DNA of 64,000 nt, from contig CAVTBR010000003.1 in the NCBI GenBank assembly GCA_963733055.1, forward strand, positions 160,001 to 224,000, given 5' to 3'. Below are positions 1 to 64,000 of this stretch, in pieces. Source of the stretch: Candidatus Bathyarchaeota archaeon. Its GTDB lineage: Archaea > Thermoproteota > Bathyarchaeia > 40CM-2-53-6. The notes under the pieces were generated by a model. That model had not been told where the DNA came from. It saw nothing but the letters and a program-made list of their open reading frames with translations, and made no database searches. Positions within the stretch are counted from its first letter, which is position 1. The number at the start of each line of letters is the position of its first letter. The position numbers and the translations under genes were made by a program.

Positions 1-196
1 ATTTTAGATGAGTCTCAGTGACGCCCGCGTAGCGGCCTGCGACAAGGTACGCGTTTGCACCCTTTTCTTTGTATATGGTTATGGGCTTGTGTACGGCCGC
101 TGTGTCTGTGCCGGCGTATAGGTAGGTGATTGCGTCGTCGTACTTCGCTTTGTCTTCGATCTTGAGCAGAACCACGTTAGTCTCGTCGGGTTTCAT
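1..196 (-). CDS. Hypothetical protein, 3' end runs off window (MKPDETNVVLLKIEDKAKYDDAITYLYAG...)
   Basis: ATG at 196 preceded by GTGAGGGG SD-like motif; frame open to the window edge; directly downstream of the PLD gene. Confidence 0.55.
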   Translation of the reverse strand, partial: MKPDETNVVLLKIEDKAKYDDAITYLYAGTDTAAVHKPITIYKEKGANAYLVAGRYAGVTETHLK

Positions 197-228
197 GTGG
201 CCCTCACGTATCTACACTCGTAAAACTG

Positions 229-768
229 TTACGCTGTCGCAGCGTAATTCTGTTGGAAGTTAGCTTCGTAGAGGGATGCGATCGCAGTACTGTCAATAAC
301 GATTAGATTTTCTCGATTTTCCTTGTTGGCTTGGTTTGTCCAATTGAACGATCCGGTAAGCAGGATGTGGCCGTCAATTATGGCGAGTTTGTCGTGCATA
401 AGTCCCGATCGTGTGTCTAGATGAATAGCGATGCCGTCAGCTGTCAGTTTGCTGTATTGGCTCCCAGTTTCGTTAACGGTGCTATGGTCCCATATGACCT
501 CGATGTTCAAGTTCGGTTTCGCCTGATGGGCGATGACCAGCGCGTCGCTAATCTGCGGTAAAGTGAACTCGTAGATTTCTATGTGGATTGTACTATTGGC
601 GCGGCCGATCCAATAGGCGACGGTTGTCCCGCAATTTCCATCAGGGGAGAAACAGACGGAGATAACTGTCACATTCTGAGCCTTGACGAAACCAGTCGAC
701 AAGGATACTGAGATCACGCCGATGAGAAGAAGAGGAAGGAGTCGGCGAATCGTAATCAGCCTATACAC
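229..768 (-). CDS. Secreted phospholipase D/Nuc-family nuclease (single HKD motif)
   Basis: N-terminal signal peptide; FSP motif; HDKLAIID (HxKxxxxD), TGSFNWT and NRENL motifs. Confidence 0.88.
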   Translation of the reverse strand: MYRLITIRRLLPLLLIGVISVSLSTGFVKAQNVTVISVCFSPDGNCGTTVAYWIGRANSTIHIEIYEFTLPQISDALVIAHQAKPNLNIEVIWDHSTVNETGSQYSKLTADGIAIHLDTRSGLMHDKLAIIDGHILLTGSFNWTNQANKENRENLIVIDSTAIASLYEANFQQNYAATA

Positions 769-854
769 CCCAAGTAAGAACTACGTTGAATCACGGTTTA
801 AGGGTTCACGACAATTCTTACTTCGAATAGCTTCTGCTAGAAAACGTGTACAAG

Positions 855-1220
855 TTAGGATTCCGATTTGACGGTGCTTTCCTTTTCATTGGGAACCTCG
901 CGAGAATCTCCGGTAGCTTGATTGTGGGCGTCCATGCTCGCTTTCAGGAAGCGTTTGTAGCTGGAGAGGTAACAAAACAACCCATTCTGCAGGAAGAGGC
1001 TTAACACATCGTTACGGCTGCGCCCATGGTCTTGAGCCCACGTGTCGACCTTTCTCAGAAAACCGGCCGGCAAATGAACGGTAACCCATCCCCGCGGGAT
1101 CCACGCGGACTGTACCCACGCCGAACGGTCCACACAAGTCAACGGTTGCTGACATAGCTGAAGCAGATCTTCAGACCGTTTCGTCCTCACAAAACTTGCT
1201 GTCGTGCCGAATCTTAGCAC
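855..1220 (-). CDS. Hypothetical protein with ribbon-helix-helix (CopG-like) segment
   Basis: VTVHLPAGFLRKVDTWAQDHGRSRNDVL fits the RHH beta-alpha-alpha pattern; start uncertain. Confidence 0.5.
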   Translation of the reverse strand: MLRFGTTASFVRTKRSEDLLQLCQQPLTCVDRSAWVQSAWIPRGWVTVHLPAGFLRKVDTWAQDHGRSRNDVLSLFLQNGLFCYLSSYKRFLKASMDAHNQATGDSREVPNEKESTVKSES

Positions 1221-1271
1221 CGCATTCGCGTCAGGACTTCTTGCCTGGAAGTCGGTGACTTGGGCGGAGTC

Positions 1272-2415
1272 TTACGGAGTTTCATGCTCTCTGCCGCGTT
1301 TCATGACCATTATTCCGGTCACTGCCGCGACGACGATGATTGCGACAAGCATGCCATAGAATGCCATGGAGAAGTCATGGTTCCATTTGGCTGTCGCAGT
1401 CTTCGGACCGTCCATGGTTATCGGATTCGACTTGAGGTTCATGCCAGATGAGCCGTTGGTCCATACTGCGAAATCCCAATTGTAGAAAATCCCATCACTT
1501 GTTGTACCAGTCTCCAAGGCGGCGTACGCTTTGGAGCCTTCATCGTACCATCCCGCTCCCGTGGCATTTCCGTGATCCGAGTTGACGGTCAATCGGTATT
1601 GGATCTTATACTGTGCAGTGTACACCGCAGTTGCTCGTTACCGTTATCGCTCTCGAGGCATCAGTTACGCCGTCACTCCAACCCGTGAATACGTATTGAG
1701 TACCCGGTTCATTCCCGGCAACAATCTTCTGAACGCTCAGAGAATGCTGGGTTCCTTGACGCCAACTGACTTGCATGCCCGAGCTTACAACTTCACCATC
1801 AACCGTTAAATCCGCGATAGCTGCAGCGCCTCCAGGCGAAACCGTGAAAGAGACAGTATAGATCCCAACCGCAGTGCCTAATGTCGCATCCAAGGTGGCA
1901 TACGGTTGCTCTCCTACGTAGCTTACTACGATTTGTCCTCGCTGATCAACGAGGAAAAAGTACGGGACCTCGTTGACGCCGTATATGTCGAAAATGGTAC
2001 CAGAAGAATCGTAAAGGTAAGTCCAAGACTCGCCATAGCTTCTGATGAACAGGGCAACATCGTTGGCAGTGGCTCCATTCCAAGGACCGGCTATGGAAAT
2101 GAATACTACCCCTCCGCTTCCGTACTTCGCGTGCAACTCAACAAGAACAGGCGCCATATTCTGACAGTGAGAGCACCAAGGCTCCATGAAGTCAAGAAGT
2201 ACAACTTTCCCACGAAAAGACGATAAGGAAACAGATTCGCCAGTCAGACCGTTTGACCCAACCACAGGAAGAGTGAAGTCTGGTGCTGTCCCGCTTTGGG
2301 CTCTGACTGTAGCAACTACGCTGAACGCATACAGTGTGAGAAGAACTACAACTAACCATCTAGACCGCTCAGATCTGCAATAACTAATGCTCTTCATTTT
2401 ATCACGGTATGCCAC
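1272..2415 (-). CDS. Membrane-anchored TlpA/ResA-like thiol-disulfide oxidoreductase with extracellular beta-repeat region; split by a frameshift near 1625-1630
   Basis: ORF 1606..2415 has a signal peptide, APDFTLP and WCSHC. ORF 1272..1625 continues (YTAQYKIQYRLTVNS..., C-terminal TM plus basic tail). One extra base joins them. Confidence 0.75.
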
Positions 2416-2491
2416 ATCGTTTTTGCAAAAATAACGGTTGTTATGTCATATGTCATCAGGTCAGGTGGACAATAGATGGAGCGTCTCAGAT

Positions 2492-2637
2492 TGGAGCCGG
2501 GGATGGGATTCGAACCCACCTCAGCGATACTACGCTTCTATACTGCGGGTTGCGGCAAGCGTATTCTTCTGCAGCCCGCCGCCTGAACCGTTCGGCATTC
2601 AGTGACCCCTAGACGGAGTCCTAAGGTCAACCCCGGC
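2492..2637 (-). tRNA. tRNA-Cys(GCA) with about 70 nt of intervening sequence, probably three introns; CCA encoded
   Basis: Acceptor GCCGGGG/CCCCGGC-T-CCA (U73); D arm GCC-GAACGGTTCA-GGC; anticodon arm GCGGG-CTGCAGA-CCCGC; T arm GTGGG-TTCGAAT-CCCAT. Inserts at about 2629-2598, 2568-2551 and about 21 nt in the variable region. Confidence 0.82.
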
Positions 2638-2673
2638 GTTCGCCCCGGCGAGCGAATCGTTGCGGCTGTAGCT

Positions 2674-2681
2674 CTAATAAA
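2674..2681 (-). promoter_or_regulatory. Putative TATA box of tRNA-Cys
   Basis: TTTATTAG on the minus strand about 37 nt upstream of the mature tRNA 5' end. Confidence 0.45.
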
Positions 2682-2707
2682 CCTGCACATAACCTAGCAA
2701 CTGAGAG

Positions 2708-3019
2708 GTGGCGTCGGTGACGACGGAGGATCGACCAGAGAATATGTTCTTCAAACTTTGCTCTGACCACCTCTCCATTGAAGCCATCCCAAGGAGGACC
2801 ATTCGAGTCGACATTGCTGAATTGAAGCAGCGAGCACTATCGGGACTCGAGCTCATGCTCTGGACGCCGCACTTTGTCGTCCTAAGAAACCGCGAGGGAC
2901 AGGAGATAACGTTGAGAAAGGATGGGAGAATGATAATAAGAAAGGTCGCATCGGAGCCGGTTGCCAAGCGAGCGGCCGCAGAAGTTATGGATGCAGTCCG
3001 CGGGCTGTCCCAGAATTAG
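2708..3019 (+). CDS. Small protein resembling the C-terminal domain of the neighbouring ThiF/MoeB
   Basis: KLCS...EITLRKDGRMIIRKV aligns by eye with WLCG...EVSLFRKGRMLIKNV of the ThiF C-terminus. Confidence 0.7.
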   Translation: MASVTTEDRPENMFFKLCSDHLSIEAIPRRTIRVDIAELKQRALSGLELMLWTPHFVVLRNREGQEITLRKDGRMIIRKVASEPVAKRAAAEVMDAVRGLSQN

Positions 3020-3726
3020 AGTCGAACGTTGAGAATTCGGGCTTCTTCTAGATCCCTCTTCACCATGGCATCCACATCTAGGGCCGTTTCAACTTCCGTT
3101 AAACGGTCCCGCCTTGCCGACGTACTCGGGTTGTCCGTTGGCACACCGCAAGTCGCGACGCCTGGGCGAATCGAAATCGGATAGGTTCCTATCTTCTTCG
3201 CATATTCCTCGATCTTCAGCTTATTCATTCCAACCAATGGCCTCAGCACCCGGACCTTGTTCAGCACGCTGTCTGCCGCCACAATATTCTGCAGTGTTTG
3301 GCTTGCCTTCTGACCGAGAGCGTCACCGGTCACAATCGCTTGGCATCCATGCCGCAGAGCAATCTCTTCCGCAACTCTAAACATGATCCGCCTTGAGAGT
3401 ATACACGCATATTTCGTTGGGCATTTTGACAGAATGGCCTGCAGGTCAGGGGAATGCGCCACGACATAAATTCGGGCATCCTCGATTCCAGCAACGCGGC
3501 AGACGGCTCTTATCGAATCCAAGGCAATGCCCTCGGCCGCTTGGTCGCAGAGCGGATAATTATCGAAGTAGGAGAAGATCGGCTCAACACCCTTCCGAAT
3601 CAGCAGCCACGCCGCAACGGGAGAATCGATTCCCCCCGAGACGAGGAAGAGCGCCTTACCAGCTAGTCGCGGTCGGGGTTGCTCGGCAGATATCGTGGTG
3701 GTTTCAAGCGCCATCCTTTGCATCAA
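3016..3726 (-). CDS. thiI: ThiI-family PP-loop sulfurtransferase, catalytic domain only (no THUMP)
   Basis: SGGIDSPVA PP-loop, TGDALGQKASQTLQN, RPLVGMNK, AKKIGTY. Confidence 0.85.
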   Translation of the reverse strand: MMQRMALETTTISAEQPRPRLAGKALFLVSGGIDSPVAAWLLIRKGVEPIFSYFDNYPLCDQAAEGIALDSIRAVCRVAGIEDARIYVVAHSPDLQAILSKCPTKYACILSRRIMFRVAEEIALRHGCQAIVTGDALGQKASQTLQNIVAADSVLNKVRVLRPLVGMNKLKIEEYAKKIGTYPISIRPGVATCGVPTDNPSTSARRDRLTEVETALDVDAMVKRDLEEARILNVRL

Positions 3727-4756
3727 CTTTTGGTGATTATCTCGAAGATTCCTCGTGAGACCTCAAGTGCTTCCGCCTCGTCTTTCACGTTTTTGATGAG
3801 CATTCTACCTTTCCTAAATAGGCTTACTTCATGACCCTGGTAATCGAAGACTATCACCATTGGTGTGGTCAAGAGAAGTGTGTGTTTTCCACCGATTGTC
3901 TTTGCTATCGACTGCAGATCCAGGGACTGCGGTGATTCTGGGTTTACGTTCGCAGTGCTTGAGCCGCAGAGCCAAGCCAATTTTGACGGATACGCAACCA
4001 CGCTGGGTGCTTTGATTTGGCAAACATTGCAGTCCTTCCGTATCGCCAAAGGGATCGTTCGAAATTCTGATTGTGCAAAATCGAACACCATTAACTTCCC
4101 TTTCGATGCTGGCTCGATTTCCGCAAGGACCTTTATCGCTTCCATCGCTTGAAGCGCTCCAATTATCCCCGTCGTAGCACCCAAAACACCTCTCGTGTCG
4201 CACGTTGGTAAGTCGGCGTCGATAAGGTCGGGGAGGAAACACTCCAGGCAGGGAGTTTCAGGTACTTTCAACGTGGCCACGTTCCCCTCCATTCCAATCG
4301 CGCCACCGAAAATTAGCGGGACCTGCTTTTCCGTACAAAACCTGTTTATCACATATCGGGTTTGCATATTGTCAAGGCCGTCGACGACGCAGTCCGCGCC
4401 GGTGAGGGCAGACGAGACGTTTTCTGCGCTAATATTATCGGGAATCGGGTCAACTTTTACTGTTGGGTTGATTTGTTGTATCCTGCGGGCCGCAGCCTCA
4501 ACTTTCGGATATCGGAGGTCCGAGACCGAGTAGAGAATCTGTCTGTGAAGATTATTAATTTCCACAGTATCCTGGTCCACAAGAGTTAGTCTCCCCACAC
4601 CCGCGAGTGCTAGGTAAAGAGCAGACACGCTTCCCAAACCCCCCAAACCAACAACAGCCACTTCCGCGGTCCTCAACTTCTCCTGCCCCGAGGTCCAAGC
4701 TCAGAGAGTATAGTTTGTCGACTATAGTACCCCGCCGTGTCAAATGCGGCTGACAT
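3723..4756 (-). CDS. ThiF/MoeB (E1-like) adenylyltransferase with C-terminal extension; 1-nt deletion in a G run at 4686-4689
   Basis: GLGGLG, NLHRQILY, DGLDN, CxxC pairs, TCDTRGVLG. The N-terminal YYSRQTILSELG lies in another frame from ATG 4756. Confidence 0.88.
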
Positions 4757-4808
4757 AGAGCCTTCGAACCTAGAATATGTGAAGCAAGCTTTCAGGGTAT
4801 GGGCTTCG

Positions 4809-6013
4809 TTAGGAGTAGAAGGGGAATCCGAGCTTGGCTATTTGGTACTTCAAGAACGGCCACGCCAACTTGCCCTGAACATCCCTGTACCGCAATGTTC
4901 CTTCCATCAAACCAACCATGCATTCCTGCACCTTCTTCTCCGAGAAGAAGTATCGCGCAACCCGATCCATATCGTACTGTTCTAGGTAACTGAAGCATGC
5001 GACTCGGTAGGCAACATCGAAATCCTTCCCAAATTCCTTGTAACACCTACGAGCATAAGTTGCAAGAAATTCCTCATCAAACTTCCCGGCACTGCACGCC
5101 TCCTCTGCAACATCCGCAGCTATCTGCCCACCCAAGATGGCAAAGTATATGCCCTCACCCAACAACGGCTCCGCAAAGCCTGCAGAATCACCCGCAAGTA
5201 GGATCCTGTCCGCCGCAAGAGGAACCTTGGCGATGCCACCGAGAGGGATCAAGTGTGCTTTTGGCTTAGGTATGTCCCGCCCTTCCAGTTCGGAAATTCC
5301 TTTCACAAACTGTCGGAAGAGTTCTTGCGCGTCTCGAAGTTTGCTTAGCCTGCACCCGACTCCGACGGTTAAGTGGTCGTCTTTAGGGAATACCCAGCCG
5401 TAACCGGCTTGGGACACTCCGAAGTAAATGTCAAAACATTCTTGTTCTCCGATAAAGTCGAGAACGGCCTCCCTTCCAATTCGGACTTCTGCTTCGATTG
5501 CGTAAGCAACCTGGTACGGGTTCCAACTCTGGTACAGGTGTCCGCTCCTCGCGGTCGGACCACCCATCCCATCGGCGCCTATGACCATCTTTGATTGGAT
5601 GGAGTCATTCGGAGTTCTGACCTCAATGTTCTCGGGATGTGCCTCGATACTTCGAACGGGAGTTCCATCCCTCACCTCCGCTCCGGCCTCGGCTGCTTTC
5701 CGGTATAGAAGATTGTCAAATTTGGTTCTGGAGGTCATGTAGACGAGTGGTTGTGATGTTTGGAACGTGAAGCAGTTTTGGCCGACATGAATTCTGGTGG
5801 ATTTGGGAGCACATTCGATGATATCCTCGGGGAGAGGAAAGCCCAACAACTTCAACACCTTTGGCGTGACACCCCCACCACAAAGCTTGTCCCGGGGCAT
5901 CCTCTCTTTCTCCAGCAGAAGGGTATTCAAACCAAGCTGGGCTGCCTTTCGGGCGGCCGCCGACCCCGCTGGACCTGCACCAACAACAATCAGGTCGTAC
6001 GTTTAGATCTCAA
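4809..6013 (-). CDS. Geranylgeranyl reductase-family flavoprotein
   Basis: YDLIVVGAGPAG is in frame upstream of the annotated ORF start; KLCGGG, GADG, GYGWVFPK, GDSAG, GEGI. True start at TTG 6013 needs one extra A at about 6002-6004. Confidence 0.85.
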
Positions 6014-6121
6014 CTGCCGAATTCTACGATTGTGGCCTCGCAATCGAGGTTGATGAATCTCATCAACGAATGTTCAGTAGTGTCCCACTGTGTCACAGTC
6101 GGATAACACTGTGGCACAGTC

Positions 6122-7114
6122 CTATGGGAACTTGAGGCTGAGTGAGCCGTGTGGGCATGCATCGATGCATTCCATGCACATGATGCATTCTGGGTCGTTG
6201 AACTTCTCCCATGGTAGGTCGAGTATGTTGATCTGCATGGGGCATTTGATCTCGCAGTGCGGGCACTTGGTACATTTCACGGGGTCCCGTTTGATGCCCG
6301 TGAAGCTGTACTTCTGGAAGACCGCCATCATTGCCCCAGTTGGGCAGACATATCGGCACCAGAATCTGGGAACCTTCCAGGCCGCACCGAAGAAACCAAC
6401 CAGAATCAATATTCGCAAAGCGAGCAGAGGGGGAGTAGTAAGCAGATCGCCCCAAACCTCTTGGATTGTCGGCGGTTTGTTTAGAAACGCCGCAATGTTC
6501 TGGCTGGCCATTCCGATCAGAGTGGGAATAGTGCCAAACAACGTTCCGTCAGGTGAAATTGCAATGAATGGACCCGAGGCTAGGACGCCCAGCGCAGTCT
6601 TGTAGGCTGAACCTCCCCCCAACGCAAGCGCCAAAGCCAACGTCCCACTGATCAGTAACGTCCCGCATAGAAGGAAGTACTTCACTCTCGTTGAACTCTT
6701 GTGCGTTCTAGGGGAAACAAAGTCCAATTTTCCCTTTAGAGTCGTGATAATGTCTTGAATGAATCCGATAGGGCATATCCAACCGCAAAACGCTCGACCG
6801 ACCACCGCTCCGATAAGCAGTACCGTCCCTAGAACAATCCATGGAAATTCAGGCTGGGATAGCTCCAGCTGAATCAAATCTAGAGAGCTATAGACAGCCG
6901 AGAAATGAGAATTCACGCTAACAAGGATAGGAAGACCAAACGGGATCGGCTGTATCCTCAAATTTGGAAAGATCGTGGTCAACGCAAGAGCGTTTACCGC
7001 CACTAAGGCGATTAATTGAACTATCATACGGGGCAGAGTCCATTTGAACTTGAACCGCCTCAGATCCTCTTCCGGTTTTGCCGGTGGTTGCGTTACTGGT
7101 TGCGTCTCTGCCAT
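6122..7114 (-). CDS. NapH/MauN-like membrane 4Fe-4S binding protein
   Basis: TM helices, FCGWICP and WCRYVCP motifs, two C-terminal CxxCxxCxxxCP ferredoxin motifs. Confidence 0.88.
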   Translation of the reverse strand: MAETQPVTQPPAKPEEDLRRFKFKWTLPRMIVQLIALVAVNALALTTIFPNLRIQPIPFGLPILVSVNSHFSAVYSSLDLIQLELSQPEFPWIVLGTVLLIGAVVGRAFCGWICPIGFIQDIITTLKGKLDFVSPRTHKSSTRVKYFLLCGTLLISGTLALALALGGGSAYKTALGVLASGPFIAISPDGTLFGTIPTLIGMASQNIAAFLNKPPTIQEVWGDLLTTPPLLALRILILVGFFGAAWKVPRFWCRYVCPTGAMMAVFQKYSFTGIKRDPVKCTKCPHCEIKCPMQINILDLPWEKFNDPECIMCMECIDACPHGSLSLKFP

Positions 7115-7124
7115 TCCAGACCAC

Positions 7125-7250
7125 TCATGGAAGTAGAATCACATATGCGCGAAGTATGTCAACGAGCGTTTTGAATTCATTTAGGTAGAGACCGATCATG
7201 AATGCCGTCAGCCCCAAGAATATCGTGAATGCGGCTGATGTGCGTTTCAA
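7125..7250 (-). CDS. 41-aa single-TM peptide upstream of the 4Fe-4S protein (MKRTSAAFTIFLGLTAFMIGLYLNEFKTLVDILRAYVILLP)
   Basis: TTG start, hydrophobic helix, ends 10 nt before the 4Fe-4S gene start; below the ORF-track cut-off. Confidence 0.5.
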   Translation of the reverse strand: MKRTSAAFTIFLGLTAFMIGLYLNEFKTLVDILRAYVILLP

Positions 7251-7424
7251 GGAGTCACTTCTCGTACCTTTGGTAGGATTTTCGGTAGCGTTGAACCCAG
7301 CTCGTAATTATACCTTTCCAACAGCCAACACAAAAAACGAACTCAAGAAAGAACGATCATACCACTGTCGGATCCGTACGGTTCCGTGAATCTCTCGTCA
7401 GAACCGTGTTTCTGAAACAGCTTT

Positions 7425-7589
7425 TCATTTGTTTTCTTTCCAACGTTCCTTCAGTTCCTTATAGGAGATACCTGTCGGGTCGCTAAGCCACTTTCCCACC
7501 GCATGACAGAAAATCTTCTCTTCCTCGATTAGGTGTTGGTGGGGTTCGTTGTACTCCGGACAGTTTGCTACTTGTTTGTAAACTCTCAT
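7425..7589 (-). CDS. 54-aa hypothetical protein (MRVYKQVANCPEYNEPHQHLIEEEKIFCHAVGKWLSDP...)
   Basis: ATG preceded by GAGG; fills an otherwise empty gap; Cys/His pattern like a degenerate Zn ribbon. Confidence 0.4.
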   Translation of the reverse strand: MRVYKQVANCPEYNEPHQHLIEEEKIFCHAVGKWLSDPTGISYKELKERWKENK

Positions 7590-7763
7590 TTTGCTCTGCC
7601 TCGCAGAAAACCATCAGAAAGACCCGTGAAAACGTGCGGCACAACCACACCCATAGCATAGCACCAAGCCTTACGTTTCATCTTCAACTATAAGAAGTGG
7701 CATATCCGACGGAAGACCATTATTATTCCGCCCTAAAGCAATCAAACGAGAGTTTGTTCAAGG

Positions 7764-9101
7764 TTGTTTCCGAGGGATAACGCACTCGCGACGGACCTCT
7801 ATGAGTTGACGATGGCGGCTGCTTATTTTGAGAACAAGGAAGATGCCGAAGCAACGTTCGAACTCTTCGTTAGGAACCTACCGAAGAATCGCTCATACCT
7901 GATAGCGGCCGGACTGGAACAAGCCGTAGAGTATCTTACAAATCTACGTTTCGAGAAAGAACATGTTGAATTTCTCCGGAAGCACCCCGCATTCAAGGAC
8001 ATAAGTGACGACTTCTTCGCTTACCTCCTCAAACTCCGGTTCACTGGCGAAGTCTGGGCGCTTCCCGAAGGGACCGTGTTCTTCGCTAACGAACCCGTAA
8101 TGAAAGTGACAGCCCCGATTATTGAGGCTCAGATAGCCGAAACCTTCCTTCTATCCACAATCAACTTTCAAACGTTAATCGCGACCAAGGCGTCGAGAGT
8201 TGTTCAGAGTGCGAGGGGGCGTGAGGTTGTGGAATTTGGCGGGAGGCGAGCACACGGCCCGGAGGCTGCACTTCTCGCGGCTAGGGCGAGTTTTATCGGT
8301 GGCTGTGTCGGGACATCAAACGTGTTGGCAGGATACAGGTTTGGCATTCCTATCTATGGAACATTGGCTCATTCATTCGTGATGAATTACGAAACAGAGG
8401 AGGAGGCGTTCGAGAGGTTTTGTAAGTCGTTTCCTTCGAACCCGGCGCTACTTCTAGACACCTATGACACTCTTCAAGCCGCGAAGAAAGCTGTTCCGCT
8501 AAAGCCCTCCCTGGTGAGGCTTGACAGCGGCGACCGGTACGATTTGAGCATGAAAGTTAGGAAGATTTTGGACGATGCGGGATTGAAGCAGACGAAGATA
8601 TTCGTGAGTGGGGATCTCAACGAACTCATAATCGACGACCTCACCGCGAAGGGTGCACCAATCGATGCTTTCGGAGTTGGAACGGAACTTGTCACTTCCC
8701 GAGACGACCCGGCATTGCAGGCGATCTACAAGATCGTCGCAACTTGCCGCGGCGGCGAAGTAGGTTTCCGCGTTAAGACGAGCGAGGGCAAACGAACAAT
8801 CCCAGGAGCTAAGCAAGTCTATAGGAGATACACTGCGAGTGGGGAGATTGAGGGAGATACTCTCGCATTGCAAGACGAAAATGATGTCGAAGGTGAGCCT
8901 TTGTTGGTTAGAGTATTCAACAATGGAAAAGTTGCCTACACCATGCCTCAGCTCGTCCAAATCAGGGAAAAAGCGCGAAAAGGTCTTGCCACATTGCCAG
9001 CAAAGTTTAGGACTTTGACCGACCCCCAACCTGCGCCAGTCAAGCTGAGCCCAAAACTTCAAGGGTTGAGCGAGTCTCTTTGGAGGAACCCAGAACAGTG
9101 A
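7764..9101 (+). CDS. pncB: Nicotinate phosphoribosyltransferase
   Basis: TDLYELTM, EFGGRRAHG, GTLAHSFV, LLDTYDT, VRLDSGD, FGVGT. Confidence 0.93.
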   Translation: MFPRDNALATDLYELTMAAAYFENKEDAEATFELFVRNLPKNRSYLIAAGLEQAVEYLTNLRFEKEHVEFLRKHPAFKDISDDFFAYLLKLRFTGEVWALPEGTVFFANEPVMKVTAPIIEAQIAETFLLSTINFQTLIATKASRVVQSARGREVVEFGGRRAHGPEAALLAARASFIGGCVGTSNVLAGYRFGIPIYGTLAHSFVMNYETEEEAFERFCKSFPSNPALLLDTYDTLQAAKKAVPLKPSLVRLDSGDRYDLSMKVRKILDDAGLKQTKIFVSGDLNELIIDDLTAKGAPIDAFGVGTELVTSRDDPALQAIYKIVATCRGGEVGFRVKTSEGKRTIPGAKQVYRRYTASGEIEGDTLALQDENDVEGEPLLVRVFNNGKVAYTMPQLVQIREKARKGLATLPAKFRTLTDPQPAPVKLSPKLQGLSESLWRNPEQ

Positions 9102-9400
9102 GGAGAAAGCTCGCAGCTATAGTTTTTCGTTGACGGTTTGATAAGCGACAAACTATTCGAATCTTCAAACCAATGCGATTTGCATCGTTAGCAATCGCGA
9201 GTTCTCTCCCTGAAAACTTTAATTGCACGCATTTTTGTTACACGAACAAAATCCCTCGAACGCTGCATGAAACGGTGTATGAATTGAAGATGCTAATCAG
9301 CAAATCCAGTTCACCTCGACGTGGGATCAGGTATCGAGGGCAAAGCTTCTCGAGCGCTTGCTTGTCGTGTGAGGATTTTGCTAGTTGCTGTGGAAGTTCT

Positions 9401-9976
9401 ATGAGCACTCAATTCGACGGCGCCGCTCCGGCTAAGAAGCCGAAGCTATCGCGCAGGGATTTCCTGAAAATTATGGGCGGCGTCTCCGCTGTTCTTGCGG
9501 CGGCTCCATTCGCGGGCGCGGGCGGGTTTCTGATACCTCAAGTTCCTTCAAAGTTCAATGACGTATTGATCGCCAAGAAGGGCGATGTTCCCGTTAATGC
9601 GTCGATGGTTTACTGGTTCCCATTCACAACAGATCCTACATACACTAACGTATTGATTCACTTACCACCGGATCTTGCAAGTACCGCCGGTAACGAATTC
9701 GTATCCTACAACCGGACTTGCATCCACCTCCAATGCTTAGTATCTTACTTAGGTACGTCCGGCCAGGCAGGGGCAAGTACTTCCGACATCATAGGATGCC
9801 CTTGTCATGGAAGCATTTACCGCCCAACTGACGGTTGGCCAATCGGCGGGCCCGCCGCACAGATCGGGCGTTACCTACCTAACGTTCAACTCCGATTTGA
9901 TGGCGACAATATTTACGCACATAACATAGATTTGAATGCGATCGGATATGGCAGCACAACGCCCCCAAGCAAGTAA
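9401..9976 (+). CDS. Tat-exported Rieske 2Fe-2S protein of a bc-type complex
   Basis: SRRDFLK twin-arginine signal; CIHLQC and CPCHGSIY boxes; GGPA. ATG 9401 is a more plausible start than 9173. Confidence 0.92.
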   Translation: MSTQFDGAAPAKKPKLSRRDFLKIMGGVSAVLAAAPFAGAGGFLIPQVPSKFNDVLIAKKGDVPVNASMVYWFPFTTDPTYTNVLIHLPPDLASTAGNEFVSYNRTCIHLQCLVSYLGTSGQAGASTSDIIGCPCHGSIYRPTDGWPIGGPAAQIGRYLPNVQLRFDGDNIYAHNIDLNAIGYGSTTPPSK

Positions 9977-11348
9977 AGAGAAAGGCCCCGTTCAGCTCCT
10001 GATCGACTGGCTGAACCAGCGCCTTGAACGAACCATTTTCTTGGGGTTGAAGTTCACTCTCCCCAAAAGGTTCGTGAGCCCTCTCGGGTTTCTGGGATTC
10101 TTAACCTTTACGACCTTTGCACTGCTCGGAATATCCGGCGCGCTCTTGATGCTCTATTACAGTCCAACCGTCATCTTCAACACTGCGACTGGGGCGGTAA
10201 CTTCACCATTCGACAGCGTACAGAACATCGATCAGGTAATTCCGTTCGGGTCAGCGTTACGTAACATCCACTACTACGCCTCAAACGCTATGGTACTCCT
10301 GGCTGTCGCACACATGTTCTATCAATACTTCTCAGGCCGGTACAAACTAAGGTATGAAGTCCTTTGGGTAACTGGAATCATCATAGGCATTCTCACAATT
10401 ATCGAAGCCTATACTGGTTACGATCTATTGCTCAACGTGCGCGGGATGTTGGCGATTAACATCGGGAGAGCTTTAGCGAGAAGTACTCCGTTTATGGGTC
10501 CAACGGCTTTTCGTTTGATGGCTGGGACGGGGCTGGGAGACCTCATACTTCGATTCTATAGTGTTCACGTGTTCATCTTCCCGATGATTATGATCCTCAT
10601 AATGCTAGTGCACTTTCCGAGGTACATGGTCCTCGACATACCCGTCGTGTCGATGGTTACGGGCGCGATCATGGTTGTAGGCGGCCTCTTTCCTGTTGAG
10701 TTAGGGACGAAGTTCATTCCAACTGCTGAGGCGGGCATTACGATGCCTGAATGGTACCTGACTGGAATGTACGCGATCATACGAACTGGGATCGACAAGT
10801 TCACGGCGGGCGTGGTGATACCTATGATCTTTGTAGTAGTGTTTCTAGTCGTCCCATTCATAGATACAAGCAGGAAGCTGTCGGTACGTGATCGACCGTT
10901 CTATACCGCCATGGGAGTCGCCGGCTTGGCACAACTCGCCCTAACGACGGTTTGGGGGTTCAGAGCGGCCGACATATTCCAAGGTCTCAACGACATCCCT
11001 CAACTTCTGATCGACCCGTTGATCTTTTTCGGATCGGTGGTTTTCATAGGCGCCGTGGCGTATGCGGGCATCTACGTTTGGTTCAGAGCCACCGCACCCG
11101 CTCCACTTGCTCCAGGGGCTCGCCCAACACACGCTGCCCGTAAGCAGTTTCCAGTTTACAAGATGACATCGAATGAGTGGCGAGCGATCGTTCTCTCACT
11201 CCTCGGCTTCCAAGTAGTGTTCGACATCTACTCATCGCAAGCGTTCCTGGCCGGGTTCAAGAACATCGTTCTACTCCAGATCGGCGTTGGGCTGATCGCG
11301 TTCGGAATACTGGTGCATCTTTACCGAATCGGAGCGGATTCCAAATAG
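9948..11348 (+). CDS. petB: Cytochrome b of a Rieske/cytochrome b complex, with extra C-terminal TM helices
   Basis: RNIHYYASN...AHMF and FYSVHVF...LVHF heme ligands; PEWY motif; overlaps the Rieske gene. Confidence 0.92.
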   Translation: MAAQRPQASKEKGPVQLLIDWLNQRLERTIFLGLKFTLPKRFVSPLGFLGFLTFTTFALLGISGALLMLYYSPTVIFNTATGAVTSPFDSVQNIDQVIPFGSALRNIHYYASNAMVLLAVAHMFYQYFSGRYKLRYEVLWVTGIIIGILTIIEAYTGYDLLLNVRGMLAINIGRALARSTPFMGPTAFRLMAGTGLGDLILRFYSVHVFIFPMIMILIMLVHFPRYMVLDIPVVSMVTGAIMVVGGLFPVELGTKFIPTAEAGITMPEWYLTGMYAIIRTGIDKFTAGVVIPMIFVVVFLVVPFIDTSRKLSVRDRPFYTAMGVAGLAQLALTTVWGFRAADIFQGLNDIPQLLIDPLIFFGSVVFIGAVAYAGIYVWFRATAPAPLAPGARPTHAARKQFPVYKMTSNEWRAIVLSLLGFQVVFDIYSSQAFLAGFKNIVLLQIGVGLIAFGILVHLYRIGADSK

Positions 11349-11358
11349 AGAGTGCCAT

Positions 11359-11820
11359 GTGATGTCGCAACCAAAGGTAATTCAGGGTCCGTGGGTGGGG
11401 GCAGCGGCGGTCCTGCTGCTTGTGTTGATGGGGACTGGAATGTTCTATTACCAGTTCTACATTCTGCCCGCTGAAATTGGGCCCCCGCATGTCCCGCAAA
11501 ATATCACAATCAACATCGTGGCCCAGCAATGGGCATTCATGGTAAATGGAACCATTGACACACGCAACACTCCCATTGTTGTGCATGTAGGGGATAACGT
11601 CACCTTCCACGTGCACGGAATCTGGCAACAAGACCCGTCATTCAGCGAGCACGGTTTCTTCATAGAAGGAATAATGGATACGCCTGCTACCGTGCAAAAA
11701 GGACATGACCTCACGATTACGATTGTGCCAACTCAGCCGGGCGAATACACAATCATCTGCACGATCTTCTGTGGCGCAGGCCATGCGGACATGCACGGGA
11801 TACTGGAAGTACTTCCTTAG
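11359..11820 (+). CDS. Single-TM cupredoxin with CuA motif (oxidase subunit II-like)
   Basis: AQQWAF, EHGF, PGEYTIICTIFCGAGHADM (H...CxxxCxxxHxxM). Confidence 0.85.
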   Translation: MMSQPKVIQGPWVGAAAVLLLVLMGTGMFYYQFYILPAEIGPPHVPQNITINIVAQQWAFMVNGTIDTRNTPIVVHVGDNVTFHVHGIWQQDPSFSEHGFFIEGIMDTPATVQKGHDLTITIVPTQPGEYTIICTIFCGAGHADMHGILEVLP

Positions 11821-11831
11821 GTGAACTTTGG

Positions 11832-12722
11832 TTGCAAGTCACTGCGACTCAAACTGTAAAGAACTACGTCGAAGTCACGAAGCCCCCCATCGTGTTCCTC
11901 CTCGTGTTTACTTCGTTCGCGACGATGATTATCGCTTGGAGCCAAACCCTGATACCACTCACCCCAACCCTGATAATTGCAGCACTTGTGGCCATTACCG
12001 CCTCCAGCGCGGGATGTGATACCCTCACATCGTACGTAGACAGGGATATCGACGCAGTAATGCACCGTACGAAGAACCGTCCGATACCTAGTGGGCGCAT
12101 AACTCCGACAAGAGCCCTTGTTTGGGGTTTGTTCCTAGCTGGCTTAGGCTTAGGGCTCGCCTATTGGATCAACCCGTTATCCTTCCTGTGGATTGCGTTT
12201 GGCGTTATCGACAACGTAGTCGTTTACAGTCTCCTGCTAAAGCGCCGCCACCCGCTCAACATTATCCTCGGAGGAGTTAGCGGCGGCTTACCGGTTATGT
12301 TCGGCTGGAGCGCAGTAACAAACGGAATCTCGCTGCTGCCGGTTCTCCTGGCTGCATTGGTTGTATTGTGGATCCCGGGGCACATATGGAGCTTGGCAAT
12401 ATTCACGAAGGATGATTACACACGGGCAAAGGTGCCAATGCTGCCGGTTGTTACAGAACTCAAGACTGCACTGCGATGCATCGTATCTACCGTCGTTTTG
12501 ATGATACCCTTCTCGCTCTGGATTTACTTCGCCGGCCACTTCGGACCAGTTTACCTTGCGGTTGCAATATTCTTCGGCGCTTGGGTTCTCTACATTAACC
12601 TGAAACTGTTCTTCAACCCTAACAATGACATGGCTTACAAGGCGTTTAAGGTATCAAGCCCCTACCTATTCGCCCTCTTCTTCGCGATGATAATCGACAG
12701 CCTCGTTCGGGCGGCCATTTAG
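11832..12722 (+). CDS. cyoE: Protoheme IX farnesyltransferase (heme O synthase)
   Basis: TKP, DRDIDAVMHRTKNRPIPSG, YSLLLKRR, HIWSLA, DDYTRAKVPMLPVV. Confidence 0.93.
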   Translation: MQVTATQTVKNYVEVTKPPIVFLLVFTSFATMIIAWSQTLIPLTPTLIIAALVAITASSAGCDTLTSYVDRDIDAVMHRTKNRPIPSGRITPTRALVWGLFLAGLGLGLAYWINPLSFLWIAFGVIDNVVVYSLLLKRRHPLNIILGGVSGGLPVMFGWSAVTNGISLLPVLLAALVVLWIPGHIWSLAIFTKDDYTRAKVPMLPVVTELKTALRCIVSTVVLMIPFSLWIYFAGHFGPVYLAVAIFFGAWVLYINLKLFFNPNNDMAYKAFKVSSPYLFALFFAMIIDSLVRAAI

Positions 12723-12795
12723 AATTTTCATTAGGATTAGAGCGATCCGAATTATTGCGTAAGGCATATTAGCGATCAAGTGAAGATGTTGCGTC

Positions 12796-13134
12796 ATGAA
12801 AACATTTTGCGGAGCATTTCCACTCCTTCCAGGTAAGACTGAAGCTGGAAAAGAGTTTGCCAAGGCATGTATGGGTCCGAGACGCGCGGAATTTGCGGAA
12901 TCACTGAAAAGAGGAGGCGTAACGAAGGAATCATGGTTCCTGCAGAAGACGCCCCACGGCGACATGGTGATCGTTCACTTTGAAGCCGAGGACGTGGAGA
13001 CGGCTTTCGAAAACTTAGCCACGTCAAAAGACCCGTTCATGGTATGGTTCAAACAGCAAGTGAAAGCAACTACGGGAGTCGACCTAGAACAGCCCAGCGA
13101 TGAGCCACCGCCAGAAGAAATCGTGCACATGTAA
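12796..13134 (+). CDS. Hypothetical protein, probable dimeric alpha-beta barrel
   Basis: Clean ORF; GVTKESWFLQ...PFMVWFKQQV pattern. Confidence 0.6.
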   Translation: MKTFCGAFPLLPGKTEAGKEFAKACMGPRRAEFAESLKRGGVTKESWFLQKTPHGDMVIVHFEAEDVETAFENLATSKDPFMVWFKQQVKATTGVDLEQPSDEPPPEEIVHM

Positions 13135-13141
13135 GCAATAG

Positions 13142-14308
13142 TCAGGAGACGAACGGGCTCAGCCCTTTTGGCGCTCGGCACGTAATTACGTCCTTTATTC
13201 CCTGAGTACCGAGGGTTCTCAGGAGTAAGTGGAAGAGGTAGTCGTTGCCCATGAAATGGTCCGCCATCCTTCTCAGCTGAGTCGAAACCCGCATCTCCTT
13301 TCCCATCACCTCCTTCCATTTAGTCTCGTAACGAGAAAGCGGAACCCCATTCTGAACATAATCGGCCGCAGCTTGCCCCGCAATTTCTCCACTAATCATG
13401 GCGGTTGAGATTCCTCCGCCGTTTGTTGGCATTACCATGCCCGCAGCGTCCCCGACAGCCATCACTTTGCCAGAATACGTCTTCCGAAGCGGTCCATCGA
13501 CTGGGAGTACGTCGGCAATCATTGGCCCAGGTTTTCCGCCTTCAAGCTTCCCTTTGGAAAGCGGGCACTCGTCAAGGAAGAACTTGAGATAACTTCTACC
13601 GTCATTTCTCTTCGAATAGGACGTTCTGATCCCGATGCCTACGTTGGCGGAGCTTCCGCCTTTGGGAATAATCCAACCATATCCGCCCGGCGCAACTTCC
13701 GTACCCATATACATCTCAGTAACGCTTTGGTCAACGGAAAGGTCGGTCATCAAATATTCGTAGTTAATCGCGACATTATTGGCGGTCATGTAATCGTCGG
13801 TCAAGATACCGGCAGACTTCGCAACTTTCGAAGGGAAGCCATCAGCGGCAACTACGACTTTTGCTCTGACCCCCTCATCTTTATTCGGGCCGACGGAGAC
13901 GACTCCGTTCTCTGTGAACAGATCTACCACCGTCCGAAGCTGTATCGTGCCTCCTAACTTTTCAACCTCCTTGGCCACGTGCTGTTCCAGGGTCGTTCGG
14001 TCCAGTATGTACGCTTCAAAAGGAAATTCGTACTCGCGTCCCTTTGGGGAGATCATTCGCAGGATTTTGCAGGTGTTGTTGACGGAGGTTTGAGGAACGT
14101 CGAATACGTGCATGTACTCTCCAGCGCTGGGTAGCAGGCTCTCCATCTCCCTCCGGACGGGGAAGTATTCTCCGCACTTGACTGGCGTTCCCACGACGGT
14201 TTTCTTGTCGAAGACGTAGACGCTCAACCCTCGTTTCAGGGCCTCTAATGCTGTATAGAGTCCGCCCGGCCCGGCTCCGGCCACTGCGAGATCTACGTCC
14301 TTCATCAA
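13142..14308 (-). CDS. Digeranylgeranylglycerophospholipid reductase (GGR family)
   Basis: GAGPGG, PVKCGE, APGGYGWIIPKG, ANVGIG, GDAAG, NGGGI. Confidence 0.9.
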   Translation of the reverse strand: MMKDVDLAVAGAGPGGLYTALEALKRGLSVYVFDKKTVVGTPVKCGEYFPVRREMESLLPSAGEYMHVFDVPQTSVNNTCKILRMISPKGREYEFPFEAYILDRTTLEQHVAKEVEKLGGTIQLRTVVDLFTENGVVSVGPNKDEGVRAKVVVAADGFPSKVAKSAGILTDDYMTANNVAINYEYLMTDLSVDQSVTEMYMGTEVAPGGYGWIIPKGGSSANVGIGIRTSYSKRNDGRSYLKFFLDECPLSKGKLEGGKPGPMIADVLPVDGPLRKTYSGKVMAVGDAAGMVMPTNGGGISTAMISGEIAGQAAADYVQNGVPLSRYETKWKEVMGKEMRVSTQLRRMADHFMGNDYLFHLLLRTLGTQGIKDVITCRAPKGLSPFVS

Positions 14309-14370
14309 ACTACAAGACTCTCATGCAACGATTACGTAGTCGCACAACGCTCGAATCTTAATTCGGCTGC

Positions 14371-15837
14371 CTAATGGCTAAAGCTTGCGCCTGCGGGCAC
14401 CAAGGAGTTGGCTACTTGGAGTAGGTAGCTAATGATTGGCCCAGGGTATAGGCCTACGACGATTATTATTGCGGTACAAGCTACGAGGACCACAACCAGA
14501 GCGGTTGGCTCCTGTAGTCTTTCTAATACAGGGGATTCGTCGAAGTACATGCGCTTCACCACCCACCCGTAGTATGCCATGGAGAAGGCGCTATTCAGTA
14601 CACCCGCGAGCGCCAGCCACCAGAGGCCACCGTCGACCGCAGCCGTGAATAACATTAGTTTGCTCATGAACCCACTCAAAGGCGGAACTCCGGCGAGGGC
14701 AAAGAGGGCGATTGTGAGCGTGAATGCGGTTATGGGCATACGTTTCCCTAACCCGGAATACGAGTCAAGTGAAGTGGTTGAAAGTCTGCTGAAGACAGCA
14801 GCGGCCGCCATGAAAGCCGCCGTTTTCATGACTCCATGGTTCAGAATATGGAATAACGCCCCAGCTATCCCAAGAGGATTCGGAGCCGCGAAACCGATCA
14901 AAATGTAACCTGCCTGCGCAATGCTAGAGTATGCAAGCATTCGAGTGAAGCTCTTCTGCATCAACGCCGCAACGTTACCCAAAGTCATCGTCAGAATCGC
15001 TATAACAGCAAATGTCCCGGACCAGTCTAGGCGAAGGGCGATCAAGGCTATGGCGAACACTCGGAACAGAGCCGCGAATCCGCCGTTCTTGGTTCCCGCA
15101 GCCAGAAAGGCACCAATCGTTATCGGCGCACCTTCGTACGCATCGGGTATCCACATGTGAAATGGCACTGCAGCAACCTTCATGCCGAAACCTGCGATGA
15201 ACAGCACCATCGCGAGCAAGGCCAGAGGGTTTAGCTTAGGGAGCACGGTTTGCAGGCCCTGTGCGACGCCATACATGTTTGTTGTGCCGGTAATTCCAAA
15301 CACGATTGAAATTGCATAGATAATTAGCGCAGAAGAAAGGGCGCTCAGAATGAAGAATTTTATTGCCGCTTCGTTCGAACTCGGGTCATCCTTCTGAATT
15401 CCAGTCAGAATGTAGGAGGGGACGTTCATCAACTCCCATGCAAGGAAGAGTGCGACGAGGTCGACGGAGAATGCAATCAACATCATCCCGAACGTCCCAA
15501 GAAGCAGCAGGCCAAAGTAAGTGTCAAAATTCTTGTTCTCACGCATGTAATACATCGAACCGATAGCAATCAACAGAGTGACCCCGACAAAGACAGCGGC
15601 GAAATAAACGGAGAAACCGTCTATCGATAGGACTCCCAACACAAGTTGAGGAGTTGCGACGCCTTGAAAGAGGATGAGCGCGATCGCTCCAAGAACGATG
15701 AAGAGTCCGAAGATAGACCAGTAGGCGACCATCATACGAGAAAGAATACGATTTCCGAACCCTTGAATTAACGGAACGAGAATGCTGAAAAGGGGCAGAG
15801 TGACCAGCAATACAGCAGTCGTCAGCGGCATCTGCAT
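14371..15837 (-). CDS. nuoN: Complex I subunit N
   Basis: EAAIKFFILSALSS, KVAAVPFHMWIPDAYEGAP, RMLAYSSIAQAGY. Confidence 0.93.
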   Translation of the reverse strand: MQMPLTTAVLLVTLPLFSILVPLIQGFGNRILSRMMVAYWSIFGLFIVLGAIALILFQGVATPQLVLGVLSIDGFSVYFAAVFVGVTLLIAIGSMYYMRENKNFDTYFGLLLLGTFGMMLIAFSVDLVALFLAWELMNVPSYILTGIQKDDPSSNEAAIKFFILSALSSALIIYAISIVFGITGTTNMYGVAQGLQTVLPKLNPLALLAMVLFIAGFGMKVAAVPFHMWIPDAYEGAPITIGAFLAAGTKNGGFAALFRVFAIALIALRLDWSGTFAVIAILTMTLGNVAALMQKSFTRMLAYSSIAQAGYILIGFAAPNPLGIAGALFHILNHGVMKTAAFMAAAAVFSRLSTTSLDSYSGLGKRMPITAFTLTIALFALAGVPPLSGFMSKLMLFTAAVDGGLWWLALAGVLNSAFSMAYYGWVVKRMYFDESPVLERLQEPTALVVVLVACTAIIIVVGLYPGPIISYLLQVANSLVPAGASFSH

Positions 15838-15962
15838 TGGCTTCGCCTATTCAAGAACGCCCTACTCCAATTAGCTGACATAAATAACGTTTCGCAGACC
15901 AAACCTTTTTCTTGCCGACACTCTCGGTGTCAGGCTGAACCTCGTAATCTCGTGAGTGAGCA

Positions 15963-16286
15963 ATGTCCGGAATAGAAACTGTCAAAATCATAGTCAACGC
16001 GGAGAAGCAAGCCGCGAAGATGATTCAGGATGCAGAAACTACGGCTGCTGATATACGAAAGAAAATTGACTCCTTAATCCGGGAACAACGAACAGAAATG
16101 CTTGCGACGGCAAAGAAAGAAGCATTGGCACTAGTTCAACAAGCCGAAGACGAAGGGAAACGCGAAGCTCAACGCTACGAAAAAGAATCTGAGGCGGGGA
16201 CGCGGGAATTAATCACACGGGCATCCTCGAAGAAAAGCACTACCGTTGACAAACTTGTAGCCTTGGTGATGCAAGGTGAGAAATGA
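15963..16286 (+). CDS. atpH: A/V-type ATP synthase subunit H/G (peripheral stalk)
   Basis: 107-aa E/A/K-rich coiled coil at the head of an ATPase E-C-K cluster. Confidence 0.7.
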   Translation: MSGIETVKIIVNAEKQAAKMIQDAETTAADIRKKIDSLIREQRTEMLATAKKEALALVQQAEDEGKREAQRYEKESEAGTRELITRASSKKSTTVDKLVALVMQGEK

Positions 16287-16903
16287 TGTCTGAAACTCGC
16301 AAGTTTACCGAGGATATATTGAAGGCGGCTGCGGAAAGAGCCGACAAGATCATCCGGGAAGCTGAAGCCGAGACTCAGCGAGCCTCGGACGAGGCTAAAG
16401 CGTCAATATCGAGGGAAGCCGACGCGATTATTCGGAGCGCCCATGCAGATGCCGAAGCGGTAAAACGCCGAGAGACTAGCGAAGCCCGGCACAAATCCAA
16501 ACTTCGAGAGGAGCGGGAGAAGGACGTGGTCATGACCGAAGTACTCGGCCAAGCGAAGAAACGCGTAATGGATATGACGAGAGACGAAAACACATACCTG
16601 CCCTATCTGACAAACCTCGTCGAAAGCGCCATCCGCCAGCTAGGAGATCAAACCCCCCTAATCCACCTCAACAAAGCGGACATGGCGAGGATTAACAGAG
16701 CTAGCCTAGAACGGGAATTAGCTACCGGTCTAAAGAAACCCGTCAAGATCGAATGGTCAAAGGAACCTATTGTCGCGGCAGGCGGGGCGATTGTTTCAAG
16801 CCCCGACGGCAAGACGAGGATCGTGAACACCCTAGATGATAGATTCGACGCCCTAGAATCAAAATTATTGGTTGAAGCAGGCAAATCACTCTTCGGCGAA
16901 TAG
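16283..16903 (+). CDS. atpE: A/V-type ATP synthase subunit E
   Basis: N-terminal coiled coil; GGAIVSSPDGKTRIVNTLDDR; ends SLFG. Confidence 0.9.
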   Translation: MMSETRKFTEDILKAAAERADKIIREAEAETQRASDEAKASISREADAIIRSAHADAEAVKRRETSEARHKSKLREEREKDVVMTEVLGQAKKRVMDMTRDENTYLPYLTNLVESAIRQLGDQTPLIHLNKADMARINRASLERELATGLKKPVKIEWSKEPIVAAGGAIVSSPDGKTRIVNTLDDRFDALESKLLVEAGKSLFGE

Positions 16904-16929
16904 GATCAAACTCTGCGAGATTTAGTAAA

Positions 16930-17949
16930 ATGACCTCCGCAGGACGGTACGCCGAATTAGCGGCCGCGGTCCGTTCGTTCAAAGCGGAACTCGTCCAACC
17001 CTCGCAACTAGAGCGATTCCTCGAAACCGGATCTCTCGCCGAAATCGTAAGCATGATAACAGGAGGCCGAATCACTTCAGTCGACCCATCCGACCTGAGC
17101 CCCGTAGAGTCACTTCTCGTGCAAAGATCCATGGAACTTGCGAAGAGATTAGCTTCCTACGCCCCTCAAGACTCTAGGCCCTTGGTGAACCATTTTTCCA
17201 GAGGATTCGAATACGCCTGTGTTAAGGAGATTCTGAAAGCAAGCTCAGACCAAGTCGACCCGGAAGAGGCTATGAGGCACATTGTTCCGGCCGGCAAGTT
17301 CACGGCGGATCGCTGCAAAGACCTAATTGAATCTCACAATCCAAATCGAGTAATCGAAAGCATTGACGACGAAGCATTAAGACGGTTTGTCGCGCCGAAG
17401 CTTACTGGCGAGAGGGCGAGCTTCCAAACTGTTGCGGCTATAGACCAATACTACTTCATCAAGATGTGGTCCGCATCGAACCTACCCGACCCTCTAGACG
17501 CGCAATCTGCGAAAGGCTTGATCGGGGAAGCAATAGACCACCTGAACATACTACTAGCCCTGCGAGCACGACAGATGGGGTTGGACGCCAGAACCGCTTC
17601 GGAAACAATGATTCCCATCAACTACAGTCTCGGCCAAGCATTCAACGAACTCCCAGAAGCAAACAACATTCAGAACTTGGAGCGCATCCTTGAGAAGACA
17701 CGCTACGCGAATTCATTTCAGGCGGGGACGACGCTCGACGGGGGGCGAGTTGAATGCGAACTTAACCGAAGACACGCTGAGGCGTGTTTGAATACTTTTG
17801 CGGGGTCGCCGTTCAATGTTGGGCTTGCGCTCGCGTTTCTTTTTCTCAAGAGCTATGAGTTGAGAGACCTTTTCAGTTTGGTCAACGCTAAGGCGAACAA
17901 TCTCCCTGCTGACCGAGTCCTGGAATCTCTTATCCTGCGCGCCTCGTGA
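16930..17949 (+). CDS. atpC: A/V-type ATP synthase subunit C (V0 d-like)
   Basis: 339 aa helical; IDHLNILLALRAR, LAFLFLKSYELRDL; operon context. Confidence 0.82.
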   Translation: MTSAGRYAELAAAVRSFKAELVQPSQLERFLETGSLAEIVSMITGGRITSVDPSDLSPVESLLVQRSMELAKRLASYAPQDSRPLVNHFSRGFEYACVKEILKASSDQVDPEEAMRHIVPAGKFTADRCKDLIESHNPNRVIESIDDEALRRFVAPKLTGERASFQTVAAIDQYYFIKMWSASNLPDPLDAQSAKGLIGEAIDHLNILLALRARQMGLDARTASETMIPINYSLGQAFNELPEANNIQNLERILEKTRYANSFQAGTTLDGGRVECELNRRHAEACLNTFAGSPFNVGLALAFLFLKSYELRDLFSLVNAKANNLPADRVLESLILRAS

Positions 17950-18006
17950 GCCTAGTAAGGGTTATAACGGATTGGTAGCTTTCAGCGCAACAGGTGCTGA
18001 CGAGTA

Positions 18007-18345
18007 ATGAAGCGCAGTCGACAACTAACGTTGAGCGTACTCCTGATGGCTGTTGGAGTCATTACGATTTCCTCAATGGTCGCAGTTGCATTCTCATGGA
18101 GCCCTTCGCAAGCCACAGCGGCTGCTGCCAGCGATAGAGGACTTTTGATCGTTGGGGCAGGAATCGCTGCGGGCCTAGCCTCTTGTGGCGCCGGCATCGG
18201 TCTCGGAACAGCTAGTGCGGCCGCGATAGGAGCGATCGCAGAGAAACCTGAAATGTTGGGCAGAACGTTGCTCTTCGTAGTGCTGATCGAGGCAATCGCG
18301 ATATACGGACTCGCGATGTTCTTCATCATCTACTCCAGAATCTAA
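18007..18345 (+). CDS. atpK: A/V-type ATP synthase proteolipid subunit K (c), probably H+-coupled
   Basis: GAGIAAGLA..GAGIG, AIAEKPE, LIEAIAIYG with the ion-binding Glu; Na+-type Q...ET/ES signature not seen. Confidence 0.92.
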   Translation: MKRSRQLTLSVLLMAVGVITISSMVAVAFSWSPSQATAAAASDRGLLIVGAGIAAGLASCGAGIGLGTASAAAIGAIAEKPEMLGRTLLFVVLIEAIAIYGLAMFFIIYSRI

Positions 18346-18755
18346 GGGCAGAGATGCCTCGATCAATTTAGTCAACTCGCGTCGTACGCTCGTGCTCAGA
18401 AATCAAACTTCATAGTCGTCGCACAGAATGCCCTTGGTATATGCACATCAATTCTTATTCTTCACAACTATATACGACCACGTATGGCCTCCGAAGGCGA
18501 AACATCCGCGGAAAGGCGGGGATAGCCGTAGAGGCTACAATAGGTGGCTTGCAATTATCTAAAGCGCGAGTTTACAACAAAGAAAGCCACAAGACGAGAT
18601 AATTATCCTAGGGCTGAACAGCAGTAATTACTTGCAGCATTTGTTCGAGTGTCTGCTTCCTACATTGGTGCTGATTGATACAGTGACCAAAGTAGTGTCG
18701 GAACTTGTATAATCAGAGCGAGTCTATCAATGCTGTGACAATGGGATGATGCTCC

Positions 18756-18938
18756 ATGATATTAACGGGAGTTGCTTTATCTATTTTCAATTTGTTGGCC
18801 GTTGGGATGATTGCGGTACTTCTTTATTCTCTGTGGGGTCTCGGCCGGGGTCTTCCGACCTTCGAAGAGGAAACGAGACCGATCCTCTACGCTATGGATG
18901 GTCGTCAAGAAAGAATTAGCATAGTCGACGAAAAGTAG
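18756..18938 (+). CDS. Small single-TM hypothetical protein
   Basis: 60-aa ORF with hydrophobic N-terminus. Confidence 0.35.
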   Translation: MILTGVALSIFNLLAVGMIAVLLYSLWGLGRGLPTFEEETRPILYAMDGRQERISIVDEK

Positions 18939-19027
18939 CACGGCAAAAGCACGGCAAGCTAGCTGACTTTAGGGTACCGTTACCATTCGAAGACTATACG
19001 GCCTGAGAGATAGTTTGCTGCAAGAAT

Positions 19028-20497
19028 CTAGGTTTCAGTCCGCGAGATCCTCGTAATCTTAGCCTTGTATATGATACCCGTTGTAGCTAGCGCTGAAATC
19101 CCCAGGAGCAGTATACCTAGAATGTAAAGCCAGTAAAACAACCCGCCTATCGAAGGGTCGACAAAAATCCATAAAGACGTACCCACCATTGCGACGATGA
19201 GACCAACACCGGCTAACCAACCAGTGGTACGTTTCAGCGTTCCTGCAACACCATAGTAGTCAGCGGCTAAAAGGACTAAAGCTACAGCGGCTAGTGTCAT
19301 AATACCGAACATTGGATTAACATTGCTGAACACGGCGTGGTTCGCGGACAAGGTCGAACCAAAGAGGTCCTCATGGAACTCTATGTAAAACCCTTCAATT
19401 ACGCTGTTTACAACCGCGGCAACCCAGACACCAAGCAAAGTCAACCTAATGCTGTCTTTCCATGAACTCTTTCCGTCTAGCTTGGTCAACGCTAAAGGAA
19501 TCAGCACGATCATTGCTCCAAGAGCAGTAATCGTCATGACAGTATCGTCAGCCGCCATTCCATTCACACCCTGAGACCCGCTTTGGAAAAGTAATGGGGG
19601 AGCGAAATTGACGGCAGCCTCGAAGATCATGACGATTGTAATCGCGACTAGGCCGATTGACGTTATCCACAATCCGACATTGGCGAAGCTCCTCTTCAGC
19701 CCTTTCAAATCTAGAACCTTGAAATGCTGTGCTACTAAAGCAACAACTCCGGTCATAATTGCAATTCCCATGTCATGAGAGTGAGGGCCCGCTAGTGCAG
19801 AAATAAAGGTCCCCGCGTCGCCGAAGAACGGGACAAGAAAAGAAAAGACGCCTACACCAAAAATCATCATCCAAAGATTTAGGAATCCAATCATCCCTGC
19901 GACAAATGCAGACCCCACGGAGAACAGTGCCAGCCAGTAACCTGCGCCAGCCTTTGAATACACTGAAAACTCTTTCCTACTCGGAGCCATCCTGAGCACG
20001 TATTGTGGCCACATACGAGGTGGGAACGCATTCATTTCAGGATGGTAAGTTCCGGCCTGCTTTCTTGGTAAGAGCAGGAGTTGAACGAAGAGGGCGCCAC
20101 CTACGTCGCCTATGAGTATGAACGCTACGACATACAAACCTAAAGGTATGTCAGGAAAAGTCGCGTCAAGAGTAGGGCTCAGGTAAAAAATGCCGCCGAC
20201 TGCAGCAAAGACAACAGCCGCATAAGCTCTGTAGGATATGGGAAAATCAATTGGGGGCTCATATTTCTGAAGGTTGAAAATTGAAAGCACCAAATACGTG
20301 GCTAGGGCCGCAATTCCTATGCCTATTGAATGGAAATACAATACGCCATAGTACGTATCCAACCCTGGAGGTAAACCGAGAAGGGCGTAAAGGCCTGCCA
20401 TGACAACGATGATTAGGGTCGTCGCCCACGTGAGCGTTTTGATCGACAACAAGTAGTTGTGCGTATAGGTAACCGACTGTACTTCTTGAATAGTCAA
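19028..20497 (-). CDS. Polytopic membrane protein of unknown function (about 12 TM) with intramembrane His residues
   Basis: 489-aa hydrophobic ORF; YFHSIG and GPHSHDMG motifs. Confidence 0.75.
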   Translation of the reverse strand: MTIQEVQSVTYTHNYLLSIKTLTWATTLIIVVMAGLYALLGLPPGLDTYYGVLYFHSIGIGIAALATYLVLSIFNLQKYEPPIDFPISYRAYAAVVFAAVGGIFYLSPTLDATFPDIPLGLYVVAFILIGDVGGALFVQLLLLPRKQAGTYHPEMNAFPPRMWPQYVLRMAPSRKEFSVYSKAGAGYWLALFSVGSAFVAGMIGFLNLWMMIFGVGVFSFLVPFFGDAGTFISALAGPHSHDMGIAIMTGVVALVAQHFKVLDLKGLKRSFANVGLWITSIGLVAITIVMIFEAAVNFAPPLLFQSGSQGVNGMAADDTVMTITALGAMIVLIPLALTKLDGKSSWKDSIRLTLLGVWVAAVVNSVIEGFYIEFHEDLFGSTLSANHAVFSNVNPMFGIMTLAAVALVLLAADYYGVAGTLKRTTGWLAGVGLIVAMVGTSLWIFVDPSIGGLFYWLYILGILLLGISALATTGIIYKAKITRISRTET

Positions 20498-20691
20498 CGG
20501 AATCTCAGCAGCCGCTTCCTCGATAAATACTTAAGATCTTCGTATGTTTAGTAAGTATGAACATAGTTTGTGCTGACGGGAAGTAGAGAGAGCCTGCTCT
20601 AGTCTAACGTGAGCCTCCGCACCATTCCAAAGCGCTCTTCAGACCTCACTCGCCAGCCTTCAGAATCATGAAGGCGGTGCAACAAATCCCG

Positions 20692-22137
20692 TCAGTGCGG
20701 CATGGTTTGAACTGCAGGTATGATCACCTGCTGCAAGAGGGGGGCAGGGTAGAGGCCGAAGATTATGAGTGGTACGAGGAACAGAGCCAGGGTTAGGAGG
20801 GTGTACCAAGGCGCATCACTGAGCGTCATGCGCGTCGTAATAGGAGCCAGGAGCACTCTTCGCAGCATCCAGACAAAGTAACCGGCCGTTATACCTGGAA
20901 CTAGAACCGCTACCGCGTAAAGCGTGTTGACGGATATGCCGGCTAGTAGTATGTAATATTCGCTGATGAAATTACTGAATCCCGGAAAGCCCATAGCCGC
21001 GAGTGAAGCGAGCACTAGAAGGAAGCTGAGTTTGGGCATAGCACTTCCCAAGCCCGAAAGCTCGCGGATGTTTCTCGTGCCCATGTGCTCGTGGATTACG
21101 CCCGACATTAGGAAGAGGGCGCCTATGGCTAGGGCGTGGTTGAACATTTGGAAAACCGCGTTACTGACACCGACCGTGGTCAGCGTGAATGCGCCTAGGA
21201 GAACGTAACCCATGTGGTTGATACTTGTGAACGCGACCATGCGTTTGAAGTCTTGTGCTCTCATAGCTACGATCGCAGCGTAGAACATGGTGAAAATTCC
21301 AACGCCTATGAATGCCGGAGCCAGAAACTTAGATGCCTCCGGCATCAGAAACAGGTTCATCCTGATGAAACCATAACCACCCATCTTCAGCAGCAACCCA
21401 GCTAGTAGTACACTAATCGGGGCTGGTGCCTCAACATGAGCGTCCGGCAACCAGGTATGGAAGGGGAAGATTGGGAGCTTCACTCCGAACCCTATGAAGA
21501 AGCCGAGGGAGATCAGGATCTGGATTACAAATGGAAAATGCATGCTTGTGAGGTCGGTGAAGTTGAAGGTATGTGGGGTCGAGAAGACGTATAGTGCGAT
21601 GAAGCTGAGGAGAAGGAGTATGCTGCCGACGTGGGTCATGATGAGGAATTTCATTGCTGCATACCTCTTGCGTGGACCTCCCCAGACACCAATCAAGAAG
21701 AACATTGGAATGAGCACGAGTTCCCAGAAAACGTAGAACGCGATCAGGTTAAGTGAGGTGAAGACGCCGATGATCGCTCCTTCGAAGAGCAGTAGGAGAG
21801 CATTGTACTCCTTCACCCTGCTTGTGATCTGTTCCCACGAACCCGCGGCAGATAGAGTCGTAAGCAGCGTAGAGATGATTAGCAGCGGCAGGCTGATTCC
21901 GTCAATTCCGACAACATACGTGAGACCGAAATCCTTCGCCCAAGGGTAGCTCTCGACCAATTGAAAGCCAGGAGTGCTCCAGTTGAAGCCTACGAGAATG
22001 AATACGGTTACGGCTACGGTCATCGCGGAAATAATGATGGTTAGCGCCTTCGATACTTTATCGCCCGCAAACCCTGCGAGGTAGACCACGAATGCCCCGA
22101 CGATTGGGCCGAAGATTAGAAAGGATAGGAGCTGCAC
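20692..22137 (-). CDS. nuoM: Complex I subunit M, second copy
   Basis: GIDGISLP, FYVFWELVLIPMFFLIGVWGG, KLPIFPFHTWLPDAHVEAP, LLKMGGYG. Confidence 0.92.
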   Translation of the reverse strand: MQLLSFLIFGPIVGAFVVYLAGFAGDKVSKALTIIISAMTVAVTVFILVGFNWSTPGFQLVESYPWAKDFGLTYVVGIDGISLPLLIISTLLTTLSAAGSWEQITSRVKEYNALLLLFEGAIIGVFTSLNLIAFYVFWELVLIPMFFLIGVWGGPRKRYAAMKFLIMTHVGSILLLLSFIALYVFSTPHTFNFTDLTSMHFPFVIQILISLGFFIGFGVKLPIFPFHTWLPDAHVEAPAPISVLLAGLLLKMGGYGFIRMNLFLMPEASKFLAPAFIGVGIFTMFYAAIVAMRAQDFKRMVAFTSINHMGYVLLGAFTLTTVGVSNAVFQMFNHALAIGALFLMSGVIHEHMGTRNIRELSGLGSAMPKLSFLLVLASLAAMGFPGFSNFISEYYILLAGISVNTLYAVAVLVPGITAGYFVWMLRRVLLAPITTRMTLSDAPWYTLLTLALFLVPLIIFGLYPAPLLQQVIIPAVQTMPH

Positions 22138-22147
22138 TCTGGTTACC

Positions 22148-24220
22148 TCAAGTCAGGAAGAAGAGCACGACGACGATTAGAGCGAATAGACCTAAGGCGA
22201 AGACTGTAACGTATTCCTGTGGAACGCCCGTCTGAATTCGTTTGACGGTTGACGAAAACCTCTTTCCCAAGTTCGCAGTGCCGTTAATCCACCCGTCGAC
22301 AATCCCCAAGTCGAGGCCCTCGCCCTCTCTTGACAGGCCAATTGAGGCTTGTGCGACTGCGCCACTTATCCTATCGAAGAATCCGGTTTCCACCGTATTC
22401 TTCAACGCCCCTGCCATCGAGAGGGTTCCGTAGACGAAGGTTCGGTAATAGACGGGGTTAATGTACCATCTGTGCCAGAGGAAATTGTAGACCACCCGCC
22501 CCAAACCCTGATCTCCAACAATAGAGGTGGGTTTCAATTTGCCTGAAATGTAAAGCATGTAGCCGAAGAAACCGCCGACCCCAAGCATGATCAACGAACC
22601 GACGGTGGCAATGAGGCTCGCGTTCTGTTCGACACCCGGGCTAAGCTCCGGAGCCGCGGCGGCAAGTGGAGTTGCGGTAACGAATGCGTTTCGGATGAAT
22701 GATTCGATGAATGGGCCAGTGAACCCGATGGCGACGGTCGCTACAGCCAGGATGACGTATGGAACCCACATTAGTGCTGGCGCTTCGTGAATGTGATGTC
22801 CTTCCTCCTCTAATTTCTTAACATGATCGCTCTTCGGAGAATAGAACACCAAGCCGATTACTTTGAGGCTGTATAGGAACGTCAGGGCCACTGTTCCCCA
22901 CGCGAGCAACATGAGCGGCAATTGTCCTGTGAGGACTGTCGCTGTGATGACGGCGTCCTTGCTCCAGAAACCGCTCAGGGGAGGCACACCCGAAAGTGCG
23001 AGTAATGCAACGACCATAGCAATGAAGGTGATCTTCATCGAATGGCGAAGTCCGCCCATATCACCCATGTACCTCGACTCCACAGCGTGGAGTATGGCTC
23101 CAGCCGCGAGGAATGCCGCCGCCTTGAACAGTGCATGCGTCACCAGATGAAAGATACCGGCGGTAAGCCCCAGAACGAACTGTGAGGCCAACCCACCCGC
23201 GCCGATTCCAAGCATCATGTAGCCAATTTGGGAGATGGTGGAATAGGCGAGGAGTTTCTTGAGTTCCTTTGAAACAACCGCCTGCGTCGCGGCCATGAAA
23301 CAAGTGAACGCCCCGACCCAAGCGATTGCTTCGAAGAAAAAGGTCGGCTGGGCGTACTGGATTACAATGTTGTAGAACATTGGTCCAGCCCTACCTGCAA
23401 GATAGACCCCCGCAGTCACCATGGTCGCCGCATGAATGAGCGCGGAAACCGATGTGGGGCCGGCCATCGCGTCCGGAAGCCATTCGTGGAGTGGGAACTG
23501 GGCGGATTTACCAATTGGTCCCCAGAAGAATAGCAATGCGAGTGGAACCAATAGTCCTGCTTGGGCTAAGGGTAAAGCCCATGAGACGTTCTGCGTGAGT
23601 TGCATAAAGTTCAAAGTGCCTGAATAGGCGTAGATCATGAAGATCGCGATCAGTAGCCCGATATCGCCAATTCTCGTTACGATGAGTGCCTTCATTCCGG
23701 CATGGCTAGGGGAATAGGCCATCGGGACATCTAGTGACTTATCGCCGATTGTTCCGACCCATTTGTCTAAGGGGTCCTTGTACCAATGCCCGATGAGAGC
23801 GTATGAGCAGAGGCCTACGCCTTCCCAACCGAAGAAGAGTTGGAGCAGGTTATCTGACATGACCAGAAGTAGCATGCTTCCTATGAAGAAATTCATGAAA
23901 AACCAGTAGCGGGACAAACCCTCTTCGCCATGCATGTAGGCGATGCTGTAAACCATTATCAGAAAACTGACCCAAGCAACGACATTGGCCATAATGATGC
24001 TCAACGGGTCCAGCAACACGCCCGCGTTGATTCCCACGCTCGCAATCCAGCTTACCTGTAGATCCTGCGTCGAGCCCGAGGCAACCAGGGGCAGCAAGAG
24101 ACCCGCGGAAACTGCGCCGAGAAATGAAAACGCGACCGCGCAATAATCTCTCAGTTTCGGATGAACCATGTCAAAGAGCGGGGTTAGAACTGAACCAATG
24201 AACGGAAAACCGAATGTCAA
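22148..24220 (-). CDS. nuoL: Complex I subunit L with elongated C-terminal amphipathic helix
   Basis: GWEGVGLCSYALIG, GKSAQFPLHEWLPDAMAGPTSVSALIHAATMV, LAYSTISQIGY, IQTG. Confidence 0.93.
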   Translation of the reverse strand: MTFGFPFIGSVLTPLFDMVHPKLRDYCAVAFSFLGAVSAGLLLPLVASGSTQDLQVSWIASVGINAGVLLDPLSIIMANVVAWVSFLIMVYSIAYMHGEEGLSRYWFFMNFFIGSMLLLVMSDNLLQLFFGWEGVGLCSYALIGHWYKDPLDKWVGTIGDKSLDVPMAYSPSHAGMKALIVTRIGDIGLLIAIFMIYAYSGTLNFMQLTQNVSWALPLAQAGLLVPLALLFFWGPIGKSAQFPLHEWLPDAMAGPTSVSALIHAATMVTAGVYLAGRAGPMFYNIVIQYAQPTFFFEAIAWVGAFTCFMAATQAVVSKELKKLLAYSTISQIGYMMLGIGAGGLASQFVLGLTAGIFHLVTHALFKAAAFLAAGAILHAVESRYMGDMGGLRHSMKITFIAMVVALLALSGVPPLSGFWSKDAVITATVLTGQLPLMLLAWGTVALTFLYSLKVIGLVFYSPKSDHVKKLEEEGHHIHEAPALMWVPYVILAVATVAIGFTGPFIESFIRNAFVTATPLAAAAPELSPGVEQNASLIATVGSLIMLGVGGFFGYMLYISGKLKPTSIVGDQGLGRVVYNFLWHRWYINPVYYRTFVYGTLSMAGALKNTVETGFFDRISGAVAQASIGLSREGEGLDLGIVDGWINGTANLGKRFSSTVKRIQTGVPQEYVTVFALGLFALIVVVLFFLT

Positions 24221-24245
24221 CCAGCCGAAGATTTCGAACAGCAGT

Positions 24246-25715
24246 CTAACCTCCTACTATCGTCTTCACGGCGGGGAGTAGCAGTCGTTCCACCAAATCA
24301 GGGTAAATACCCAATATGAGAGATATCGCGGCGAGAACAATCATCGGTCCAATTACAGTTGCGGGAGCCTCGGTCACGCTGCTGAGCTCATCCGGGAGTT
24401 TACCGAAAAAGATCCGCTTAACGGCCCAAAGGCAATAGCCCGCGGTGATGGCGGTGGAGACGACGCCTAGAAACGACAAGACGAGTCTAGGCATCGAACT
24501 GATGGCGAACGCCTCCTTGAATGCTCCTGCGAAGATCAGGAATTCGGAGAAGAAACCGGTCGTAGGTGGGATGCCCATGATTGTTAGAAATCCGAGGAGG
24601 GCTGCCGTTGCGGTAATTGGCATCTTGGACGCCAACCCTCCCATCTTGCTTATGCTGCGAAGTCCATGGGCCTGGAGTATTATGGCTCCGGCCATCATGA
24701 AGAGAATTCCCTTCCCGAGTCCGTGAGTAACGTACTGGAACATTGCTCCGGAAACTCCGAGTACCTGAACTGAGGATATGCCGAGAAGGATGTAACCCAT
24801 CTGGCTTACACTCGAATAGGCTAGGAGTCTTTTGATGTCGTCTTGCACTAGCGCCATTGCCCCGCCGTAGAACATTGTAACCACCGCCCAGACGGTGAGG
24901 GCAGTTGAAATCGCAAAGAACGCCGTTGGTAGGATGGACATTACGAGGCGAACGATGGCGTAGCCTCCTATGCCGATCATTGCGGGTGATAGTAGGGCGC
25001 TGATGGGTGTGGGCGCTTCTGCGTGAGCGTGTGGCAGCCATATGTGTAGGCCAAATGCTGCCATCTTCACGAGCAATCCGACAACCATTACGATTACGAT
25101 TAGGGCTCGCAGGTTAGCTGGGATGGTTTGAGTGATGATAGTAGCCAAGTCGAAGCTTCCAGTGAGGTAACCGATGGATAGAATTCCAACCAAGAAAGCT
25201 AAGGCGCCGATGTGAGTCCACATGAAATACATGAAGGAAATTCTGTCTCTCTCACCATATCCCCATTTGGCGATGAGAAAGTAAGATGGAATTAACATGA
25301 GTTCGAAGAAGAGGTAGAATTCGATTAGGTTCGTGGCTAGGACGGCGCCCATCATTCCAACGGAATAGAGCAGGAGGAGGGCATAGTACAATCCGAACTG
25401 CCGCTTATCCTCTCCAATGATATGGTTCATGTAAGGCATAGAGTAAATCGACATGAGAGTGCAGAGCAGCGCGATCGTGAACAGGATTGGGACGCTGAGC
25501 CCATCCGCATTCAGGCCAAAGTGGCCGATAGGTTGCCAATTGTAAAACTCTTGAACGCCGCCCTCAGATCCCGCCAACAAAGTTAGAAACGTAGAGTAGG
25601 CCAGAGCAGCGAAAGATAGCCAGCCGGCTTTAGCTCCCCAACGACTCCCCGCGAAGTATGTAATGAAAACGAAGACCAACGGTACTAGCAATATCTGAAG
25701 AAGCTGCATGAGCAA
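24246..25715 (-). CDS. nuoM: Complex I subunit M, first copy
   Basis: FYLFFELMLIPSYFLI, HIWLPHAHAEAPTPISALLS, KRLLAYSSVSQMGY, FFSEF. Confidence 0.88.
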   Translation of the reverse strand: MLMQLLQILLVPLVFVFITYFAGSRWGAKAGWLSFAALAYSTFLTLLAGSEGGVQEFYNWQPIGHFGLNADGLSVPILFTIALLCTLMSIYSMPYMNHIIGEDKRQFGLYYALLLLYSVGMMGAVLATNLIEFYLFFELMLIPSYFLIAKWGYGERDRISFMYFMWTHIGALAFLVGILSIGYLTGSFDLATIITQTIPANLRALIVIVMVVGLLVKMAAFGLHIWLPHAHAEAPTPISALLSPAMIGIGGYAIVRLVMSILPTAFFAISTALTVWAVVTMFYGGAMALVQDDIKRLLAYSSVSQMGYILLGISSVQVLGVSGAMFQYVTHGLGKGILFMMAGAIILQAHGLRSISKMGGLASKMPITATAALLGFLTIMGIPPTTGFFSEFLIFAGAFKEAFAISSMPRLVLSFLGVVSTAITAGYCLWAVKRIFFGKLPDELSSVTEAPATVIGPMIVLAAISLILGIYPDLVERLLLPAVKTIVGG

Positions 25716-25721
25716 TGGAGT

Positions 25722-26030
25722 CTACCCCTTCAACTTGTCGAGTTTCCTTACATCGATTGATGAGTGGAGTCTGAATGCCACGAGTATGAGAGCTAACCCT
25801 ACCGCTGCCTCCATTGCCGCGGCAGCGATGGAATAGAAGACGATCACCTGTCCTGAAACCTGAGGAGGACTCAGGTACCGGGTGAAAGCAACAAAGTTGA
25901 GGTTTGCCGCATTAACGATCAGTTCAACCGCAAATAGAATGCGGATAGCGTTTCGCTTCACGGTGAGACCGTAGATTCCGATACCGAGGAGGGCGGCGGA
26001 GACAATTATGAAACTAACGAGAGTCGGCAT
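25722..26030 (-). CDS. nuoK: Complex I subunit K
   Basis: GIGIYG, VELIVNAANLNFV, AAMEAAVGLA, ends LKG. Confidence 0.93.
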   Translation of the reverse strand: MPTLVSFIIVSAALLGIGIYGLTVKRNAIRILFAVELIVNAANLNFVAFTRYLSPPQVSGQVIVFYSIAAAAMEAAVGLALILVAFRLHSSIDVRKLDKLKG

Positions 26031-26032
26031 GT

Positions 26033-26551
26033 CTACCTCTCCACCTTCGCGAGGACAAGGGCGCCGAGTAGGGCCGCGGATAGCAGTAATGCGAGTATGA
26101 TGAGTGGGACCGGGTATTCGCCCGCCAGCACTGGGCCTAATTGTGATATGGGAAGATTTGCGGGCTGAATTGAGGATGGGAGATTCGGTCCGGCCAGCGC
26201 CGCGACCCCTGCAATTGAAACCGCGAGTAGGCCAGCAATCCAGAGTCCCGCGGCTCCTTCTCCTCCCTCCGGCCGCTCGATGGGTTCCACGTTTTCTCGA
26301 CGAACTAACATGATGGTAAAGAGGATTAGAACTACTACGGCGCCTACGTACACAGCTATTTGCAGCATCGCTAGGTAGGGCGCGTCGAGAAAGACGAAAA
26401 ATCCCGCGACGCCTATGAAACTAATCGCGAGCGCAACAGCTCCATAAATGAGTTCCTTGGCCTGTAGCGCGAGAATGGCCGCGAGCAAGGTGACCGTCGT
26501 TAGTACAATGAACGTTATGTCGGGAGGGATTTCTAGAGTGATTCCTACCAA
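26033..26551 (-). CDS. nuoJ: Complex I subunit J
   Basis: LDAPYLAMLQIAVYVGAVVVLILFTIML. Confidence 0.92.
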   Translation of the reverse strand: MVGITLEIPPDITFIVLTTVTLLAAILALQAKELIYGAVALAISFIGVAGFFVFLDAPYLAMLQIAVYVGAVVVLILFTIMLVRRENVEPIERPEGGEGAAGLWIAGLLAVSIAGVAALAGPNLPSSIQPANLPISQLGPVLAGEYPVPLIILALLLSAALLGALVLAKVER

Positions 26552-26552
26552 T

Positions 26553-27584
26553 TCAGATTCCCCACGCTGAAAGGACTCCCGTGTTGAGGAGTATGACAGT
26601 TAAGAACACGTTAGCGATCGCAATAACTAGCAACCTCGTCCAGCCTATCTTGATCAGAAGATCAACTCGAAGCCGCGGATAAACTCCACGCGGTATGATG
26701 ATGAAGGTTGCAACGACCAACGTCTTCAATATGAACCAAATCGGTTGGGGCAGAAACGCAGGGCCCCACCACCCGCCCAAGAACAGGACGGTCACTAGAG
26801 AAGACATCAGGTACACTTTCATGTACAGCGCCAGAAAGATTACCATGAAGATTGCACCGCTTGATTCTGTGAACCACCCAGCCACAAGCTCAGGCTCGGC
26901 CTCGGGGAGGTCGAATGGTAACCTCTCAAGCTCCGCCATCGTTGCAATGAAGAAGACGACGAAGGAAAGGAAGGCCGGAATTATGAACCAGATCTTATGC
27001 TGAGCGGTGACGATATCGCTCAGATTTAGGGACCCAGCAAGCATCACAACGCTCAACGCAGAGATCCACATGGGGATCTCATACGCAACTTGCTGAAACA
27101 GCGAACGAAGTCCTCCCAAGAACGGGTATTTGCTATTGCTCGCCCAAGCGAAGATCAATATCATGCTCGGAAAGAGCGAAGTCATCGCGAAGACGAAGAC
27201 CAAACCAACATCCAAATTCGCGATCACCCAGTGCTGACCGAAGGGAATCACGGCAAAAGGCAACGCTCCCAAAAAGACGAGCATCAGGGGGATGCTGAGA
27301 AAGAGCGGTTTATCGGCCTTGTACGGAATCATGACTTCTTTGAAAATTAACTTAATGCCGTCGGCTATGGGTTGCAATATACCTCCAGGACCACCCGCGT
27401 ACAAAGGCCCGATTCGTAATTGTATTCTGGCCAGAAGCTTCCGTTCGTACCAGGTCAGAAACATGACGACGAGCATTAGATGTATGAACCCTGGGAAAAT
27501 CACTATCGTGATGAATGTGTGCGAGGTTATGACCGCGATAATGAAGGGGAGAATGTCGGCGGGAGTTGTCGGAAGGTTTACCAT
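26553..27584 (-). CDS. nuoH: Complex I subunit H
   Basis: ERKLLARIQLRIGP, LQPIADGIKLIFKE, AELERLPFDLPEAEPELVAG, PRLRVD. Confidence 0.95.
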   Translation of the reverse strand: MVNLPTTPADILPFIIAVITSHTFITIVIFPGFIHLMLVVMFLTWYERKLLARIQLRIGPLYAGGPGGILQPIADGIKLIFKEVMIPYKADKPLFLSIPLMLVFLGALPFAVIPFGQHWVIANLDVGLVFVFAMTSLFPSMILIFAWASNSKYPFLGGLRSLFQQVAYEIPMWISALSVVMLAGSLNLSDIVTAQHKIWFIIPAFLSFVVFFIATMAELERLPFDLPEAEPELVAGWFTESSGAIFMVIFLALYMKVYLMSSLVTVLFLGGWWGPAFLPQPIWFILKTLVVATFIIIPRGVYPRLRVDLLIKIGWTRLLVIAIANVFLTVILLNTGVLSAWGI

Positions 27585-27585
27585 A

Positions 27586-27948
27586 TTACCAATTCTCCCG
27601 ACGCAGAGCCATCTTCAACGCATAACCTAACGGGGCTCCTAAGAGCACTAGAAAGAGCACCACCAGCATAGAATCGTTGAAGGATATTCGAGTGAAGCTC
27701 ATTCCCCAAGCGAAGAGGAACATCCCAACCACGTCGAAAACCACGAACATAAGGAGGTAGGGGTAGTATTGCATTACGAGCCGCTTCCTAGCTTCCCCTT
27801 GCGGCACCTGACCGGATTCAAATGGCATATCCCGAAATGGATCCGGTTTTCGCCTAGACCAAAACATCGGTAACGTGAGAAGGGGTCCTGTGAGAATGAG
27901 TATGAGAACAGCCCAGATTGTGATCAGCAACCATGGGTTGAGAGCCAA
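27586..27948 (-). CDS. nuoA: Complex I subunit A
   Basis: PFESGQVP, YYPYLLMFVVFDV, FLFAW. Confidence 0.9.
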   Translation of the reverse strand: MALNPWLLITIWAVLILILTGPLLTLPMFWSRRKPDPFRDMPFESGQVPQGEARKRLVMQYYPYLLMFVVFDVVGMFLFAWGMSFTRISFNDSMLVVLFLVLLGAPLGYALKMALRRENW

Positions 27949-28303
27949 GACCAGTCACTGTAATGGACTCAGACGAATCTCCGTGTGACTAAAATCAACC
28001 GAATATAAATCATGCGAATCAAAAGCACGTCCGCTAACGGGAGTTACCTGATCGTAGCTATTCTATTAAGCAGCAAGAAATATTAGCGCTCGTTGCAGAG
28101 CCTGAACAGGAAAGTCTGCAAGGTTCGGTTTAAGGCGAACGAATTTGGCTTGGCACTCTGCTGGAACAACTCATTTCTGGTGTGCAAAATGCAAGAAACA
28201 GGTCCCTGCCGAATCGGAACTCGTGTTCAAAGAGGGAAAGGTTCTTTGGAAATGGAAGTGTGGGACGTGCGGAACCGATTACGCAGACTGAAGCCTAGGG
28301 ATG

Positions 28304-29224
28304 TTAGAATCCTCGTTCCAATGAGTAGTCGGCAAAGTCTTCAAGAAGCTTGCTCTTGCTCGGATCCTGCAAACTCCTCAGCTCTGCCTTTGCCTTCTCC
28401 ACGTGCTCTCGGGATTTCTTCAGGGCAAACTGAAGGGCTTGCTCATAGAGTTCTGCAATCTGCGGCTTATCTGACTTCTCATGGTTTTCAAGAAGATTGC
28501 TGATGCGCTCCCTCTTTGTGGCTTCGTCGAGGTAGTGCATAACTACCAGATTCACACGCTCCTGCCTCACTGGATCCGCTGATTGATCCAGGATGTCATC
28601 CTTGATCTGAAACGCAATTCCCACGGCTCTGCCGTAATTGTAGAGGCAGTTTACGTCGTGGGCGTTAGCTCCGCCGAGGACCGCACCGATGCCAGCTGCG
28701 GCGCTAAAAAGAGAAGCCGTCTTCAAGTCTGCTATGTTCAAGTAATGTTCTATGTCGATCGCGAGTTCGGTTAAGGTATCCAATATCTCACCCTTGCTTA
28801 GATCCACTAGCCCCCAACCAACAAGTCTTGTTATCCTAGGATCCTTATACTCGGAAAGAATCTGAACCCCTTTTGAAGCCAAGAAAAGGCCCGCGCTGAT
28901 TGCCTTGTCGTCTGCAAACGCGTGCTGGGTGGTGGGCAGGCTTCGCCGCAAACGATGCTTATCGATTAGGTCGTCGAAGATCAAGGATGCCGCGTGTACA
29001 AATTCCATGGCGGCCGCCGCATCCAGAGCATGTTCTGACTTACCGCTAACACTCTCGCAGGCGAGGAGCACTAGGATTGGGCGGAGGCGTTTGCCGCCAG
29101 TTCTGAACGTGTATTTGACTAGCTCATTCGCTTCGCTCTGTTCAAAGCCGGTAGAGAGTAAATCGTCGATGCGCTTGTTGACCAACGCACGCTTCTCTTC
29201 GAGTAGTTTCTGGAATGAGCTCAT
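28304..29224 (-). CDS. Polyprenyl diphosphate synthase (GGPP synthase-like)
   Basis: GGKRLRP, HAASLIFDDLID..LRR, KTASLF, AFQIKDDILD. Confidence 0.9.
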   Translation of the reverse strand: MSSFQKLLEEKRALVNKRIDDLLSTGFEQSEANELVKYTFRTGGKRLRPILVLLACESVSGKSEHALDAAAAMEFVHAASLIFDDLIDKHRLRRSLPTTQHAFADDKAISAGLFLASKGVQILSEYKDPRITRLVGWGLVDLSKGEILDTLTELAIDIEHYLNIADLKTASLFSAAAGIGAVLGGANAHDVNCLYNYGRAVGIAFQIKDDILDQSADPVRQERVNLVVMHYLDEATKRERISNLLENHEKSDKPQIAELYEQALQFALKKSREHVEKAKAELRSLQDPSKSKLLEDFADYSLERGF

Positions 29225-29299
29225 CAGTGGTCACTCGTCTATTTTCGTGCGGATGAAACGTTTCACCTGTTATAAATTGTATCTTAGGAGCATCACAAT

Positions 29300-29989
29300 C
29301 TAAGTAAACCTGCGTACGGCGTTACAAAAGTCCAAGAGTACTTCTTCTGGTTTGGGTGCCTTCACGACTCCGCTCGCGACGAGTATTCCATTTGTTCCAA
29401 GCTTCAGGGCGGAGTAGACATCCTCACCCGTACTGATGCCCGCTCCACATAGGATGGTTACCGTTGAGTTCACTCTGCGAATTCTCTTGACCGAGTCGGT
29501 TAATATTTCAGGGTTCTCTTTCGAAACGGCTCGTCCAGTGCCGATTAAGTCTGGAGGTTCGATCGCGACTGTATCTGGCTCCGATAAAGCAACCGCAGCA
29601 CCCAATCGTGCTGTCCCAGCACACACAACGGTCGTCAATCCTACTTCACGAGCATGTAGAACGGCCTTCTCGATTTCAGGAAGCTTCAAGTTTCTTTCAG
29701 AATGATTGATGAGTGTTCCGATAGCTCCTGCCGCACTGACGGATTCTGCCAGAACGTGACCGGTGAAGGCGCCTGGGGTAATTGCATCTATGTGTTGGGC
29801 GAATACGGGGATCTCCACGTGAGCTGCCACTTGTTCTATGTCACAGAATTGAGGTGCGACTCCGACTCTCACGCCTGTCTCTTTACTGACTTTATCCATC
29901 TTAAGCGCAAGTTCAACTGCTTTCTTCCCAGTCGCCTCGAGGTACGTCTTGAAGTTAATCAGCAAGAATGGTTCGGAATGAGACATCAT
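29300..29989 (-). CDS. tpiA: Archaeal-type triosephosphate isomerase
   Basis: INFKTY, NHSER, AIEPPDLIGTG, CGAGIS, LVASGVVKA. Confidence 0.95.
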   Translation of the reverse strand: MMSHSEPFLLINFKTYLEATGKKAVELALKMDKVSKETGVRVGVAPQFCDIEQVAAHVEIPVFAQHIDAITPGAFTGHVLAESVSAAGAIGTLINHSERNLKLPEIEKAVLHAREVGLTTVVCAGTARLGAAVALSEPDTVAIEPPDLIGTGRAVSKENPEILTDSVKRIRRVNSTVTILCGAGISTGEDVYSALKLGTNGILVASGVVKAPKPEEVLLDFCNAVRRFT

Positions 29990-30011
29990 CTTTCCTCACA
30001 GTTTCTTTGAC

Positions 30012-31034
30012 TCATACAGAGAAATCTCTCGCCAAGGATATGGTTTCCTTATCGAGTTGTTTCGTCTTGCCTAATATTTCGGTTAACGGTACTTGCGCGA
30101 TTGTACTACCACGAAGGCAGACCATGAAACCAGATCCTCCGTCCCTTATCGCCTGGATCGCGGCGACAGCGAGTCGGGTGGCGAGTATGCGGTCGTAGGC
30201 AGAGGGCGCTCCTCCTCTAACTACATGTCCTAAGACCACTGCGCGCGATTCAATTCCTGTACGTTTCTCAATCTCTTTAGCTAGCAAGTCTCCAATCCCC
30301 CCTAGACGTGGGTGTCCAAATTCATCCACTTTTGTAGAATCGCCTGTCGGTACGTCTTTGAGGCTGCAGCCTTCGCCTACGACTACGACTGAGGCGTTTG
30401 CTCCAGATGCATGTCGTTTCTTGAGAAAGGTCGCGACTTCGTCTAGATCGAATGGTTCCTCAGGTACTAGTATGAGGTTCGCTGCACCAGCCACACCAGC
30501 GTAAGCCGCAATCCATCCAGCGTGCCGCCCCATCACCTCAACAACCATTATCCTATCGTGTGAAGATCCGGTTGTCTGAATCCTGTCAATCGCCTCGACC
30601 GTCACGTTCACCGCGGAATCGAATCCGAACGTCATATCAGTCCCCACGATATCGTTGTCAATTGTTTTCGGGATGCCCACCACCTTCAACCCCATTGCAG
30701 CGAACTTCGCAGCGACGCTTAGAGTGTCCTCCCCGCCGACAGCGACGAGGACGTCCATCCCAAGTTTCTTCACATTGGCAAGAACCGTTTCCGGTCCATC
30801 TTTTCTGCTGAAGGGGTTAGTCCTAGTTGTGTGGAGAATTGTTCCTCCAAGGTTGATCATATGAGAGACGTCGCTCCACTCTAGCGGAACGGTATCAATC
30901 TCTAAAAGGCCAGCCCATCCGTGCCGTATTCCGATCACATCGTATCCAAACTGCTCGCTCTTCCTTACCACAGCCCTCGTAACGGCGTTCAAGCCTGCGC
31001 AGTCTCCACCACCGTTCAATATTCCTAATTTCAT
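30012..31034 (-). CDS. pfkA: PfkA-family 6-phosphofructokinase (group III; GGEDT/PKTIDND suggests PPi-dependent)
   Basis: GGGDCAGLN, GGTIL, GGEDT, PKTIDND, EVMGRHAGW, LGHVVRGG. Confidence 0.92.
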   Translation of the reverse strand: MKLGILNGGGDCAGLNAVTRAVVRKSEQFGYDVIGIRHGWAGLLEIDTVPLEWSDVSHMINLGGTILHTTRTNPFSRKDGPETVLANVKKLGMDVLVAVGGEDTLSVAAKFAAMGLKVVGIPKTIDNDIVGTDMTFGFDSAVNVTVEAIDRIQTTGSSHDRIMVVEVMGRHAGWIAAYAGVAGAANLILVPEEPFDLDEVATFLKKRHASGANASVVVVGEGCSLKDVPTGDSTKVDEFGHPRLGGIGDLLAKEIEKRTGIESRAVVLGHVVRGGAPSAYDRILATRLAVAAIQAIRDGGSGFMVCLRGSTIAQVPLTEILGKTKQLDKETISLARDFSV

Positions 31035-31143
31035 AGCCTAGTCTTCCCTGAATGCTAAGGTGTCGGATATTGTAATCCATGCAATTTGCAGTTTACTATT
31101 CGCTGGTTATCTGGTGTGAATCGATGGATTGGTATATGGCGAT

Positions 31144-32142
31144 CTACTTTACGGGTGGATTGGTCAGCGTTAATGATCGGGTAATGTCTTCTACGAGTGG
31201 CTTTGAACCTACGTAAAGGGCCGACCGTTGATGTGGACTCTTAGGCTGCACTTCAAGGATGGACTTTCCGGTCTCATCCACAGCAGCTCCGCCTGCCTCA
31301 GAGCAAATGAAAGCAACGACAGCTGTTTCGTACATCAGGCGAAGTTTGCCCTGGGGGCGGTTCTTTTTTGGATTTGGATGATTGACTATGGCAGGATACA
31401 TGAACATGCCACCATTCGAGATGGTGCGGTGGAAGTCCGGGGCTAAAGCTCCAATGTATCTGAAGGCGTACTTTGCCTCATTTTTCGCGATCCATTCCTG
31501 AACCGGTTTGGAGTAAGTGCCCCGGTTTGATGAGTTGAATGACAATTCCCAACCCGTTTTGTCTTCGGGTAGAACGATTCTGGTTGGCCTGACGAATTCC
31601 ATCGTCTCGTCGATATGGAAGCGCCAAGCGCCGGCGTCTTTGAGCGCGAGGGTGAAGGTACCTGTAGGGATTACGAACATACCGGCAGCAATGTAGTTTC
31701 TTCCGGCCCGTAGATGGTTGTCTTCGGGACCATCCAAGTTCTTTTTGGCAACGCCGAACATGAAACCAACAGGTAACCCGTGAGGGACGTTCGAGGAACC
31801 ATCCAGAGGGTCGAAATAGACGAAGTAGCGTCCGTCAGGATTCATCTGAACAATATCCTCTGATTCTTCGCTGATTGCATGAATCACGCGTCTCGATGCT
31901 CGTAGATGGTGGAGCGTAATCTCCTGGGCGATTTGATCCATACGGAGAACATCGTCGCCATGGACGTTCACGTTACCTGCTAATCCAACGTTCCCTTTCA
32001 GTGCGCCTGTTAAGTAGGAGTGTTCGATATGCTTGGCCGCGCTGATCAACGCGTCCATCAGAATGAGAAAGTGATGGGTACGGTGATGCTTCTCCTGGTG
32101 GTCTAGCAGGAACCCCATCACTGTATCTTCGAACTGTGTCAT
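31144..32142 (-). CDS. fbp: Class I fructose-1,6-bisphosphatase
   Basis: SEE, FDPLDGSSN, RYIGALAPDFHR, GGMFMYP, GKLRLMYE, HQRS. Confidence 0.92.
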   Translation of the reverse strand: MTQFEDTVMGFLLDHQEKHHRTHHFLILMDALISAAKHIEHSYLTGALKGNVGLAGNVNVHGDDVLRMDQIAQEITLHHLRASRRVIHAISEESEDIVQMNPDGRYFVYFDPLDGSSNVPHGLPVGFMFGVAKKNLDGPEDNHLRAGRNYIAAGMFVIPTGTFTLALKDAGAWRFHIDETMEFVRPTRIVLPEDKTGWELSFNSSNRGTYSKPVQEWIAKNEAKYAFRYIGALAPDFHRTISNGGMFMYPAIVNHPNPKKNRPQGKLRLMYETAVVAFICSEAGGAAVDETGKSILEVQPKSPHQRSALYVGSKPLVEDITRSLTLTNPPVK

Positions 32143-32225
32143 CCTTGCATCCCTTGATCAGCGAGAAGAATAATGGATTTTCGGAGACCTCGCACTTCCT
32201 ACGGTTATTCCGGCCATTTAGCCTG

Positions 32226-33020
32226 CTACCGGGAGAATTTCGTTAGCGCCGTCTCGACGGTTTGACCGTTAAAGATTATCTCCCTTAAAGCCGCGGCCAT
32301 TTCTAGGGGTCGATCATGCTGCCAGACATTTCGTCCGACAGCCAGACCGGTACCGCCGGCGTTGATCACTCCCTTCACTTGTGTTAGAAAAGCCTCGTCG
32401 GTAGGCGCTTTCGGTCCTCCGGACATGAAGACCTTCGCCGCGCCTGCTGACTTCACGGCCCATTTGAATGTCTCAGAATCCCCCGTGTACTTGATCTTAA
32501 CAGCGTCCGCGCCTGCTTCTAGGCCCGTTCGTGCCGCGTAGGCAATTATTTCGGGTGCAGTATCATTTGGAACAGATTCGCCCCGAGGGTATACCCACGT
32601 GATAGCAGCGAGGCCCAGTTGGTGAGCTTCCTCCTGAATCTTCCCAAATTCGTTCAACATGAGATGTTCGTGGGCACTTCCCAAGTAGATCGTATAGCCG
32701 ACCGCTTTTGCACCAAGGGCTTTGGCATGTTTCACGCTGCAATTTTGACTTGCAAACGGTTCACCCTTGGGAAGGCTTGTTTTACCATTGACCTTGATGA
32801 TTAATGGAGTCTTTCCGTCATAATATTTCTCAGCGACACCTTTCTGGAAGATCAACCCGCTGAACTTGCCCTTCCAGGCAATTTCTTGAATGTATTCAGG
32901 GTCAACACTCTTCTCGTTGAAGTCTTTCGTCGGCCCGTGCTCTAAGCCTTGGTCATACGCGAGTAAGATTCCCTTTCCTTTCCGCAGGAAAGGTGCCATG
33001 GCAGACTTGATGGTTTTCAT
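32226..33020 (-). CDS. fba: Archaeal/DhnA-type class I fructose-bisphosphate aldolase
   Basis: LAYDQGLEHGP, WVYPRG, GADAVKIKYTG, SGGPK, AVGRNVWQ. Confidence 0.92.
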   Translation of the reverse strand: MKTIKSAMAPFLRKGKGILLAYDQGLEHGPTKDFNEKSVDPEYIQEIAWKGKFSGLIFQKGVAEKYYDGKTPLIIKVNGKTSLPKGEPFASQNCSVKHAKALGAKAVGYTIYLGSAHEHLMLNEFGKIQEEAHQLGLAAITWVYPRGESVPNDTAPEIIAYAARTGLEAGADAVKIKYTGDSETFKWAVKSAGAAKVFMSGGPKAPTDEAFLTQVKGVINAGGTGLAVGRNVWQHDRPLEMAAALREIIFNGQTVETALTKFSR

Positions 33021-33105
33021 CTGTAACCATCCGATTCATCCCTTCGCACTGAATAAAAAGCTCCCTTCCAATTGCAGCCGACGAAAAATAAGTTGGAAAA
33101 TGGGT

Positions 33106-33558
33106 CTATCGACCGAGTCGCTGGTTATGTTCTATCTTCATACACCTATCCATAACAACATCCATTCCTGCGGCCGCCGCAGTTCGAGCCGCTTCCTCGT
33201 TGACGATCCCGAGTTGCATCCAAACAGCCTTCGGCCGTCCCGTCTTATTGCGGAGTTGCACGGTTTCAGCAACAATAGGGGACACATCTTCGGCTCGTCT
33301 GAATATGTCGACAATGTCGATCTCTCGTTTTAGCTCGTCTGGAAGATGGAGGAGTGAGGGGTATGATTTCTCACCCAAGACCTCATCTACGGTTGGATTT
33401 ATCGGGACGATTCGGTAGCCATGGCTTTTCAGGAACTTGGCCACGTCGTGGCTTGGTTTCGCAGGATCCTTCGATAAACCTACGACAGCAACAGTTTTCA
33501 TTGCTAGAACTTTGTCGATGAGGCGGTCAAGGTCAGAGGCCATACTAACCTGGTTCAA
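33106..33558 (-). CDS. CoA-binding protein (YccU-like)
   Basis: VAVVGLS, PINP, VDIFRR, VWMQLGI, MDRCMK. Confidence 0.9.
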   Translation of the reverse strand: MNQVSMASDLDRLIDKVLAMKTVAVVGLSKDPAKPSHDVAKFLKSHGYRIVPINPTVDEVLGEKSYPSLLHLPDELKREIDIVDIFRRAEDVSPIVAETVQLRNKTGRPKAVWMQLGIVNEEAARTAAAAGMDVVMDRCMKIEHNQRLGR

Positions 33559-33648
33559 GGCTTGCGGTAAGGTATAGATTAATCCATCTTTGAAACCTAC
33601 GAGAACTTCATATTAGTATTCGAGAATTCAAACGGCTTCGACTTCCTC

Positions 33649-34584
33649 ATGACAGCCAAAATCCTTGTGACGGATCCGATTCACGAAGATGGGATTACCG
33701 CGTTAAAGGGAGCGGGCTTCGATGTTACTCAGAACTCTAACCTTACCCCCGATCAGCTGATGATAGTGATCCTTGACTACGACGCCCTGATTGTCCGGGG
33801 ACGAACCAAAGTTACTAGCGCCATAATCAACGCTGGTTCCAAGCTTCGCGCCGTGGCCAGGTCCGGAGTTGGATTGGATAATATTGACTTAGAAGCTGCG
33901 CGTAAGAGATCACTTCAGATAATCTCAACACCCGCCGCGCCCACGACTAGCGTCGCCGAATTAACGGTTGGATTGGTTTTGGCGGTGCTTCGAAAGATAT
34001 CATTTGCAGATCGAGCCATGAAGGAAGGAAGATGGGCAAAGTCTGAGTTGATGGGTAGAGAACTCAAGGGCAAAACTGTAGGAGTCGTTGGTGCAGCCGG
34101 ACGAATCGGGTTAGAAGTGGCTAGAATCTGCTTACAGGGTTTCGAAACCAAAGTGATCGGTTACGATGTGCTGGATCTGACTGAGAAGGCGCGGAGCTTA
34201 GGTTTTCGTGCAGTTAGCAAGGTTGAGGACCTCTTGAGTGAATCGGACATCGTAACAATCCATGTTCCCTATCTTCCAAGCACCCATCACCTCATCAACG
34301 CAAACACACTCATGGGCATGAAGAACGGGTCAATTGTCATCAACCCGTCGCGAGGCGACATTATTGACGGGCAGGCACTATTGGCGGCCCTCAAGTCAGG
34401 CAAACTCGCAGGAGCAGGCCTTGATGTGTTTCATGCGGAGCCACCCAAAGATGACTGGGAAAAGGAGCTGGTCAAGCTGCCTAACGTGGTGTGTACATCG
34501 CACATTGGCGCACAGACTGTTGAATGCCAGCGGCTGGAGAGCACGATGGTGGCTGAGCAACTCATAAAGACCTTGAAGAAGTGA
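33649..34584 (+). CDS. D-isomer 2-hydroxyacid dehydrogenase (SerA-like, no ACT domain)
   Basis: RSGVGLDNID, SVAEL, ELKGKT, RG, GAGLDVF..EP, HIGAQT. Confidence 0.88.
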   Translation: MTAKILVTDPIHEDGITALKGAGFDVTQNSNLTPDQLMIVILDYDALIVRGRTKVTSAIINAGSKLRAVARSGVGLDNIDLEAARKRSLQIISTPAAPTTSVAELTVGLVLAVLRKISFADRAMKEGRWAKSELMGRELKGKTVGVVGAAGRIGLEVARICLQGFETKVIGYDVLDLTEKARSLGFRAVSKVEDLLSESDIVTIHVPYLPSTHHLINANTLMGMKNGSIVINPSRGDIIDGQALLAALKSGKLAGAGLDVFHAEPPKDDWEKELVKLPNVVCTSHIGAQTVECQRLESTMVAEQLIKTLKK

Positions 34585-34651
34585 AATGCGAAGGCCATCG
34601 ACTCGTACGCCTTAAATGAGAAATCACGTAACCTGAGAGCGGGCCAAAATT

Positions 34652-34975
34652 ATGACAGCATCATTCAGTGATTTCCAGAAACTTGCATTTAGAGTGGGAA
34701 AGATAACCGCAGCAGAAAGAATTCCGAACATGAAGAAGATTCTCAAGGTTCAAGTTGACATTGGGGAGAGGACGGCACAAGCGATCGCGGGCGGAGCAGA
34801 ATTCTATGAGCCAAGCACATTCATCGGAAGGCAGGTGGTAGTCTTGACGAACATGGAACCGAAGATGATTGCGGGCGTACAGTCCGAAGTCATGCTATTA
34901 GCCGCTGATCGACAAGGCAAACCCGTTTGGTTAACTGTAACTGAAGAAGTCCCTCCGGGAACTGTGGTCCGCTAG
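34652..34975 (+). CDS. Trbp111/CsaA-like tRNA-binding OB-fold protein
   Basis: DFQKLAFRVGKI, VDIG, NMEPKMIAGVQSEVMLL, PPGT. Confidence 0.88.
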   Translation: MTASFSDFQKLAFRVGKITAAERIPNMKKILKVQVDIGERTAQAIAGGAEFYEPSTFIGRQVVVLTNMEPKMIAGVQSEVMLLAADRQGKPVWLTVTEEVPPGTVVR

Positions 34976-35065
34976 AACCGTAAACCCCTCGCCATTGAGA
35001 ACGTCTACAAAGTCCTTAATCTAGCTACTCTATGAACCAAGCATCCATATCGCAATCATAATCAG

Positions 35066-36295
35066 ATGCATACCGAGGAAGAAGAAGTGGATTTCAACTT
35101 CAGCCCAGAACATGAGCTATTCCGAAAGACCGTGAGAGAGTTCTGCAGCAAAGAATTATCACCACATTCACGCGAAATGGAACGAAACGCACGGATGCCC
35201 GACTCCGTAATTCGCGGCTTGGCAAAGATGGGGTTGTTCGGACTAGCTATTCCGACGGAGTACGGAGGTTCGGCTGCAGATGCCGTCTCCGCAGGAATAG
35301 CTGGAGAAGAGATTGGGAGAGGTGATCTGAGCTGTGCTACCGCCGTGCTCTACTTGGTACCTGTCGCGTGGAGCCACGTGCTAAACAAATTCGGCTCCCC
35401 TGAACTGAAAAAGAAAACGTTACCAAAGATTGCTTCAGGTAAGGGTTTCCTGGGAATCGCCGCAACCGAGGCGGGGGTAGGGTCAGATCTCGGAAACATG
35501 TCCACCACTGCGAAGAGAGCCGGCAACGAGTACGTTTTGAATGGGGAGAAAATGTACATCAGTGGCATTAGGGAAGCTAGCGAGCAAATGTCGGATGGTA
35601 GCGGGTACGTGGTCTTGGCCAAGACTGATTCCTCGGCTGGCACTAAGGGAATGTCATTCTTCTTCGTGCCGTTCAAGAATACCAATGGTTTGACTCCCAG
35701 TTACCTCGAGGAAATGGGTCGGAGGGGAATGTCTGCAGGGGGTTTTCTAATGAAAGACGTGCACGTGCCCGCTGAAAATAGGCTTGGCGAGGAAAACAAG
35801 GGCTTCTACTACGCGATGGAAGGCTTCGACTTTGCCCGCGCCATAATCGCACTCGTATGTTGTGGAGCAGCAATGGCAGCGTTGGATTCCGGGATCGAGT
35901 ACATCAAACAGCGCAGAGCGTTCACCCAACCCATTGGACGCTTCGAGGGCATTCAATTCAAACTCGCAGAAGACTACAGCCGGGTTGACGCCGCCCGCCT
36001 GCTCGCCTACAGAGGACTCTGGATGTTCGAACAAGAACAGAAAAACAAGGCATTCAACCGTTTTGAAGTTACCAGAGCAATTGCCGAAGCTAAAATGCTA
36101 GCGCCAGTAACCGCGTTTGAAACAATAAACGACGTTCTGCAATGGTTCGGGGCATTCGGATACACACTAGATTGTCCGATCGAAATGGGTTTACGAGGCG
36201 TACGATCTTACATGTTAGCCGAGGGATCAACCGAGATCATGAAACTCATCGTAGCACGAGAGCTTCTCGGCAAAGAGTTCGCACACAGCAGCTAG
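35066..36295 (+). CDS. Acyl-CoA dehydrogenase
   Basis: PTEYGG, ATEAGVGSD, LNGEKMYIS, RRAFTQPI, FGAFGY, AEGSTEIMKLIVAR. Confidence 0.93.
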   Translation: MHTEEEEVDFNFSPEHELFRKTVREFCSKELSPHSREMERNARMPDSVIRGLAKMGLFGLAIPTEYGGSAADAVSAGIAGEEIGRGDLSCATAVLYLVPVAWSHVLNKFGSPELKKKTLPKIASGKGFLGIAATEAGVGSDLGNMSTTAKRAGNEYVLNGEKMYISGIREASEQMSDGSGYVVLAKTDSSAGTKGMSFFFVPFKNTNGLTPSYLEEMGRRGMSAGGFLMKDVHVPAENRLGEENKGFYYAMEGFDFARAIIALVCCGAAMAALDSGIEYIKQRRAFTQPIGRFEGIQFKLAEDYSRVDAARLLAYRGLWMFEQEQKNKAFNRFEVTRAIAEAKMLAPVTAFETINDVLQWFGAFGYTLDCPIEMGLRGVRSYMLAEGSTEIMKLIVARELLGKEFAHSS

Positions 36296-36384
36296 CCGGT
36301 CGACCACTTTATTTTTGAACTCTTAAATAGCAAACGTAGTTCTGGTTGCGCTCAAAGCCTAAATGACACGGGTAGTGCGGAACA

Positions 36385-37311
36385 TTGCGTCATATTGCAA
36401 TTGTGACATTAGCCATTTTTCTCATGTCCGCACTGTTTGTTCCCGCCTCAGCATACAATGTCACCGTGAATATTCAGGGACAGCAGGTCCACACTTCAAT
36501 TTCGTTATCCTTGACTCAAAACATTACCGCGCTCCCTATCCTCACAGCAACATTAGATTCCTCCAGCCAACCAAACCTCTCCACGGCTTTCGATCAAGGT
36601 TTAAGCCAAGCCGATCCCAACGCTGTCACCTCGGGTCTTAGTGTTGGTGTCAGTTCAACTAAGGCTTCCCTCAACCTCACTTGCGCCATGGATGTGTCGG
36701 GGATTGCCAAGAGAAATGGGAACATCGTTTCCGTCAACATGACATGGTTGGCATTCAATGTGACCTCGGATCTGCGGGCCGGCAATCTAAGTTACAACAC
36801 GATAGGAAGCCGCTACTTCGCTCCCATAATCGCGTATTACGCAAACGCGAGTCGTCTCGTAGGGCGCCCGAACTCGACAATTGGCGGAGTGACGTTCTTC
36901 GTTAACGGAACATCATTCAACCCAACTCAAACACAGAACTATGTCGACAACTTCACGATGCTGAAGTTCGGCTCGCTCAGGCCAAGTTTGGATCAATGGA
37001 ACCGTACCTACACCCTTAGCAATAACACGACTACATGGCGTTACTCCCCGCCCCAACTGTTCAACTTCGATATGAGAATACAACGCAACAACGTGACCAC
37101 GTCCTACGCAGCGCAGTATGCATACAATGCCATAATCTCGGTTTCAGGGCTGAGTCGGGCGAAGGGACATGTTATTCTGGTCGACGTTGGCACCGGCGAT
37201 CTGGAATGGGTGATGGCTGCGATAGTGGTCGTAGCTGTATTATCAGCGGTTAGCGTCCAAGTCTTTTATGCGAGAAGAAAGAAGCGACTTGGAAAGTTTC
37301 AGCGAAGGTAG
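36385..37311 (+). CDS. Secreted, C-terminally anchored surface (glyco)protein
   Basis: Signal peptide; N/S/T-rich with many N-x-S/T sequons; C-terminal TM and basic tail. Confidence 0.75.
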   Translation: MRHIAIVTLAIFLMSALFVPASAYNVTVNIQGQQVHTSISLSLTQNITALPILTATLDSSSQPNLSTAFDQGLSQADPNAVTSGLSVGVSSTKASLNLTCAMDVSGIAKRNGNIVSVNMTWLAFNVTSDLRAGNLSYNTIGSRYFAPIIAYYANASRLVGRPNSTIGGVTFFVNGTSFNPTQTQNYVDNFTMLKFGSLRPSLDQWNRTYTLSNNTTTWRYSPPQLFNFDMRIQRNNVTTSYAAQYAYNAIISVSGLSRAKGHVILVDVGTGDLEWVMAAIVVVAVLSAVSVQVFYARRKKRLGKFQRR

Positions 37312-37314
37312 AAT

Positions 37315-37857
37315 TCAGCCGCGTACTCTCTCTTTTGCGACCTTCTTGAGTTCAGCGTTGTCGAAGATTCCTTTGAAATGTTCCTTAAGGATTCCAAGGT
37401 AAAGGGCGACTTCATCGTCGCTCATGTACTGGAACATGTAGTCGCCTTTGTAGGGAGAAGGTTCGCCCTCTCGGGAGATGTACTCGATATGCATCAGGGG
37501 ATCTCCCCGCTTAATGGTGATAGGTTGCCGGCCGTTGTTTAAGTTAACAAGCTCCAGCGCAAGGCGCCCCACGAATCCGCTATGAACCTTAGCCGCGTTG
37601 AGAAACGACAGCCCCATCCTGCCATATTTGCTCTTGGCGGTAAGGTGGGAAACGTAGGTTGGCGGCGTGAAAACTACTTCGTAGGATATGACGTTCCGAT
37701 GCTCAAGGTAATGTAGTGTGGTCTCGTCCCGTACGGTGAGAACGTATCCGTCGCCATCTAACAATGCATAGTCGAACGGATGGATGCATTTGTAGGTTTG
37801 AATGAGCTTCGTAATCTGTTCTCTTCCCGCAACGCCCAAGGCAATAACCTCCAACAT
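37315..37857 (-). CDS. dCTP deaminase/dUTPase-family protein
   Basis: AKSKYGRMGL, VHSGFVGRLALELVN, PYKGDY. Confidence 0.8.
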   Translation of the reverse strand: MLEVIALGVAGREQITKLIQTYKCIHPFDYALLDGDGYVLTVRDETTLHYLEHRNVISYEVVFTPPTYVSHLTAKSKYGRMGLSFLNAAKVHSGFVGRLALELVNLNNGRQPITIKRGDPLMHIEYISREGEPSPYKGDYMFQYMSDDEVALYLGILKEHFKGIFDNAELKKVAKERVRG

Positions 37858-37899
37858 GTACGGGAATCTTCAGTATTTCTGCGTTAGCATTCTCGCATC

Positions 37900-38409
37900 T
37901 CAGGCGCTGAGCGAGGCACTCATAGTAGCAGTGTAGTACTCCGAGTTGGCTATGAGCTGCTGCTGAGAGGTAAGCGTGATCAAAATGTTTGCTCCTTTGC
38001 CCGCCCCGACCGTAAAATCTACGATACCATCGATCTCAGGAGAGGCGATTCCAAGGGGCGACGATGTATTGTTAAACACCCAGGTAACGTTCGATACCTC
38101 AATCCTGATTGAGTCGTAGTCTCCGGAAGCAACCTGTCCCGTCCCCAAGACGTTAGTGGAATTTTCGAGCGAAACCAAATCCATACTCACCGATTGATTG
38201 GAGAGGACCTTCCATCCTTGACCGCTGGCTTGTCCCTTGGGGTGAACCGAGACACTGTCGATTGTAACGTAAACATGGTCGGCTTTTGATATCGCGGCAG
38301 AGCGCATGGAAACTGAAACGCTTCCCATTGAAACTGCTGGGTAGACTAAGATGACTACTAGTATGACCGCGGAGATTGCGGCCACTATTTGCTTCGAATT
38401 CACTGTCAA
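37900..38409 (-). CDS. DUF4382-like exported beta-sandwich protein
   Basis: N-terminal TM; HVYVTIDSVSVH, DLVSL, GDYDSIRI. Confidence 0.7.
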   Translation of the reverse strand: MTVNSKQIVAAISAVILVVILVYPAVSMGSVSVSMRSAAISKADHVYVTIDSVSVHPKGQASGQGWKVLSNQSVSMDLVSLENSTNVLGTGQVASGDYDSIRIEVSNVTWVFNNTSSPLGIASPEIDGIVDFTVGAGKGANILITLTSQQQLIANSEYYTATMSASLSA

Positions 38410-38492
38410 TCAGCGTCGCCCTATAATGGGCGTTTTCTTAAAAGCACATTGGATTCATTCAAGGGACAACTACCCCCCAAGTCCAAGAGCGG

Positions 38493-38867
38493 GTGGAGCC
38501 CAGCAGAACCTTCACGGGGTCAGGGAATAAGAAATCTGAAGATTGCACAGTCCCAACCAATTATTGGCGGATAGCTTACACGGTCAACGCCGAAAAACGA
38601 GCCGTAACGCACGGTTCGGCTATGTTTTCAAGCAACGACACTGTGAACTACGTCGCATCTATGACGTTTGACAACTCTGGAAACGACTCAAGCTATATCT
38701 AGACAAACCCCGGGGACTTCTAGCTAAATGTGATTATAGAGACCCCAAGCTCGTGGACGATCGAAGTCCAAACCCAAAGCAACTCGGGGCATCAACCCAG
38801 GGTGAGCGTTTTGATTACGATAGATGAGGAAACGAAAATGCAAATCGAGATGCCTAAGTCGATCTAA
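38493..38867 (+). pseudogene. Remnant of an exported beta-sandwich protein with two in-frame TAG codons
   Basis: FTGSGNKKSED.TVPTNYWRIAYTV...SYI*TNPGDF*LNVIIETPSSWTIEVQ reads as one domain through the stops; no signal peptide; end coordinate approximate. Confidence 0.45.
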
Positions 38868-38954
38868 GAGACGCGATGCACTTATTCTGATGAAAATATT
38901 TATACAAAAGCCTTAACTCGACTTTCATTCGATAAGGCTCATCTGGTTAAGAAA

Positions 38955-40721
38955 TTGGGGCCAAATCTAGCGGGAACGGCTAAAACTGCCACCGGCCGCA
39001 GGAACTTGGTTCTGGGAGACGATGCCATCGAGACCGAGGCCGAAGACTGGTTCGACTATGCAGGCGCTGCACGTGCCCTTGCCTCGCAACTTTATACGAT
39101 TTCAAGATCATCAGGTGTTTGTTGCGGCATACTTGGTTCTTGGGGGAGTGGCAAATCGAGTTTTATGAATCTAGTAATGGAACACGCAAAGAAGACACAT
39201 TCGGACGTACATGTTACTTGGTTCACAGCCTGGGATCCTGGAGGAATAGAGGACATCGGAGACGCGATGCTGTACCGAGTTTTCGGTGATATCGCGAAAA
39301 ACAACGACGAGCTGTCTGGCGCATTTGACAGACTAAAGGAGGCGCTTAAACTCCGTAAAAGTATGAAACGCCGTGTGGGCGAGGCTCTAGGAGCAGCTTC
39401 GAAAGCAGTTCCGGGACCTGCCGGAGCTGTGGCAGACGCCACCGGAGGTTTACTTCTAATTCTGGACACTCCCAGGGAAATACAAGATTCCTTCAATGAT
39501 CTTGTTAAATGGTTGGAAGCCAAAAATCAAACCGTCTTCCTGTTCATTGACGACATGGATCGCACAACAGGGGAGGAGATACGCGATCTATTGTCTGAAC
39601 TCAAAGTGTACGTGAGCCATCACCGGATAGTTGGGGTTGTCGGATATGATGAGGAGTATGTTCTCAACGCACTCAAGACAGTAATCCCTATCGGAATTGA
39701 ACCCAGGAAATTTCTTGAAAAGATCGTTACTATTCGGAGAAGTTTACCGAGTCCCAACGAAGGTCAATTGCAGAAATACGAGACGAGCCAACTCCACGAG
39801 TTGTTGGGACTGGACCAAGAGAAATGTGAAATACTTGGGTGGTGTGCAGCTGATCTCTGTACTAATAATCCGCGCCGATTAAAGACGCTAGTCTTGGATT
39901 TCAGCGACCTTCTATCATCGGTTGCAGAGTATAAGATGTTTGAATCGAACAGGCTGACGTCAGCCCTTGTGGTCTGCGCGGCCGAGCGGGCAGGCTTGTT
40001 CGTGGATAACAATCTTAGAATAGCCCTTGAATCCGGAAACGAAGCAGATGCCACGGCAGCTCTTACAGAAATCGCTGGTAAAATCCCTGACAAAGGTCGA
40101 GAAGCTACTGAACTGAGCGCGCTAATCGAGGGATTGACTCCAGATCTTCAACCAGGGCTTGTGTCCGCGTTGCGCCTCGCTGCGGGAACCCCGGGTTGGG
40201 AAAGGAAGGAAAAGGTTCGAAGACCTGACGCCTTCGACTGGACTCTTTCTCTTGGCGAGATCCTTGCAAGGGCCGACAAACGAGGATTCGAACTTCACGA
40301 TAAATTCGCGATAGGTTCAGGCAAGATTTCGATTCCGCCAAACTCCAAGACCAAGGGAGAGAAGAATCTTGGTGAATTGCAAGAACCGTTGCTTGCTTTT
40401 CTGAAACAATACAGTGTGTCCTGTAACTCATTTTTCAGTTGGAAGGAAAGAAATCTGGCCATTTTCGTAATGTCTGATTGTCTTGATACTCCCAGCTCCG
40501 TTTGGCTGGATGGCTTCCTCAACCTCGGTCCCTCCCTCGTGGTAGAAAGAGCCCTGATTGCTTGGATTATAGATGATTCAAACGAACTAACGATTGGATT
40601 AGCTCAACACTATGGTGAACGAGCCAAGGCGATATCCAAAGGTTTACGGAATCCTCTGGTGTTTGTCTATACTGAGTCAGCGAAGATTCCTGATATGCTG
40701 AGTCATCTCTTAGCTGTCTAG
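38955..40721 (+). CDS. KAP-family P-loop NTPase with uncharacterised C-terminal domain
   Basis: DWFDY, GSWGSGKS Walker A, FTAW, FIDDMDR Walker B, FLEKIV, NPRRLK. Confidence 0.88.
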   Translation: MGPNLAGTAKTATGRRNLVLGDDAIETEAEDWFDYAGAARALASQLYTISRSSGVCCGILGSWGSGKSSFMNLVMEHAKKTHSDVHVTWFTAWDPGGIEDIGDAMLYRVFGDIAKNNDELSGAFDRLKEALKLRKSMKRRVGEALGAASKAVPGPAGAVADATGGLLLILDTPREIQDSFNDLVKWLEAKNQTVFLFIDDMDRTTGEEIRDLLSELKVYVSHHRIVGVVGYDEEYVLNALKTVIPIGIEPRKFLEKIVTIRRSLPSPNEGQLQKYETSQLHELLGLDQEKCEILGWCAADLCTNNPRRLKTLVLDFSDLLSSVAEYKMFESNRLTSALVVCAAERAGLFVDNNLRIALESGNEADATAALTEIAGKIPDKGREATELSALIEGLTPDLQPGLVSALRLAAGTPGWERKEKVRRPDAFDWTLSLGEILARADKRGFELHDKFAIGSGKISIPPNSKTKGEKNLGELQEPLLAFLKQYSVSCNSFFSWKERNLAIFVMSDCLDTPSSVWLDGFLNLGPSLVVERALIAWIIDDSNELTIGLAQHYGERAKAISKGLRNPLVFVYTESAKIPDMLSHLLAV

Positions 40722-41058
40722 TCGCTTATTTCGTTTAGTGGTTTCGTGACCACTGGATGCTGTTCTAGCCTCGCGTCCCACTCTTTCATCTCTGCCTCCA
40801 TCCGGGTTGCTTGTTCACATACGCTAAGATTTGGTCAAGTTTCCGTTTCCTTTCCTTTCGTCGGTTTTCTTAGCTGCTCAGCCATTTATCAAGTGAGTCT
40901 ACAGCAATCTTCTTGACCTTGCCGCTGACGTTTCGCACGATTACGGCTTCCATTTTCTGACGCTCGACCGGTTGAATGTCGTCGGATTTACAGTTTAATG
41001 GTTCCGTTATACTATTTCTTATAAGTATCCTCGTGTCGGGAAATCGAACGTCGCGAGA

Positions 41059-41838
41059 GTGTTGCAGCTATCGGAAATCGCAGCGGGTCAAACAGAGACC
41101 GAGTTAGTATATCTTCGCGAAATGAATTCCCGTCAACTGGAAGCCAAAGTTCTCAAAGTTGTGCCTGAGAAGAAAACGCATGCGTACTTGATTCTGGACC
41201 GAACAATCTTTCACCCCAAGGGGGGCGGTCAGCCTTCGGATCATGGTACTATTCGCGGTCCCGGTTACGAGGTAGCGGTGAAGAAAGCAATCTACCATAT
41301 CGGCGTCGTCGTTCACTGGGTGAGGCTAGCAGTAGGGACACCTGCGGAAGGTGACGCTAGGTGTGAAATCGATTGGGGCTACCGGCATCTGGTTATGCGT
41401 AGACACACATCTGCACACTTACTCGATCACTGCCTAGCCACCGTCACGGCCCGAAGAGTGCAGACGACGGACTCCTGGTTGGACGACCCTTGCTATGTGG
41501 GGTACGTCGGTTCGCCCCCTAACTTACAAACACTGCGAGAAACCCAAGACCTAGCCAACCGAACGATAGATTCTGGTGGAGAGGTCAAGATTGAGTTTCT
41601 GAAGCGCGCAGAAGCTAGGGCACTTCTGCAGAACACGCCGAACTACGAGCGACTTCCTGATTTACCTGAGGTCAGGACTGTCACGATTAAAGGATGTAAA
41701 CCCATTCCGTGCGGCGGAACCCATGTTTCGGATTTGGCTGAAATAGGGAAGATATCGGTCGAAGGGGCCGAAGAGATGCCAAAGGGATCGTTTCGTCTGC
41801 ATTTTTCTGTGGGCCCTAGCGCTTCCTCGACTTCTTAG
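41059..41838 (+). CDS. alaX: AlaX-type alanyl-tRNA editing protein
   Basis: LDRTIFHPKGGGQPSDHG, MRRHTSAHLL, PCGGTHV. Confidence 0.92.
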   Translation: MLQLSEIAAGQTETELVYLREMNSRQLEAKVLKVVPEKKTHAYLILDRTIFHPKGGGQPSDHGTIRGPGYEVAVKKAIYHIGVVVHWVRLAVGTPAEGDARCEIDWGYRHLVMRRHTSAHLLDHCLATVTARRVQTTDSWLDDPCYVGYVGSPPNLQTLRETQDLANRTIDSGGEVKIEFLKRAEARALLQNTPNYERLPDLPEVRTVTIKGCKPIPCGGTHVSDLAEIGKISVEGAEEMPKGSFRLHFSVGPSASSTS

Positions 41839-42073
41839 CTCGACGTACCTTCCTTCTTCCGCGTCCGAACCTCTTCAGTATGGTCGGGGCGGCCCGTTCC
41901 ACCAGCAGCCTCTTACCCGAAACTCTCACGTAAAGCCTCAATGAGCCCTTCGTGAACGGGAAGTTCGAATCCGTCGTAAGCTTGGTCGGGAGGTAAATTC
42001 GTGGCGACTCGTACACTCGTCCGTCGGGCATCCTCTTTTTCGTAACTACGAAACTAGCTACAGCTTCTTTCAA
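41816..42073 (-). CDS. Small AbrB-like (swapped-hairpin) protein
   Basis: PRIYLPTKLTTDSNFPF...VRVSGKRLLVE; similar to ORF 53065..53259. Confidence 0.6.
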   Translation of the reverse strand: MKEAVASFVVTKKRMPDGRVYESPRIYLPTKLTTDSNFPFTKGSLRLYVRVSGKRLLVERAAPTILKRFGRGRRKVRRAKKSRKR

Positions 42074-42244
42074 TCGCTAACACTTCGGGTTCAAATTCGG
42101 ATGTTATTTCTGACGGAATGTTGGTTTAGTTGTTACATCCACCAACTAGTCAATTTTCAGCAAGCAAGAACCCCATTTCACCCCCGCATGCGATAACGTT
42201 TAAAGCGGAAATGACAAGTCCGATCAAATTAGCGGGCATACGGC

Positions 42245-42670
42245 ATGATACACGTGAACATATTCGTTACCAGCATGTCAGCCGAGCGGTTCTGGGATAT
42301 TGATCGCGCAATGCCGCCCCAGGTCCAAATTGGGGTGAACATAAACATGCTCGACATCGATCAACGATCCGATGGAACCTTGGACGCGCCTTTCGTTTTC
42401 ACGGTAAACTTCACGCCATCGATTGCTCAGATCAGCATTAAGGGCAAGGCGAAAATTTCAGGCGACGCTGAGGATACCAAGAAAATATTTGAGGAACACA
42501 AGGCGCAGAAGGCGCCGCCAGTTCAACTCGTACAGGCAGTGTCAAATGCAGCAATGGCCGACGCGATATTGATTTCCAGGAGCCTTAACGTTCCGCCACC
42601 GCTCCCGCCGATTCCCCAACAGCAACAGCCCACTCAACCGAGGAGGCCTGATTCACGGTATACTGCGTAG
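42245..42670 (+). CDS. Conserved archaeal protein, possibly SecB-like fold
   Basis: Beta-rich FVFTVNFTPSIAQISIKGKAKI, then a helix and LNVPPPLPPI. Confidence 0.6.
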   Translation: MIHVNIFVTSMSAERFWDIDRAMPPQVQIGVNINMLDIDQRSDGTLDAPFVFTVNFTPSIAQISIKGKAKISGDAEDTKKIFEEHKAQKAPPVQLVQAVSNAAMADAILISRSLNVPPPLPPIPQQQQPTQPRRPDSRYTA

Positions 42671-42715
42671 GGTCCAAAAAAGTGGAGAGTTGCTGATACT
42701 CCAATAAATTGGATG

Positions 42716-43174
42716 TCAGCTAGCTTGCTTCGCGACGAGGTAGTTGTCCCAATAGGATGCGAGGTCACGTAGCCTATTTGCGAACTGCACGCTCAACTTT
42801 GTGGGTTCGTTTCGGTACTTCTTCTCCAGTAACCCGCTTCGAAGCATGGCTTTGTAGGTATCGCTTAACGTTTGGGCGCTCACCTTGATTCTCTCAACGA
42901 CTTTGAAGTGTAGGTCTCTGAGGTACATGGGTCTCTTTTCCTCGACAAGAATTTGGATTATTGCTTTCGCGACTCCTTGTTTCTTTATGCTGTGTGGAAA
43001 GAGGATTGTGCAGAAAATGTCTAGATCTACGATCTGGTTCAGTGTCGAGTGCTTGTCGATCTTGGGAAAAACCCACACCCATCTCCTCTGTCGTTCGGCG
43101 TAGTAATCTTCTCGTGGAATTCGTCCTATTCTTGGGCGTTCGAGTACAGTCAATGACCTAGGTCTGTTTGCCAT
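42716..43174 (-). CDS. Hypothetical protein, probable winged-helix DNA-binding domain
   Basis: VSAQTLSDTYKAMLRSGLLEKK...TKLS wHTH-like pattern. Confidence 0.6.
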   Translation of the reverse strand: MANRPRSLTVLERPRIGRIPREDYYAERQRRWVWVFPKIDKHSTLNQIVDLDIFCTILFPHSIKKQGVAKAIIQILVEEKRPMYLRDLHFKVVERIKVSAQTLSDTYKAMLRSGLLEKKYRNEPTKLSVQFANRLRDLASYWDNYLVAKQAS

Positions 43175-43546
43175 TTCGATTTCACAACCGAAGAAGCCTC
43201 GGAAGAAGAAAGCAGTTCAGCACACAAAGTCCGACAGAATCCAAGGACCCGATCTTAGGTATTTGCTGAAAACAATTCAATTCTGATACATATCGGGAAA
43301 CAGTGAATTCACACTTAGTTCCCCAATCTCTGATGTATCTAAGAATTGACGTGCCGCTGCGGTAAAGGGGCCCCATCTCCCATCAAAGAAGAAACGCGAG
43401 GCGTGAATTCTATAGTACATCAGAATAGGGCTGTTTTTCGCATTCCCATTTCATAACTTTCGGCCGCTGGACCCCTAGGCTTCCGGTGTAGAAATCATCA
43501 TCCAGGACACTGTCGGAACCGTCAATCGTTCCGCACAACTACCGAG

Positions 43547-44299
43547 TTAATCGAGTCGGCCGGCGTACACTTCGGTCTCATATTGGAAAGTAACGGATCC
43601 ATCGACCTGATGCTTGTTGAAAAGTGCGGATATTCTCGTCATCATCTCTTCGAATATCGGTTGCCCAGGCAGCGAGGCGTATGAGGCTGACATCAACCTA
43701 CCAATCAGCCCGTCGTAATCGAGTTTCTGAGAATTGGTTAACTTAACCGTCCTGTAGTCTCCAAGAAAACTCCTGATCGTCGCCTCGGTCACATCATCGC
43801 CGAGTACTCTTTTCCCCTCGGAAACCCAGTTGACCAATTCATCATAGCCTTGAAGGAACGGTGTGGAAGCTTTGCGGATGTTCCAAACCAAAACGACCCA
43901 TCCTGGATCTCGTAGAATCCGACTGAACTCTGCCCTAGTCTTTTCTGGATTGAACCAGTGAAAGGACTGGGCTGCCGCAACGAAGTCTACGCTTCTGCTT
44001 TCAAGCGTAGTTGACTCAGCCGAACCTGTAATGCTTGTGAAGTTCTTGTATTTCGCCAGGTTTGCTTCGGCGGTTCGACGCATGTCCTCGTTTGGTTCTA
44101 CTCCAAATACTCTATTCCCGTTCTTCAGCAGGAGTTCAGATAGAATGCCCGTTCCGGAGCCGACATCTGCGACAATAGAAGCCCGGGAGAAATGTAGCTC
44201 ACGTTCTAAGTAGCGAAGGAGTGATTCGGGGTAACTTGGACGGTAGCGCGAATAGTATCCCGCACGCTTCGAGAACTTGTCCTTTGGATCTACTTCCAA
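43547..44299 (-). CDS. Class I SAM-dependent methyltransferase
   Basis: YSRYRPSYP, ADVGSGTG, GVEPN, AAQSFHWF. Confidence 0.92.
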   Translation of the reverse strand: MEVDPKDKFSKRAGYYSRYRPSYPESLLRYLERELHFSRASIVADVGSGTGILSELLLKNGNRVFGVEPNEDMRRTAEANLAKYKNFTSITGSAESTTLESRSVDFVAAAQSFHWFNPEKTRAEFSRILRDPGWVVLVWNIRKASTPFLQGYDELVNWVSEGKRVLGDDVTEATIRSFLGDYRTVKLTNSQKLDYDGLIGRLMSASYASLPGQPIFEEMMTRISALFNKHQVDGSVTFQYETEVYAGRLD

Positions 44300-44328
44300 T
44301 CAGGATCACTAGCGAAGGCATTCGTGAC

Positions 44329-44763
44329 CTACATGTCCAAGAGGAACAGTCCACTCCCGGCATCAAGTTTCCTGGATAAAGTCATACCGTCGTAAACAAG
44401 CATACTCACTTTAAAGGTTGCGCTCACAATACAGCCCTCCATCAGATGCCCACCGTACGCGTTCCCTTCCTTGTCGGCGGTCACAATGTGGGCGTGAATG
44501 TACGGCTTACCGTCTTTCAGGCTGACGTTTCCCACGCACGATGCAACCTCCATTGGGCCCCGAGAAGAAACCGCAGAGTACACACCATTTCCAGAGAAAA
44601 AACCCACTGTCGCCCTTTCTAGAGCCCCCAGAGCAGTAAAACTCCCGGCGGTTATTCCGTTTTCACGCACGAGCTGATTCAAGCGAACCAAAACATCTTC
44701 TCCCGTACGAAACCGTTCAACCATCACCCTGACAAGCTTTCCCACTTCATCCCATTCAACCAA
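44329..44763 (-). CDS. PPC domain (DUF296) protein
   Basis: GEDV, LGAL, EVASCVGNVS, HAH, GGHL. Confidence 0.9.
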   Translation of the reverse strand: MVEWDEVGKLVRVMVERFRTGEDVLVRLNQLVRENGITAGSFTALGALERATVGFFSGNGVYSAVSSRGPMEVASCVGNVSLKDGKPYIHAHIVTADKEGNAYGGHLMEGCIVSATFKVSMLVYDGMTLSRKLDAGSGLFLLDM

Positions 44764-45333
44764 TTCGGCCGAACGCGCCTCCAGATATTAACCCCAACGC
44801 AGAAGCCGCTCGACTCTACCCCTTTTGTCTGGTTGATCCAATAAATCGAAGCGTGAAGTACCGTGTGAAATCGAGCAAAGACTTGGATTCGTCACATGTT
44901 TTCTAGGACGGAAATTCGGGTTCAAATGGAACCGGATTTTCCGACGGAATCGCAAAATCATCGTCTTCGTCGCCGCGAGAAAAATGAGTGAAAAGAAAGA
45001 AAAGGAGGAAAATAGAAAAAAGCGCGAAAACGGCCGGCTGAGGCAAACAGGGCGACCCACTGGACGAGAGGGGTGAGTGGAGGGAACGACGGTTTGGATC
45101 ATGAACCGTTCGGCGCGAGGGTGGCGGACAGGCAGGACTGAGGGTTATGGTGTACTTTCGGTGCACCGTCCCGCACCGTGAGAACCGTCAAATGACTTGG
45201 TTGAGACGTGAAAGTGAGTGCCAGAAGGGAATATTACGTGCGTCTTTCAATAGCGTCGAGAGGAACCCTAACCCAAAGCAGAGCCACTGGTCCCACCGAA
45301 AACTCTGAGTCCAATAATTAGGAGGTCAATCTC

Positions 45334-45705
45334 TTGGAGAAAACTAGCAGGTGTGTCATCTGTGGCCAACAGATGGCATACATCTTCGGCCGGCCCCGAA
45401 AACTGTGCGGCAACAAATCCTGCTACCTAGAGTGGAAGAGGAGAAGATACACAAATCTCCAGGTGATCGCAAGAAGTCGACGACTCTCCGCCGCCGACTT
45501 CGAGTATGCGGAACCGATCTGCACCTGCGGTAGCGACAAGTTCGCCTGGACTATGGACGGAGTATTCTGCTTGGAATGTGGCCTACAAGAGCCCTTATTT
45601 TCGCTAGAAACCTGGGTACCCGCCGAATTTGCGCCCAAGCCGATCTGTACCTGCACCCAGATTTGTAAACAAACCCCAGCATACAGACTATGGGCGTACG
45701 TCTGA
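45334..45705 (+). CDS. Multi-zinc-finger hypothetical protein
   Basis: GGAGGT SD upstream of TTG; CVIC...CGNKSC and CTCGS...CLECG. Confidence 0.65.
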   Translation: MEKTSRCVICGQQMAYIFGRPRKLCGNKSCYLEWKRRRYTNLQVIARSRRLSAADFEYAEPICTCGSDKFAWTMDGVFCLECGLQEPLFSLETWVPAEFAPKPICTCTQICKQTPAYRLWAYV

Positions 45706-45845
45706 TCTCGACTTTCTGCCCACTCAAATGCGTATTATATGAAGTTCTGGGGCAGTTTTGTGCGGGAGGCAACTCCCTAACCTACGACCATCTGTTCAAA
45801 ATGGTTTGAACTCAACCCGGACCGTCCAATCATGGGATGACCGAA

Positions 45846-46382
45846 TCAGTCACTTTTCCATTTTATAGTGCAACCGACAGGTTGAGTTTCAGGACGGGGC
45901 GGATTGGTTCCGCCCGAAAGCGCGTCCAGTGCATTGCGAAGGTGGTGCAGCTTCACTGCGTCCGGATCGTCGTAATTATCGTCGATCGCCCCATGGTAAC
46001 GCAGGATGAAATCGCGGTCGAAGACGAATACCTCGGGAGTACGTTGAGCCCCGTACAATCGAGCAATTTTCTGGTCTTCGTCTCGAAGGTATGGAAAGTT
46101 GAATTGCTTCTCCTTAGCTCTCAACTTCATGTTTTCGAAATTGTCTTCGGGGTATTGCGTTGCATCGTTGGAATTTATCGCGAGTAGTTGTACTCCCCTA
46201 TCGGCATATGCAGTCTGAATCGCAACCATGCGGTCCTCCCAAGCACGAACGTACGGGCAATGGTTACAACTGAAGATCGCAACCGTGAGCTTGCCTCGGT
46301 GATCATTTAGAGAATGCCTTAACCCATCGGTTCCATTTAATGAGAAATCGATCGCCTTATCGCCGATCTTCAACTTTGCCAT
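45846..46382 (-). CDS. Peroxiredoxin-like thioredoxin-family protein
   Basis: FSCNHCPYV, AINSND, FPYLRDE, YGAQRTPE, YHGAIDD, GCTIKW; start reassigned to ATG 46382. Confidence 0.9.
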   Translation of the reverse strand: MAKLKIGDKAIDFSLNGTDGLRHSLNDHRGKLTVAIFSCNHCPYVRAWEDRMVAIQTAYADRGVQLLAINSNDATQYPEDNFENMKLRAKEKQFNFPYLRDEDQKIARLYGAQRTPEVFVFDRDFILRYHGAIDDNYDDPDAVKLHHLRNALDALSGGTNPPRPETQPVGCTIKWKSD

Positions 46383-46417
46383 GTCAAGCCCAGCTCGCAC
46401 GATAAAGCTTGAGAGTC

Positions 46418-46786
46418 TTAAGATTCGCTCTTGAGTGCTGCTCGAATCATGGACTCTGAAGGTAAAGGCGAGATACGTCCGTTCTCTAAGTGGTAAGCCC
46501 TGCACGAGAGTGAAAAATGGGCTGTCTTTGGAGGTTGTATATCCTTCCCGTCAACCCGTATCGTTGGCGAGCCCGCGAATTGGAGCCGTTTCGCTTGGTC
46601 CTCGGATTGTACGTTTATGGTTTCAATTTCTGCGTCGACTCGCTCCTCGGCAAGAATTTTCCTCAGACGGCTGAAAGCTTCGTCATGGGACTCGCAGCCC
46701 TCCCAGTACAGAAACGTAATTCGCCTTCTGATCTCCAAAGGAACCGCCTGGACACATTCCACATGAAGCTTACGAAGTTTAAACAT
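46418..46786 (-). CDS. Thioredoxin-like small protein (DUF2703/alkylmercury lyase-associated type)
   Basis: LYWEGCESH, FAGSPTIRVDGKD, SCRAY; true start probably downstream of 46786. Confidence 0.7.
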   Translation of the reverse strand: MFKLRKLHVECVQAVPLEIRRRITFLYWEGCESHDEAFSRLRKILAEERVDAEIETINVQSEDQAKRLQFAGSPTIRVDGKDIQPPKTAHFSLSCRAYHLENGRISPLPSESMIRAALKSES

Positions 46787-46834
46787 TCACGACCGGACAC
46801 CCGGTTGGAGCACGTTTCGACTCGACTCGCAAAG

Positions 46835-47350
46835 TCAATGCTTGATCGAGTGGACTAGTCTACCCTCTCTGTCGATCTTGCCGCGCCTTATTCGGGTGGA
46901 GGAAATCGGCCTTTTGTCGTCGGCGAGGAGGAGATCTATGGGGTCTATGGTGAGGGGTTTCAGACCGTTAGCCTTTCTCTTCTTATTGATCTCATGTGCG
47001 GTTTTGATGGTCCGCCTGCTGACGACCAGCGCGTCGATCCCCGAGACTTTGACGGTCGGCCCGTAGCGGTCGCGTAGAGGAACAATCCGAACTCGGGATA
47101 ATACTCCCCAAGCCGCTAGAAGCCGCTCCAAGTCCTTCTTTCTCTTCTTGTACGGGTCGACCTTGTGCGGCTTATGCAAAGTCCTTGCGAAGTCATCGCT
47201 AGTAATTCCAATCATAACCTTACGACCCACGGTGAAAGCTTGTCTCAACAATTTCCTATGCCCACGGTGCAAGGAATCGAAGGTCCCACCCATCGCGACG
47301 ATTCGATACATCTTGTGGGACCGTGCCATAGTTCTTTCTGGCCTCTTCAA
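46835..47350 (-). CDS. coaD: Phosphopantetheine adenylyltransferase (archaeal/eukaryotic type)
   Basis: GGTFDSLHRGH, GITSD, YGPT, ISSTRIRRG. Confidence 0.9.
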   Translation of the reverse strand: MKRPERTMARSHKMYRIVAMGGTFDSLHRGHRKLLRQAFTVGRKVMIGITSDDFARTLHKPHKVDPYKKRKKDLERLLAAWGVLSRVRIVPLRDRYGPTVKVSGIDALVVSRRTIKTAHEINKKRKANGLKPLTIDPIDLLLADDKRPISSTRIRRGKIDREGRLVHSIKH

Positions 47351-47414
47351 ATCACATTGGTGCGCCCTCGGGGGGGCATGGCACGTTTGGGCATTGGAGA
47401 TTTAGTGCTTTGCT

Positions 47415-48344
47415 TCACTTACCAAGGAGTCGAACGCCCTGGTTGTCGATTGGGGTTGCAAAGACCTTCGCCGAGGGAAACGCTTTCCTCAGGGCCTTTA
47501 CAATTCTTCCCACTTTTCGATTATTCGCTACTCCGTGAACTGCTTCCCCAATCATGTTCTGCGTAGCCCCTACGGCTCCAGAAGCAATCATTGTTGAGAT
47601 CAGGCGTGTAACGACGGGTGTCTCAAAGCCTGCCTCCCGGCTGAACAGCCTCGTTTCTGTGAGAAAAACGGAAAGGGTCGGGTTCTTTCGAATTGCGTCC
47701 ATGGTACGTTTCGCCGGAGCATTCAACCTCGCCACGTAGTCCATGACGAGGGTTTCGCGCTTCGAGATCGGGCCCACGTAGGCACAGATTATTGAATGAT
47801 TTCTTGGAAAGAGCAATCTATCGACAAAACCTATCCCCGGCGCACCCGGTTCTGTGACCAAGACGAACCCTCCTGTGAGCAATGCAGCAGCTGTTCCAAG
47901 CCCTGTTCGATTTACCACCTCCGCTACGTGTGTTATTCTGCCGAGTTCGTTGATGGTAACTGGTAGGTCGGCGGCGTCAGAGACGGCGAGGCATGAAGCT
48001 AGAGATCCGGCGGCGCTTGTACCGAACCCGGCACCAATCGGGCATGCGACCTTCAAGTCGATAGCAACCTCCAGAGTCATCCCTTGCGTCTTCAGAAGAT
48101 GTTCGATCGCCAACCGGGTTGTGTGCGCTTCTGGTGCGGGCTTCGAGTTGATCTTGATCCTGACCTTCGTCTCGGCGCTTTTCTTGACTATGGCGCGTGA
48201 AATGGCACCTCGGGGAATAGCGAACCCACCGCCACGCGCACCGATCCTGGCTGGATCAGCTATTGGATTTCCGGATGAGTCTAGGTTGCAAACTTCGAAG
48301 AAGCTAGAGATTCCAGCCGGGCAGAATGCTTCCGAAACCCGCAA
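47415..48344 (-). CDS. pok: Pantoate kinase (GHMP family)
   Basis: AFCPAGISSFF, PIGAGFGTSAA, HVAEVVNRTGLG, PGAPG, QNMIGE. Confidence 0.88.
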   Translation of the reverse strand: MRVSEAFCPAGISSFFEVCNLDSSGNPIADPARIGARGGGFAIPRGAISRAIVKKSAETKVRIKINSKPAPEAHTTRLAIEHLLKTQGMTLEVAIDLKVACPIGAGFGTSAAGSLASCLAVSDAADLPVTINELGRITHVAEVVNRTGLGTAAALLTGGFVLVTEPGAPGIGFVDRLLFPRNHSIICAYVGPISKRETLVMDYVARLNAPAKRTMDAIRKNPTLSVFLTETRLFSREAGFETPVVTRLISTMIASGAVGATQNMIGEAVHGVANNRKVGRIVKALRKAFPSAKVFATPIDNQGVRLLGK

Positions 48345-48361
48345 CGGTCTCGCCGGCTGCG

Positions 48362-49141
48362 CTACTTTTTCTGGGTTCCTCGCTCAATTGCGCGGAGGCT
48401 CGGAAAGGCTGCTCGACACGCAGCGGCGACTGGTGGAGTCAATATGACCATGAACGGAATCTCGGTGAAATAGCTGGAAGCCGTGACAAGGAGAACAAAT
48501 GCGCCTCCCAGAGGCTTGGTGCCAAGACCGACGGCTACGGGAAGACCGAAGATTACGCTGTAGACCACAATCCCCACACCAATTATTGCCGTGCCAATAG
48601 CTAGGCCGATTGAAGCTGCAACCTCAAAATCTGCCCACTTGTTCCGGACGACTATGAGGAAGATGACAGCGAGAACGACAACTAGTCCGGCAAACCCTAA
48701 GTACGAAGTCGGGGACCCAATCGTGGCGGCTCCGAAAAGAAAGTACAATCCCAGAACCAAGGCTACGGCAAATAGTGGTTGAATCACCAAGCTCAAGGAA
48801 ACCAAACTGCGTCTGGCTACTCCCTTCCATTCATGGTTTGTGAGCCACCCTATTACGAAGAATCCAACGAAATTGGACGGCACACCAACCAGGAGACTTA
48901 GAAGCGCGTCATGATGTCCGTAGATCACGTCGGCGAGAAATATCCCAATTGCCGCTCCTATCCCTCCAACCCACGGCCCAAACAATATGGCGAAAGCGGC
49001 AGGCGCGAACACTTGTGGCCAAAACCTAACCCCGAAGATCATTAACGGAAAAACTGTCCACAAGGCGCCTATACCAGCGTACAAAGCCGCGTTTACAGCC
49101 GTCAGCGTCAATTGAAGTGAGAGGGATCCCGATCGTTTCAA
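48362..49141 (-). CDS. ECF-type S component (QueT-like); CoA-precursor transporter candidate
   Basis: AVNAALY, GVRFWP, FGPWVGGIGAAIG; co-oriented with pok and coaD. Confidence 0.72.
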   Translation of the reverse strand: MKRSGSLSLQLTLTAVNAALYAGIGALWTVFPLMIFGVRFWPQVFAPAAFAILFGPWVGGIGAAIGIFLADVIYGHHDALLSLLVGVPSNFVGFFVIGWLTNHEWKGVARRSLVSLSLVIQPLFAVALVLGLYFLFGAATIGSPTSYLGFAGLVVVLAVIFLIVVRNKWADFEVAASIGLAIGTAIIGVGIVVYSVIFGLPVAVGLGTKPLGGAFVLLVTASSYFTEIPFMVILTPPVAAACRAAFPSLRAIERGTQKK

Positions 49142-49230
49142 CTGTATTCCGTACGAAAGAAACCTTCGATCTATTCTAAGCTTGTCCTGTTCTGTTGAGG
49201 TTTATTCGCAAATAACTCGATTGAGTCCAA

Positions 49231-49245
49231 CGAAATGTTAAGATA
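49231..49245 (+). promoter_or_regulatory. Putative BRE/TATA of tRNA-Gln
   Basis: CGAAATG-TTAAGATA about 28-35 nt upstream of the tRNA 5' end. Confidence 0.5.
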
Positions 49246-49272
49246 CCCACCAAAGATTGCCTTGCACACGGT

Positions 49273-49429
49273 AGCCCGGTGGTGTAGTGGTCAAACCACG
49301 CACGTGGGACTATGCATAGCATTGGCGCCAGAAACCTGCCACTAGACGGCTCTGGATCCCCTCACCGAGGAGAAACCTGCCGACGGGAGAGGCCAAGCGC
49401 CCCGAATTCGAATCTCCCCCGGGCTACCA
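49273..49429 (+). tRNA. tRNA-Gln(CTG) with four introns (21/22, 29/30, 37/38, 53/54); CCA encoded
   Basis: Exons 49273-49294, 49314-49321, 49348-49355, 49375-49389 and 49407-49429 join to a 76-nt cloverleaf: AGCCCGG TG GTGTAGTGGTCAAGCAT A GCAGG CTCTGGA CCTGC CGAC GGGAG TTCGAAT CTCCC CCGGGCT ACCA. Each junction has a BHB-like motif. Confidence 0.9.
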
Positions 49430-49584
49430 ATAACCACCGTACGAGAACATCGAACGGAGCTCCTCCGGAAGGGATTGCTTATCTCGGGGATCGTCGGTTG
49501 TCGACTCCCAAATAATGAGAGGGTTGATCAATTGGTTTCTGCTAATTTCACCGGCGGCCAGGAGCAGTCGCCCTAATTCTACCA

Positions 49585-49932
49585 ATGGGTGATCACCTGA
49601 TCTCGCCTGTCTTGACAATTCTTCTGGCACCATCCCTCATGTATAGCGTGTTCGGCCCGGGCGCCGTTGCAGCCGTAGTGTTTTTCGTTGTGCTCGGTGT
49701 ATACCAACTCTTGTGGATTGGCATCCTCCTGAAATCCAACAACATATTTTTGCTGGCCATGGGAATCCCAGGAAATCTAGTCTCAATAGTCATCTACTTC
49801 GTGTCCCTGGGCGGAGTTACGATTTTTGGTGTCCCACCGCAGAACGGCGGAATTTTCGCGCTCCTCATCAAGGCGCTGGAGGTTATCTACGTAGTCACAT
49901 GCGTTTACTTGCTAAAGGCTAAACTTCGGTAG
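49585..49932 (+). CDS. Small membrane protein
   Basis: 115 aa, 3-4 TM helices; possibly N-terminally truncated. Confidence 0.55.
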   Translation: MGDHLISPVLTILLAPSLMYSVFGPGAVAAVVFFVVLGVYQLLWIGILLKSNNIFLLAMGIPGNLVSIVIYFVSLGGVTIFGVPPQNGGIFALLIKALEVIYVVTCVYLLKAKLR

Positions 49933-50142
49933 ACCTTTCCGGATGCGCAAAAGACGCTTATCCTTCCGCGTACGTGGCAGAATTTGTTCACGAGCCTGAA
50001 CTATACCCTGAAGACGGAAGACCAATATTTCCTCGTTCATTTAATTGAGCAAGGGTTACTGGCTGGAATGGAAATAGGTCGCAAGCGAAGCCTCGATAGG
50101 ATCACTTAAGCGTAGCAAAGGGTTCGGAATACGTGAAAAAAT

Positions 50143-50505
50143 ATGCGCAAGGAAAAGTTCAGGACGATAGACGATTACATCAAAGCCTCGCCGAAGGAAG
50201 TTCAGAGCACTCTAGAAAGAATAAGGCAGACAATACGCAAAGCGGCACCAGATGCTGTAGAAGCTATTAGCTATCAAATCCCCACATTCAAACTAAACGG
50301 CAACTTGGTATGGTTTGCAGCGTTCAAGAACCATATTGGATTTTACCCAAGGAAGTCCGGCATTGAAGCATTCAAAAAGGAACTATCGTCATATAGAGTC
50401 GCAAAAGGCTCTGTGCAATTCCCGATAGACAAACCTATCCCACACGATTTGGTGAGAAAAATCGTGGTATTTCGAGTGAAGGAAAAACAAAGCAAAAAGA
50501 GATAG
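50143..50505 (+). CDS. DUF1801/YdhG-like protein
   Basis: TIDDYI, EAISYQIPTF, FAAFKNHIGFYP, KGSVQFP. Confidence 0.9.
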   Translation: MRKEKFRTIDDYIKASPKEVQSTLERIRQTIRKAAPDAVEAISYQIPTFKLNGNLVWFAAFKNHIGFYPRKSGIEAFKKELSSYRVAKGSVQFPIDKPIPHDLVRKIVVFRVKEKQSKKR

Positions 50506-50659
50506 AAATAGACTTTGTTCACGCTCAACCTGCCCACCAGTCTTACGGCGGGCAGTAGCGTCGAATTGCCAGGAGCATAAGTGCACGATGTGCTTTTGAT
50601 CCTGGACCACGTCCCGATTCTTTGTGTGAATCTGTCATCTTCAATTAGCGGCACGAACT

Positions 50660-51295
50660 GTGACGTGGAAAATGAACCCGGAGACTTTCCTGCAGGGGCT
50701 GATTGCAGGTTACGGTATTGCCATCCCTGTAGGTCCGGTCGGCATCCTGATAGTTGAAGTTGGGATCCGTAGAGGGTTCAGATTTGCTTTCTTTGCCGGC
50801 TTGGGCGCCGCATCAGCGGACCTAATCTACGCGAGTCTGGCCGCTCTGGCGGGCACGTTCCTAGTTGAGTATCTCAAGCCCTTCTCCTTTGTGATTCAAT
50901 ACGTGAGTGGGTCACTGTTGATAACGATCGGAGTGTGGATGTTCTATCAAGAAAGAAGAACGGGCAGAAGCTTACATCGGAGTGATGCTTCGACTGGCTG
51001 TTTGAGAACGTACGTGACGTTTTTCGGGTTGACGCTATTGAATCCGCTAACTGTCACGTACTTCACATCCTTGATCCTGGGATTACGTTTCAGCATCGTA
51101 ACCGCACCGATGGATGTGCTGAGTTTCGTTTTGGGAACCTTCCTCGCCTCGCTTTCCTGGCAAACACTCATCGCGTCAGTTTGTGGGTTTGGTCACAAGC
51201 GCCTCGCGGCGAGAACCCAGGTGGTTACATTCACTCTTGGTAACTGTGTGGTTGTCGCACTGGGCTTAGCGATCCTTCTCGGATTCAAAATATGA
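50660..51295 (+). CDS. LysE-family exporter
   Basis: IAIPVGPVG, GLGAASADLIY, LTLLNPLT. Confidence 0.9.
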   Translation: MTWKMNPETFLQGLIAGYGIAIPVGPVGILIVEVGIRRGFRFAFFAGLGAASADLIYASLAALAGTFLVEYLKPFSFVIQYVSGSLLITIGVWMFYQERRTGRSLHRSDASTGCLRTYVTFFGLTLLNPLTVTYFTSLILGLRFSIVTAPMDVLSFVLGTFLASLSWQTLIASVCGFGHKRLAARTQVVTFTLGNCVVVALGLAILLGFKI

Positions 51296-51516
51296 TGGTC
51301 GAGGAGCGAAAAATCGACACCTATCCTAGGATGCCTGAACTTGTACAGCTGCTGGATTTCGTAGGTAACCACGCGCATCAGGCTATGGAGGAGGTGCACT
51401 CAAAGTATTACTTCATAATCCTTAAATGTAATACATGCTCAATTGCTTACATAGCGCAGTTACCCTGCCGGTCCAAGGAATGTCATCCCCCCATCAACCC
51501 GACGCAAGTGCAATGA
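51292..51516 (+). CDS. Hypothetical small protein with HxH and CxxC
   Basis: ATGA overlaps with lysE and with the next ORF; NHAH...CNTC. Confidence 0.5.
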   Translation: MMVEERKIDTYPRMPELVQLLDFVGNHAHQAMEEVHSKYYFIILKCNTCSIAYIAQLPCRSKECHPPINPTQVQ

Positions 51517-51683
51517 CTATAGACGCGCCAGTGCGCCCAGAAACTGTGGAGACCTCCTGTCTGGGCCAAGAGACAAGGTGCAGCAATTGCTACAACTGGT
51601 GGAACCGTGTCTGCAATTCTTGCGATTTGTGTGGATCGGCGCAGTATGCTCCTTGCGTGCACTGCGATTTCAATATGAGATGA
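51513..51683 (+). CDS. 56-aa Cys-rich protein (MTIDAPVRPETVETSCLGQETRCSNCYNWWNRVCNSCDLCGSAQYAPCVHCDFNMR)
   Basis: ATGA-coupled start; several CxxC pairs. Confidence 0.5.
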   Translation: MTIDAPVRPETVETSCLGQETRCSNCYNWWNRVCNSCDLCGSAQYAPCVHCDFNMR

Positions 51684-51817
51684 CCGTGACCAAGCAGATC
51701 ACTGTCCCTTCGATCAGTCCGTCGCTCATGGGGGTCGTTCCTGGCTAGTGGAGTTTTTCCACTTATGTCTATACTGGGGGGATGGTTTGGTTTGGGGTGT
51801 GAGGTGAAGTTGGATCC

Positions 51818-51931
51818 ATGAGAACCATCAAGGTTCCTGTGGTTGAGTACCCAGCAATGGCCTACCCATACTACCCCTACCCGTACACCTACGCCTGGCC
51901 TTGGCCATACGCCTACGGCTATTACTACTAA
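51818..51931 (+). CDS. 37-aa Tyr/Pro-rich peptide (MRTIKVPVVEYPAMAYPYYPYPYTYAWPWPYAYGYYY)
   Basis: GAGGTGA SD 10 nt upstream of ATG; 11 of 12 Tyr codons are TAC; pyrimidine-rich tract downstream. Confidence 0.6.
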   Translation: MRTIKVPVVEYPAMAYPYYPYPYTYAWPWPYAYGYYY

Positions 51932-52145
51932 ACCAATAGCCCAGTAGACCACCAAAAGCTGAACCCTCACCCACCCTCTTTCTATTCGATTCACGCAAAA
52001 CTACCGCATGAAGCGACTTTTGGAGTACCGGAAATATTCCACAATCTTTTCCCTCGAAACGGTCCGGAGAAAACATTTGTACTCTTCGAGCGAGTACGGA
52101 GGAGCCTTTATCATTTCGTAAAGCGAGAGCACAAGATGAAGCTCG

Positions 52146-52403
52146 TTGCTCGTAATTGTGAATTTGTCCGCGAGAAATTCAAGCTTCCCTGTGGAAGCGC
52201 TAGCGCAGGCTGACTTGGCCATGGAGGCTGTCGGTTTGAAGAAACAGGTTCGATCCGTATTGGTTCCCGGAAAACAGTTTTCGACAACCTACGAGGGTCC
52301 TACAGTTGAAAAGACTGAGGTAGAGGAAATATTGAAGCCGTTGGCCGAGCGGCATCAAATCACGGCATCAGTCGAAACCGAAGAATCTGTCTCATTCCCG
52401 TAA
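52146..52403 (+). CDS. Hypothetical protein, possibly ACT/ferredoxin-like fold
   Basis: 85-aa ORF with alternating beta/alpha pattern. Confidence 0.5.
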   Translation: MLVIVNLSARNSSFPVEALAQADLAMEAVGLKKQVRSVLVPGKQFSTTYEGPTVEKTEVEEILKPLAERHQITASVETEESVSFP

Positions 52404-52425
52404 GAACCTGAACGGCTCTTAATCG

Positions 52426-52846
52426 TTACACAACCTGGATTTCATCTGGGTTAAACGCGGTCCTGTCCTGGGTTAGTACCCATGCTGCAAAGTCGCGTGG
52501 TTCACCATTTTGGACGGATAATACTAGATACGCGAAATTAGGCCAAGCATACTCTAGATCGAGTTGGGATGGTTGGACTGGGGCGTCGGGGTGAGAATGG
52601 TAGACGCCGATCAGGTCGAGTTTAGACTTTCGTGCCTCTTCATCGGCACGTACCAACTCCAAGGGGTCAATGGTGTACCGCCTGCGCTTTGAGGGTGTAG
52701 CCACGTTCTGGGCCGCGAGCGCGTGGTGCACTCTCCTCGCAGTCCGAGGTCAAACCGATCAGGAAACCGCAACATTCCTCTGGGTAAGCGCTTCTTGCGT
52801 GGGTGGTTATGTACTGAAGCTGATCGGCTCGAATGACTATTACCAA
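52426..52846 (-). CDS. JAMM/MPN+ (Mov34/Mec-like) metalloprotease; frameshift near 52741
   Basis: YPEECCGFLIG in ORF 52667..52948 plus YHSHPDAPVQPSQLD in ORF 52426..52731 give the complete E...HxH-x7-S-x2-D motif. Confidence 0.88.
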
Positions 52847-53064
52847 TTTTCGAACCTGACTACCTTTGCACGGCGTATTTGAGGAATAGGTTGAGGGCAT
52901 TCCTTTTGACATTTGTCTGTCAAACTTGGTCGTCAAGTCTATTGGCACTCTCTGTTGCCGGTGCGAATTTTGGTTGTTTCAGTTTCACTCAGCTCAGATG
53001 ACGTTGCGCACCCTGGCTGCGTTATATCGCGAATCTCCGTACGTTGCTTCGCATTACAGTTTGA

Positions 53065-53259
53065 ATGGTGAATTGGCTGTTGCTTGAGGGATCTGCGAAA
53101 ATCATTCTGCCCAGCCGAGGCGACCGGAGCAAGACTGGAATACTGTACATACCCGCGGATGTTGTCAAGGATTCATTGTTCCCGTTCAGCCCTGACCAGG
53201 AAGTTGTTGTTCGAATTGACGGTAAGAAGTTAGTAATTGAAGGAGCTGCACTGTTTTGA
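53065..53259 (+). CDS. Small AbrB-like protein leading the crenactin operon
   Basis: GILYIPADVVKDSLFPF...VVVRIDGKKLVIE; stop overlaps the crenactin start. Confidence 0.65.
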   Translation: MVNWLLLEGSAKIILPSRGDRSKTGILYIPADVVKDSLFPFSPDQEVVVRIDGKKLVIEGAALF

Positions 53260-54529
53260 ATGGCGACAACTATCGAAGCCACTATACCTTCGCGATGGAC
53301 TTCGGGACCAGCGACTTCAAATTTGGTCCGATTACACTGGGCGAAAACCCGAGAATTGTGAACAATCGTGGCTATTTCCCTGACAAGAGCTCCGTCATGT
53401 ACAAGGCCTTTGAACCCACTTCCGACGTAATTGTTGGAGACGACGTGCCCCTCTACCTGCAGTCCGCCGAAGATTTGTCGAGCCGCTTAATCTACCCCAT
53501 GCGTAACGGAATGATCGACAAAGGCGACGATCAAGCGTGGCGCATGGTAAACAGTCTTACCTCCTACAGCTTAGACGAGTTCAAACCCCAACCAAACAAC
53601 GGCTTTCAAGGATACTACGTGGTCGCCTCCCTGTCCTCGGTCTCCCCCCGATACATGTACGAAAGACTGCTAGCCCAATTTCAAGAGAACAACCACGGAA
53701 AAATCAAGGCCGTCACAATCATTCCGCAACCTTTTGCGGTAGCGATTGGCCACGGAGTCACTACTTGCGTGGTCATTGAGTCAGGACACGGGAACAGTCA
53801 AGTCTGCCCAATCTCAAAATATCCTATCCGGGCGGCTCAGGTAGCGTTGAACCGAGGCGGCGGGGACGCACGAATGCTATAACTTCAGAGATTCTGAAGG
53901 ATTCTGGTTATGGCGATTTAGCAAATGAGGAGGCCGTGGTTAGGAAGGTTAAGGAGAACATCGGACTAGTCCCCGCGAATTTAGATAACGCAATCGCCGA
54001 TGCGAAGAAGTTCCCGCGAAAAGCCAGAGCGAAGTACAAAGTCCCCGGCACACGTGTCGAGATAGATCTTGAAAAGGACTCGTGGTCAAGGTTCCTGATC
54101 GGCGAGTACGTCTTCAACCCCAACCATGAGATCTTCGAGAGCTACTTTGGTCGCGGAATGCCAAGGCCCAAGGACGTCAAAATGGGCGACACGATCTTCA
54201 AGGGCATGCTCGATTTCGGAGAGGCGATAATCGCCTCCGTTGAAAGATGCCCGGTTGAACTGCAACCCATGCTCTACCGCGAAGTACTCCTCTCAGGCGG
54301 AAACTTCAGCTGGACCGTACCTCCTAAACTGCAAGACACCGCTGTCGACGCACCTACGAAAGTGCGCCTTCTGCTCCGGGACCGAGGTATCAAGAATGTT
54401 TCAGTCAAAATGACCAGCTCCCCCCAGTTCTCGGTTTGGCATGGGTGCATAATCTATGGTTTCGCTGTTCCGGAGAATTATGATTGGGATTGGCAGCGGT
54501 TGGAGGGGTGGATGAAAGTTTCAAGCTAG
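53256..54529 (+). CDS. Crenactin (archaeal actin); split by a 2-nt frameshift at about 53870
   Basis: YTFAMDFGTS..KFGPITL, LIYPMRNG, IIPQPFAVAI, ESGHGN.QVCPIS, ALNRGG; in the next frame NAITSEILKDSGY, RFLIGE, LLSGG, PQFSVWHG, EGW. Matches Pyrobaculum crenactin as I recall it along the whole length. Confidence 0.92.
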
Positions 54530-54569
54530 CCTTCCGGTTGAAGAGCGCGTTCTCCACTATTTTCTCGCG

Positions 54570-55250
54570 ATGGGCGCACAACAAACCCCCAACCCTGATC
54601 CGAACCAAGGAGGCCTCTCATTTCTTGTCGGCGCGGAAAACGTTCACGTCATGGTTTTGAAAACCCAGGACCTGGCCAAACGAAACTCTATCATCGACAC
54701 GGTCCTGAAGCTATCCTCGCTCAGGAATTCATATCAAACCGTCTACCTCGTCGCGCCTAGGCTACTGGGAGCAACGATAGACGCTGCCATATTCAGAGCC
54801 CACGGAATCGGGCTGCTATTCTTCGATGAACGAAGGATCGATGAAGCTGTGGCACCACAACGGCAAGAACCGCGGCCACAAAACACTCAGTCCGCACGGG
54901 ACCCAGGTCTCGTGAGCGAGCTGGCGACTCTAAAGTCGATGTATCATGAAATGGAACGAAACCTGAGCCAACTCCGCGACGATCTCAAGAACCTACATGA
55001 AGCTCCCCGGCGTGCCGGATTCTCGCCTCAACCTTCTCAGCCTCTCCAAGGGGTTCGCCCCGAACTAGTACTCGCTCCAAACATGAACCAAGACGAGGCT
55101 CTACACGCTTACTTCACCAACAACCCCGCCGACCCACCCCCCCCTAGGGGGGGGTCCCTAGGAGACCTACCGTCCTACTTCAGCAACAACCCTTGGCTGG
55201 ACGTGCTGTCAAAGCGCGGAAGATCGGAGAACGGACTCGTTGCCGGCTGA
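54570..55250 (+). CDS. Arcadin-2-like protein (crenactin regulator)
   Basis: Directly after crenactin; globular N-domain, coiled coil, disordered linker, C-terminal NNPWLDVLSKR resembling the arcadin-2 terminal helix. Confidence 0.75.
   Translation: MGAQQTPNPDPNQGGLSFLVGAENVHVMVLKTQDLAKRNSIIDTVLKLSSLRNSYQTVYLVAPRLLGATIDAAIFRAHGIGLLFFDERRIDEAVAPQRQEPRPQNTQSARDPGLVSELATLKSMYHEMERNLSQLRDDLKNLHEAPRRAGFSPQPSQPLQGVRPELVLAPNMNQDEALHAYFTNNPADPPPPRGGSLGDLPSYFSNNPWLDVLSKRGRSENGLVAG
55110..55192 (+). repeat. Imperfect 17-bp direct repeat (66-bp period) enclosing a perfect 20-bp palindrome A-C8-TA-G8-T
   Basis: TACTTCACCAACAACCC 55110-55126, TACTTCAGCAACAACCC 55176-55192, palindrome 55136-55155. Confidence 0.85.
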
Positions 55251-55515
55251 AATCGTCATTAAGGTCCCGATCAGGAGGATCACAGTCGTTATCGACACTC
55301 AGGACCAACTGGCTCCTGAGATGACGATTGATGACTTTCGCCATATGTTTGGGCAAGAACCTGAGTCGCCACGATACCGGCTGGTCAACATCGAGGTGAT
55401 AACTTCTCCCGACGACCAGCAACCGATGCTCGTCTCCGAATGCGGGCGGTACGGCAGATTCGTCCGAAGAGAGTCCGAAAACGTATACTTCCGTCGACCA
55501 CTGGAGACATTCTAG
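55240..55515 (+). CDS. Arcadin-3-like small protein
   Basis: Overlaps the arcadin-2 gene; VPIRRITVVID...EPESPRYRLVNIEVIT.P.D..MLVSEC...RFVRR. Confidence 0.6.
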   Translation: MPAEIVIKVPIRRITVVIDTQDQLAPEMTIDDFRHMFGQEPESPRYRLVNIEVITSPDDQQPMLVSECGRYGRFVRRESENVYFRRPLETF

Positions 55516-55793
55516 CGCCCAAACACCATTCTAGGGGCCTCCGGCCCATCCAGGTCAAGTTTGGGTTTACTTCACTGTTTTCGACGGGGTAGGCGCCGAA
55601 ATGTGAAAAATACCCGCACTAAGCGGCGGTTGCAAGGGGGAAATGCTAAAATTCGACGCAAGCTTTTTATACGCTCCGTGGGTAGTTATTATAGATTTCG
55701 GGCCGGATGACGTGATTCTCGAGCAGAACGACCGGCGTTCTACTGGAGGAGATAGATGGTCCGAGCGTCAAGCATCGAAAAAAGTGAAAAGAA

Positions 55794-56726
55794 ATGAGCA
55801 CAAGCACATCGACAAGAAAAGTTGGAAAGTTAACTAATTGTCCTGAATGCGGAAGCACAAACCTTGTAGAAGATTATGATGTTGGCGAGATCAGTTGCCA
55901 TAACTGTGGCCTAGTCATAAGTGAACACTCCCTAAACACAGGGCCCGAATGGCGCGCCTTCACAAAAGAGGAAAAAGATGAACGAGGCCGCGTAGGCATC
56001 CCCACATCATTCTCCATTCACGACAAAGGATTATCAACCGTAATCGATCGTGTGAACCGGGACGCATACGGCCGACAACTGCCCCTAGCGACCAGGCTCG
56101 AAATGCTGCGCCTCAGGAAATGGCAGATACGAACCCGAGTCCACTCCTCAGCCGACAGAAACCTCGCGCAAGCAATGGCTGAACTCGACCGCTTAACCGA
56201 CATGCTCCACATACCCGCCTCCATAAAAGAACGTGCAGCAATCGTCTACCGAAAAGCCCTCGACAACGGATTAGTCAGAGGTCGTTCAATCGCAGCAATA
56301 GCTGCCGCTTCACTCTACGCCGCATGCCGAATGTCCGAAACTCCCAGAACACTCAAAGACGTATCAGCCGCTAGCAGAATCCGCAAGAAGGACGTTGCAA
56401 GATGCTACCGACTCCTCGTCCGAGAACTTGACCTCCGGATGCCCGTTGAGGATCCTGTGAAATGCATTTCGAAGATAGCTACGAAGGTCGAAATCTCGAT
56501 GCCTACTCAGCAGCGTGCTATTCGGATAATTAACGAGGCAAAGCGAAAAGGCATCGTCGCAGGCAAGGACCCGATGGGGTTGGCAGCGGCTTCGCTGTAC
56601 GTCGCATGCGTTCTCGAAGGCGAGAAAAAGACCCAGAAAGAGATAGCTGAAGTAGCTAACGTCACCGAGGTAACAGTCAGAAACCGATACAAGGGCCTGA
56701 AGGAAGCCCTCAAACTCGACATCTAG
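55794..56726 (+). CDS. tfb: Transcription initiation factor IIB
   Basis: CPECGS...CHNCG Zn ribbon, GPEWRAF, HDKGLST, RGRSI, GKDPMG, VTEVTVRNRYK. Confidence 0.97.
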   Translation: MSTSTSTRKVGKLTNCPECGSTNLVEDYDVGEISCHNCGLVISEHSLNTGPEWRAFTKEEKDERGRVGIPTSFSIHDKGLSTVIDRVNRDAYGRQLPLATRLEMLRLRKWQIRTRVHSSADRNLAQAMAELDRLTDMLHIPASIKERAAIVYRKALDNGLVRGRSIAAIAAASLYAACRMSETPRTLKDVSAASRIRKKDVARCYRLLVRELDLRMPVEDPVKCISKIATKVEISMPTQQRAIRIINEAKRKGIVAGKDPMGLAAASLYVACVLEGEKKTQKEIAEVANVTEVTVRNRYKGLKEALKLDI

Positions 56727-59492
56727 TTCGACTGACTTGGCTGCCTAGCCATCTCAACCTTTTTCTTTACTCTACCGACCAGTTCTTCCTTAGTCATTCC
56801 GAAGATTATCTTCAAACATTCTAAGACGTCCGATACTGGGTGAACGGAAACCCCTTCCTCGTCTAGTACCCGCATCTCGTCTTTCGCGGCTTGGGCGTTT
56901 GCGACTGGCAAAACCAAATCCGTGACATGAACTCTCTGAGATTTCAGAATCCCAACAACCTTCCCGGTCTGTGTCCCGTAACCGCCTAAGCCACCTACCG
57001 GCCCAACATCAAGCTTAACACCAATTGTTCCGGTCGCAACGATCGTCGGAGAGATCGGTAGTCCCGCTAACTCGGAGAGGAGAGCCAGCACCATCGCTAA
57101 CCCTGCGCTAGGTCCCGAAACTCCTTGCCCAGGTGCGCCTTCAAGTATGCTTCTGATTTGAAAGTGGACGTGTAGTCGGCTGAGGTCCACCTGGGAGTTG
57201 GCCCATAGAAGTGAGCTGACTGCCTCCGTGGCGTTCTCTGCACTCTGAAGAACTGAATCATCAGAAACTACCACCTGCCCGACAACGGCTGAAGTGGCAT
57301 TCCCAGTCACAGAGACTTGGCGTTCACTCTGTATCAGCGGTCTCACTGAACACTGAACTGTGATTACACCTCCACTGCCATCCTCGGTTGCGTATAATCC
57401 AAACGACGCTGCCCGGTGTGGGTTGGGTCAGGATTAGGGCTTCTTCCATCTCCCTTCTTTGTCTGGTCTGATTCGACTCCAAGCCCTGAATTGCTTTTTC
57501 GAAATGGTACAGGCGAATTGGATAGTTATTCTCGTTAAGCTCATCGAATGATTGAGTTGGATCTGAGCCGTCGAGTTGAAACACGTCACGAAGCCTGGCT
57601 AGGTCGGCAGAGTACTTCTGTTGCATCGCGGTTCTTTCTACTTCGTTCTTGCTCGCGCGTAACTCATATGCTGCGCTTATCTCCGATGCCCATAGTCTGT
57701 GAGCTTCCGCTATCGTTTCAGATGCGGCCCTTGGGCTTAGGATTCGTTGCATTCTGAACAGGCGGGTGATTTTGGAGGCATCGACTTCGGGATGAATGAA
57801 GCGATCGAATCTTTGTAGGTGGATCTCGACGACTTCGTTCCACTCCCGATCGTTCAAGGGCGGGTGAACGTAGTAGACGTTTGGTTCAAACCTGTCCCTC
57901 GTTGCCTGATCGATAAGGTTCTCCTTGTTGGACGCGGCGATCACGACGATTCCTTCGTCGGGTTTGATTTCGCTTAACTCAGCTTTCACTTGCGCCAAAA
58001 TCTTGTTTCCCGTTGGATCCGCTCCCCAGAAGATTGCGTCGGCCTCGTCAAGGAAAAGTATGCATGGACTTCTCTGTCTAGCTAAAGCGAATAGGTCCTT
58101 GATTCGTTTCTCCGGTTCGCCAATGTAAGCCGCTCCACTCATCAGTTCGCCACCTCTGACTTTGATGAAAGCGACTTTGTTCTCGGCAGCCGCCGCTAAC
58201 GCGAGTAGGGTTTTGCCGGTTCCGGGTGGCCCGAAGAGTAGGAACCTGCAATTCGATGCGTATCCGAGTTCCGACATCTTCCTGCTAAATGCAAGTGAAA
58301 TATGGTTCAGCACTTTATCTCTGATGTCATGGAGTCCGCCGATCTCTTTCCTTGCGACTTTGGGACTGATCAAGTATACTGCGTCAGTGATCTCTCGTGA
58401 TTTTTCCCGCTCCACATAGAACTTCATTGAATGTGCTGCTTGCGCGAAATCATCCAAGCCCACTTTGTAAATTGGTTTGGTCCACTTTGATAATGGCCCT
58501 GGCATCGAGCGTCTGATCGTCTCAAGTAGGGGCACCTCTTTGGCTCGTTTCACCTCTCGAAATACGCCGAGTATATCATTGGGTGTGATCGAACCGTGCC
58601 TTCGTAGAACCGCCTCTCGTTCTAGAACCTCAAGGATCTCCACCGACGAAATGCCTCTCCAACCTTCGGCGGCAAGCTTATCCTCAACAATTGCTAGCAG
58701 CATCTCCCTCGTCACCCCAGAGTCTAGGTCGACACGGGTGAGTCGGCGACGGATGTCTTCGCGAGTTTGCTCGTAAGAATTCGTGGCGACTATCACGAGG
58801 GTTCGTGCTTCATTCGTGGTGATCTTGTCGAGCCAACGGTTGATTTCGTCCTGCACTCTCGTGTCCTCTAGCTCAGTTCCCGTATCGCCACGAACCTTTC
58901 TCCCGAAGCTTTGGAACTCGTCGATATAGACAACGGAAGGAGTTGAAGCCGCTTGCTCCAGAAGCTTCCCTAGTTGCTTAGTGCTTCTACCGTAGTATTC
59001 AGAGAATACGTCAGATCCTTTGATTATGATAGGTGACAGGTAGATTCCGTTCTTGTGAGCCTCAAGCAGCATCTGTTTCAGCGAAACCATCGTCAGGAAC
59101 GTTTTCCCAGTTCCACTTTCGCCGGTGAGGCAAATCGCTTTGGGAAGCTCATCTTTATCGAACCATTTTCGAAGCATCGGATGCTTCAGAACGTGAAGCC
59201 TGAATGAATCTAACAGAAGGTTGTATTCCTTATCGCGTCCGATTAGTTTCTCAGCCGAGAACCTAGCCGGGGGGTACAACCTGTCTAGGCGTAATTGTAT
59301 TTTCCGAAACTTCCGCGGCGAAATCTTTGACTTCCGCCATTTCACAAACTCCCTATCCACAAGTCTGAGCGGCACATAGTTTGCCCACCGCAAGGGCGCT
59401 GCCTTCTTCCACCACACATCTTTAGAGCCAGTTTCTAGGTTGGGTTGGGAACCTGCTTCGATGTCGTCGAATTGCTCAGCCATGTTACTCAC
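56723..59492 (-). CDS. Tandem AAA+ ATPase fused to a Lon (S16) protease domain; ORFs separated by a 1-nt frameshift near 57410
   Basis: AAA1 GESGTGKT/YIDEFQ; AAA2 GPPGTGKT/FLDEAD. Removing one base gives ...PTPGASFGLYATEDGSGGVITVQCSV into the Lon domain (VTGN, SA.NA, HVHF, SGPSAG, TGTI, PVGG..K, LPVAN). Confidence 0.85.
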
Positions 59493-60378
59493 TTTCTAGG
59501 GGCTTTAGGTCGAACGCTTTTTCAAGAGTGAAACGGATCAGGTAAGCGATGATAACCGCTCCCAGCGCAAATCCTACAACGAAGAGATCCCAAAGTGAGA
59601 GGAGGTTCAGCGAGACCAGAAACATGAACCGCAAGACGAATAGAAGAATCAGTTCCCCTCCCATGATCGCCACGATTGCGACAAAGGATACTAGCAGGAA
59701 CTTGTAACCGATATCCAGCCAGAGGTACGCCTTCTCTCCGCTGTCTAACCGCTGCGCCGACCCTTCTTTGCTCGCAGCCTCACGTCGAATCCACAAGCCG
59801 CCTACTACAAAAAATTGTACGCCTAGTAGTAAGTATAGGGCCTTCACCCACAACGGGAACGCCTGACCGAAGTTGCCGATCCAACCCGCAAAACTGTCCC
59901 AGGGTGAAATCGAGGGGGCTATGGCTATCATGTTGACAGGCTTGGGGTTGAAGTAAACATTAACGTCGAGTTCGAACGATCCACCCGAAACGTAGAAACT
60001 CGTACTGTTTTCGACAGTGTTAGTTCCACCCTGTTTGACAAAGAGGTTAATCGTATAATCTGTCGCCTGACTGAACATCACTCTCACCTCATAGTCGCCT
60101 GCGGTTGCAGATTGGAGTCCGAAATTGTTCGTCGGGTATTGGCTTGGTTTGGCGAGCTGGGCGGCGGAGAGGTTGCCTTGGACAAAGGCCTGTTGTATGG
60201 CAGGGTGGTCGCTTTGAATAATCAGGGAGTCCCCGGCGTTCAGTTGCATGGCCTCGGTTCGTACCGGTGTTTGATCAGCTCGAGCGACTTGAATGCCGGC
60301 CATTAGGATGGGGAGTATGAGTATGAGCAGAAGGTACAATGCAGGCGCTAGTTTTCCATGTGACTGCACGTTGGCCAT
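59485..60378 (-). CDS. Membrane protein with extracellular beta domain and three C-terminal TM helices
   Basis: Signal peptide ending ARA, polar beta-rich domain, hydrophobic C-terminus; stop overlaps the AAA-Lon start by 8 nt. Confidence 0.8.
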   Translation of the reverse strand: MANVQSHGKLAPALYLLLILILPILMAGIQVARADQTPVRTEAMQLNAGDSLIIQSDHPAIQQAFVQGNLSAAQLAKPSQYPTNNFGLQSATAGDYEVRVMFSQATDYTINLFVKQGGTNTVENSTSFYVSGGSFELDVNVYFNPKPVNMIAIAPSISPWDSFAGWIGNFGQAFPLWVKALYLLLGVQFFVVGGLWIRREAASKEGSAQRLDSGEKAYLWLDIGYKFLLVSFVAIVAIMGGELILLFVLRFMFLVSLNLLSLWDLFVVGFALGAVIIAYLIRFTLEKAFDLKPLESE

Positions 60379-60455
60379 GCTCTCCGGGATGAAACCGGTT
60401 TTGTTCTGTCAAAGTTTGGCGTATATTAATGTTCCGAACACGGAACATTAGTGTT

Positions 60456-60665
60456 TCATGGCCGGTCTTGGTCTTCAGCTGACTCGTCCAGCTCCAAAAC
60501 AAGACTCCCAAAATAACCGCACTCTTCACACGCGTAGAGTGGCGGCAATAACCAGCCATTCAAAGACCCCCGCTGCTTAATCTTCAAGCTGCCACAGACG
60601 GGACACGCCTGAGGGACGGGGCCTGAATGTTTCAGACCCTTCATTGCATCGAAGAAAGAACTCAA
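60456..60665 (-). CDS. Small Zn-ribbon protein
   Basis: CPVCGS...GWLLPPLYACEECGYFG. Confidence 0.8.
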   Translation of the reverse strand: MSSFFDAMKGLKHSGPVPQACPVCGSLKIKQRGSLNGWLLPPLYACEECGYFGSLVLELDESAEDQDRP

Positions 60666-60687
60666 TTCGACTTCACGAAAACTCGAA

Positions 60688-61008
60688 TCAATGGATTTCT
60701 ATTGAGGTTTCCGGAAATCCGAACTGTACGAGCAGCTTCTTGACCTTCCCGCGGTGGTCGCCCTGAAGCATTATCAATCCTTCTTTCGAGGTTCCACCGC
60801 AAGCACAGTAAGTCTTCAGTTTCGCACCGAGGTCTCCAAGATCAACGCTCTTGGAGTTTATACCTTCGATTATGGTAGTGGCTTTGCCCCATTTTCTAGT
60901 TTCGAGGCGGACCTTGACAAGCTGCTGCTCCATGCTGATAGTTCCGCAGACACAGAGATCTTTTGGAAGCCCACAAGTTGGGCATACTTCCGCCATTATT
61001 TGCGTCAA
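60688..61008 (-). CDS. sui1: Translation initiation factor aIF1 (SUI1/YciH)
   Basis: CPTCGLPKDLCVC, RKWGK, LKTYCACGGT, LQGDHR. Confidence 0.95.
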   Translation of the reverse strand: MTQIMAEVCPTCGLPKDLCVCGTISMEQQLVKVRLETRKWGKATTIIEGINSKSVDLGDLGAKLKTYCACGGTSKEGLIMLQGDHRGKVKKLLVQFGFPETSIEIH

Positions 61009-61139
61009 TTACTCCTTTTCTAGTTGAGACGATAGCGGCCCGAATAATATTTAAGCCTATGTCTAAACTCTCGGAATTTCGACACGTGAAACTCTCGCTT
61101 GAAGGCGGCGCATGGGAAGACAGTAACGGCTTGATTGCA

Positions 61140-61670
61140 ATGCCACAACCCACTAATCCTCACGACCACGATAACGATCATGAAATTTCAATTGAAACTC
61201 TTTCAACCCCGCCACTCAAGATTCCACCAGCCCCTCTGAGCAACCGGCTTTTAGCCGGCGTTATTGATTCGATCATCATTTCCTTAGCGTGGTTTGCCCT
61301 CATAAGCGCTCAACATGCAACCACTTCGTTATTCCCAGTCCAGCTGACGCTCAGTGACGCATATCTTTGGGCGATCGCATTCGTATACTACTTTCTGCAA
61401 GAAGGATTATTCGCCTCGACTATTGGCAAAACTTTGATGAAATTGCGTGTCGTGGAAAAAACTGGTGACCCATGTTCGTTCGCTGGATCGTTCAAGAGGA
61501 ACATCCTGCGTTTCATTGACTGGCTCCCCGCTCTGTACATTCTCGCTGCAGTAGTTATTTCCGTATCAAAGGAAAAGCAAAGGCTTGGAGATATTGTTGC
61601 CAAGACGATTGTTACCCCTATTCCTGCAAAGGACATCAACCCGCCACCTGCCCCGTTCCTTTTCCACTAA
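61140..61670 (+). CDS. RDD-family membrane protein
   Basis: RLLAGVID, TIGKTLMKLRVV, RNILRFID, QRLGDIVAKTIV; start reassigned to ATG 61140. Confidence 0.88.
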   Translation: MPQPTNPHDHDNDHEISIETLSTPPLKIPPAPLSNRLLAGVIDSIIISLAWFALISAQHATTSLFPVQLTLSDAYLWAIAFVYYFLQEGLFASTIGKTLMKLRVVEKTGDPCSFAGSFKRNILRFIDWLPALYILAAVVISVSKEKQRLGDIVAKTIVTPIPAKDINPPPAPFLFH

Positions 61671-61697
61671 GAGTTCTACTATGATCAGTGAGAACAG

Positions 61698-62873
61698 TTG
61701 CCGGCGAACCTTACTGCCGAAGCCAAAGCCAAATGGCAACTAGCTCAGCTCTCGAAGAACCCTAAGGAGAAGCTTCAAGCCTATGCCGAGTTTCTCGCCG
61801 AGATTCCAGCGCACAAAGGGAATGAGCGGCTAAGAGCCCAAGTTAAGACAAAGATCGCCGAACTCAAACAGGAAATCATAACCCGACGCGGCAAGCATGG
61901 GGGCGGAAAATCTCCGTGGTCTGTGGAACGCGAGGGGGCGGCGCAGGTTATGATCCTTGGGCCGACCAACGCTGGAAAGAGTAGCCTCCTCAAATCGCTT
62001 ACCAATGCGCAGCCAACAATCGCCACATACGAATATACAACGCAGCAACCGATGCCTGGGATTCTTCAGTTTGAAGACATTCAGCTACAATTGGTAGAGA
62101 TCCCCGCGCCCCGACTTGCGCGAAATGGGTCATACGAATTTCAACCAGAAGCCATTGACCTAGTTCATCATTGCGACGGCTTGATCATCCTCGTAGACTT
62201 GACGAGCAGTCCACAGCACCAACTCGAGTTAATCATCAAAGCTCTGGAAGAGGCGGACATATCAATTCAGAAACCTCTTTCGCGTGTTGAGGTGATTCAA
62301 ACGAAGGGTGCTGGAGAAATTCGGATTGCGACCACGAGCACCCAAAGTTCACTCTCGCACGAGCAGATTCGTGAATTATTGCACAGCTATGGCGTCGGGA
62401 ACGCACTAGTTAGAATCTATGGAAGTGCGTCTATTGGCGATGTGGAGGACGCTGTGTTAGAGAATGTGACGCTGTACAAGCCGACTTTGTTAGTCGCAAA
62501 CAAAATCGATCTCTACTCAGCACGCGAGATTTCTTCGAAGTTCAGTGGAAACCTTCCAGCATCTCTCCCAACTGCCATTACATCCTGTTTGACAGGGCAG
62601 GGATTGACAGCGATAGGCGGTAAGTTATTCGAATCTTTAGGGCTGATTAGAGTTTACACTAGAGAGCCAAACGAATCGAAGCCATCCGATCATCCCTTCG
62701 TGGTTCACGCTGGGACAACCGTTAGGGAACTTGCCGGCAGCATACACACCAATCTAGCTGAGAGGTATCGCTATTCACGGATCTGGGGTTCCACTAGCAA
62801 GTTCGCGGGCGAACGAGTTGGCCCAGAGCATGTGCTAGGCGATCAAGATATTGTGGAAATTCACACTGCGTAG
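61698..62873 (+). CDS. DRG/OBG-family GTPase with C-terminal TGS domain
   Basis: MPANLT, HKG, GPTNAGKSS, YEYTT, NKID, IRVYT, IH, HVLGDQDIVEI. Confidence 0.92.
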   Translation: MPANLTAEAKAKWQLAQLSKNPKEKLQAYAEFLAEIPAHKGNERLRAQVKTKIAELKQEIITRRGKHGGGKSPWSVEREGAAQVMILGPTNAGKSSLLKSLTNAQPTIATYEYTTQQPMPGILQFEDIQLQLVEIPAPRLARNGSYEFQPEAIDLVHHCDGLIILVDLTSSPQHQLELIIKALEEADISIQKPLSRVEVIQTKGAGEIRIATTSTQSSLSHEQIRELLHSYGVGNALVRIYGSASIGDVEDAVLENVTLYKPTLLVANKIDLYSAREISSKFSGNLPASLPTAITSCLTGQGLTAIGGKLFESLGLIRVYTREPNESKPSDHPFVVHAGTTVRELAGSIHTNLAERYRYSRIWGSTSKFAGERVGPEHVLGDQDIVEIHTA

Positions 62874-63306
62874 GGCTGAGCCCGAGCAAGATTGCTCGGT
62901 TAGCTTAGATTCGTGCGCGGCGTCGTCTTCTGAAGTTTTTTATCCTCCAGAAGCCGCTTGAATCACGATAATATTCCATGACTTCCAATATTTCTCACCA
63001 GAAACAGAATTCTAATCCCCTTCGCCACTTAGGGGTTTCACCGTACGGGTAGGAATGGTTTCAGCCATTCACGCCGATAATTCGGGGGCGGAATTGCAAC
63101 TTCCAGGCAAACCTGGTCGATCAAGAGCCCGTAGCTTGATGCGTGGATCTAAACAATTGCAGGAAGTCGAAGCTGACTCGAAAAATTCGTTGAAGGGTTT
63201 CAGTGAATTCTAGGTGCGTTACAGCTGTAAGAAAGGCTAGTACAATGCCGAAAGCGCAATTCTGGGCGTGATCTAGAAAGTTGTTGAAAACTGTCGAGAA
63301 ATTTCG

Positions 63307-64000
63307 TTAAGAATTGCGCCGGGCAATCGCGAGTATGCCGCCTAGGATTCCCAAGATCATACCTGCGATGAATCCTCCGCCAACTATGAGGCTGAAGATC
63401 GCGAAGGGAAATATTACCACGTCAGCTAGAGCACCATTACCTAGTGCCATGATTATCGCGCCCAGAACCAACGTAAGTCCGATTATGGCTCCGAGCATGA
63501 AAGCGTATGACGGTCCTATCGCCGGGAGCCAGAAGAATACTGAAGACCACAACGCCCAGAAGCTGGGTGAAAGCAAAGCGGCGCTGTTCAGCAACGCCAA
63601 GATTCCTGATAGTAACGACAGGACAACGGCGATGATATTTCTTCCGCCGAGCTTACCTGCGGAAACAAGTCGAGGCGCAGGAGGTGGGAGAACGACCTGT
63701 GGTCTTCCGCAGAAGGGACAATAGACTGTATTCAGCGGCATTACTCTGCCGCAGTATCTGCAACGAACCGTGGGCATGGGTAGAATGTATCGCACTCGCG
63801 GCCTTGGCGGCGGAGCAACCGGAATTGCGACTGGAACGGCTGCAGCCACTACGCGCCGCTTCTTTCCTGAAAGCGCAAAGGCAAGTAGAGCCAGACCAAG
63901 CGCGAGGAGAAGCATGCCGATGACTAGCCAGAAGATCAATGGGTTGAACGGATAGGTGACGACAACCGGTCCAGGAATGCTCAGCGTAGCGCTGACCGTG
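63307..64000 (-). CDS. Membrane protein with zinc ribbon and C-terminal TM bundle; 5' end beyond the window
   Basis: Frame open from 63939 to the window edge; TM, Pro-rich linker, CRYCG...CPFCG, several TM helices. Confidence 0.7.
   Translation of the reverse strand, partial: TVSATLSIPGPVVVTYPFNPLIFWLVIGMLLLALGLALLAFALSGKKRRVVAAAVPVAIPVAPPPRPRVRYILPMPTVRCRYCGRVMPLNTVYCPFCGRPQVVLPPPAPRLVSAGKLGGRNIIAVVLSLLSGILALLNSAALLSPSFWALWSSVFFWLPAIGPSYAFMLGAIIGLTLVLGAIIMALGNGALADVVIFPFAIFSLIVGGGFIAGMILGILGGILAIARRNS

Follow-up and report, generated by a model that had tools for sequence, protein, structure and literature searches.

How can a tRNA precursor be spliced when its first intron follows base 8, and the central helix of the splicing motif has to come from the same bases that form the acceptor stem? 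This question is raised by a minus-strand locus at positions 2637..2492 of the 64,000-nt stretch of archaeal DNA analysed here (hereafter the window, to which all coordinates without a contig name refer), which an initial annotation had read as a 146-nt tRNA-Cys gene with about three introns and with a duplicate of its acceptor strand in the 5' leader. The window belongs to a genome of 2.88 Mb, assembled in 3 contigs, with 50.5% G+C.

An interrupted tRNA-Cys gene

The locus was parsed with a BHB scan, which looked for two bulges of 3 nt around a central helix of 4 bp and took cleavage to fall past the second bulge base, and with a splice solver, which scores the cloverleaf remaining once inserts are removed. 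Together they yielded a single best parse, a tRNA-Cys(GCA) gene of 146 nt, encoded CCA included, with introns at positions 8/9, 37/38 and 48/49. ARAGORN made no call on the unspliced 146 nt and recognised a tRNA-Cys(gca) of 76 nt when the three inserts were taken out. Exon 1 (2630..2637; tRNA bases 1-8) was delimited by scan and solver and by orthologues free of intron 1, in which the series acceptor-T-G-D stem is read continuously, matching the exon 1 end. The solver placed exon 2 at 2569..2597 (bases 9-37, with the D arm, the 5' strand of the anticodon stem and the anticodon GCA), exon 3 at 2540..2550 (bases 38-48, with the 3' strand of the anticodon stem and a variable loop of 5 nt) and, together with ARAGORN, exon 4 at 2492..2519 (bases 49-73, with the T arm and the 3' acceptor strand, plus the CCA, encoded at 2494-2492), the discriminator, base 73, being a T at 2495. 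All four exons are collinear, on the minus strand and within 146 nt, so that the gene is neither split nor permuted, and once the inserts are removed the cloverleaf is canonical, with anticodon GCA and discriminator T as expected, as for BHB introns. The reading as a 146-nt tRNA-Cys with three introns is thus borne out by the solver, by ARAGORN after splicing and by the relatives described below.

Intron 1, of 32 nt (2598..2629, minus strand), was found by scan and solver at position 8/9 with a relaxed BHB, which reproduces exactly the first insert of the initial annotation. Its central helix, CGGG/ACTG with 3/4 pairs, uses acceptor bases 3-6 and is accompanied by bulges GTT and AAT, an outer helix of 2 bp and an inner helix of 6 bp. 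Since the intron begins with T and base 9 is also T in the gene under study, junctions at 8/9 and 9/10 yield an identical product; BHB geometry and relatives with G at base 9 favour 8/9. Intron 2, of 18 nt (2551..2568, minus strand; scan and solver), lies at the canonical position 37/38, where an insert with one mismatch had been proposed, and its central helix, CTGC/GCCG, does contain one, T.C. The third insert, previously described as 20-22 nt without fixed boundaries, is now defined by the scan as 20 nt (2520..2539, minus strand) between bases 48 and 49. It carries a strict BHB, the best motif in the gene, with 4/4 central pairs, an outer helix of 6 bp and an inner helix of 2 bp.

Matches to the locus were found in 38 of 41 related genomes, with the three-intron form in 20 of the 22 belonging to the same genus, and the 27-nt core of exon 2, at up to 2 mismatches, is present in 59/105 genomes of the order (control pattern, 0). 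The comparison set consisted of 60 distinct tRNA-Cys orthologous sequences, 35 with the 8/9 intron and 25 without it. Exons are near-invariant across these relatives; intron interiors diverge in length and sequence, their helices being preserved by compensatory changes. Intron 1 varies between 16 and 33 nt among its 35 orthologues and is variable in sequence, with central pairs 3, 4 and 5 kept in 35/35, the G6.A mismatch also in 35/35, and compensatory exchanges of G-C with A-T and of C-G with T-A in the inner helix. In intron 2, conservation extends to 33/33 orthologues for pair 32, 31/33 for pair 34 and 32/33 for pair 35, with pair 33 mismatched as T.C in 17/33; the four central pairs of intron 3 are all kept in 33/33. 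The complementarity that had been pointed out between inserts 2 and 3 (TACGCTT/AAGCGTA) is present in the gene, its 7 nt being reached by 2 of 200 shuffles, but it is seen in only 1 of the 33 distinct orthologues carrying both inserts and shrinks to 4 and 2 nt in the two closest relatives, and is read here as chance.

The identity of the gene and its intron junctions are held with high confidence, and the junctions are regarded as shown because relatives lacking one or another insert reveal the uninterrupted joints. In addition to the exon 1 end, the variable loop runs straight into the T stem in orthologues without intron 3 (L026-L030). A search of sequencing runs for spliced tRNA-Cys joints returned none; the single RNA-library contig on the locus, of 154 nt, covers 2492-2635 in unspliced form with 7 differences and may be DNA, and a DNA contig of one relative is without introns 2 and 3.

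Neither ARAGORN with its default settings nor Rfam with its gathering thresholds reported a tRNA within the 64-kb window, and the Rfam tRNA model at a loose threshold gave the locus 15.6 bits, its cut-off being 29. Such blindness of standard tools is what a decayed tRNA-Cys with junk as inserts would produce, a reading that is close to refuted: exons are invariant and helices change in a compensatory manner over dozens of species, the promoter block is conserved, the spliced form is a perfect cloverleaf, and this is the only tRNA-Cys found in the genome. The exon-2 core matches there once and no second tRNA-Cys-like locus was detected, so that the intact gene elsewhere that had been envisaged as the companion of a decayed copy was not found. 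Judged by the constraint kept on exons and helices, which is not that of a tRNA pseudogene, the locus is the functional tRNA-Cys(GCA) gene of this genome and not a decayed copy. In an automatic annotation the genome could appear to have no tRNA-Cys, and many of its other tRNAs are likewise missed.

On the 5' side, a TATA-like box, TTTATTAG (2674..2681, minus strand), was read from the sequence ~25 nt 5' of the leader copy, and a block, GGTTTATTAGAGCT, is conserved 5' of the tRNA-Cys orthologues in the genus. Archaeal promoter geometry relates the distance from the TATA box to the transcription start, and it is on this geometry that TTTATTAG would serve as promoter and fix the start site. On the 3' side, a run of five T (2427..2431, minus strand), ~60 nt downstream of the gene, is a possible archaeal terminator, and a scan for bacterial-type terminators downstream of tRNA-Cys found none. 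Neighbouring genes on the minus strand encode an AhpC/TSA-redoxin-like protein downstream (1606-2415), a ThiI-family protein just upstream (3016-3726; PF02568, E 1e-51) and a ThiF-family protein, also upstream (3723-4676; E 2e-70). The ThiI family includes the enzyme thiolating tRNA U8, and the presence of such a neighbour beside a gene with U8 at its 8/9 splice site may be a coincidence.

Splicing endonuclease and intron load of the genome

A permissive splicing endonuclease and a genome rich in non-canonical tRNA introns had been proposed from the tRNA-Cys locus, and the subunit type of EndA and the intron positions of all tRNA genes were suggested as ways to verify it. PF01974 and PF02778 each match two loci of the genome above cut-off, corresponding to two EndA paralogues. 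The first (C3:228599-229165; 189 aa) carries the Tyr/His/Lys motif and is closest, by phmmer, to the crenarchaeal catalytic subunits 3p1z_B, 2cv8_A, 3ajv_B and 2zyz_B (E 4e-39 to 5e-28), which are Aeropyrum, Sulfolobus and Pyrobaculum enzymes; its N-terminal loop is present, with a Lys aligned with residue 44 of 3p1z_B (Aeropyrum K44). The second (C1:1338732-1339328, minus strand) aligns with EndA folds and has no catalytic His at the 1a79 position. The nearest protein-atlas clusters of EndA are labelled Nitrososphaerota and Bathyarchaeota. A two-subunit (alpha-beta)2 heterotetramer of crenarchaeal type, with the Crenarchaea-specific loop, is predicted from these sequences. Enzymes of the (alpha-beta)2 type are tied to relaxed motifs and non-canonical positions, and K44 to broad specificity, in the available text of PMC5829648. 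RtcB and the archaeal RNase P RNA were also found in the genome.

With the Rfam tRNA model only 13 genes are recovered across the 2.88 Mb, and ARAGORN with introns allowed makes 33 calls, several of them with absurd introns. Brute-force splice solving (146/1163 acceptor-pair candidates) gave up to ~51 for random candidates versus 53-59 for real tRNAs, and a list of 32 tRNA genes was curated, ~6 of whose parses are of low confidence. Just 2 of the 32 parsed genes are uninterrupted, the others requiring from one insert to three or more, at positions that include 14/15, 18/19, 21/22, 22/23, 25/26, 29/30, 30/31, 43/44, 45/46 and 59/60. The endonuclease type, together with the interruption of most parsed genes at many positions, supports the proposal of a permissive enzyme in an intron-rich genome. 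CCA is encoded in nearly all parsed tRNA genes, with CTA after Ala-CGC (C1:1552244) and after an Asn-type gene.

A copy of the 5' acceptor strand in tRNA leaders

The duplication noticed in the tRNA-Cys leader was also substantiated. A copy of the 5' acceptor strand, GCCGGGG (2643..2649, minus strand), read from the sequence and from orthologues, is separated from base 1 by the 5-nt spacer CGAAC (2638..2642, minus strand), which in relatives is variable, of 4-13 nt. An exact 7/7 copy of a gene's own 5' acceptor strand, lying up to 60 nt upstream, was then sought in 31 tRNA leaders, its expected chance being ~0.0025 per gene. Four leaders contain one, with four different 7-mers: those of tRNA-Cys, an Asn-type tRNA (C3:707551-707678, plus strand, L205; spacer of 13), a Pro-type tRNA (C2:238942-239161, plus strand, L206; spacer of 18) and tRNA-Glu-CTC (C3:664778-664892; spacer of 8). 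Only five genes have their first intron at 8/9 or 10/11, for which the central splicing helix must come from acceptor bases 3-6 or 5-8, respectively, and these four all belong to them. The remaining 26 genes show no exact copy (0/26), two of them having 6/7. In a genome-wide search for a 7-mer repeat with a complementary 3' end, which returned 113 matches versus 138 in the reversed sequence, the tRNA-like matches stood out. In all four genes the copy starts 22-25 nt past a TATA-like box, a distance that, by archaeal promoter geometry, would put the copy right at the transcript's 5' terminus.

A direct repeat of this kind admits a further parse, in which the upstream copy serves as exon 1 and the spacer plus the second copy make up a fourth intron at ~7/8, because the spliced product would be identical. 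In tRNA-Cys the self-complementary CCGG could indeed form a 4-bp helix with suitably placed bulges. However, the other three repeats lack a self-complementary 4-mer in the register that leaves T at base 8, and with spacers of 4-5 nt there is hardly room for a loop, which makes a fourth intron of this sort very improbable.

The fifth gene with an early intron, tRNA-Leu(GAG) (C1:211219-211370, minus strand, L207; intron at 8/9), has a 6/7 copy match of its own that is not kept in relatives. Its leader carries, just 5' of base 1, the 7-mer G[GA]CCTGG, complementary to the D-loop CCAGGTC in 13/13 orthologues (L268-L280), which could lengthen the outer helix and tether the exon in another way. Two small conserved hairpins are seen further upstream in the same leader.

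Two of the copy-bearing genes display additional interruptions. Beyond its 8/9 intron, which is seen together with the copy across the whole order, tRNA-Asn(GTT) has a second intron near 32/33, accompanied by a third one at 38/39 in some members of the genus; its anticodon stem has a conserved A31.C39 mismatch. In the Pro-type gene L206, of 220 nt, introns were placed at 10/11 (22 nt) and 59/60 (25 nt); 173 nt are then left, a surplus of ~97 nt, for which the solver, with up to 3 further inserts, gave no convincing parse. Its introns may number four or more, three being the highest count given in the available parts of the literature.

Among relatives, which are not independent and therefore make cross-tabulations of copy and intron overstate the support, the copy accompanies the 8/9 intron of tRNA-Cys in 35/35 orthologues (34 exact, one with 6/7) and is found in 0/25 of those without that intron, whose best match is 5/7. 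The set with both includes a genus in which the 8/9 intron is the only one. For Glu-CTC the copy is seen in 18/18 genes with the 10/11 intron and in 0/11 genes of other families without it; one Glu-CTC of the same genus (L223, genome G022) keeps the copy and has no 10/11 intron, and may represent a recent intron loss. Asn genes (L238-L267) have both intron and copy in 30/30, over at least six families (27 exact, three with 6/7), and Pro-type genes have the copy in 20/20 (15 exact, five with 6/7). Spacers, of 4-18 nt, vary freely, the copy being retained, and 9 of 10 variant copies differ only at base 7, the would-be end of the helix; one variant, C to T, still pairs with G. Acceptor strands are invariant within each tRNA family, and hence no covariation signal between copy and 3' strand is possible. 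When the Asn repeat was scanned over the phylum, 94/401 genomes matched, the control pattern being about equally frequent in many of them; within the order, 5/5 sampled relatives matched, with 0-1 control matches. A scan of wider contigs for the repeat pattern gave, among the matches listed, chance ones only, in G+C-rich bacteria.

The joint gain and loss of copy and intron, and the one genome in which the copy is found without the intron (L223), would also be consistent with a passive scar of intron entry, left by a short duplication at insertion and devoid of present function. A scar would nonetheless be expected to decay as the spacer does, whereas the copy stays exact or near-exact over several families while the adjoining spacer changes freely, its few changes sit at the helix end or preserve pairing, and its distance from the TATA-like box is fixed at 22-25 nt in all four genes. 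Such an origin without function is thus considered quite unlikely.

A proposed role for the copy and its relation to known systems

Folding predictions with the leader included give the helix between copy and 3' acceptor strand probabilities of 1.00 for Glu, where it extends to 10 bp, 0.998 for Pro, 0.997 for Asn and 0.145 for Cys, the splicing helix reaching 0.989 in Glu and 0.48 in Pro. When the leader is omitted, the native stem is predicted at 0.91-0.998 and the splicing helix at ~0. Among 34 tRNA-Cys orthologues the copy helix has a median probability of 0.99, being at or above 0.85 in 27/34; the native stem is favoured (0.72-0.92) in the gene under study, its two closest relatives and orthologue L016, with 0.83 for the native acceptor stem versus 0.15 for the copy helix in the gene itself. 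The central splicing helix of Cys and Asn, with its conserved mismatch, was not predicted by the nearest-neighbour model either with or without the leader. The control in which the copy was reversed is void for Asn, the 7-mer of which is identical when read backwards.

Considering that (i) the splicing helix of an intron at 8/9 or 10/11 would draw on the 5' acceptor strand, for which a G+C-rich acceptor stem of 7 bp would compete, and (ii) a 5' exon of 8-10 nt (8 nt in Cys) would be left unattached after intron excision, splicing motif and acceptor stem would be mutually exclusive and the tiny 5' exon would be adrift, and the leader copy is proposed as the solution to both problems. We infer its pairing, its role and the order of processing as follows. 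Transcription would proceed from the TATA-like box and start at or just 5' of the 7-nt copy. The copy would then pair with bases 66-72, the 3' acceptor strand, releasing the true 5' strand (bases 3-8) for the motif and anchoring the short 5' exon to the rest of the precursor through cutting and joining. The (alpha-beta)2 EndA would excise the introns at 8/9, 37/38 and 48/49, and RtcB would ligate the exons. After ligation the true strand would displace the copy and RNase P would cut at base 1, of a tRNA whose CCA is already encoded in the gene. In this manner the copy would enforce splicing ahead of RNase P.

The same association of copy with early introns, the predicted dominance of the helix between copy and 3' strand in most precursors and the presence of RNase P RNA would also suit a copy that mainly times processing, masking the genuine RNase P site for as long as the early intron is present and giving no help to the endonuclease or to tethering. 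This possibility overlaps with that of a surrogate acceptor strand, to the extent that sequence cannot separate them, but the splicing helix of Glu and Pro drops out of the predictions when the copy is missing, a sign of direct action on the motif, and timing as the main role is judged unlikely. Against a surrogate acceptor strand speak the native stem favoured in the tRNA-Cys under study, the splicing helix of Cys and Asn that the model does not predict, the early intron of Leu-GAG with no conserved exact copy and the copy of L223 that stands without an intron. The balance leans slightly towards the copy acting as a surrogate acceptor strand. The explanation as a whole, that is, a functional three-intron gene processed by EndA and RtcB with the copy as surrogate strand, is regarded as reasonably probable, and there would be about an even chance that a dedicated cis element at the 5' end of the transcript makes introns in the first 8-10 bases spliceable across the order.

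If the surrogate-strand reading is true, these tRNA genes include their leader as a functional element open to selection, and an acceptor strand repeated in direct orientation immediately 3' of the promoter becomes a simple annotation flag that predicts early introns. It would also offer a concrete answer to how the endonuclease handles introns in or beside the acceptor stem, with a fixed order of processing implied.

Multi-intron archaeal tRNA genes are already a known kind. According to the available text of PMC4090602, PMC4033280 and PMC8450103, tRNA genes of Thermoproteales contain up to three introns each, and Thaumarchaeota have many non-canonical ones. The genes described here resemble them in their canonical and non-canonical BHB introns, their relaxed motifs and an (alpha-beta)2 EndA with the loop, as far as these sources and the accessible part of PMC5829648 describe them, and differ in the host lineage and in its 50% G+C. 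Positions 8/9 and 48/49 are absent from the position lists in the accessible parts of the reviews, a comparison limited to these lists. In Asgard archaea interruption is heavier still, most tRNA genes being interrupted, often twice or more, in the portion of bioRxiv 10.64898/2026.10.13.758758 available; these archaea share with the present genome the heavy interruption, the many inserts in or near the D arm and their being missed by standard software. They belong to a different phylum, and in that same portion the word 'leader' is absent and acceptor or junction inserts appear only as 'other'.

A leader copy of the acceptor strand goes unmentioned in the accessible text of PMC4090602, PMC4033280, PMC8450103 and PMC5829648, and no description of one was found in the parts of the literature open to search. 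Two known arrangements come near to it. tRNAscan-SE 2.0 scans 60 nt of flanks, since introns near tRNA ends use flanking sequence (PMC8450103, as far as its available text goes). The present genes are alike in that the leader joins the fold of the precursor for splicing, and Leu-GAG fits that kind as described in the same text. On the contrary, the leaders of Cys, Asn, Glu and Pro would pair with the far 3' end and not with the neighbouring exon. In the split tRNAs of Nanoarchaeum equitans, as presented in the accessible parts of PMC4090602 and PMC4033280, a helix outside the tRNA likewise holds the pieces and presents a relaxed BHB. There, that helix is a leader-trailer duplex, itself cut out, according to the same parts; here, everything lies in cis on one transcript, and a direct copy of the acceptor strand would pair with the 3' end of its own tRNA.

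Follow-up and report, generated by a model that had tools for sequence, protein, structure and literature searches.

Multiple-intron tRNA genes are reportedly known from the Thermoproteales (Pyrobaculum, Thermofilum and Caldivirga) through the work of Sugahara et al. in 2007 and 2008. Splicing endonucleases of the alpha/beta crenarchaeal type accept relaxed motifs at non-canonical positions. The accessible sections of two peer-reviewed papers give a maximum of three introns for the tRNA genes of Thermoproteales (PMC4033280; PMC8450103), and those of one of them describe related introns at different sites in the same group (PMC4033280). [quoted passage not shown] Introns interrupt 92-95% of the tRNA genes in three Asgard genomes, as stated in the part of PMC11291895 that is at hand. 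The original prediction for the locus described here assumed that archaeal tRNA genes carry up to three introns. The two papers, in the sections cited, agree with that figure, and the Asgard preprint exceeds it. A literature search on tRNA introns in Bathyarchaeia or Bathyarchaeota gave incidental matches, and no description for the class was found among the matches listed.

Here we describe a locus in a 64-kb window, by which we mean the whole stretch of DNA analyzed (positions 160001-224000 of contig C3). The source genome (G000) measures 2.88 Mb in three contigs and is 96% complete. The sequence of the locus identifies it as a tRNA-Gln(CUG) gene interrupted by four introns of the BHB type. 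It very probably serves an uncultured Bathyarchaeia archaeon as its functional tRNA-Gln(CUG) gene, apparently the only one, and its transcript would be spliced by EndA and RtcB.

The gene occupies window positions 49273-49429 on the forward strand, and its 157 nt are divided into five exons and four introns. Exon 1 (49273-49294, 22 nt) contains the acceptor 5' strand, U8, the 5' strand of the D stem and the D loop (tRNA positions 1-21). It is followed by intron 1 (49295-49313, 19 nt), which lies at 21/22 and has the central helix GGTC/GACT and the inner helix CCAC/GTGG. Exon 2 (49314-49321) is 8 nt long and consists of the 3' strand of the D stem, position 26 and positions 27-29 of the anticodon stem. 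Intron 2 (49322-49347, 26 nt) lies at 29/30 and has a relaxed motif, in which ATAG/CTAG makes three of four pairs and the inner helix has five. Exon 3 (49348-49355), also of 8 nt, covers positions 30-37 with the anticodon CTG at 49352-49354. Intron 3 (49356-49374, 19 nt) is at the canonical site 37/38, its central helix is CTCT/GGAG and its outer helix is the anticodon stem. The boundary of this intron can be moved one base in the 3' direction without altering the spliced product. Exon 4 (49375-49389, 15 nt) spans positions 38-53, that is the 3' strand of the anticodon stem, the 4-nt variable loop and the 5' strand of the T stem. Intron 4 (49390-49406, 17 nt) interrupts the gene at 53/54 with the central helix CGGG/CCCG and an outer helix of three pairs. 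Exon 5 (49407-49429, 23 nt) holds the T loop, the 3' strands of the T stem and the acceptor stem, A73 and CCA. All features are on the forward strand. The gene is neither split nor permuted, with its five exons collinear inside the 157 nt.

Each of the four central helices is flanked by two 3-nt bulges. With G-U pairs counted, the central helices of introns 1, 3 and 4 form four of four pairs, and intron 2 is of the relaxed form. The inner helices of introns 1 to 4 have 4, 5, 2 and 1 pairs and the outer helices 0, 2, 2 and 3, and every intron thus has a flanking helix of at least two pairs. These coordinates, intron sequences and helices, bulges included, agree with the original prediction in every detail. 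The positions 21/22, 29/30, 37/38 and 53/54 that it had assigned are likewise right, given a D loop of 9 nt and a variable loop of 4 nt. It had also described two exons of 8 nt in a gene made up of intron for more than half its length, as is the case for exons 2 and 3 and for the 81 of 157 nt (52%) that are intron.

Excision of the four introns in a script leaves 76 nt that fold into a cloverleaf and are called as tRNA-Gln(ctg) by ARAGORN. The stems in this call have 7 (acceptor), 4 (D, two of them G-U), 5 (anticodon) and 5 (T) base pairs. U8, U33, a T loop and A73 are all present in the product, its D loop has 9 nt and its variable loop 4 nt, and its CCA is encoded in the gene. The pair A1-U72 is present together with A73, and we take both to be identity elements of glutamine tRNAs.

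The unspliced gene was expected to escape standard scanners, and it does escape two of them. ARAGORN finds no tRNA anywhere in the raw 64-kb window. The Rfam tRNA model gives no match to the locus at gathering thresholds, and nothing tRNA-like appears at E<=10 in the 401 nt around it. A resolver, blind to the original prediction, was written that lists every candidate intron fitting the bulge-helix-bulge geometry and tries all combinations of them, five introns at most, in search of a cloverleaf. In this geometry the exon contributes four bases and then two bulged ones ahead of the cut, and the 3' end of the intron has the mirror image. At least three of the four central pairs and a flanking helix are demanded. 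The top solution at the locus, with a score of 21.75, has the same four introns as the original prediction.

The resolver also returns alternatives, and these are one ground for a reading in which the gene is real and its architecture differs in detail. An unexcised block might persist as an enlarged loop, or a boundary might be moved (to 38/39 in place of 37/38, for instance, or through displacement of intron 1 or intron 3). Nine solutions exist for the locus and several lie within 0.25 of the best, one of them with a shifted intron 3 and the anticodon AGA. The mobile boundary at 37/38 and the relaxed motif of intron 2 leave further room for such variants. The alternatives have weaker central helices (3/4 pairs), and the homologous genes of relatives, described below, speak against them. 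We regard this reading as improbable.

A search at the DNA level found matches in 36 of 40 relatives (37 of 41 genomes with the source genome included). It covered 22 further genomes of the genus; 16 of them have an orthologous CUG locus, two were matched only through a tRNA-Gln(UUG) gene and four gave no match; these four are 76-93% complete. All 17 loci of the genus, including that of the source genome, have four introns. In their alignment only eight of the 76 exon columns vary, and five of these are alignment effects of a shifted T-arm intron. The remaining three all fall in one genome (G022), where the T-stem pair 49:65 shows a compensatory change from G-C to A-T in halves that lie on the two sides of intron 4. 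Exons 1, 2 and 3 are invariant at all 17 loci. The intron columns vary at 68 of 103 positions. Compared with the source genome, the exons are 98.5% identical and the introns 74.4%.

The intron sequences drift, and the proposed helices are retained. Over the alignment 88.7% of the cells of the intron helices are paired, compared with 38-46% when the partners are slid. Four intron-helix pairs have changes on both sides, a number reached in none of 500 shuffles. Pairing of the central helix is complete (100% of cells) in introns 1 and 3 and reaches 93.8% in intron 4, and the inner helix of intron 1 contains two pairs with compensatory changes. Intron 2 is the weakest, with 67% of cells paired in its central helix and 92.5% in its inner helix. 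In the central helix the first pair (the A:G position) is formed in none of the 16 distinct sequences and the last pair (G-C) is lost in five of them.

The weakness of this central helix explains why the resolver arrived at this architecture and the expected mature tRNA at no more than 12 of the 20 orthologous loci. Four loci (L005-L008) gave wrong alternatives and three (L003, L011 and L012) no solution. At one locus (L010) the CTG solution placed the first intron wrongly and had a product of 74 nt. For these eight the exon blocks were read from the alignment.

At three of the 17 genus loci (those of G016, G022 and G001; L014, L016 and L017) the T-arm intron is at 59/60 and not at 53/54. The two versions have a 3' part resembling '...GCCCGAA' in common. 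This shared part suggests a 6-nt shift of a single intron, and not an independent gain. In one further copy (L003, in G013) CCCGAAT is duplicated and the T loop is three bases longer; this copy may be an intermediate or defective.

Beyond the orthologous loci, the tRNA-Gln genes of the relatives provide natural versions of the gene in which single introns are absent. Every one of the four introns is missing from some homologous gene. The CUG genes of G039 (L018), G031 (L053) and G023 (L064) lack the intron at 21/22, and their exons meet exactly where predicted. The CUG genes of G025 and G037 (L066 and L067), like every one of the 11 UUG genes, lack the intron at 29/30, and L060 and L064 (G038 and G023) lack that at 53/54. 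The canonical intron at 37/38 is missing from the UUG genes of G016 and G013 (L051 and L070) and of G039 (L052). The last of these is an intron-free tRNA-Gln(UUG) of 76 nt that is collinear with the spliced product. A global alignment with the window gene that makes no use of motifs has 73 of 76 identities, with four insertions of 17-24 nt and one 1-nt gap. Two of the four insertions have the exact bounds of introns 3 and 4, and the remaining two deviate by a few bases from the predicted bounds. Across the order the tRNA-Gln genes contain 0-4 introns at eight positions (10/11, 20/21, 21/22, 24/25, 29/30, 37/38, 53/54 and 59/60), and intron positions turn over quickly among relatives.

These comparisons bear directly on a differing architecture. 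The exon blocks that are invariant in 17 genomes match the best solution, relatives without single introns join their exons as predicted, and the intron-free 76-nt relative is collinear.

The original prediction had named common four-intron tRNA genes in relatives among the findings that would count against it. Such genes are indeed common in the relatives; in addition to the 17 genus loci they include two CUG genes (L019 and L020) and three UUG genes (L061, L063 and L069) outside the orthologous set. This makes the gene less unique and does not weaken the reading of the locus.

A putative archaeal promoter lies upstream on the same strand (49229-49245). It consists of a BRE-like AACGAAA followed by the TATA-like box TTAAGATA, which ends 27 nt before the mature 5' end. 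The combination CGAAA-N2-TTAAGATA is found at equal distance in 17 of 17 genus loci in flanks that vary, and is missing in that form from three loci of other families. From established knowledge of archaeal promoters we take it to be a BRE and TATA box. Scans for sigma-70 promoters and intrinsic terminators gave no matches, as expected for an archaeon.

A second tRNA-Gln(CUG) gene was sought in the three contigs of the genome, as the original prediction had advised. Neither such a gene nor a similar exon was found there. Patterns built from exon 1 and exon 5 (up to four mismatches) and from the acceptor strands match the locus itself and otherwise only non-tRNA sequence, at C1:931847, C2:236802 and C3:509092. 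BLAST with four tRNA-Gln(UUG) genes of the genus returned the locus itself and C1:778037, the latter a chance match. Pattern search and BLAST likewise detected no tRNA-Gln(UUG) gene in the three contigs; this gene is present in four genomes of the genus (G016, G013, G012 and G020) with 2-4 introns.

The locus could also be a decaying pseudogene or an unspliceable relic, with CAG codons read by a tRNA made elsewhere. Some features invite this reading, namely the relaxed motif of intron 2 and the aberrant T loop of the copy in G013, and another gene could be missing from an assembly that is 96% complete in three contigs. They are outweighed by the strong constraint on exons as opposed to drifting introns, by the compensatory change in the T stem, by a promoter conserved in all 17 loci, by the failure to find another CUG gene or similar exon in the three contigs, and by the retention of the same design across several families. 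We consider decay very improbable. That convenient deletions made a cloverleaf by chance out of non-tRNA sequence is scarcely credible, since, even though 358 distinct ends gave some solution under relaxed motif rules in a genome-wide scan, the best solution without an ARAGORN call scored 19.75 against 21.75 here, and conservation of the locus across the genus and beyond refutes it.

The preferred reading, a functional tRNA-Gln(CUG) gene, implies a pathway of the following kind. Transcription would start from the conserved BRE/TATA promoter and give a precursor of approximately 160 nt. The two splice sites of each intron would lie in 3-nt bulges flanking a 4-bp helix, in which the final exon bases ahead of the intron pair with the 3' part of that intron, and the motif would be closed by an intron hairpin, an exon helix or both. 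Because each motif lies inside one exon-intron unit, none of the four sites overlaps another, and any order of cutting would be possible. Cutting is expected from a two-subunit EndA of the alpha/beta crenarchaeal type. RtcB would then join the five exons into a 76-nt tRNA with its CCA already encoded. Transcription, cleavage and ligation at this gene, and their order, are what we infer from these features; the anatomy of the gene, its pattern of conservation, the promoter motif and the enzyme genes are seen directly in the sequences.

The genome encodes the enzymes that such a pathway would use. Two EndA paralogues of 185 and 188 aa each contain PF01974 and PF02778. The best PDB matches of the 185-aa protein are 3p1z_B, 2cv8_A, 3ajv_B and 2zyz_B, which we understand to be crenarchaeal catalytic EndA subunits. 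The 188-aa protein is divergent, and lacks the His found in its paralogue in a motif just after a conserved Tyr. This pattern fits a catalytic and a structural subunit. Together with the PDB matches, the two paralogues point to a putative (alpha-beta)2 assembly. The gene for the catalytic-type protein (C3:228623-228877, reverse strand) is approximately 4.6 kb past the end of the window, and that of the divergent paralogue is on contig C1, in the region of 1338756-1338995. RtcB is encoded as well (576.8 bits).

Folding of the precursor calls for caution. Taken as a whole, the precursor has no exceptional stability (z = -0.93), and 34 of 200 shuffled sequences fold equally well or better. A conformation that contains the four motifs together has an energy of -33.7 kcal/mol, or -42.2 with extra pairs, which is 13-22 kcal/mol above the MFE of -55.6. 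Neither the MFE fold nor the z-score supports the set of four motifs. Given this gap, the energy model does not predict that all four are presented simultaneously, and the motifs may form in turn or on the enzyme. The introns themselves are most likely without function, and have probably accumulated because this type of EndA tolerates them.

The same intron load is seen in the other tRNA genes of the genome. The Rfam tRNA model detects only 13 genes. Applied to 2388 acceptor-stem/CCA anchors genome-wide, the resolver gave 31 rows at a score of at least 20.5, all of them tRNAs called by ARAGORN. One row, an alternative solution overlapping the one counted for the Leu(TAA) locus, was excluded, which leaves a census of 30 distinct tRNA genes. 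Two of these genes have no intron, and 8, 11, 6 and 3 genes have one, two, three and four introns. The 60 introns amount to 2.0 per gene. This load is a lower bound. Four of the resolved genes retain implausibly long variable loops and probably hide another intron each, and three genes and five orphan 3' ends fall outside the census. The three genes outside the census look complete (C1:1332833-1332966, C3:367674-367769 and C3:663229-663335).

Two further genes with four introns are predicted in the census. The tRNA-Tyr(GTA) gene (C1:1348212-1348416, forward strand) has introns at 30/31, 37/38, 53/54 and 59/60, all with four of four central pairs, and exons down to 7 and 6 nt. The 6-nt exon makes neighboring motifs share a base, so that their simultaneous formation is probably impossible. 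The tRNA-Pro(GGG) gene (C3:546744-546926, reverse strand) has predicted introns at 15/16, 20b/21, 30/31 and 45/46; its details are less certain, the locus having 52 alternative solutions.

Several other tRNA loci show unusual structures. A tRNA-Cys(GCA) gene in the window (2492-2637, reverse strand; C3:162492-162637) is 146 nt long with three predicted introns at 8/9, 37/38 and 48/49, and is called by ARAGORN after splicing in the script and not in the raw window. In the tRNA-Trp(CCA) gene (C3:707551-707679, forward strand) a 22-nt block at 7/8 separates the acceptor 5' strand from U8, and CCA is not encoded. The five orphan 3' ends (C1:1367991 and C2:407608 on the forward strand; C1:1423416, C3:631607 and C3:527886 on the reverse strand) have an intact T arm, an acceptor 3' strand and CCA. 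No usable 5' half was found within 450 nt of them and the upstream sequence is not tRNA-like. They may be the 3' halves of split (trans-spliced) tRNAs or belong to genes with an acceptor-stem intron. The end at C3:631607 repeats approximately the last 48 nt of a complete tRNA-Val(TAC) gene 1 kb away.

An all-against-all comparison (blastn-short) of 63 predicted introns of the genome showed no similarity between genes, at lengths where such a search has low power. The only matches were overlapping alternative solutions of one locus or 10-nt matches at E 0.01-0.02.

The deficit of recognizable tRNA genes extends to the relatives. In a survey of 121 genomes of the class with the Rfam model, in which at most the best 37 scored candidates per genome were counted, the median number of matches is 12 for the 12 genomes of the family, 18 for the 20 other genomes of the order and at least 32 for the 89 genomes of other orders. 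Genomes of this lineage appear to be without most of their tRNAs, as with the 13 Rfam genes here. Where the tRNA genes are hidden in this way, inferences of completeness and codon usage from tRNA counts go wrong.

The tRNA-Gln(CUG) gene is therefore extreme and not unique, and exemplifies a heavy load of introns throughout the lineage. The resolved genes have about two or more introns on average and several have four. Their exons are as short as 6-8 nt, which is near the smallest size that still allows a splice motif. We think it somewhat probable that the family and its order are a third independent hot spot of extreme tRNA-gene fragmentation, beside the Thermoproteales and the Asgard classes Atabeyarchaeia and Jordiarchaeia. 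If so, the lineage would provide a well-sampled natural series for how introns are gained and moved. The series of 0-4 introns in the relatives and the alternation between 53/54 and 59/60 are material on how BHB introns arrive and move. The gene itself would show how far an EndA of the heterotetramer type lets tRNA genes fragment. Its four introns and two 8-nt exons go beyond the 'maximum of three' found in the accessible sections of the peer-reviewed papers (PMC4033280; PMC8450103).

Comparison with the Asgard archaea, which belong to a different phylum, shows a similar load in a distant lineage. As in the genome described here, most tRNA genes are interrupted, with approximately two intervening sequences per gene, in the accessible parts of the Asgard reports. 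According to the same parts, many D-arm introns of Asgard tRNA genes are missed by software, and gains are repeated with positions that turn over.

The canonical archaeal pre-tRNA has a single intron at 37/38, and intron 3 is of this kind. The central helix of intron 3 is formed by positions 32-35 and the intron, and its outer helix is the anticodon stem. The tRNA-Gln(CUG) gene differs from this arrangement by three further introns (21/22, 29/30 and 53/54) and by its two exons of 8 nt.

The Thermoproteales share more features with the gene. Their introns are likewise short and of the BHB type, occur at canonical and non-canonical sites and are found several per gene. They also have an EndA of the heterotetramer type with broad specificity, as is predicted here, and tRNA genes that are missed by standard scanners. 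Two differences stand out from the accessible sections of the literature on that group. Related introns are found at different sites in the Thermoproteales, in contrast to the 63 predicted introns of this genome, among which no similarity was found. The Thermoproteales have up to three introns per gene, compared with four in the tRNA-Gln(CUG) gene of this Bathyarchaeia archaeon.

Follow-up and report, generated by a model that had tools for sequence, protein, structure and literature searches.

A predicted AAA-AAA-Lon protease, its gene split by a single extra base, encoded beside a membrane protein in Bathyarchaeia

Only a handful of ATP-dependent protease designs are known, and each is a rich source of mechanism. 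The type II classical-clade AAA unfoldases Cdc48, VAT, and p97 can feed the 20S proteasome in archaea, with the free tail of Cdc48 docking on the proteasome, and the Clp ATPases, which belong to another AAA+ clade, bind the separate tetradecameric ClpP. Lon proteases carry their peptidase in the same polypeptide and are divided, in the available part of PMC9569914, among four subfamilies (A, B, C, and BA), all of which have a single ATPase domain.

The locus compared here with these systems lies on the minus strand of a 64,000-nucleotide stretch (the window) of the genome of a soil archaeon, Candidatus Bathyarchaeota, where the gene of a 297-aa membrane protein is followed one base later by that of a 919-aa predicted protease. 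Its features are the following:

59485..60378, minus strand: membrane partner gene, 297 aa (ORF; AlphaFold2 pLDDT 80; alignment of 27 orthologs)
59154..59483, minus strand: N-terminal helical region of the protease, residues 1–110 (model helices 24–107; conservation)
58434..59153, minus strand: AAA module D1, residues 111–350 (Pfam and translation; conservation in 76 sequences)
57648..58433, minus strand: AAA module D2, residues 351–612 (Pfam and translation; conservation in 76 sequences)
57429..57647, minus strand: helical linker between D2 and the peptidase, residues 613–685 (model helices 614–682)
57410, no strand assigned: extra base splitting the gene into ORFs of 722 and 207 aa (X1 contig; read-through)
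56723..57428, minus strand: Lon-type (S16) peptidase domain, residues 686–919 plus stop (Pfam Lon_C; alignment to AfLonB 1z0b; conservation)

The start of the protease gene had been annotated as overlapping the membrane gene. On translation the two do not overlap: the ATG at 59483, which is also the start in homologs and in the deposited gene call (P0001, 719 aa), falls one base past the TAA of the membrane gene, and an overlap, of 8 bases, arises for an upstream GTG start only. Zn-ribbon and aIF1 genes lie upstream of the pair, as first described, the latter matching SUI1 (Pfam, 2.2e-19) and the former giving a weak match below the Pfam cut-off. As the Zn-ribbon gene is found in the flank of only 16 of the 43 loci with upstream DNA in the window's clade, these two genes are outside the protease system; TFB and aIF1 are neighbours in only part of this clade. 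A conserved actin-like gene 3.5 kb away, which is a single 425-aa ORF in L002 and L036, is also frame-broken in the window, near 53873.

The two protease ORFs are in different frames, and the break between them is one extra base, 57410, situated between the codons of G691 and A692. When this base is left out, 919 codons and a stop are read with no internal stop, in agreement with the first-pass annotation, which had proposed a protein of about 920 aa after a single-base correction and had marked 57400–57415 for a sequence check. A soil-metagenome contig from run X1, which may be the sample from which the window was assembled, matches 281 bases (57203–57484) with no difference other than the lack of base 57410. 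The read-through protein aligns to P0002 free of gaps, with 884 of 919 residues identical (96%), and of the 41 matches found in related genomes at 55% identity or more, 33 lie in open frames of 849–1004 aa, compared with 234 aa in the window's genome. If the extra base were real in the cells, the gene would be a true pseudogene and the strain would have no fused protease. Such a loss would fit an assembly in which indel errors are not frequent, given that ileS, rpoB, and aEF-2, all of them large and essential, are intact in it, and it would also fit the 95%-identical relative P0003 (702 aa), which is broken a few codons further on, and the further truncated clusters P0011, P0089, P0098, and P0101. 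It is nevertheless rather improbable, as the X1 contig is without the base, the gene has no other lesions, and its read-through remains close to P0002. The 3-contig assembly that contains the window also has broken frames in the actin-like neighbour and in one of the three Cdc48 paralogs, and two truncated relatives lie on contigs of great length (940,828 and 487,307 bases), a pattern that fits consensus indel errors. A programmed frameshift at 57410, giving either an AAA-AAA protein without protease or the full fusion, would be consistent with the breaks of two close relatives (the window and P0003) falling within ~10 bases of one another. It is hardly credible, however, because these breaks are at different positions with no slippery sequence conserved between them, the otherwise identical contig is in frame, and so are 114 of the 120 closest clusters listed. 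Judged by these alignments, no frameshift belongs to the gene itself; the split is one spurious or strain-specific extra base, and annotation should treat the two ORFs in the window as a single gene.

Two Pfam AAA stretches (4.7e-50) are present in the 722-aa ORF, and all the elements of the two complete classical AAA modules reported at first pass were located by translation. D1 has Walker A GESGTGKT (59123–59100), Walker B VVYIDEF (58934–58914), the pore loop SEYYGR, sensor-1 VATNS, and RRR at residues 245–247 as candidate Arg fingers, and D2 has Walker A GPPGTGKT (58232–58209), Walker B ILFLDEAD (58061–58038), the pore loop GAAYIGE, sensor-1 AASNK (N519), and TRDRFE (R531). The Walker A/B and Arg residues of both modules are kept in 73–76 of 76 sequences, with the D1 Walker A Lys in 76, the Walker B Asp in 75, and Glu in 73, and with the D2 Walker A Lys, Walker B Asp-Glu, N519, and R531 each in all 76; both ATPase rings look active. 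One ring may be weaker in some family members, since only 53 of the 76 sequences have the D1 sensor-1 Asn and the pore-loop aromatic of D2 is variable. A hydropathy scan of the ATPase part gave no transmembrane segment. The N-terminal region, which has no Pfam match in the window protein or the divergent representatives, is basic and aromatic and keeps a WW...LR...P.L motif family-wide, with W25 and R32 each at least 90% conserved in the 76 sequences.

The tandem modules most resemble Cdc48, VAT, and p97, which have two classical AAA modules in the same order, with pore-loop aromatics and Arg fingers. The CDC48 profile TIGR01243 is collinear with the protein (residues 99–560 to profile positions 198–639), the best NCBIfam match of D1 being the D1 part of this profile (44.7 bits) and D2 matching its D2 part (117.9 bits). 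By sequence the best match among solved structures is VAT (2.6e-49), and by fold the tandem AAA part matches p97, Cdc48, VAT, and Rix7 (Foldseek E ~5e-28, ~630 columns). The Cdc48 C terminus is a free tail, whereas in the AAA-AAA-Lon family the Lon peptidase is fused at this end. Membership in the CDC48/VAT family was rejected: the full profile score is 158.8 bits against a cut-off of 802.65, the Pfam lists of the window protein and the divergent representatives contain no CDC48 N-domain, and a tree of the modules places the D1s and the D2s of the family in two distinct clades, both outside the Cdc48 D1 and D2 sampled. The internal order of the D1 clade matches that of the D2 clade, which points to one ancient fusion. 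Three ordinary Cdc48 genes are also present in the window's genome.

The 207-aa ORF matches Pfam Lon_C (1.6e-10). The catalytic Ser792 lies in GPSAG (57115–57101), and Lys841 (codon 56962–56960, in GPVGGLGGYGTQTGK) follows a GGYGTQTG insert. The earlier assignment of this lysine to the Lon dyad is borne out by HMMER, which aligns it, over an insert of 6 residues, to the catalytic Lys of the Archaeoglobus fulgidus LonB protease domain (1z0b, 6.2e-8), the best solved relative of the peptidase domain. With the Ser kept in 76 of 76 sequences, the Lys in 75, and the Lys aligned to that of the LonB dyad, the peptidase looks active. As in LonA and LonB, unfoldase and Ser-Lys peptidase share one polypeptide, and the S16 fold and Ser-Lys dyad of Lon are present (Lon_C in 21 of 21 divergent representatives). 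The spacing of the dyad differs: among the 76 sequences the Ser-Lys offset is 47 in 36, 49 in 34, 48 in four, and 44 and 55 in one each, leaving 46–48 residues between Ser and Lys in most, whereas LonA and LonB are described in the available part of PMC9569914 as having an offset fixed at 43, with 42 residues between. Lon also has one HCLR-clade AAA+ module where this family has two classical AAA (PF00004) modules, and identity with LonA, LonB, LonC, or LonBA was rejected on the modules and on the dyad spacing. Like LonB, the protein is presumably membrane-associated; however, LonB is anchored by an insert in its AAA+ module, whereas here the membrane element is a separate gene. Although the peptidase domain is closest to the B-type, the residue before the catalytic Ser is Pro in 73 of 76 sequences (A-type), not the Asp of LonB. 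Archaeal LonB was rejected as an identity on the lack of a membrane insert in the ATPase part and on this Pro. The Lon equivalog models of NCBIfam reach 33–48 bits, in the peptidase part only, against cut-offs of 516–723.

FtsH with HflK/HflC would be a further parallel: a classical-clade AAA and its peptidase are joined in one protein, which works at the membrane beside a partner whose bulk is outside the cytoplasm and which is a separate protein. In FtsH a single AAA module is combined with an M41 zinc metalloprotease and transmembrane helices of its own, whereas the AAA-AAA-Lon protein has two AAA modules, a Ser-Lys peptidase, no transmembrane helix, and an Ig-like, non-SPFH partner. Identity with FtsH was rejected, the model scoring 114.6 bits against a cut-off of 600 in D2 only, with no M41 in the Pfam lists and no transmembrane helix. 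ClpAP and ClpCP have two stacked ATPase rings that feed a serine peptidase chamber, as is predicted for this protein, but the peptidase studied here is covalently fused, belongs to the Lon fold, and would share the sixfold symmetry of its rings.

The first-pass annotation had asked whether homologs are fused or are two genes, and in relatives they are fused: PF00004 and PF05362 occur in one protein of ~815–945 aa in 114 of the 120 closest clusters listed, and AAA and Lon_C occur together in 21 of 21 divergent representatives. Members are numerous in Bathyarchaeia and other Thermoproteota and fall into at least two deep clades; one copy lies on a CPR-bacterial contig. No NCBIfam model reaches its cut-off for the protease and no description of an AAA-AAA-Lon family was found in the literature searched, so the architecture is apparently undescribed. 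The window's genome (96% complete) has only one other Lon_C protein; as this shows no transmembrane stretch by eye in the 677 residues inspected, no canonical membrane-anchored LonB was found in that genome.

The membrane partner has the build first attributed to it, a signal peptide, an extracellular domain, and three transmembrane segments. Its model (AlphaFold2, pLDDT 80) consists of an N-terminal helix, a beta-sandwich at residues 39–144, and long helices at 176–206, 213–253, and 262–289, corresponding to a signal/anchor helix, a predicted outward Ig-like domain, and three predicted transmembrane helices. It belongs to no Pfam or NCBIfam family. The proposed synteny is found throughout. 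Among loci with upstream DNA, all 43 in the window's clade have the gene immediately upstream of that of the protease, and all 62 in the second clade have a partner of the same build in this position, with 46 in the same orientation as the protease gene and 16 divergent. On the CPR-bacterial contig, too, a membrane protein of similar build is directly upstream. With HMMER, the two clades' partners showed no homology to each other or to the CPR neighbour, and the outer domains of these partners have weak profile similarity (hhalign 66.8%, E 5.3e-5). No fusion of the window's-clade partner to the protease was found. Rather than an anchor, the partner could be a dedicated substrate or sensor of the same enzyme, its beta-sandwich sensing an envelope signal upon which its tail or loop would be engaged and degraded, as in regulated proteolysis with an anti-sigma/RseA-type switch. 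The extracytoplasmic domain is consistent with this, as is the exposed C-terminal tail, FDLKP-x3-[DE], which is strongly conserved in the window's clade (alignment of 27 orthologs) and could serve as a degron. The partner also diverges much faster (31–61% identity to the window's protein) than the protease (59–81%), as expected of a sensing surface, and adjacency persists despite inversion of the partner gene in the 16 divergent loci. However, a cytoplasmic tail is missing from the second clade's partner, which has just a ~15-residue loop between its last two helices, and no transcription factor or output component is consistently linked, TFB and aIF1 being neighbours only in part of one clade; we consider this role unlikely, though less so than a pseudogene.

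The reading we prefer, from the domain architecture, the conserved motifs, the fused state in relatives, and the gene linkage, is a two-gene module with a one-base split in its protease gene, encoding a hexameric three-tier unfoldase-protease that works with the membrane partner (probability roughly 0.6). The fusion protein would form a hexamer of three stacked tiers, the D1 ring, the D2 ring, and the Lon peptidase chamber. The motif conservation in the 76 sequences is in keeping with such a self-compartmentalising ATP-dependent protease, in which a ring oligomer would unfold and degrade its substrates. Aromatic pore loops would grip substrates, which ATP hydrolysis would unfold and thread through both rings, passing them straight into the attached Ser-Lys chamber. 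The principle would be that of Lon and FtsH, but with a Cdc48/ClpA-style double motor. The partner, with its beta-sandwich outward, would act as anchor or adaptor, holding the enzyme at the membrane or supplying substrates, probably through contact of its short cytoplasmic loop and tail with the basic and aromatic N-terminal helices of the protease. The cell would thereby gain a protease at the membrane for quality control or for responding to signals. A mobile defence or conflict system, in which an AAA ATPase and a protease effector act as in IetAS and have no housekeeping role, is very unlikely. PADLOC IetA models do match D2 at 110 bits and the copy in a CPR bacterium means that the pair moved between domains, but the IetA match is no better than those of Cdc48 and PAN models and so reflects generic AAA similarity, the partner has no PADLOC match, and 37 of the 43 family genomes carry the gene, as do 10 of 12 in the genus, with a core neighbourhood (TFB, aIF1, and GTPase) conserved across genera.

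A classical double-ring AAA motor with a Lon chamber is a combination outside current Lon classifications, as given in the available part of PMC9569914. It is tentatively suggested, at somewhat less than even odds, that the hexameric protease is an additional class of energy-dependent protease, as yet uncharacterised, alongside Lon, FtsH, Clp, HslUV, and the proteasome. With a Cdc48-like double motor linked covalently to a Lon chamber, in three tiers on a dedicated membrane receptor, it may extract and destroy membrane or envelope proteins in archaea without FtsH and, as in the window's genome, without canonical membrane LonB. The gene pair may be old enough, as part of the same tentative suggestion, to have formed deep clades and crossed into CPR bacteria. 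If this is true, the enzyme would be a one-polypeptide counterpart of ERAD-type Cdc48 extraction and degradation. The family occurs widely among Bathyarchaeia, Brockarchaeota, and other Thermoproteota, which abound in soils, sediments, and hot springs, and the label "AAA family ATPase" on hundreds of archaeal genes hides a predicted protease. If active, the protein would show how two rings are coupled to a covalently attached sixfold peptidase, provide a compact model for membrane-protein extraction tied to degradation, and fill a gap in archaeal membrane proteostasis.

The gene for the AAA-AAA-Lon protease lies on the minus strand at 56723–59483, where it is split into two open reading frames, and the gene for the 297-aa membrane partner is located directly upstream. 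The genes in this part of the window are as follows.

53256–54529, plus strand: actin-family gene, split into ORFs 53256–53882 and 53936–54529 in different frames (break at ~53873)
55794–56726, plus strand: TFB ORF, convergent to the protease gene
56723–57346, minus strand: 207-aa ORF, Lon_C match starting at profile position 77 (1.6e-10)
57324–59492, minus strand: 722-aa ORF, AAA in two stretches by Pfam (4.7e-50)
59485–60378, minus strand: 297-aa partner ORF, without family match
60456–60665, minus strand: Zn-ribbon-like ORF of 69 aa
60688–61008, minus strand: aIF1/SUI1 (ORF with family match)

The stop codons of TFB and of the protease gene overlap by 4 bases in convergent orientation. The split of the actin-like gene is a second frame break less than 4 kb from the protease finding.

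The initial part of the Lon_C match runs on in the frame of the AAA ORF, the match in the 207-aa ORF beginning at position 77. At the break, six-frame translation shows ...LTQPTPG and, in the next frame, ASFGLYATEDGSGG...; close relatives of the protease read ...LTQPTPGASFGLYATEDG... within a single frame. The break is due to one surplus base at 57410, which falls between codons G691 and A692; omission of this base results in 919 codons and a stop with no internal stops, the product being identical to the related protein P0002 at 884 of 919 positions, ungapped. The single-base correction proposed in the first-pass annotation joins the AAA modules to the Lon domain, and the extra base lies within the stretch, 57400–57415, that it had singled out; a 281-base contig from the soil-metagenome run X1, covering 57203–57484, lacks exactly base 57410 and otherwise shows 0 differences. 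The search of sequencing runs gave only one matching run (0.12 of words); two further runs, X2 and X3, gave merely short matches below 95% to conserved motifs and were set aside.

The split most likely stems from a consensus indel error. An extra base that is real in the cells, as a strain-specific lesion, is improbable; ileS, rpoB, and aEF-2 are intact, which counts against a very error-prone assembly, and X1 may itself be the source sample of the window, but the X1 contig lacks the base and two further conserved genes are frame-broken in the same assembly (3 contigs, 2.88 Mb). One is the actin-like gene, 3.5 kb from the protease gene, which is one 425-aa ORF at two other loci (L002 and L036). 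The other is a third Cdc48 paralog outside the window (G000:C2:532930–535063, in the window's own genome), which is found as two overlapping pieces (profile positions 2–118 and 100–731) with a TGA inside. The gene for the related protein P0003 (702 aa, 95% identical) also loses its frame, a few codons farther downstream than the window's gene (out of frame after PGASF). A programmed frameshift was rejected as very unlikely, because the break in P0003 is located elsewhere and almost all relatives have an uninterrupted frame. The two breaks lie within ~10 bases of each other, and one may speculate that the site is error-prone for the sequencing chemistry.

The fused form is the rule in the family, as the search for full-length AAA-AAA-S16 homologs indicates. 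With the 722-aa ORF as query, PF00004 and PF05362 occur together in 114 of the best 120 clusters, in proteins of ~815–945 aa; PF05362 is missing from six clusters, namely five truncated forms and the gene call of the window itself. Among 1.84 billion representatives searched, ~19 more full-length relatives were found (25–37% identity, 858–1120 aa), and all 21 aligned divergent representatives carry AAA together with Lon_C. A profile built on distant members uncovered a second large clade with proteins of ~900–920 aa, labeled Bathyarchaeota/Bathyarchaeia, Brockarchaeota, Marsarchaeota, Thermoprotei, Thermoproteota, and Nitrososphaerota and annotated merely as "AAA family ATPase," "SpoVK/Ycf46/Vps4," or "transitional ER ATPase." PF05362, read by eye, is present in 120/120 of the second-clade profile matches listed. 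In species-representative genomes the window's clade comprises 45 loci, nearly all titled Bathyarchaeia, and the second clade 67. A 46th locus of the window-clade scan is an unrelated AAA gene, and 80 loci from a genome scan with A8, a mixed alignment of distant family members, are ordinary AAA genes (the pattern being a generic Walker A) and were not used. The window's Lon piece was matched at E ≤ 1e-15 in 50 of 301 sampled genomes of the class, with matches in 37/43 genomes of the window's family and 10/12 of its genus. Of 41 matches at 55% identity or more, 33 are contained in open frames of 849–1004 aa, the corresponding frame in the window's genome being 234 aa. Four genomes (G152, G239, G272, and G063) have two matches each, one to the window's clade (55–70% identity) and one to the second clade (38–42%), and the clades can therefore coexist as paralogs in single Bathyarchaeia genomes.

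Some members depart from the common size. P0136 (1120 aa), in which the D1 Walker A deviates from the strict pattern, has an extra C-terminal domain of ~220 aa with an HExxH motif, possibly a second, metallopeptidase-like module. P0386 and P0149 (1261 aa) are lengthened by ~350 aa; in P0386, Pfam matches to intein and LAGLIDADG domains (PF14890, PF14528) show that an intein is present.

The AlphaFold2 model of P0002, built from 76 sequences (pLDDT 80, pTM 0.55), shows the following regions.

Residues 24–107: N-terminal helices
Residues ~116–345: D1
Residues ~369–610: D2
Residues 614–682: helical linker
Residues 692–895: alpha/beta peptidase domain

In the alignment of these 76 sequences, the D2 Walker A Lys, Walker B Asp-Glu, sensor-1 Asn, and R531 are each kept in 76/76. 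The D1 Walker A Lys is likewise kept in 76/76, with the Walker B Asp and Glu in 75/76 and 73/76, the RRR stretch (residues 245–247) in 73–74/76, and the sensor-1 Asn in 53/76. The catalytic Ser is invariant (76/76) and the Pro preceding it is kept in 73/76. When compared with the protease domain of A. fulgidus LonB (1z0b, 6.2e-8, HMMER), the GDSAS serine aligns with GPSAG, and the Lys following GGLGGYGTQTG aligns with the 1z0b Lys across a 6-residue insert. This Lys, kept in 75/76 with one Arg, is the one that the first reading had picked out. The Ser-to-Lys offset is 47–49 in 74/76 family sequences. A 2022 Lon-subfamily paper (PMC9569914) gives exactly 42 residues between Ser and Lys for LonA and LonB, with Pro before the Ser in A-type centers and Asp in B-type centers. 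By these definitions, the family combines an A-type motif with a domain whose closest relative is LonB and an insert of its own. Among 23 family sequences scanned for hydrophobic segments, none has a clear N-terminal membrane fusion, P0152 having one marginal segment.

No NCBIfam model reaches its cut-off on the protease. The CDC48 model scores 158.8 bits versus a cut-off of 802.65, with residues 99–560 on profile positions 198–639, and D1 alone matches its D1 part (44.7 bits) and D2 alone its D2 part (117.9 bits). The PAN and FtsH models match on D2 only, the Lon models match on the peptidase part only, and PADLOC returns generic AAA matches only. The best solved structures, by sequence and by fold, are VAT, Rix7, AFG2, and p97 (Foldseek of the protease model, E ~5e-28 over ~630 columns); TM-scores are low, as every solved chain lacks part of the architecture. 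A quick maximum-likelihood tree was computed for 55 AAA modules (19 family, nine Cdc48, two of them from the window's genome, and one single-AAA protein), with eight distant representatives left out. The D1 modules of the family group in one clade (support 100) and its D2 modules in another (support 86), with matching internal order, and family D2 adjoins the Cdc48 D1 and D2 modules. For the proteins sampled, this pattern supports one ancient fusion and a lineage that is probably distinct from Cdc48. An origin within Cdc48 is not supported by this tree, which is without FtsH, PAN, and Lon references.

Conserved linkage to the membrane gene, suspected from the window, is observed in both clades. 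In 43 of the 46 loci of the window-clade scan, the gene immediately upstream of the protease gene encodes a partner homolog; of the remaining three loci, two break off at the gene and one does not belong to the family. The partner stop precedes the protease start by 0–90 bases, and the adjacency holds also in loci without the aIF1, Zn-ribbon, and TFB surroundings. These three genes are neighbors of the pair in part of the clade, not components. The first reading had listed the Zn-ribbon and aIF1 genes as lying upstream on the same strand; the Zn-ribbon gene flanks just 16/43 window-clade loci and is inverted in 3 of those 16. The second-clade partner (229–304 aa) has a signal or anchor helix, an N-glycosylation-rich outer domain, and two helices flanking a conserved YFKSK-x-EE-x-S loop. 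Its HMM matches directly upstream in 62/67 loci (46 on the same strand, 16 divergent); at the remaining five the upstream DNA is missing. In HMMER searches the window-clade partner HMM has no match at second-clade loci; hhalign of the two partner families gives a weak match over 77 outer-domain columns (66.8% probability, E 5.3e-5). A further family member (L200:3615–7694) is found on a contig titled Candidatus Nealsonbacteria together with RuvA and a Mur ligase; this copy is therefore bacterial, and the gene has reached CPR bacteria. A 459-aa membrane protein (signal, large outer domain, two helices) ends 6 bases upstream of it, with no homology detected to either partner family by the two partner HMMs, and the two genes seem to have been transferred between domains as a pair. 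Because the adjacency persists across deep divergence, gene inversion, and domain-crossing transfer, these comparisons are strong evidence for a functional pair, in which the partner may serve as anchor, adaptor, sensor, or substrate.

The structure model of the partner (pLDDT 80) has the following elements.

Residues 11–28: helix
Residues 39–144: nine-strand beta-sandwich
Residues 159–172: amphipathic helix
Residues 176–206, 213–253, and 262–289: three long helices

With the sandwich outside, loop 207–212 and the tail would be cytoplasmic. Across 27 aligned orthologs the C-terminal FDLKP-x3-[DE] is almost invariant and loop residues are conserved. The partner has no family match in Pfam, NCBIfam, or PADLOC. 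Foldseek of its model gave 0 matches at E ≤ 0.001, the weaker ones being generic Ig-like sandwiches, and a protein atlas search returned two Bathyarchaeota hypothetical clusters only (0.84 and 0.80). Prediction of a complex between protease residues 1–350 and partner residues 160–297 gave a score of 0.25 (mark, 0.32), which speaks neither for nor against contact. No partner-protease fusion was found on searching longer proteins with the partner alignment, which is weak evidence.

The window's genome (96% complete) contains three ordinary Cdc48 genes. Its only other Lon_C protein (G000:C3:658469–660859; L119/L048), of ~797 aa, resembles LonB, with a GPAGTGKT Walker A, an extended helical insert, and GDSAS...GGANEK, yet scores 150 bits against the LonB cut-off of 516. 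Visual inspection of 677 of its residues showed no transmembrane stretch. A canonical membrane-anchored LonB was not found in this genome by the PF05362 search.

The full-text literature searched, which did not extend to MEROPS or subscription-only papers, yielded no description of the AAA-AAA-Lon architecture, and the Lon classification in the available part of PMC9569914 has single-ATPase subfamilies only. The architecture and its linkage to the partner are close to certain. The protease would assemble as a hexamer of three tiers (D1, D2, and Lon), in which substrates would be unfolded via the central pore and then degraded in the fused Lon chamber, with the partner holding the protease at the membrane or feeding it there; we give this three-tier unfoldase-protease a probability of roughly 0.6. 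On the basis of these comparisons, we propose that the family may represent a kind of energy-dependent, self-compartmentalizing protease.
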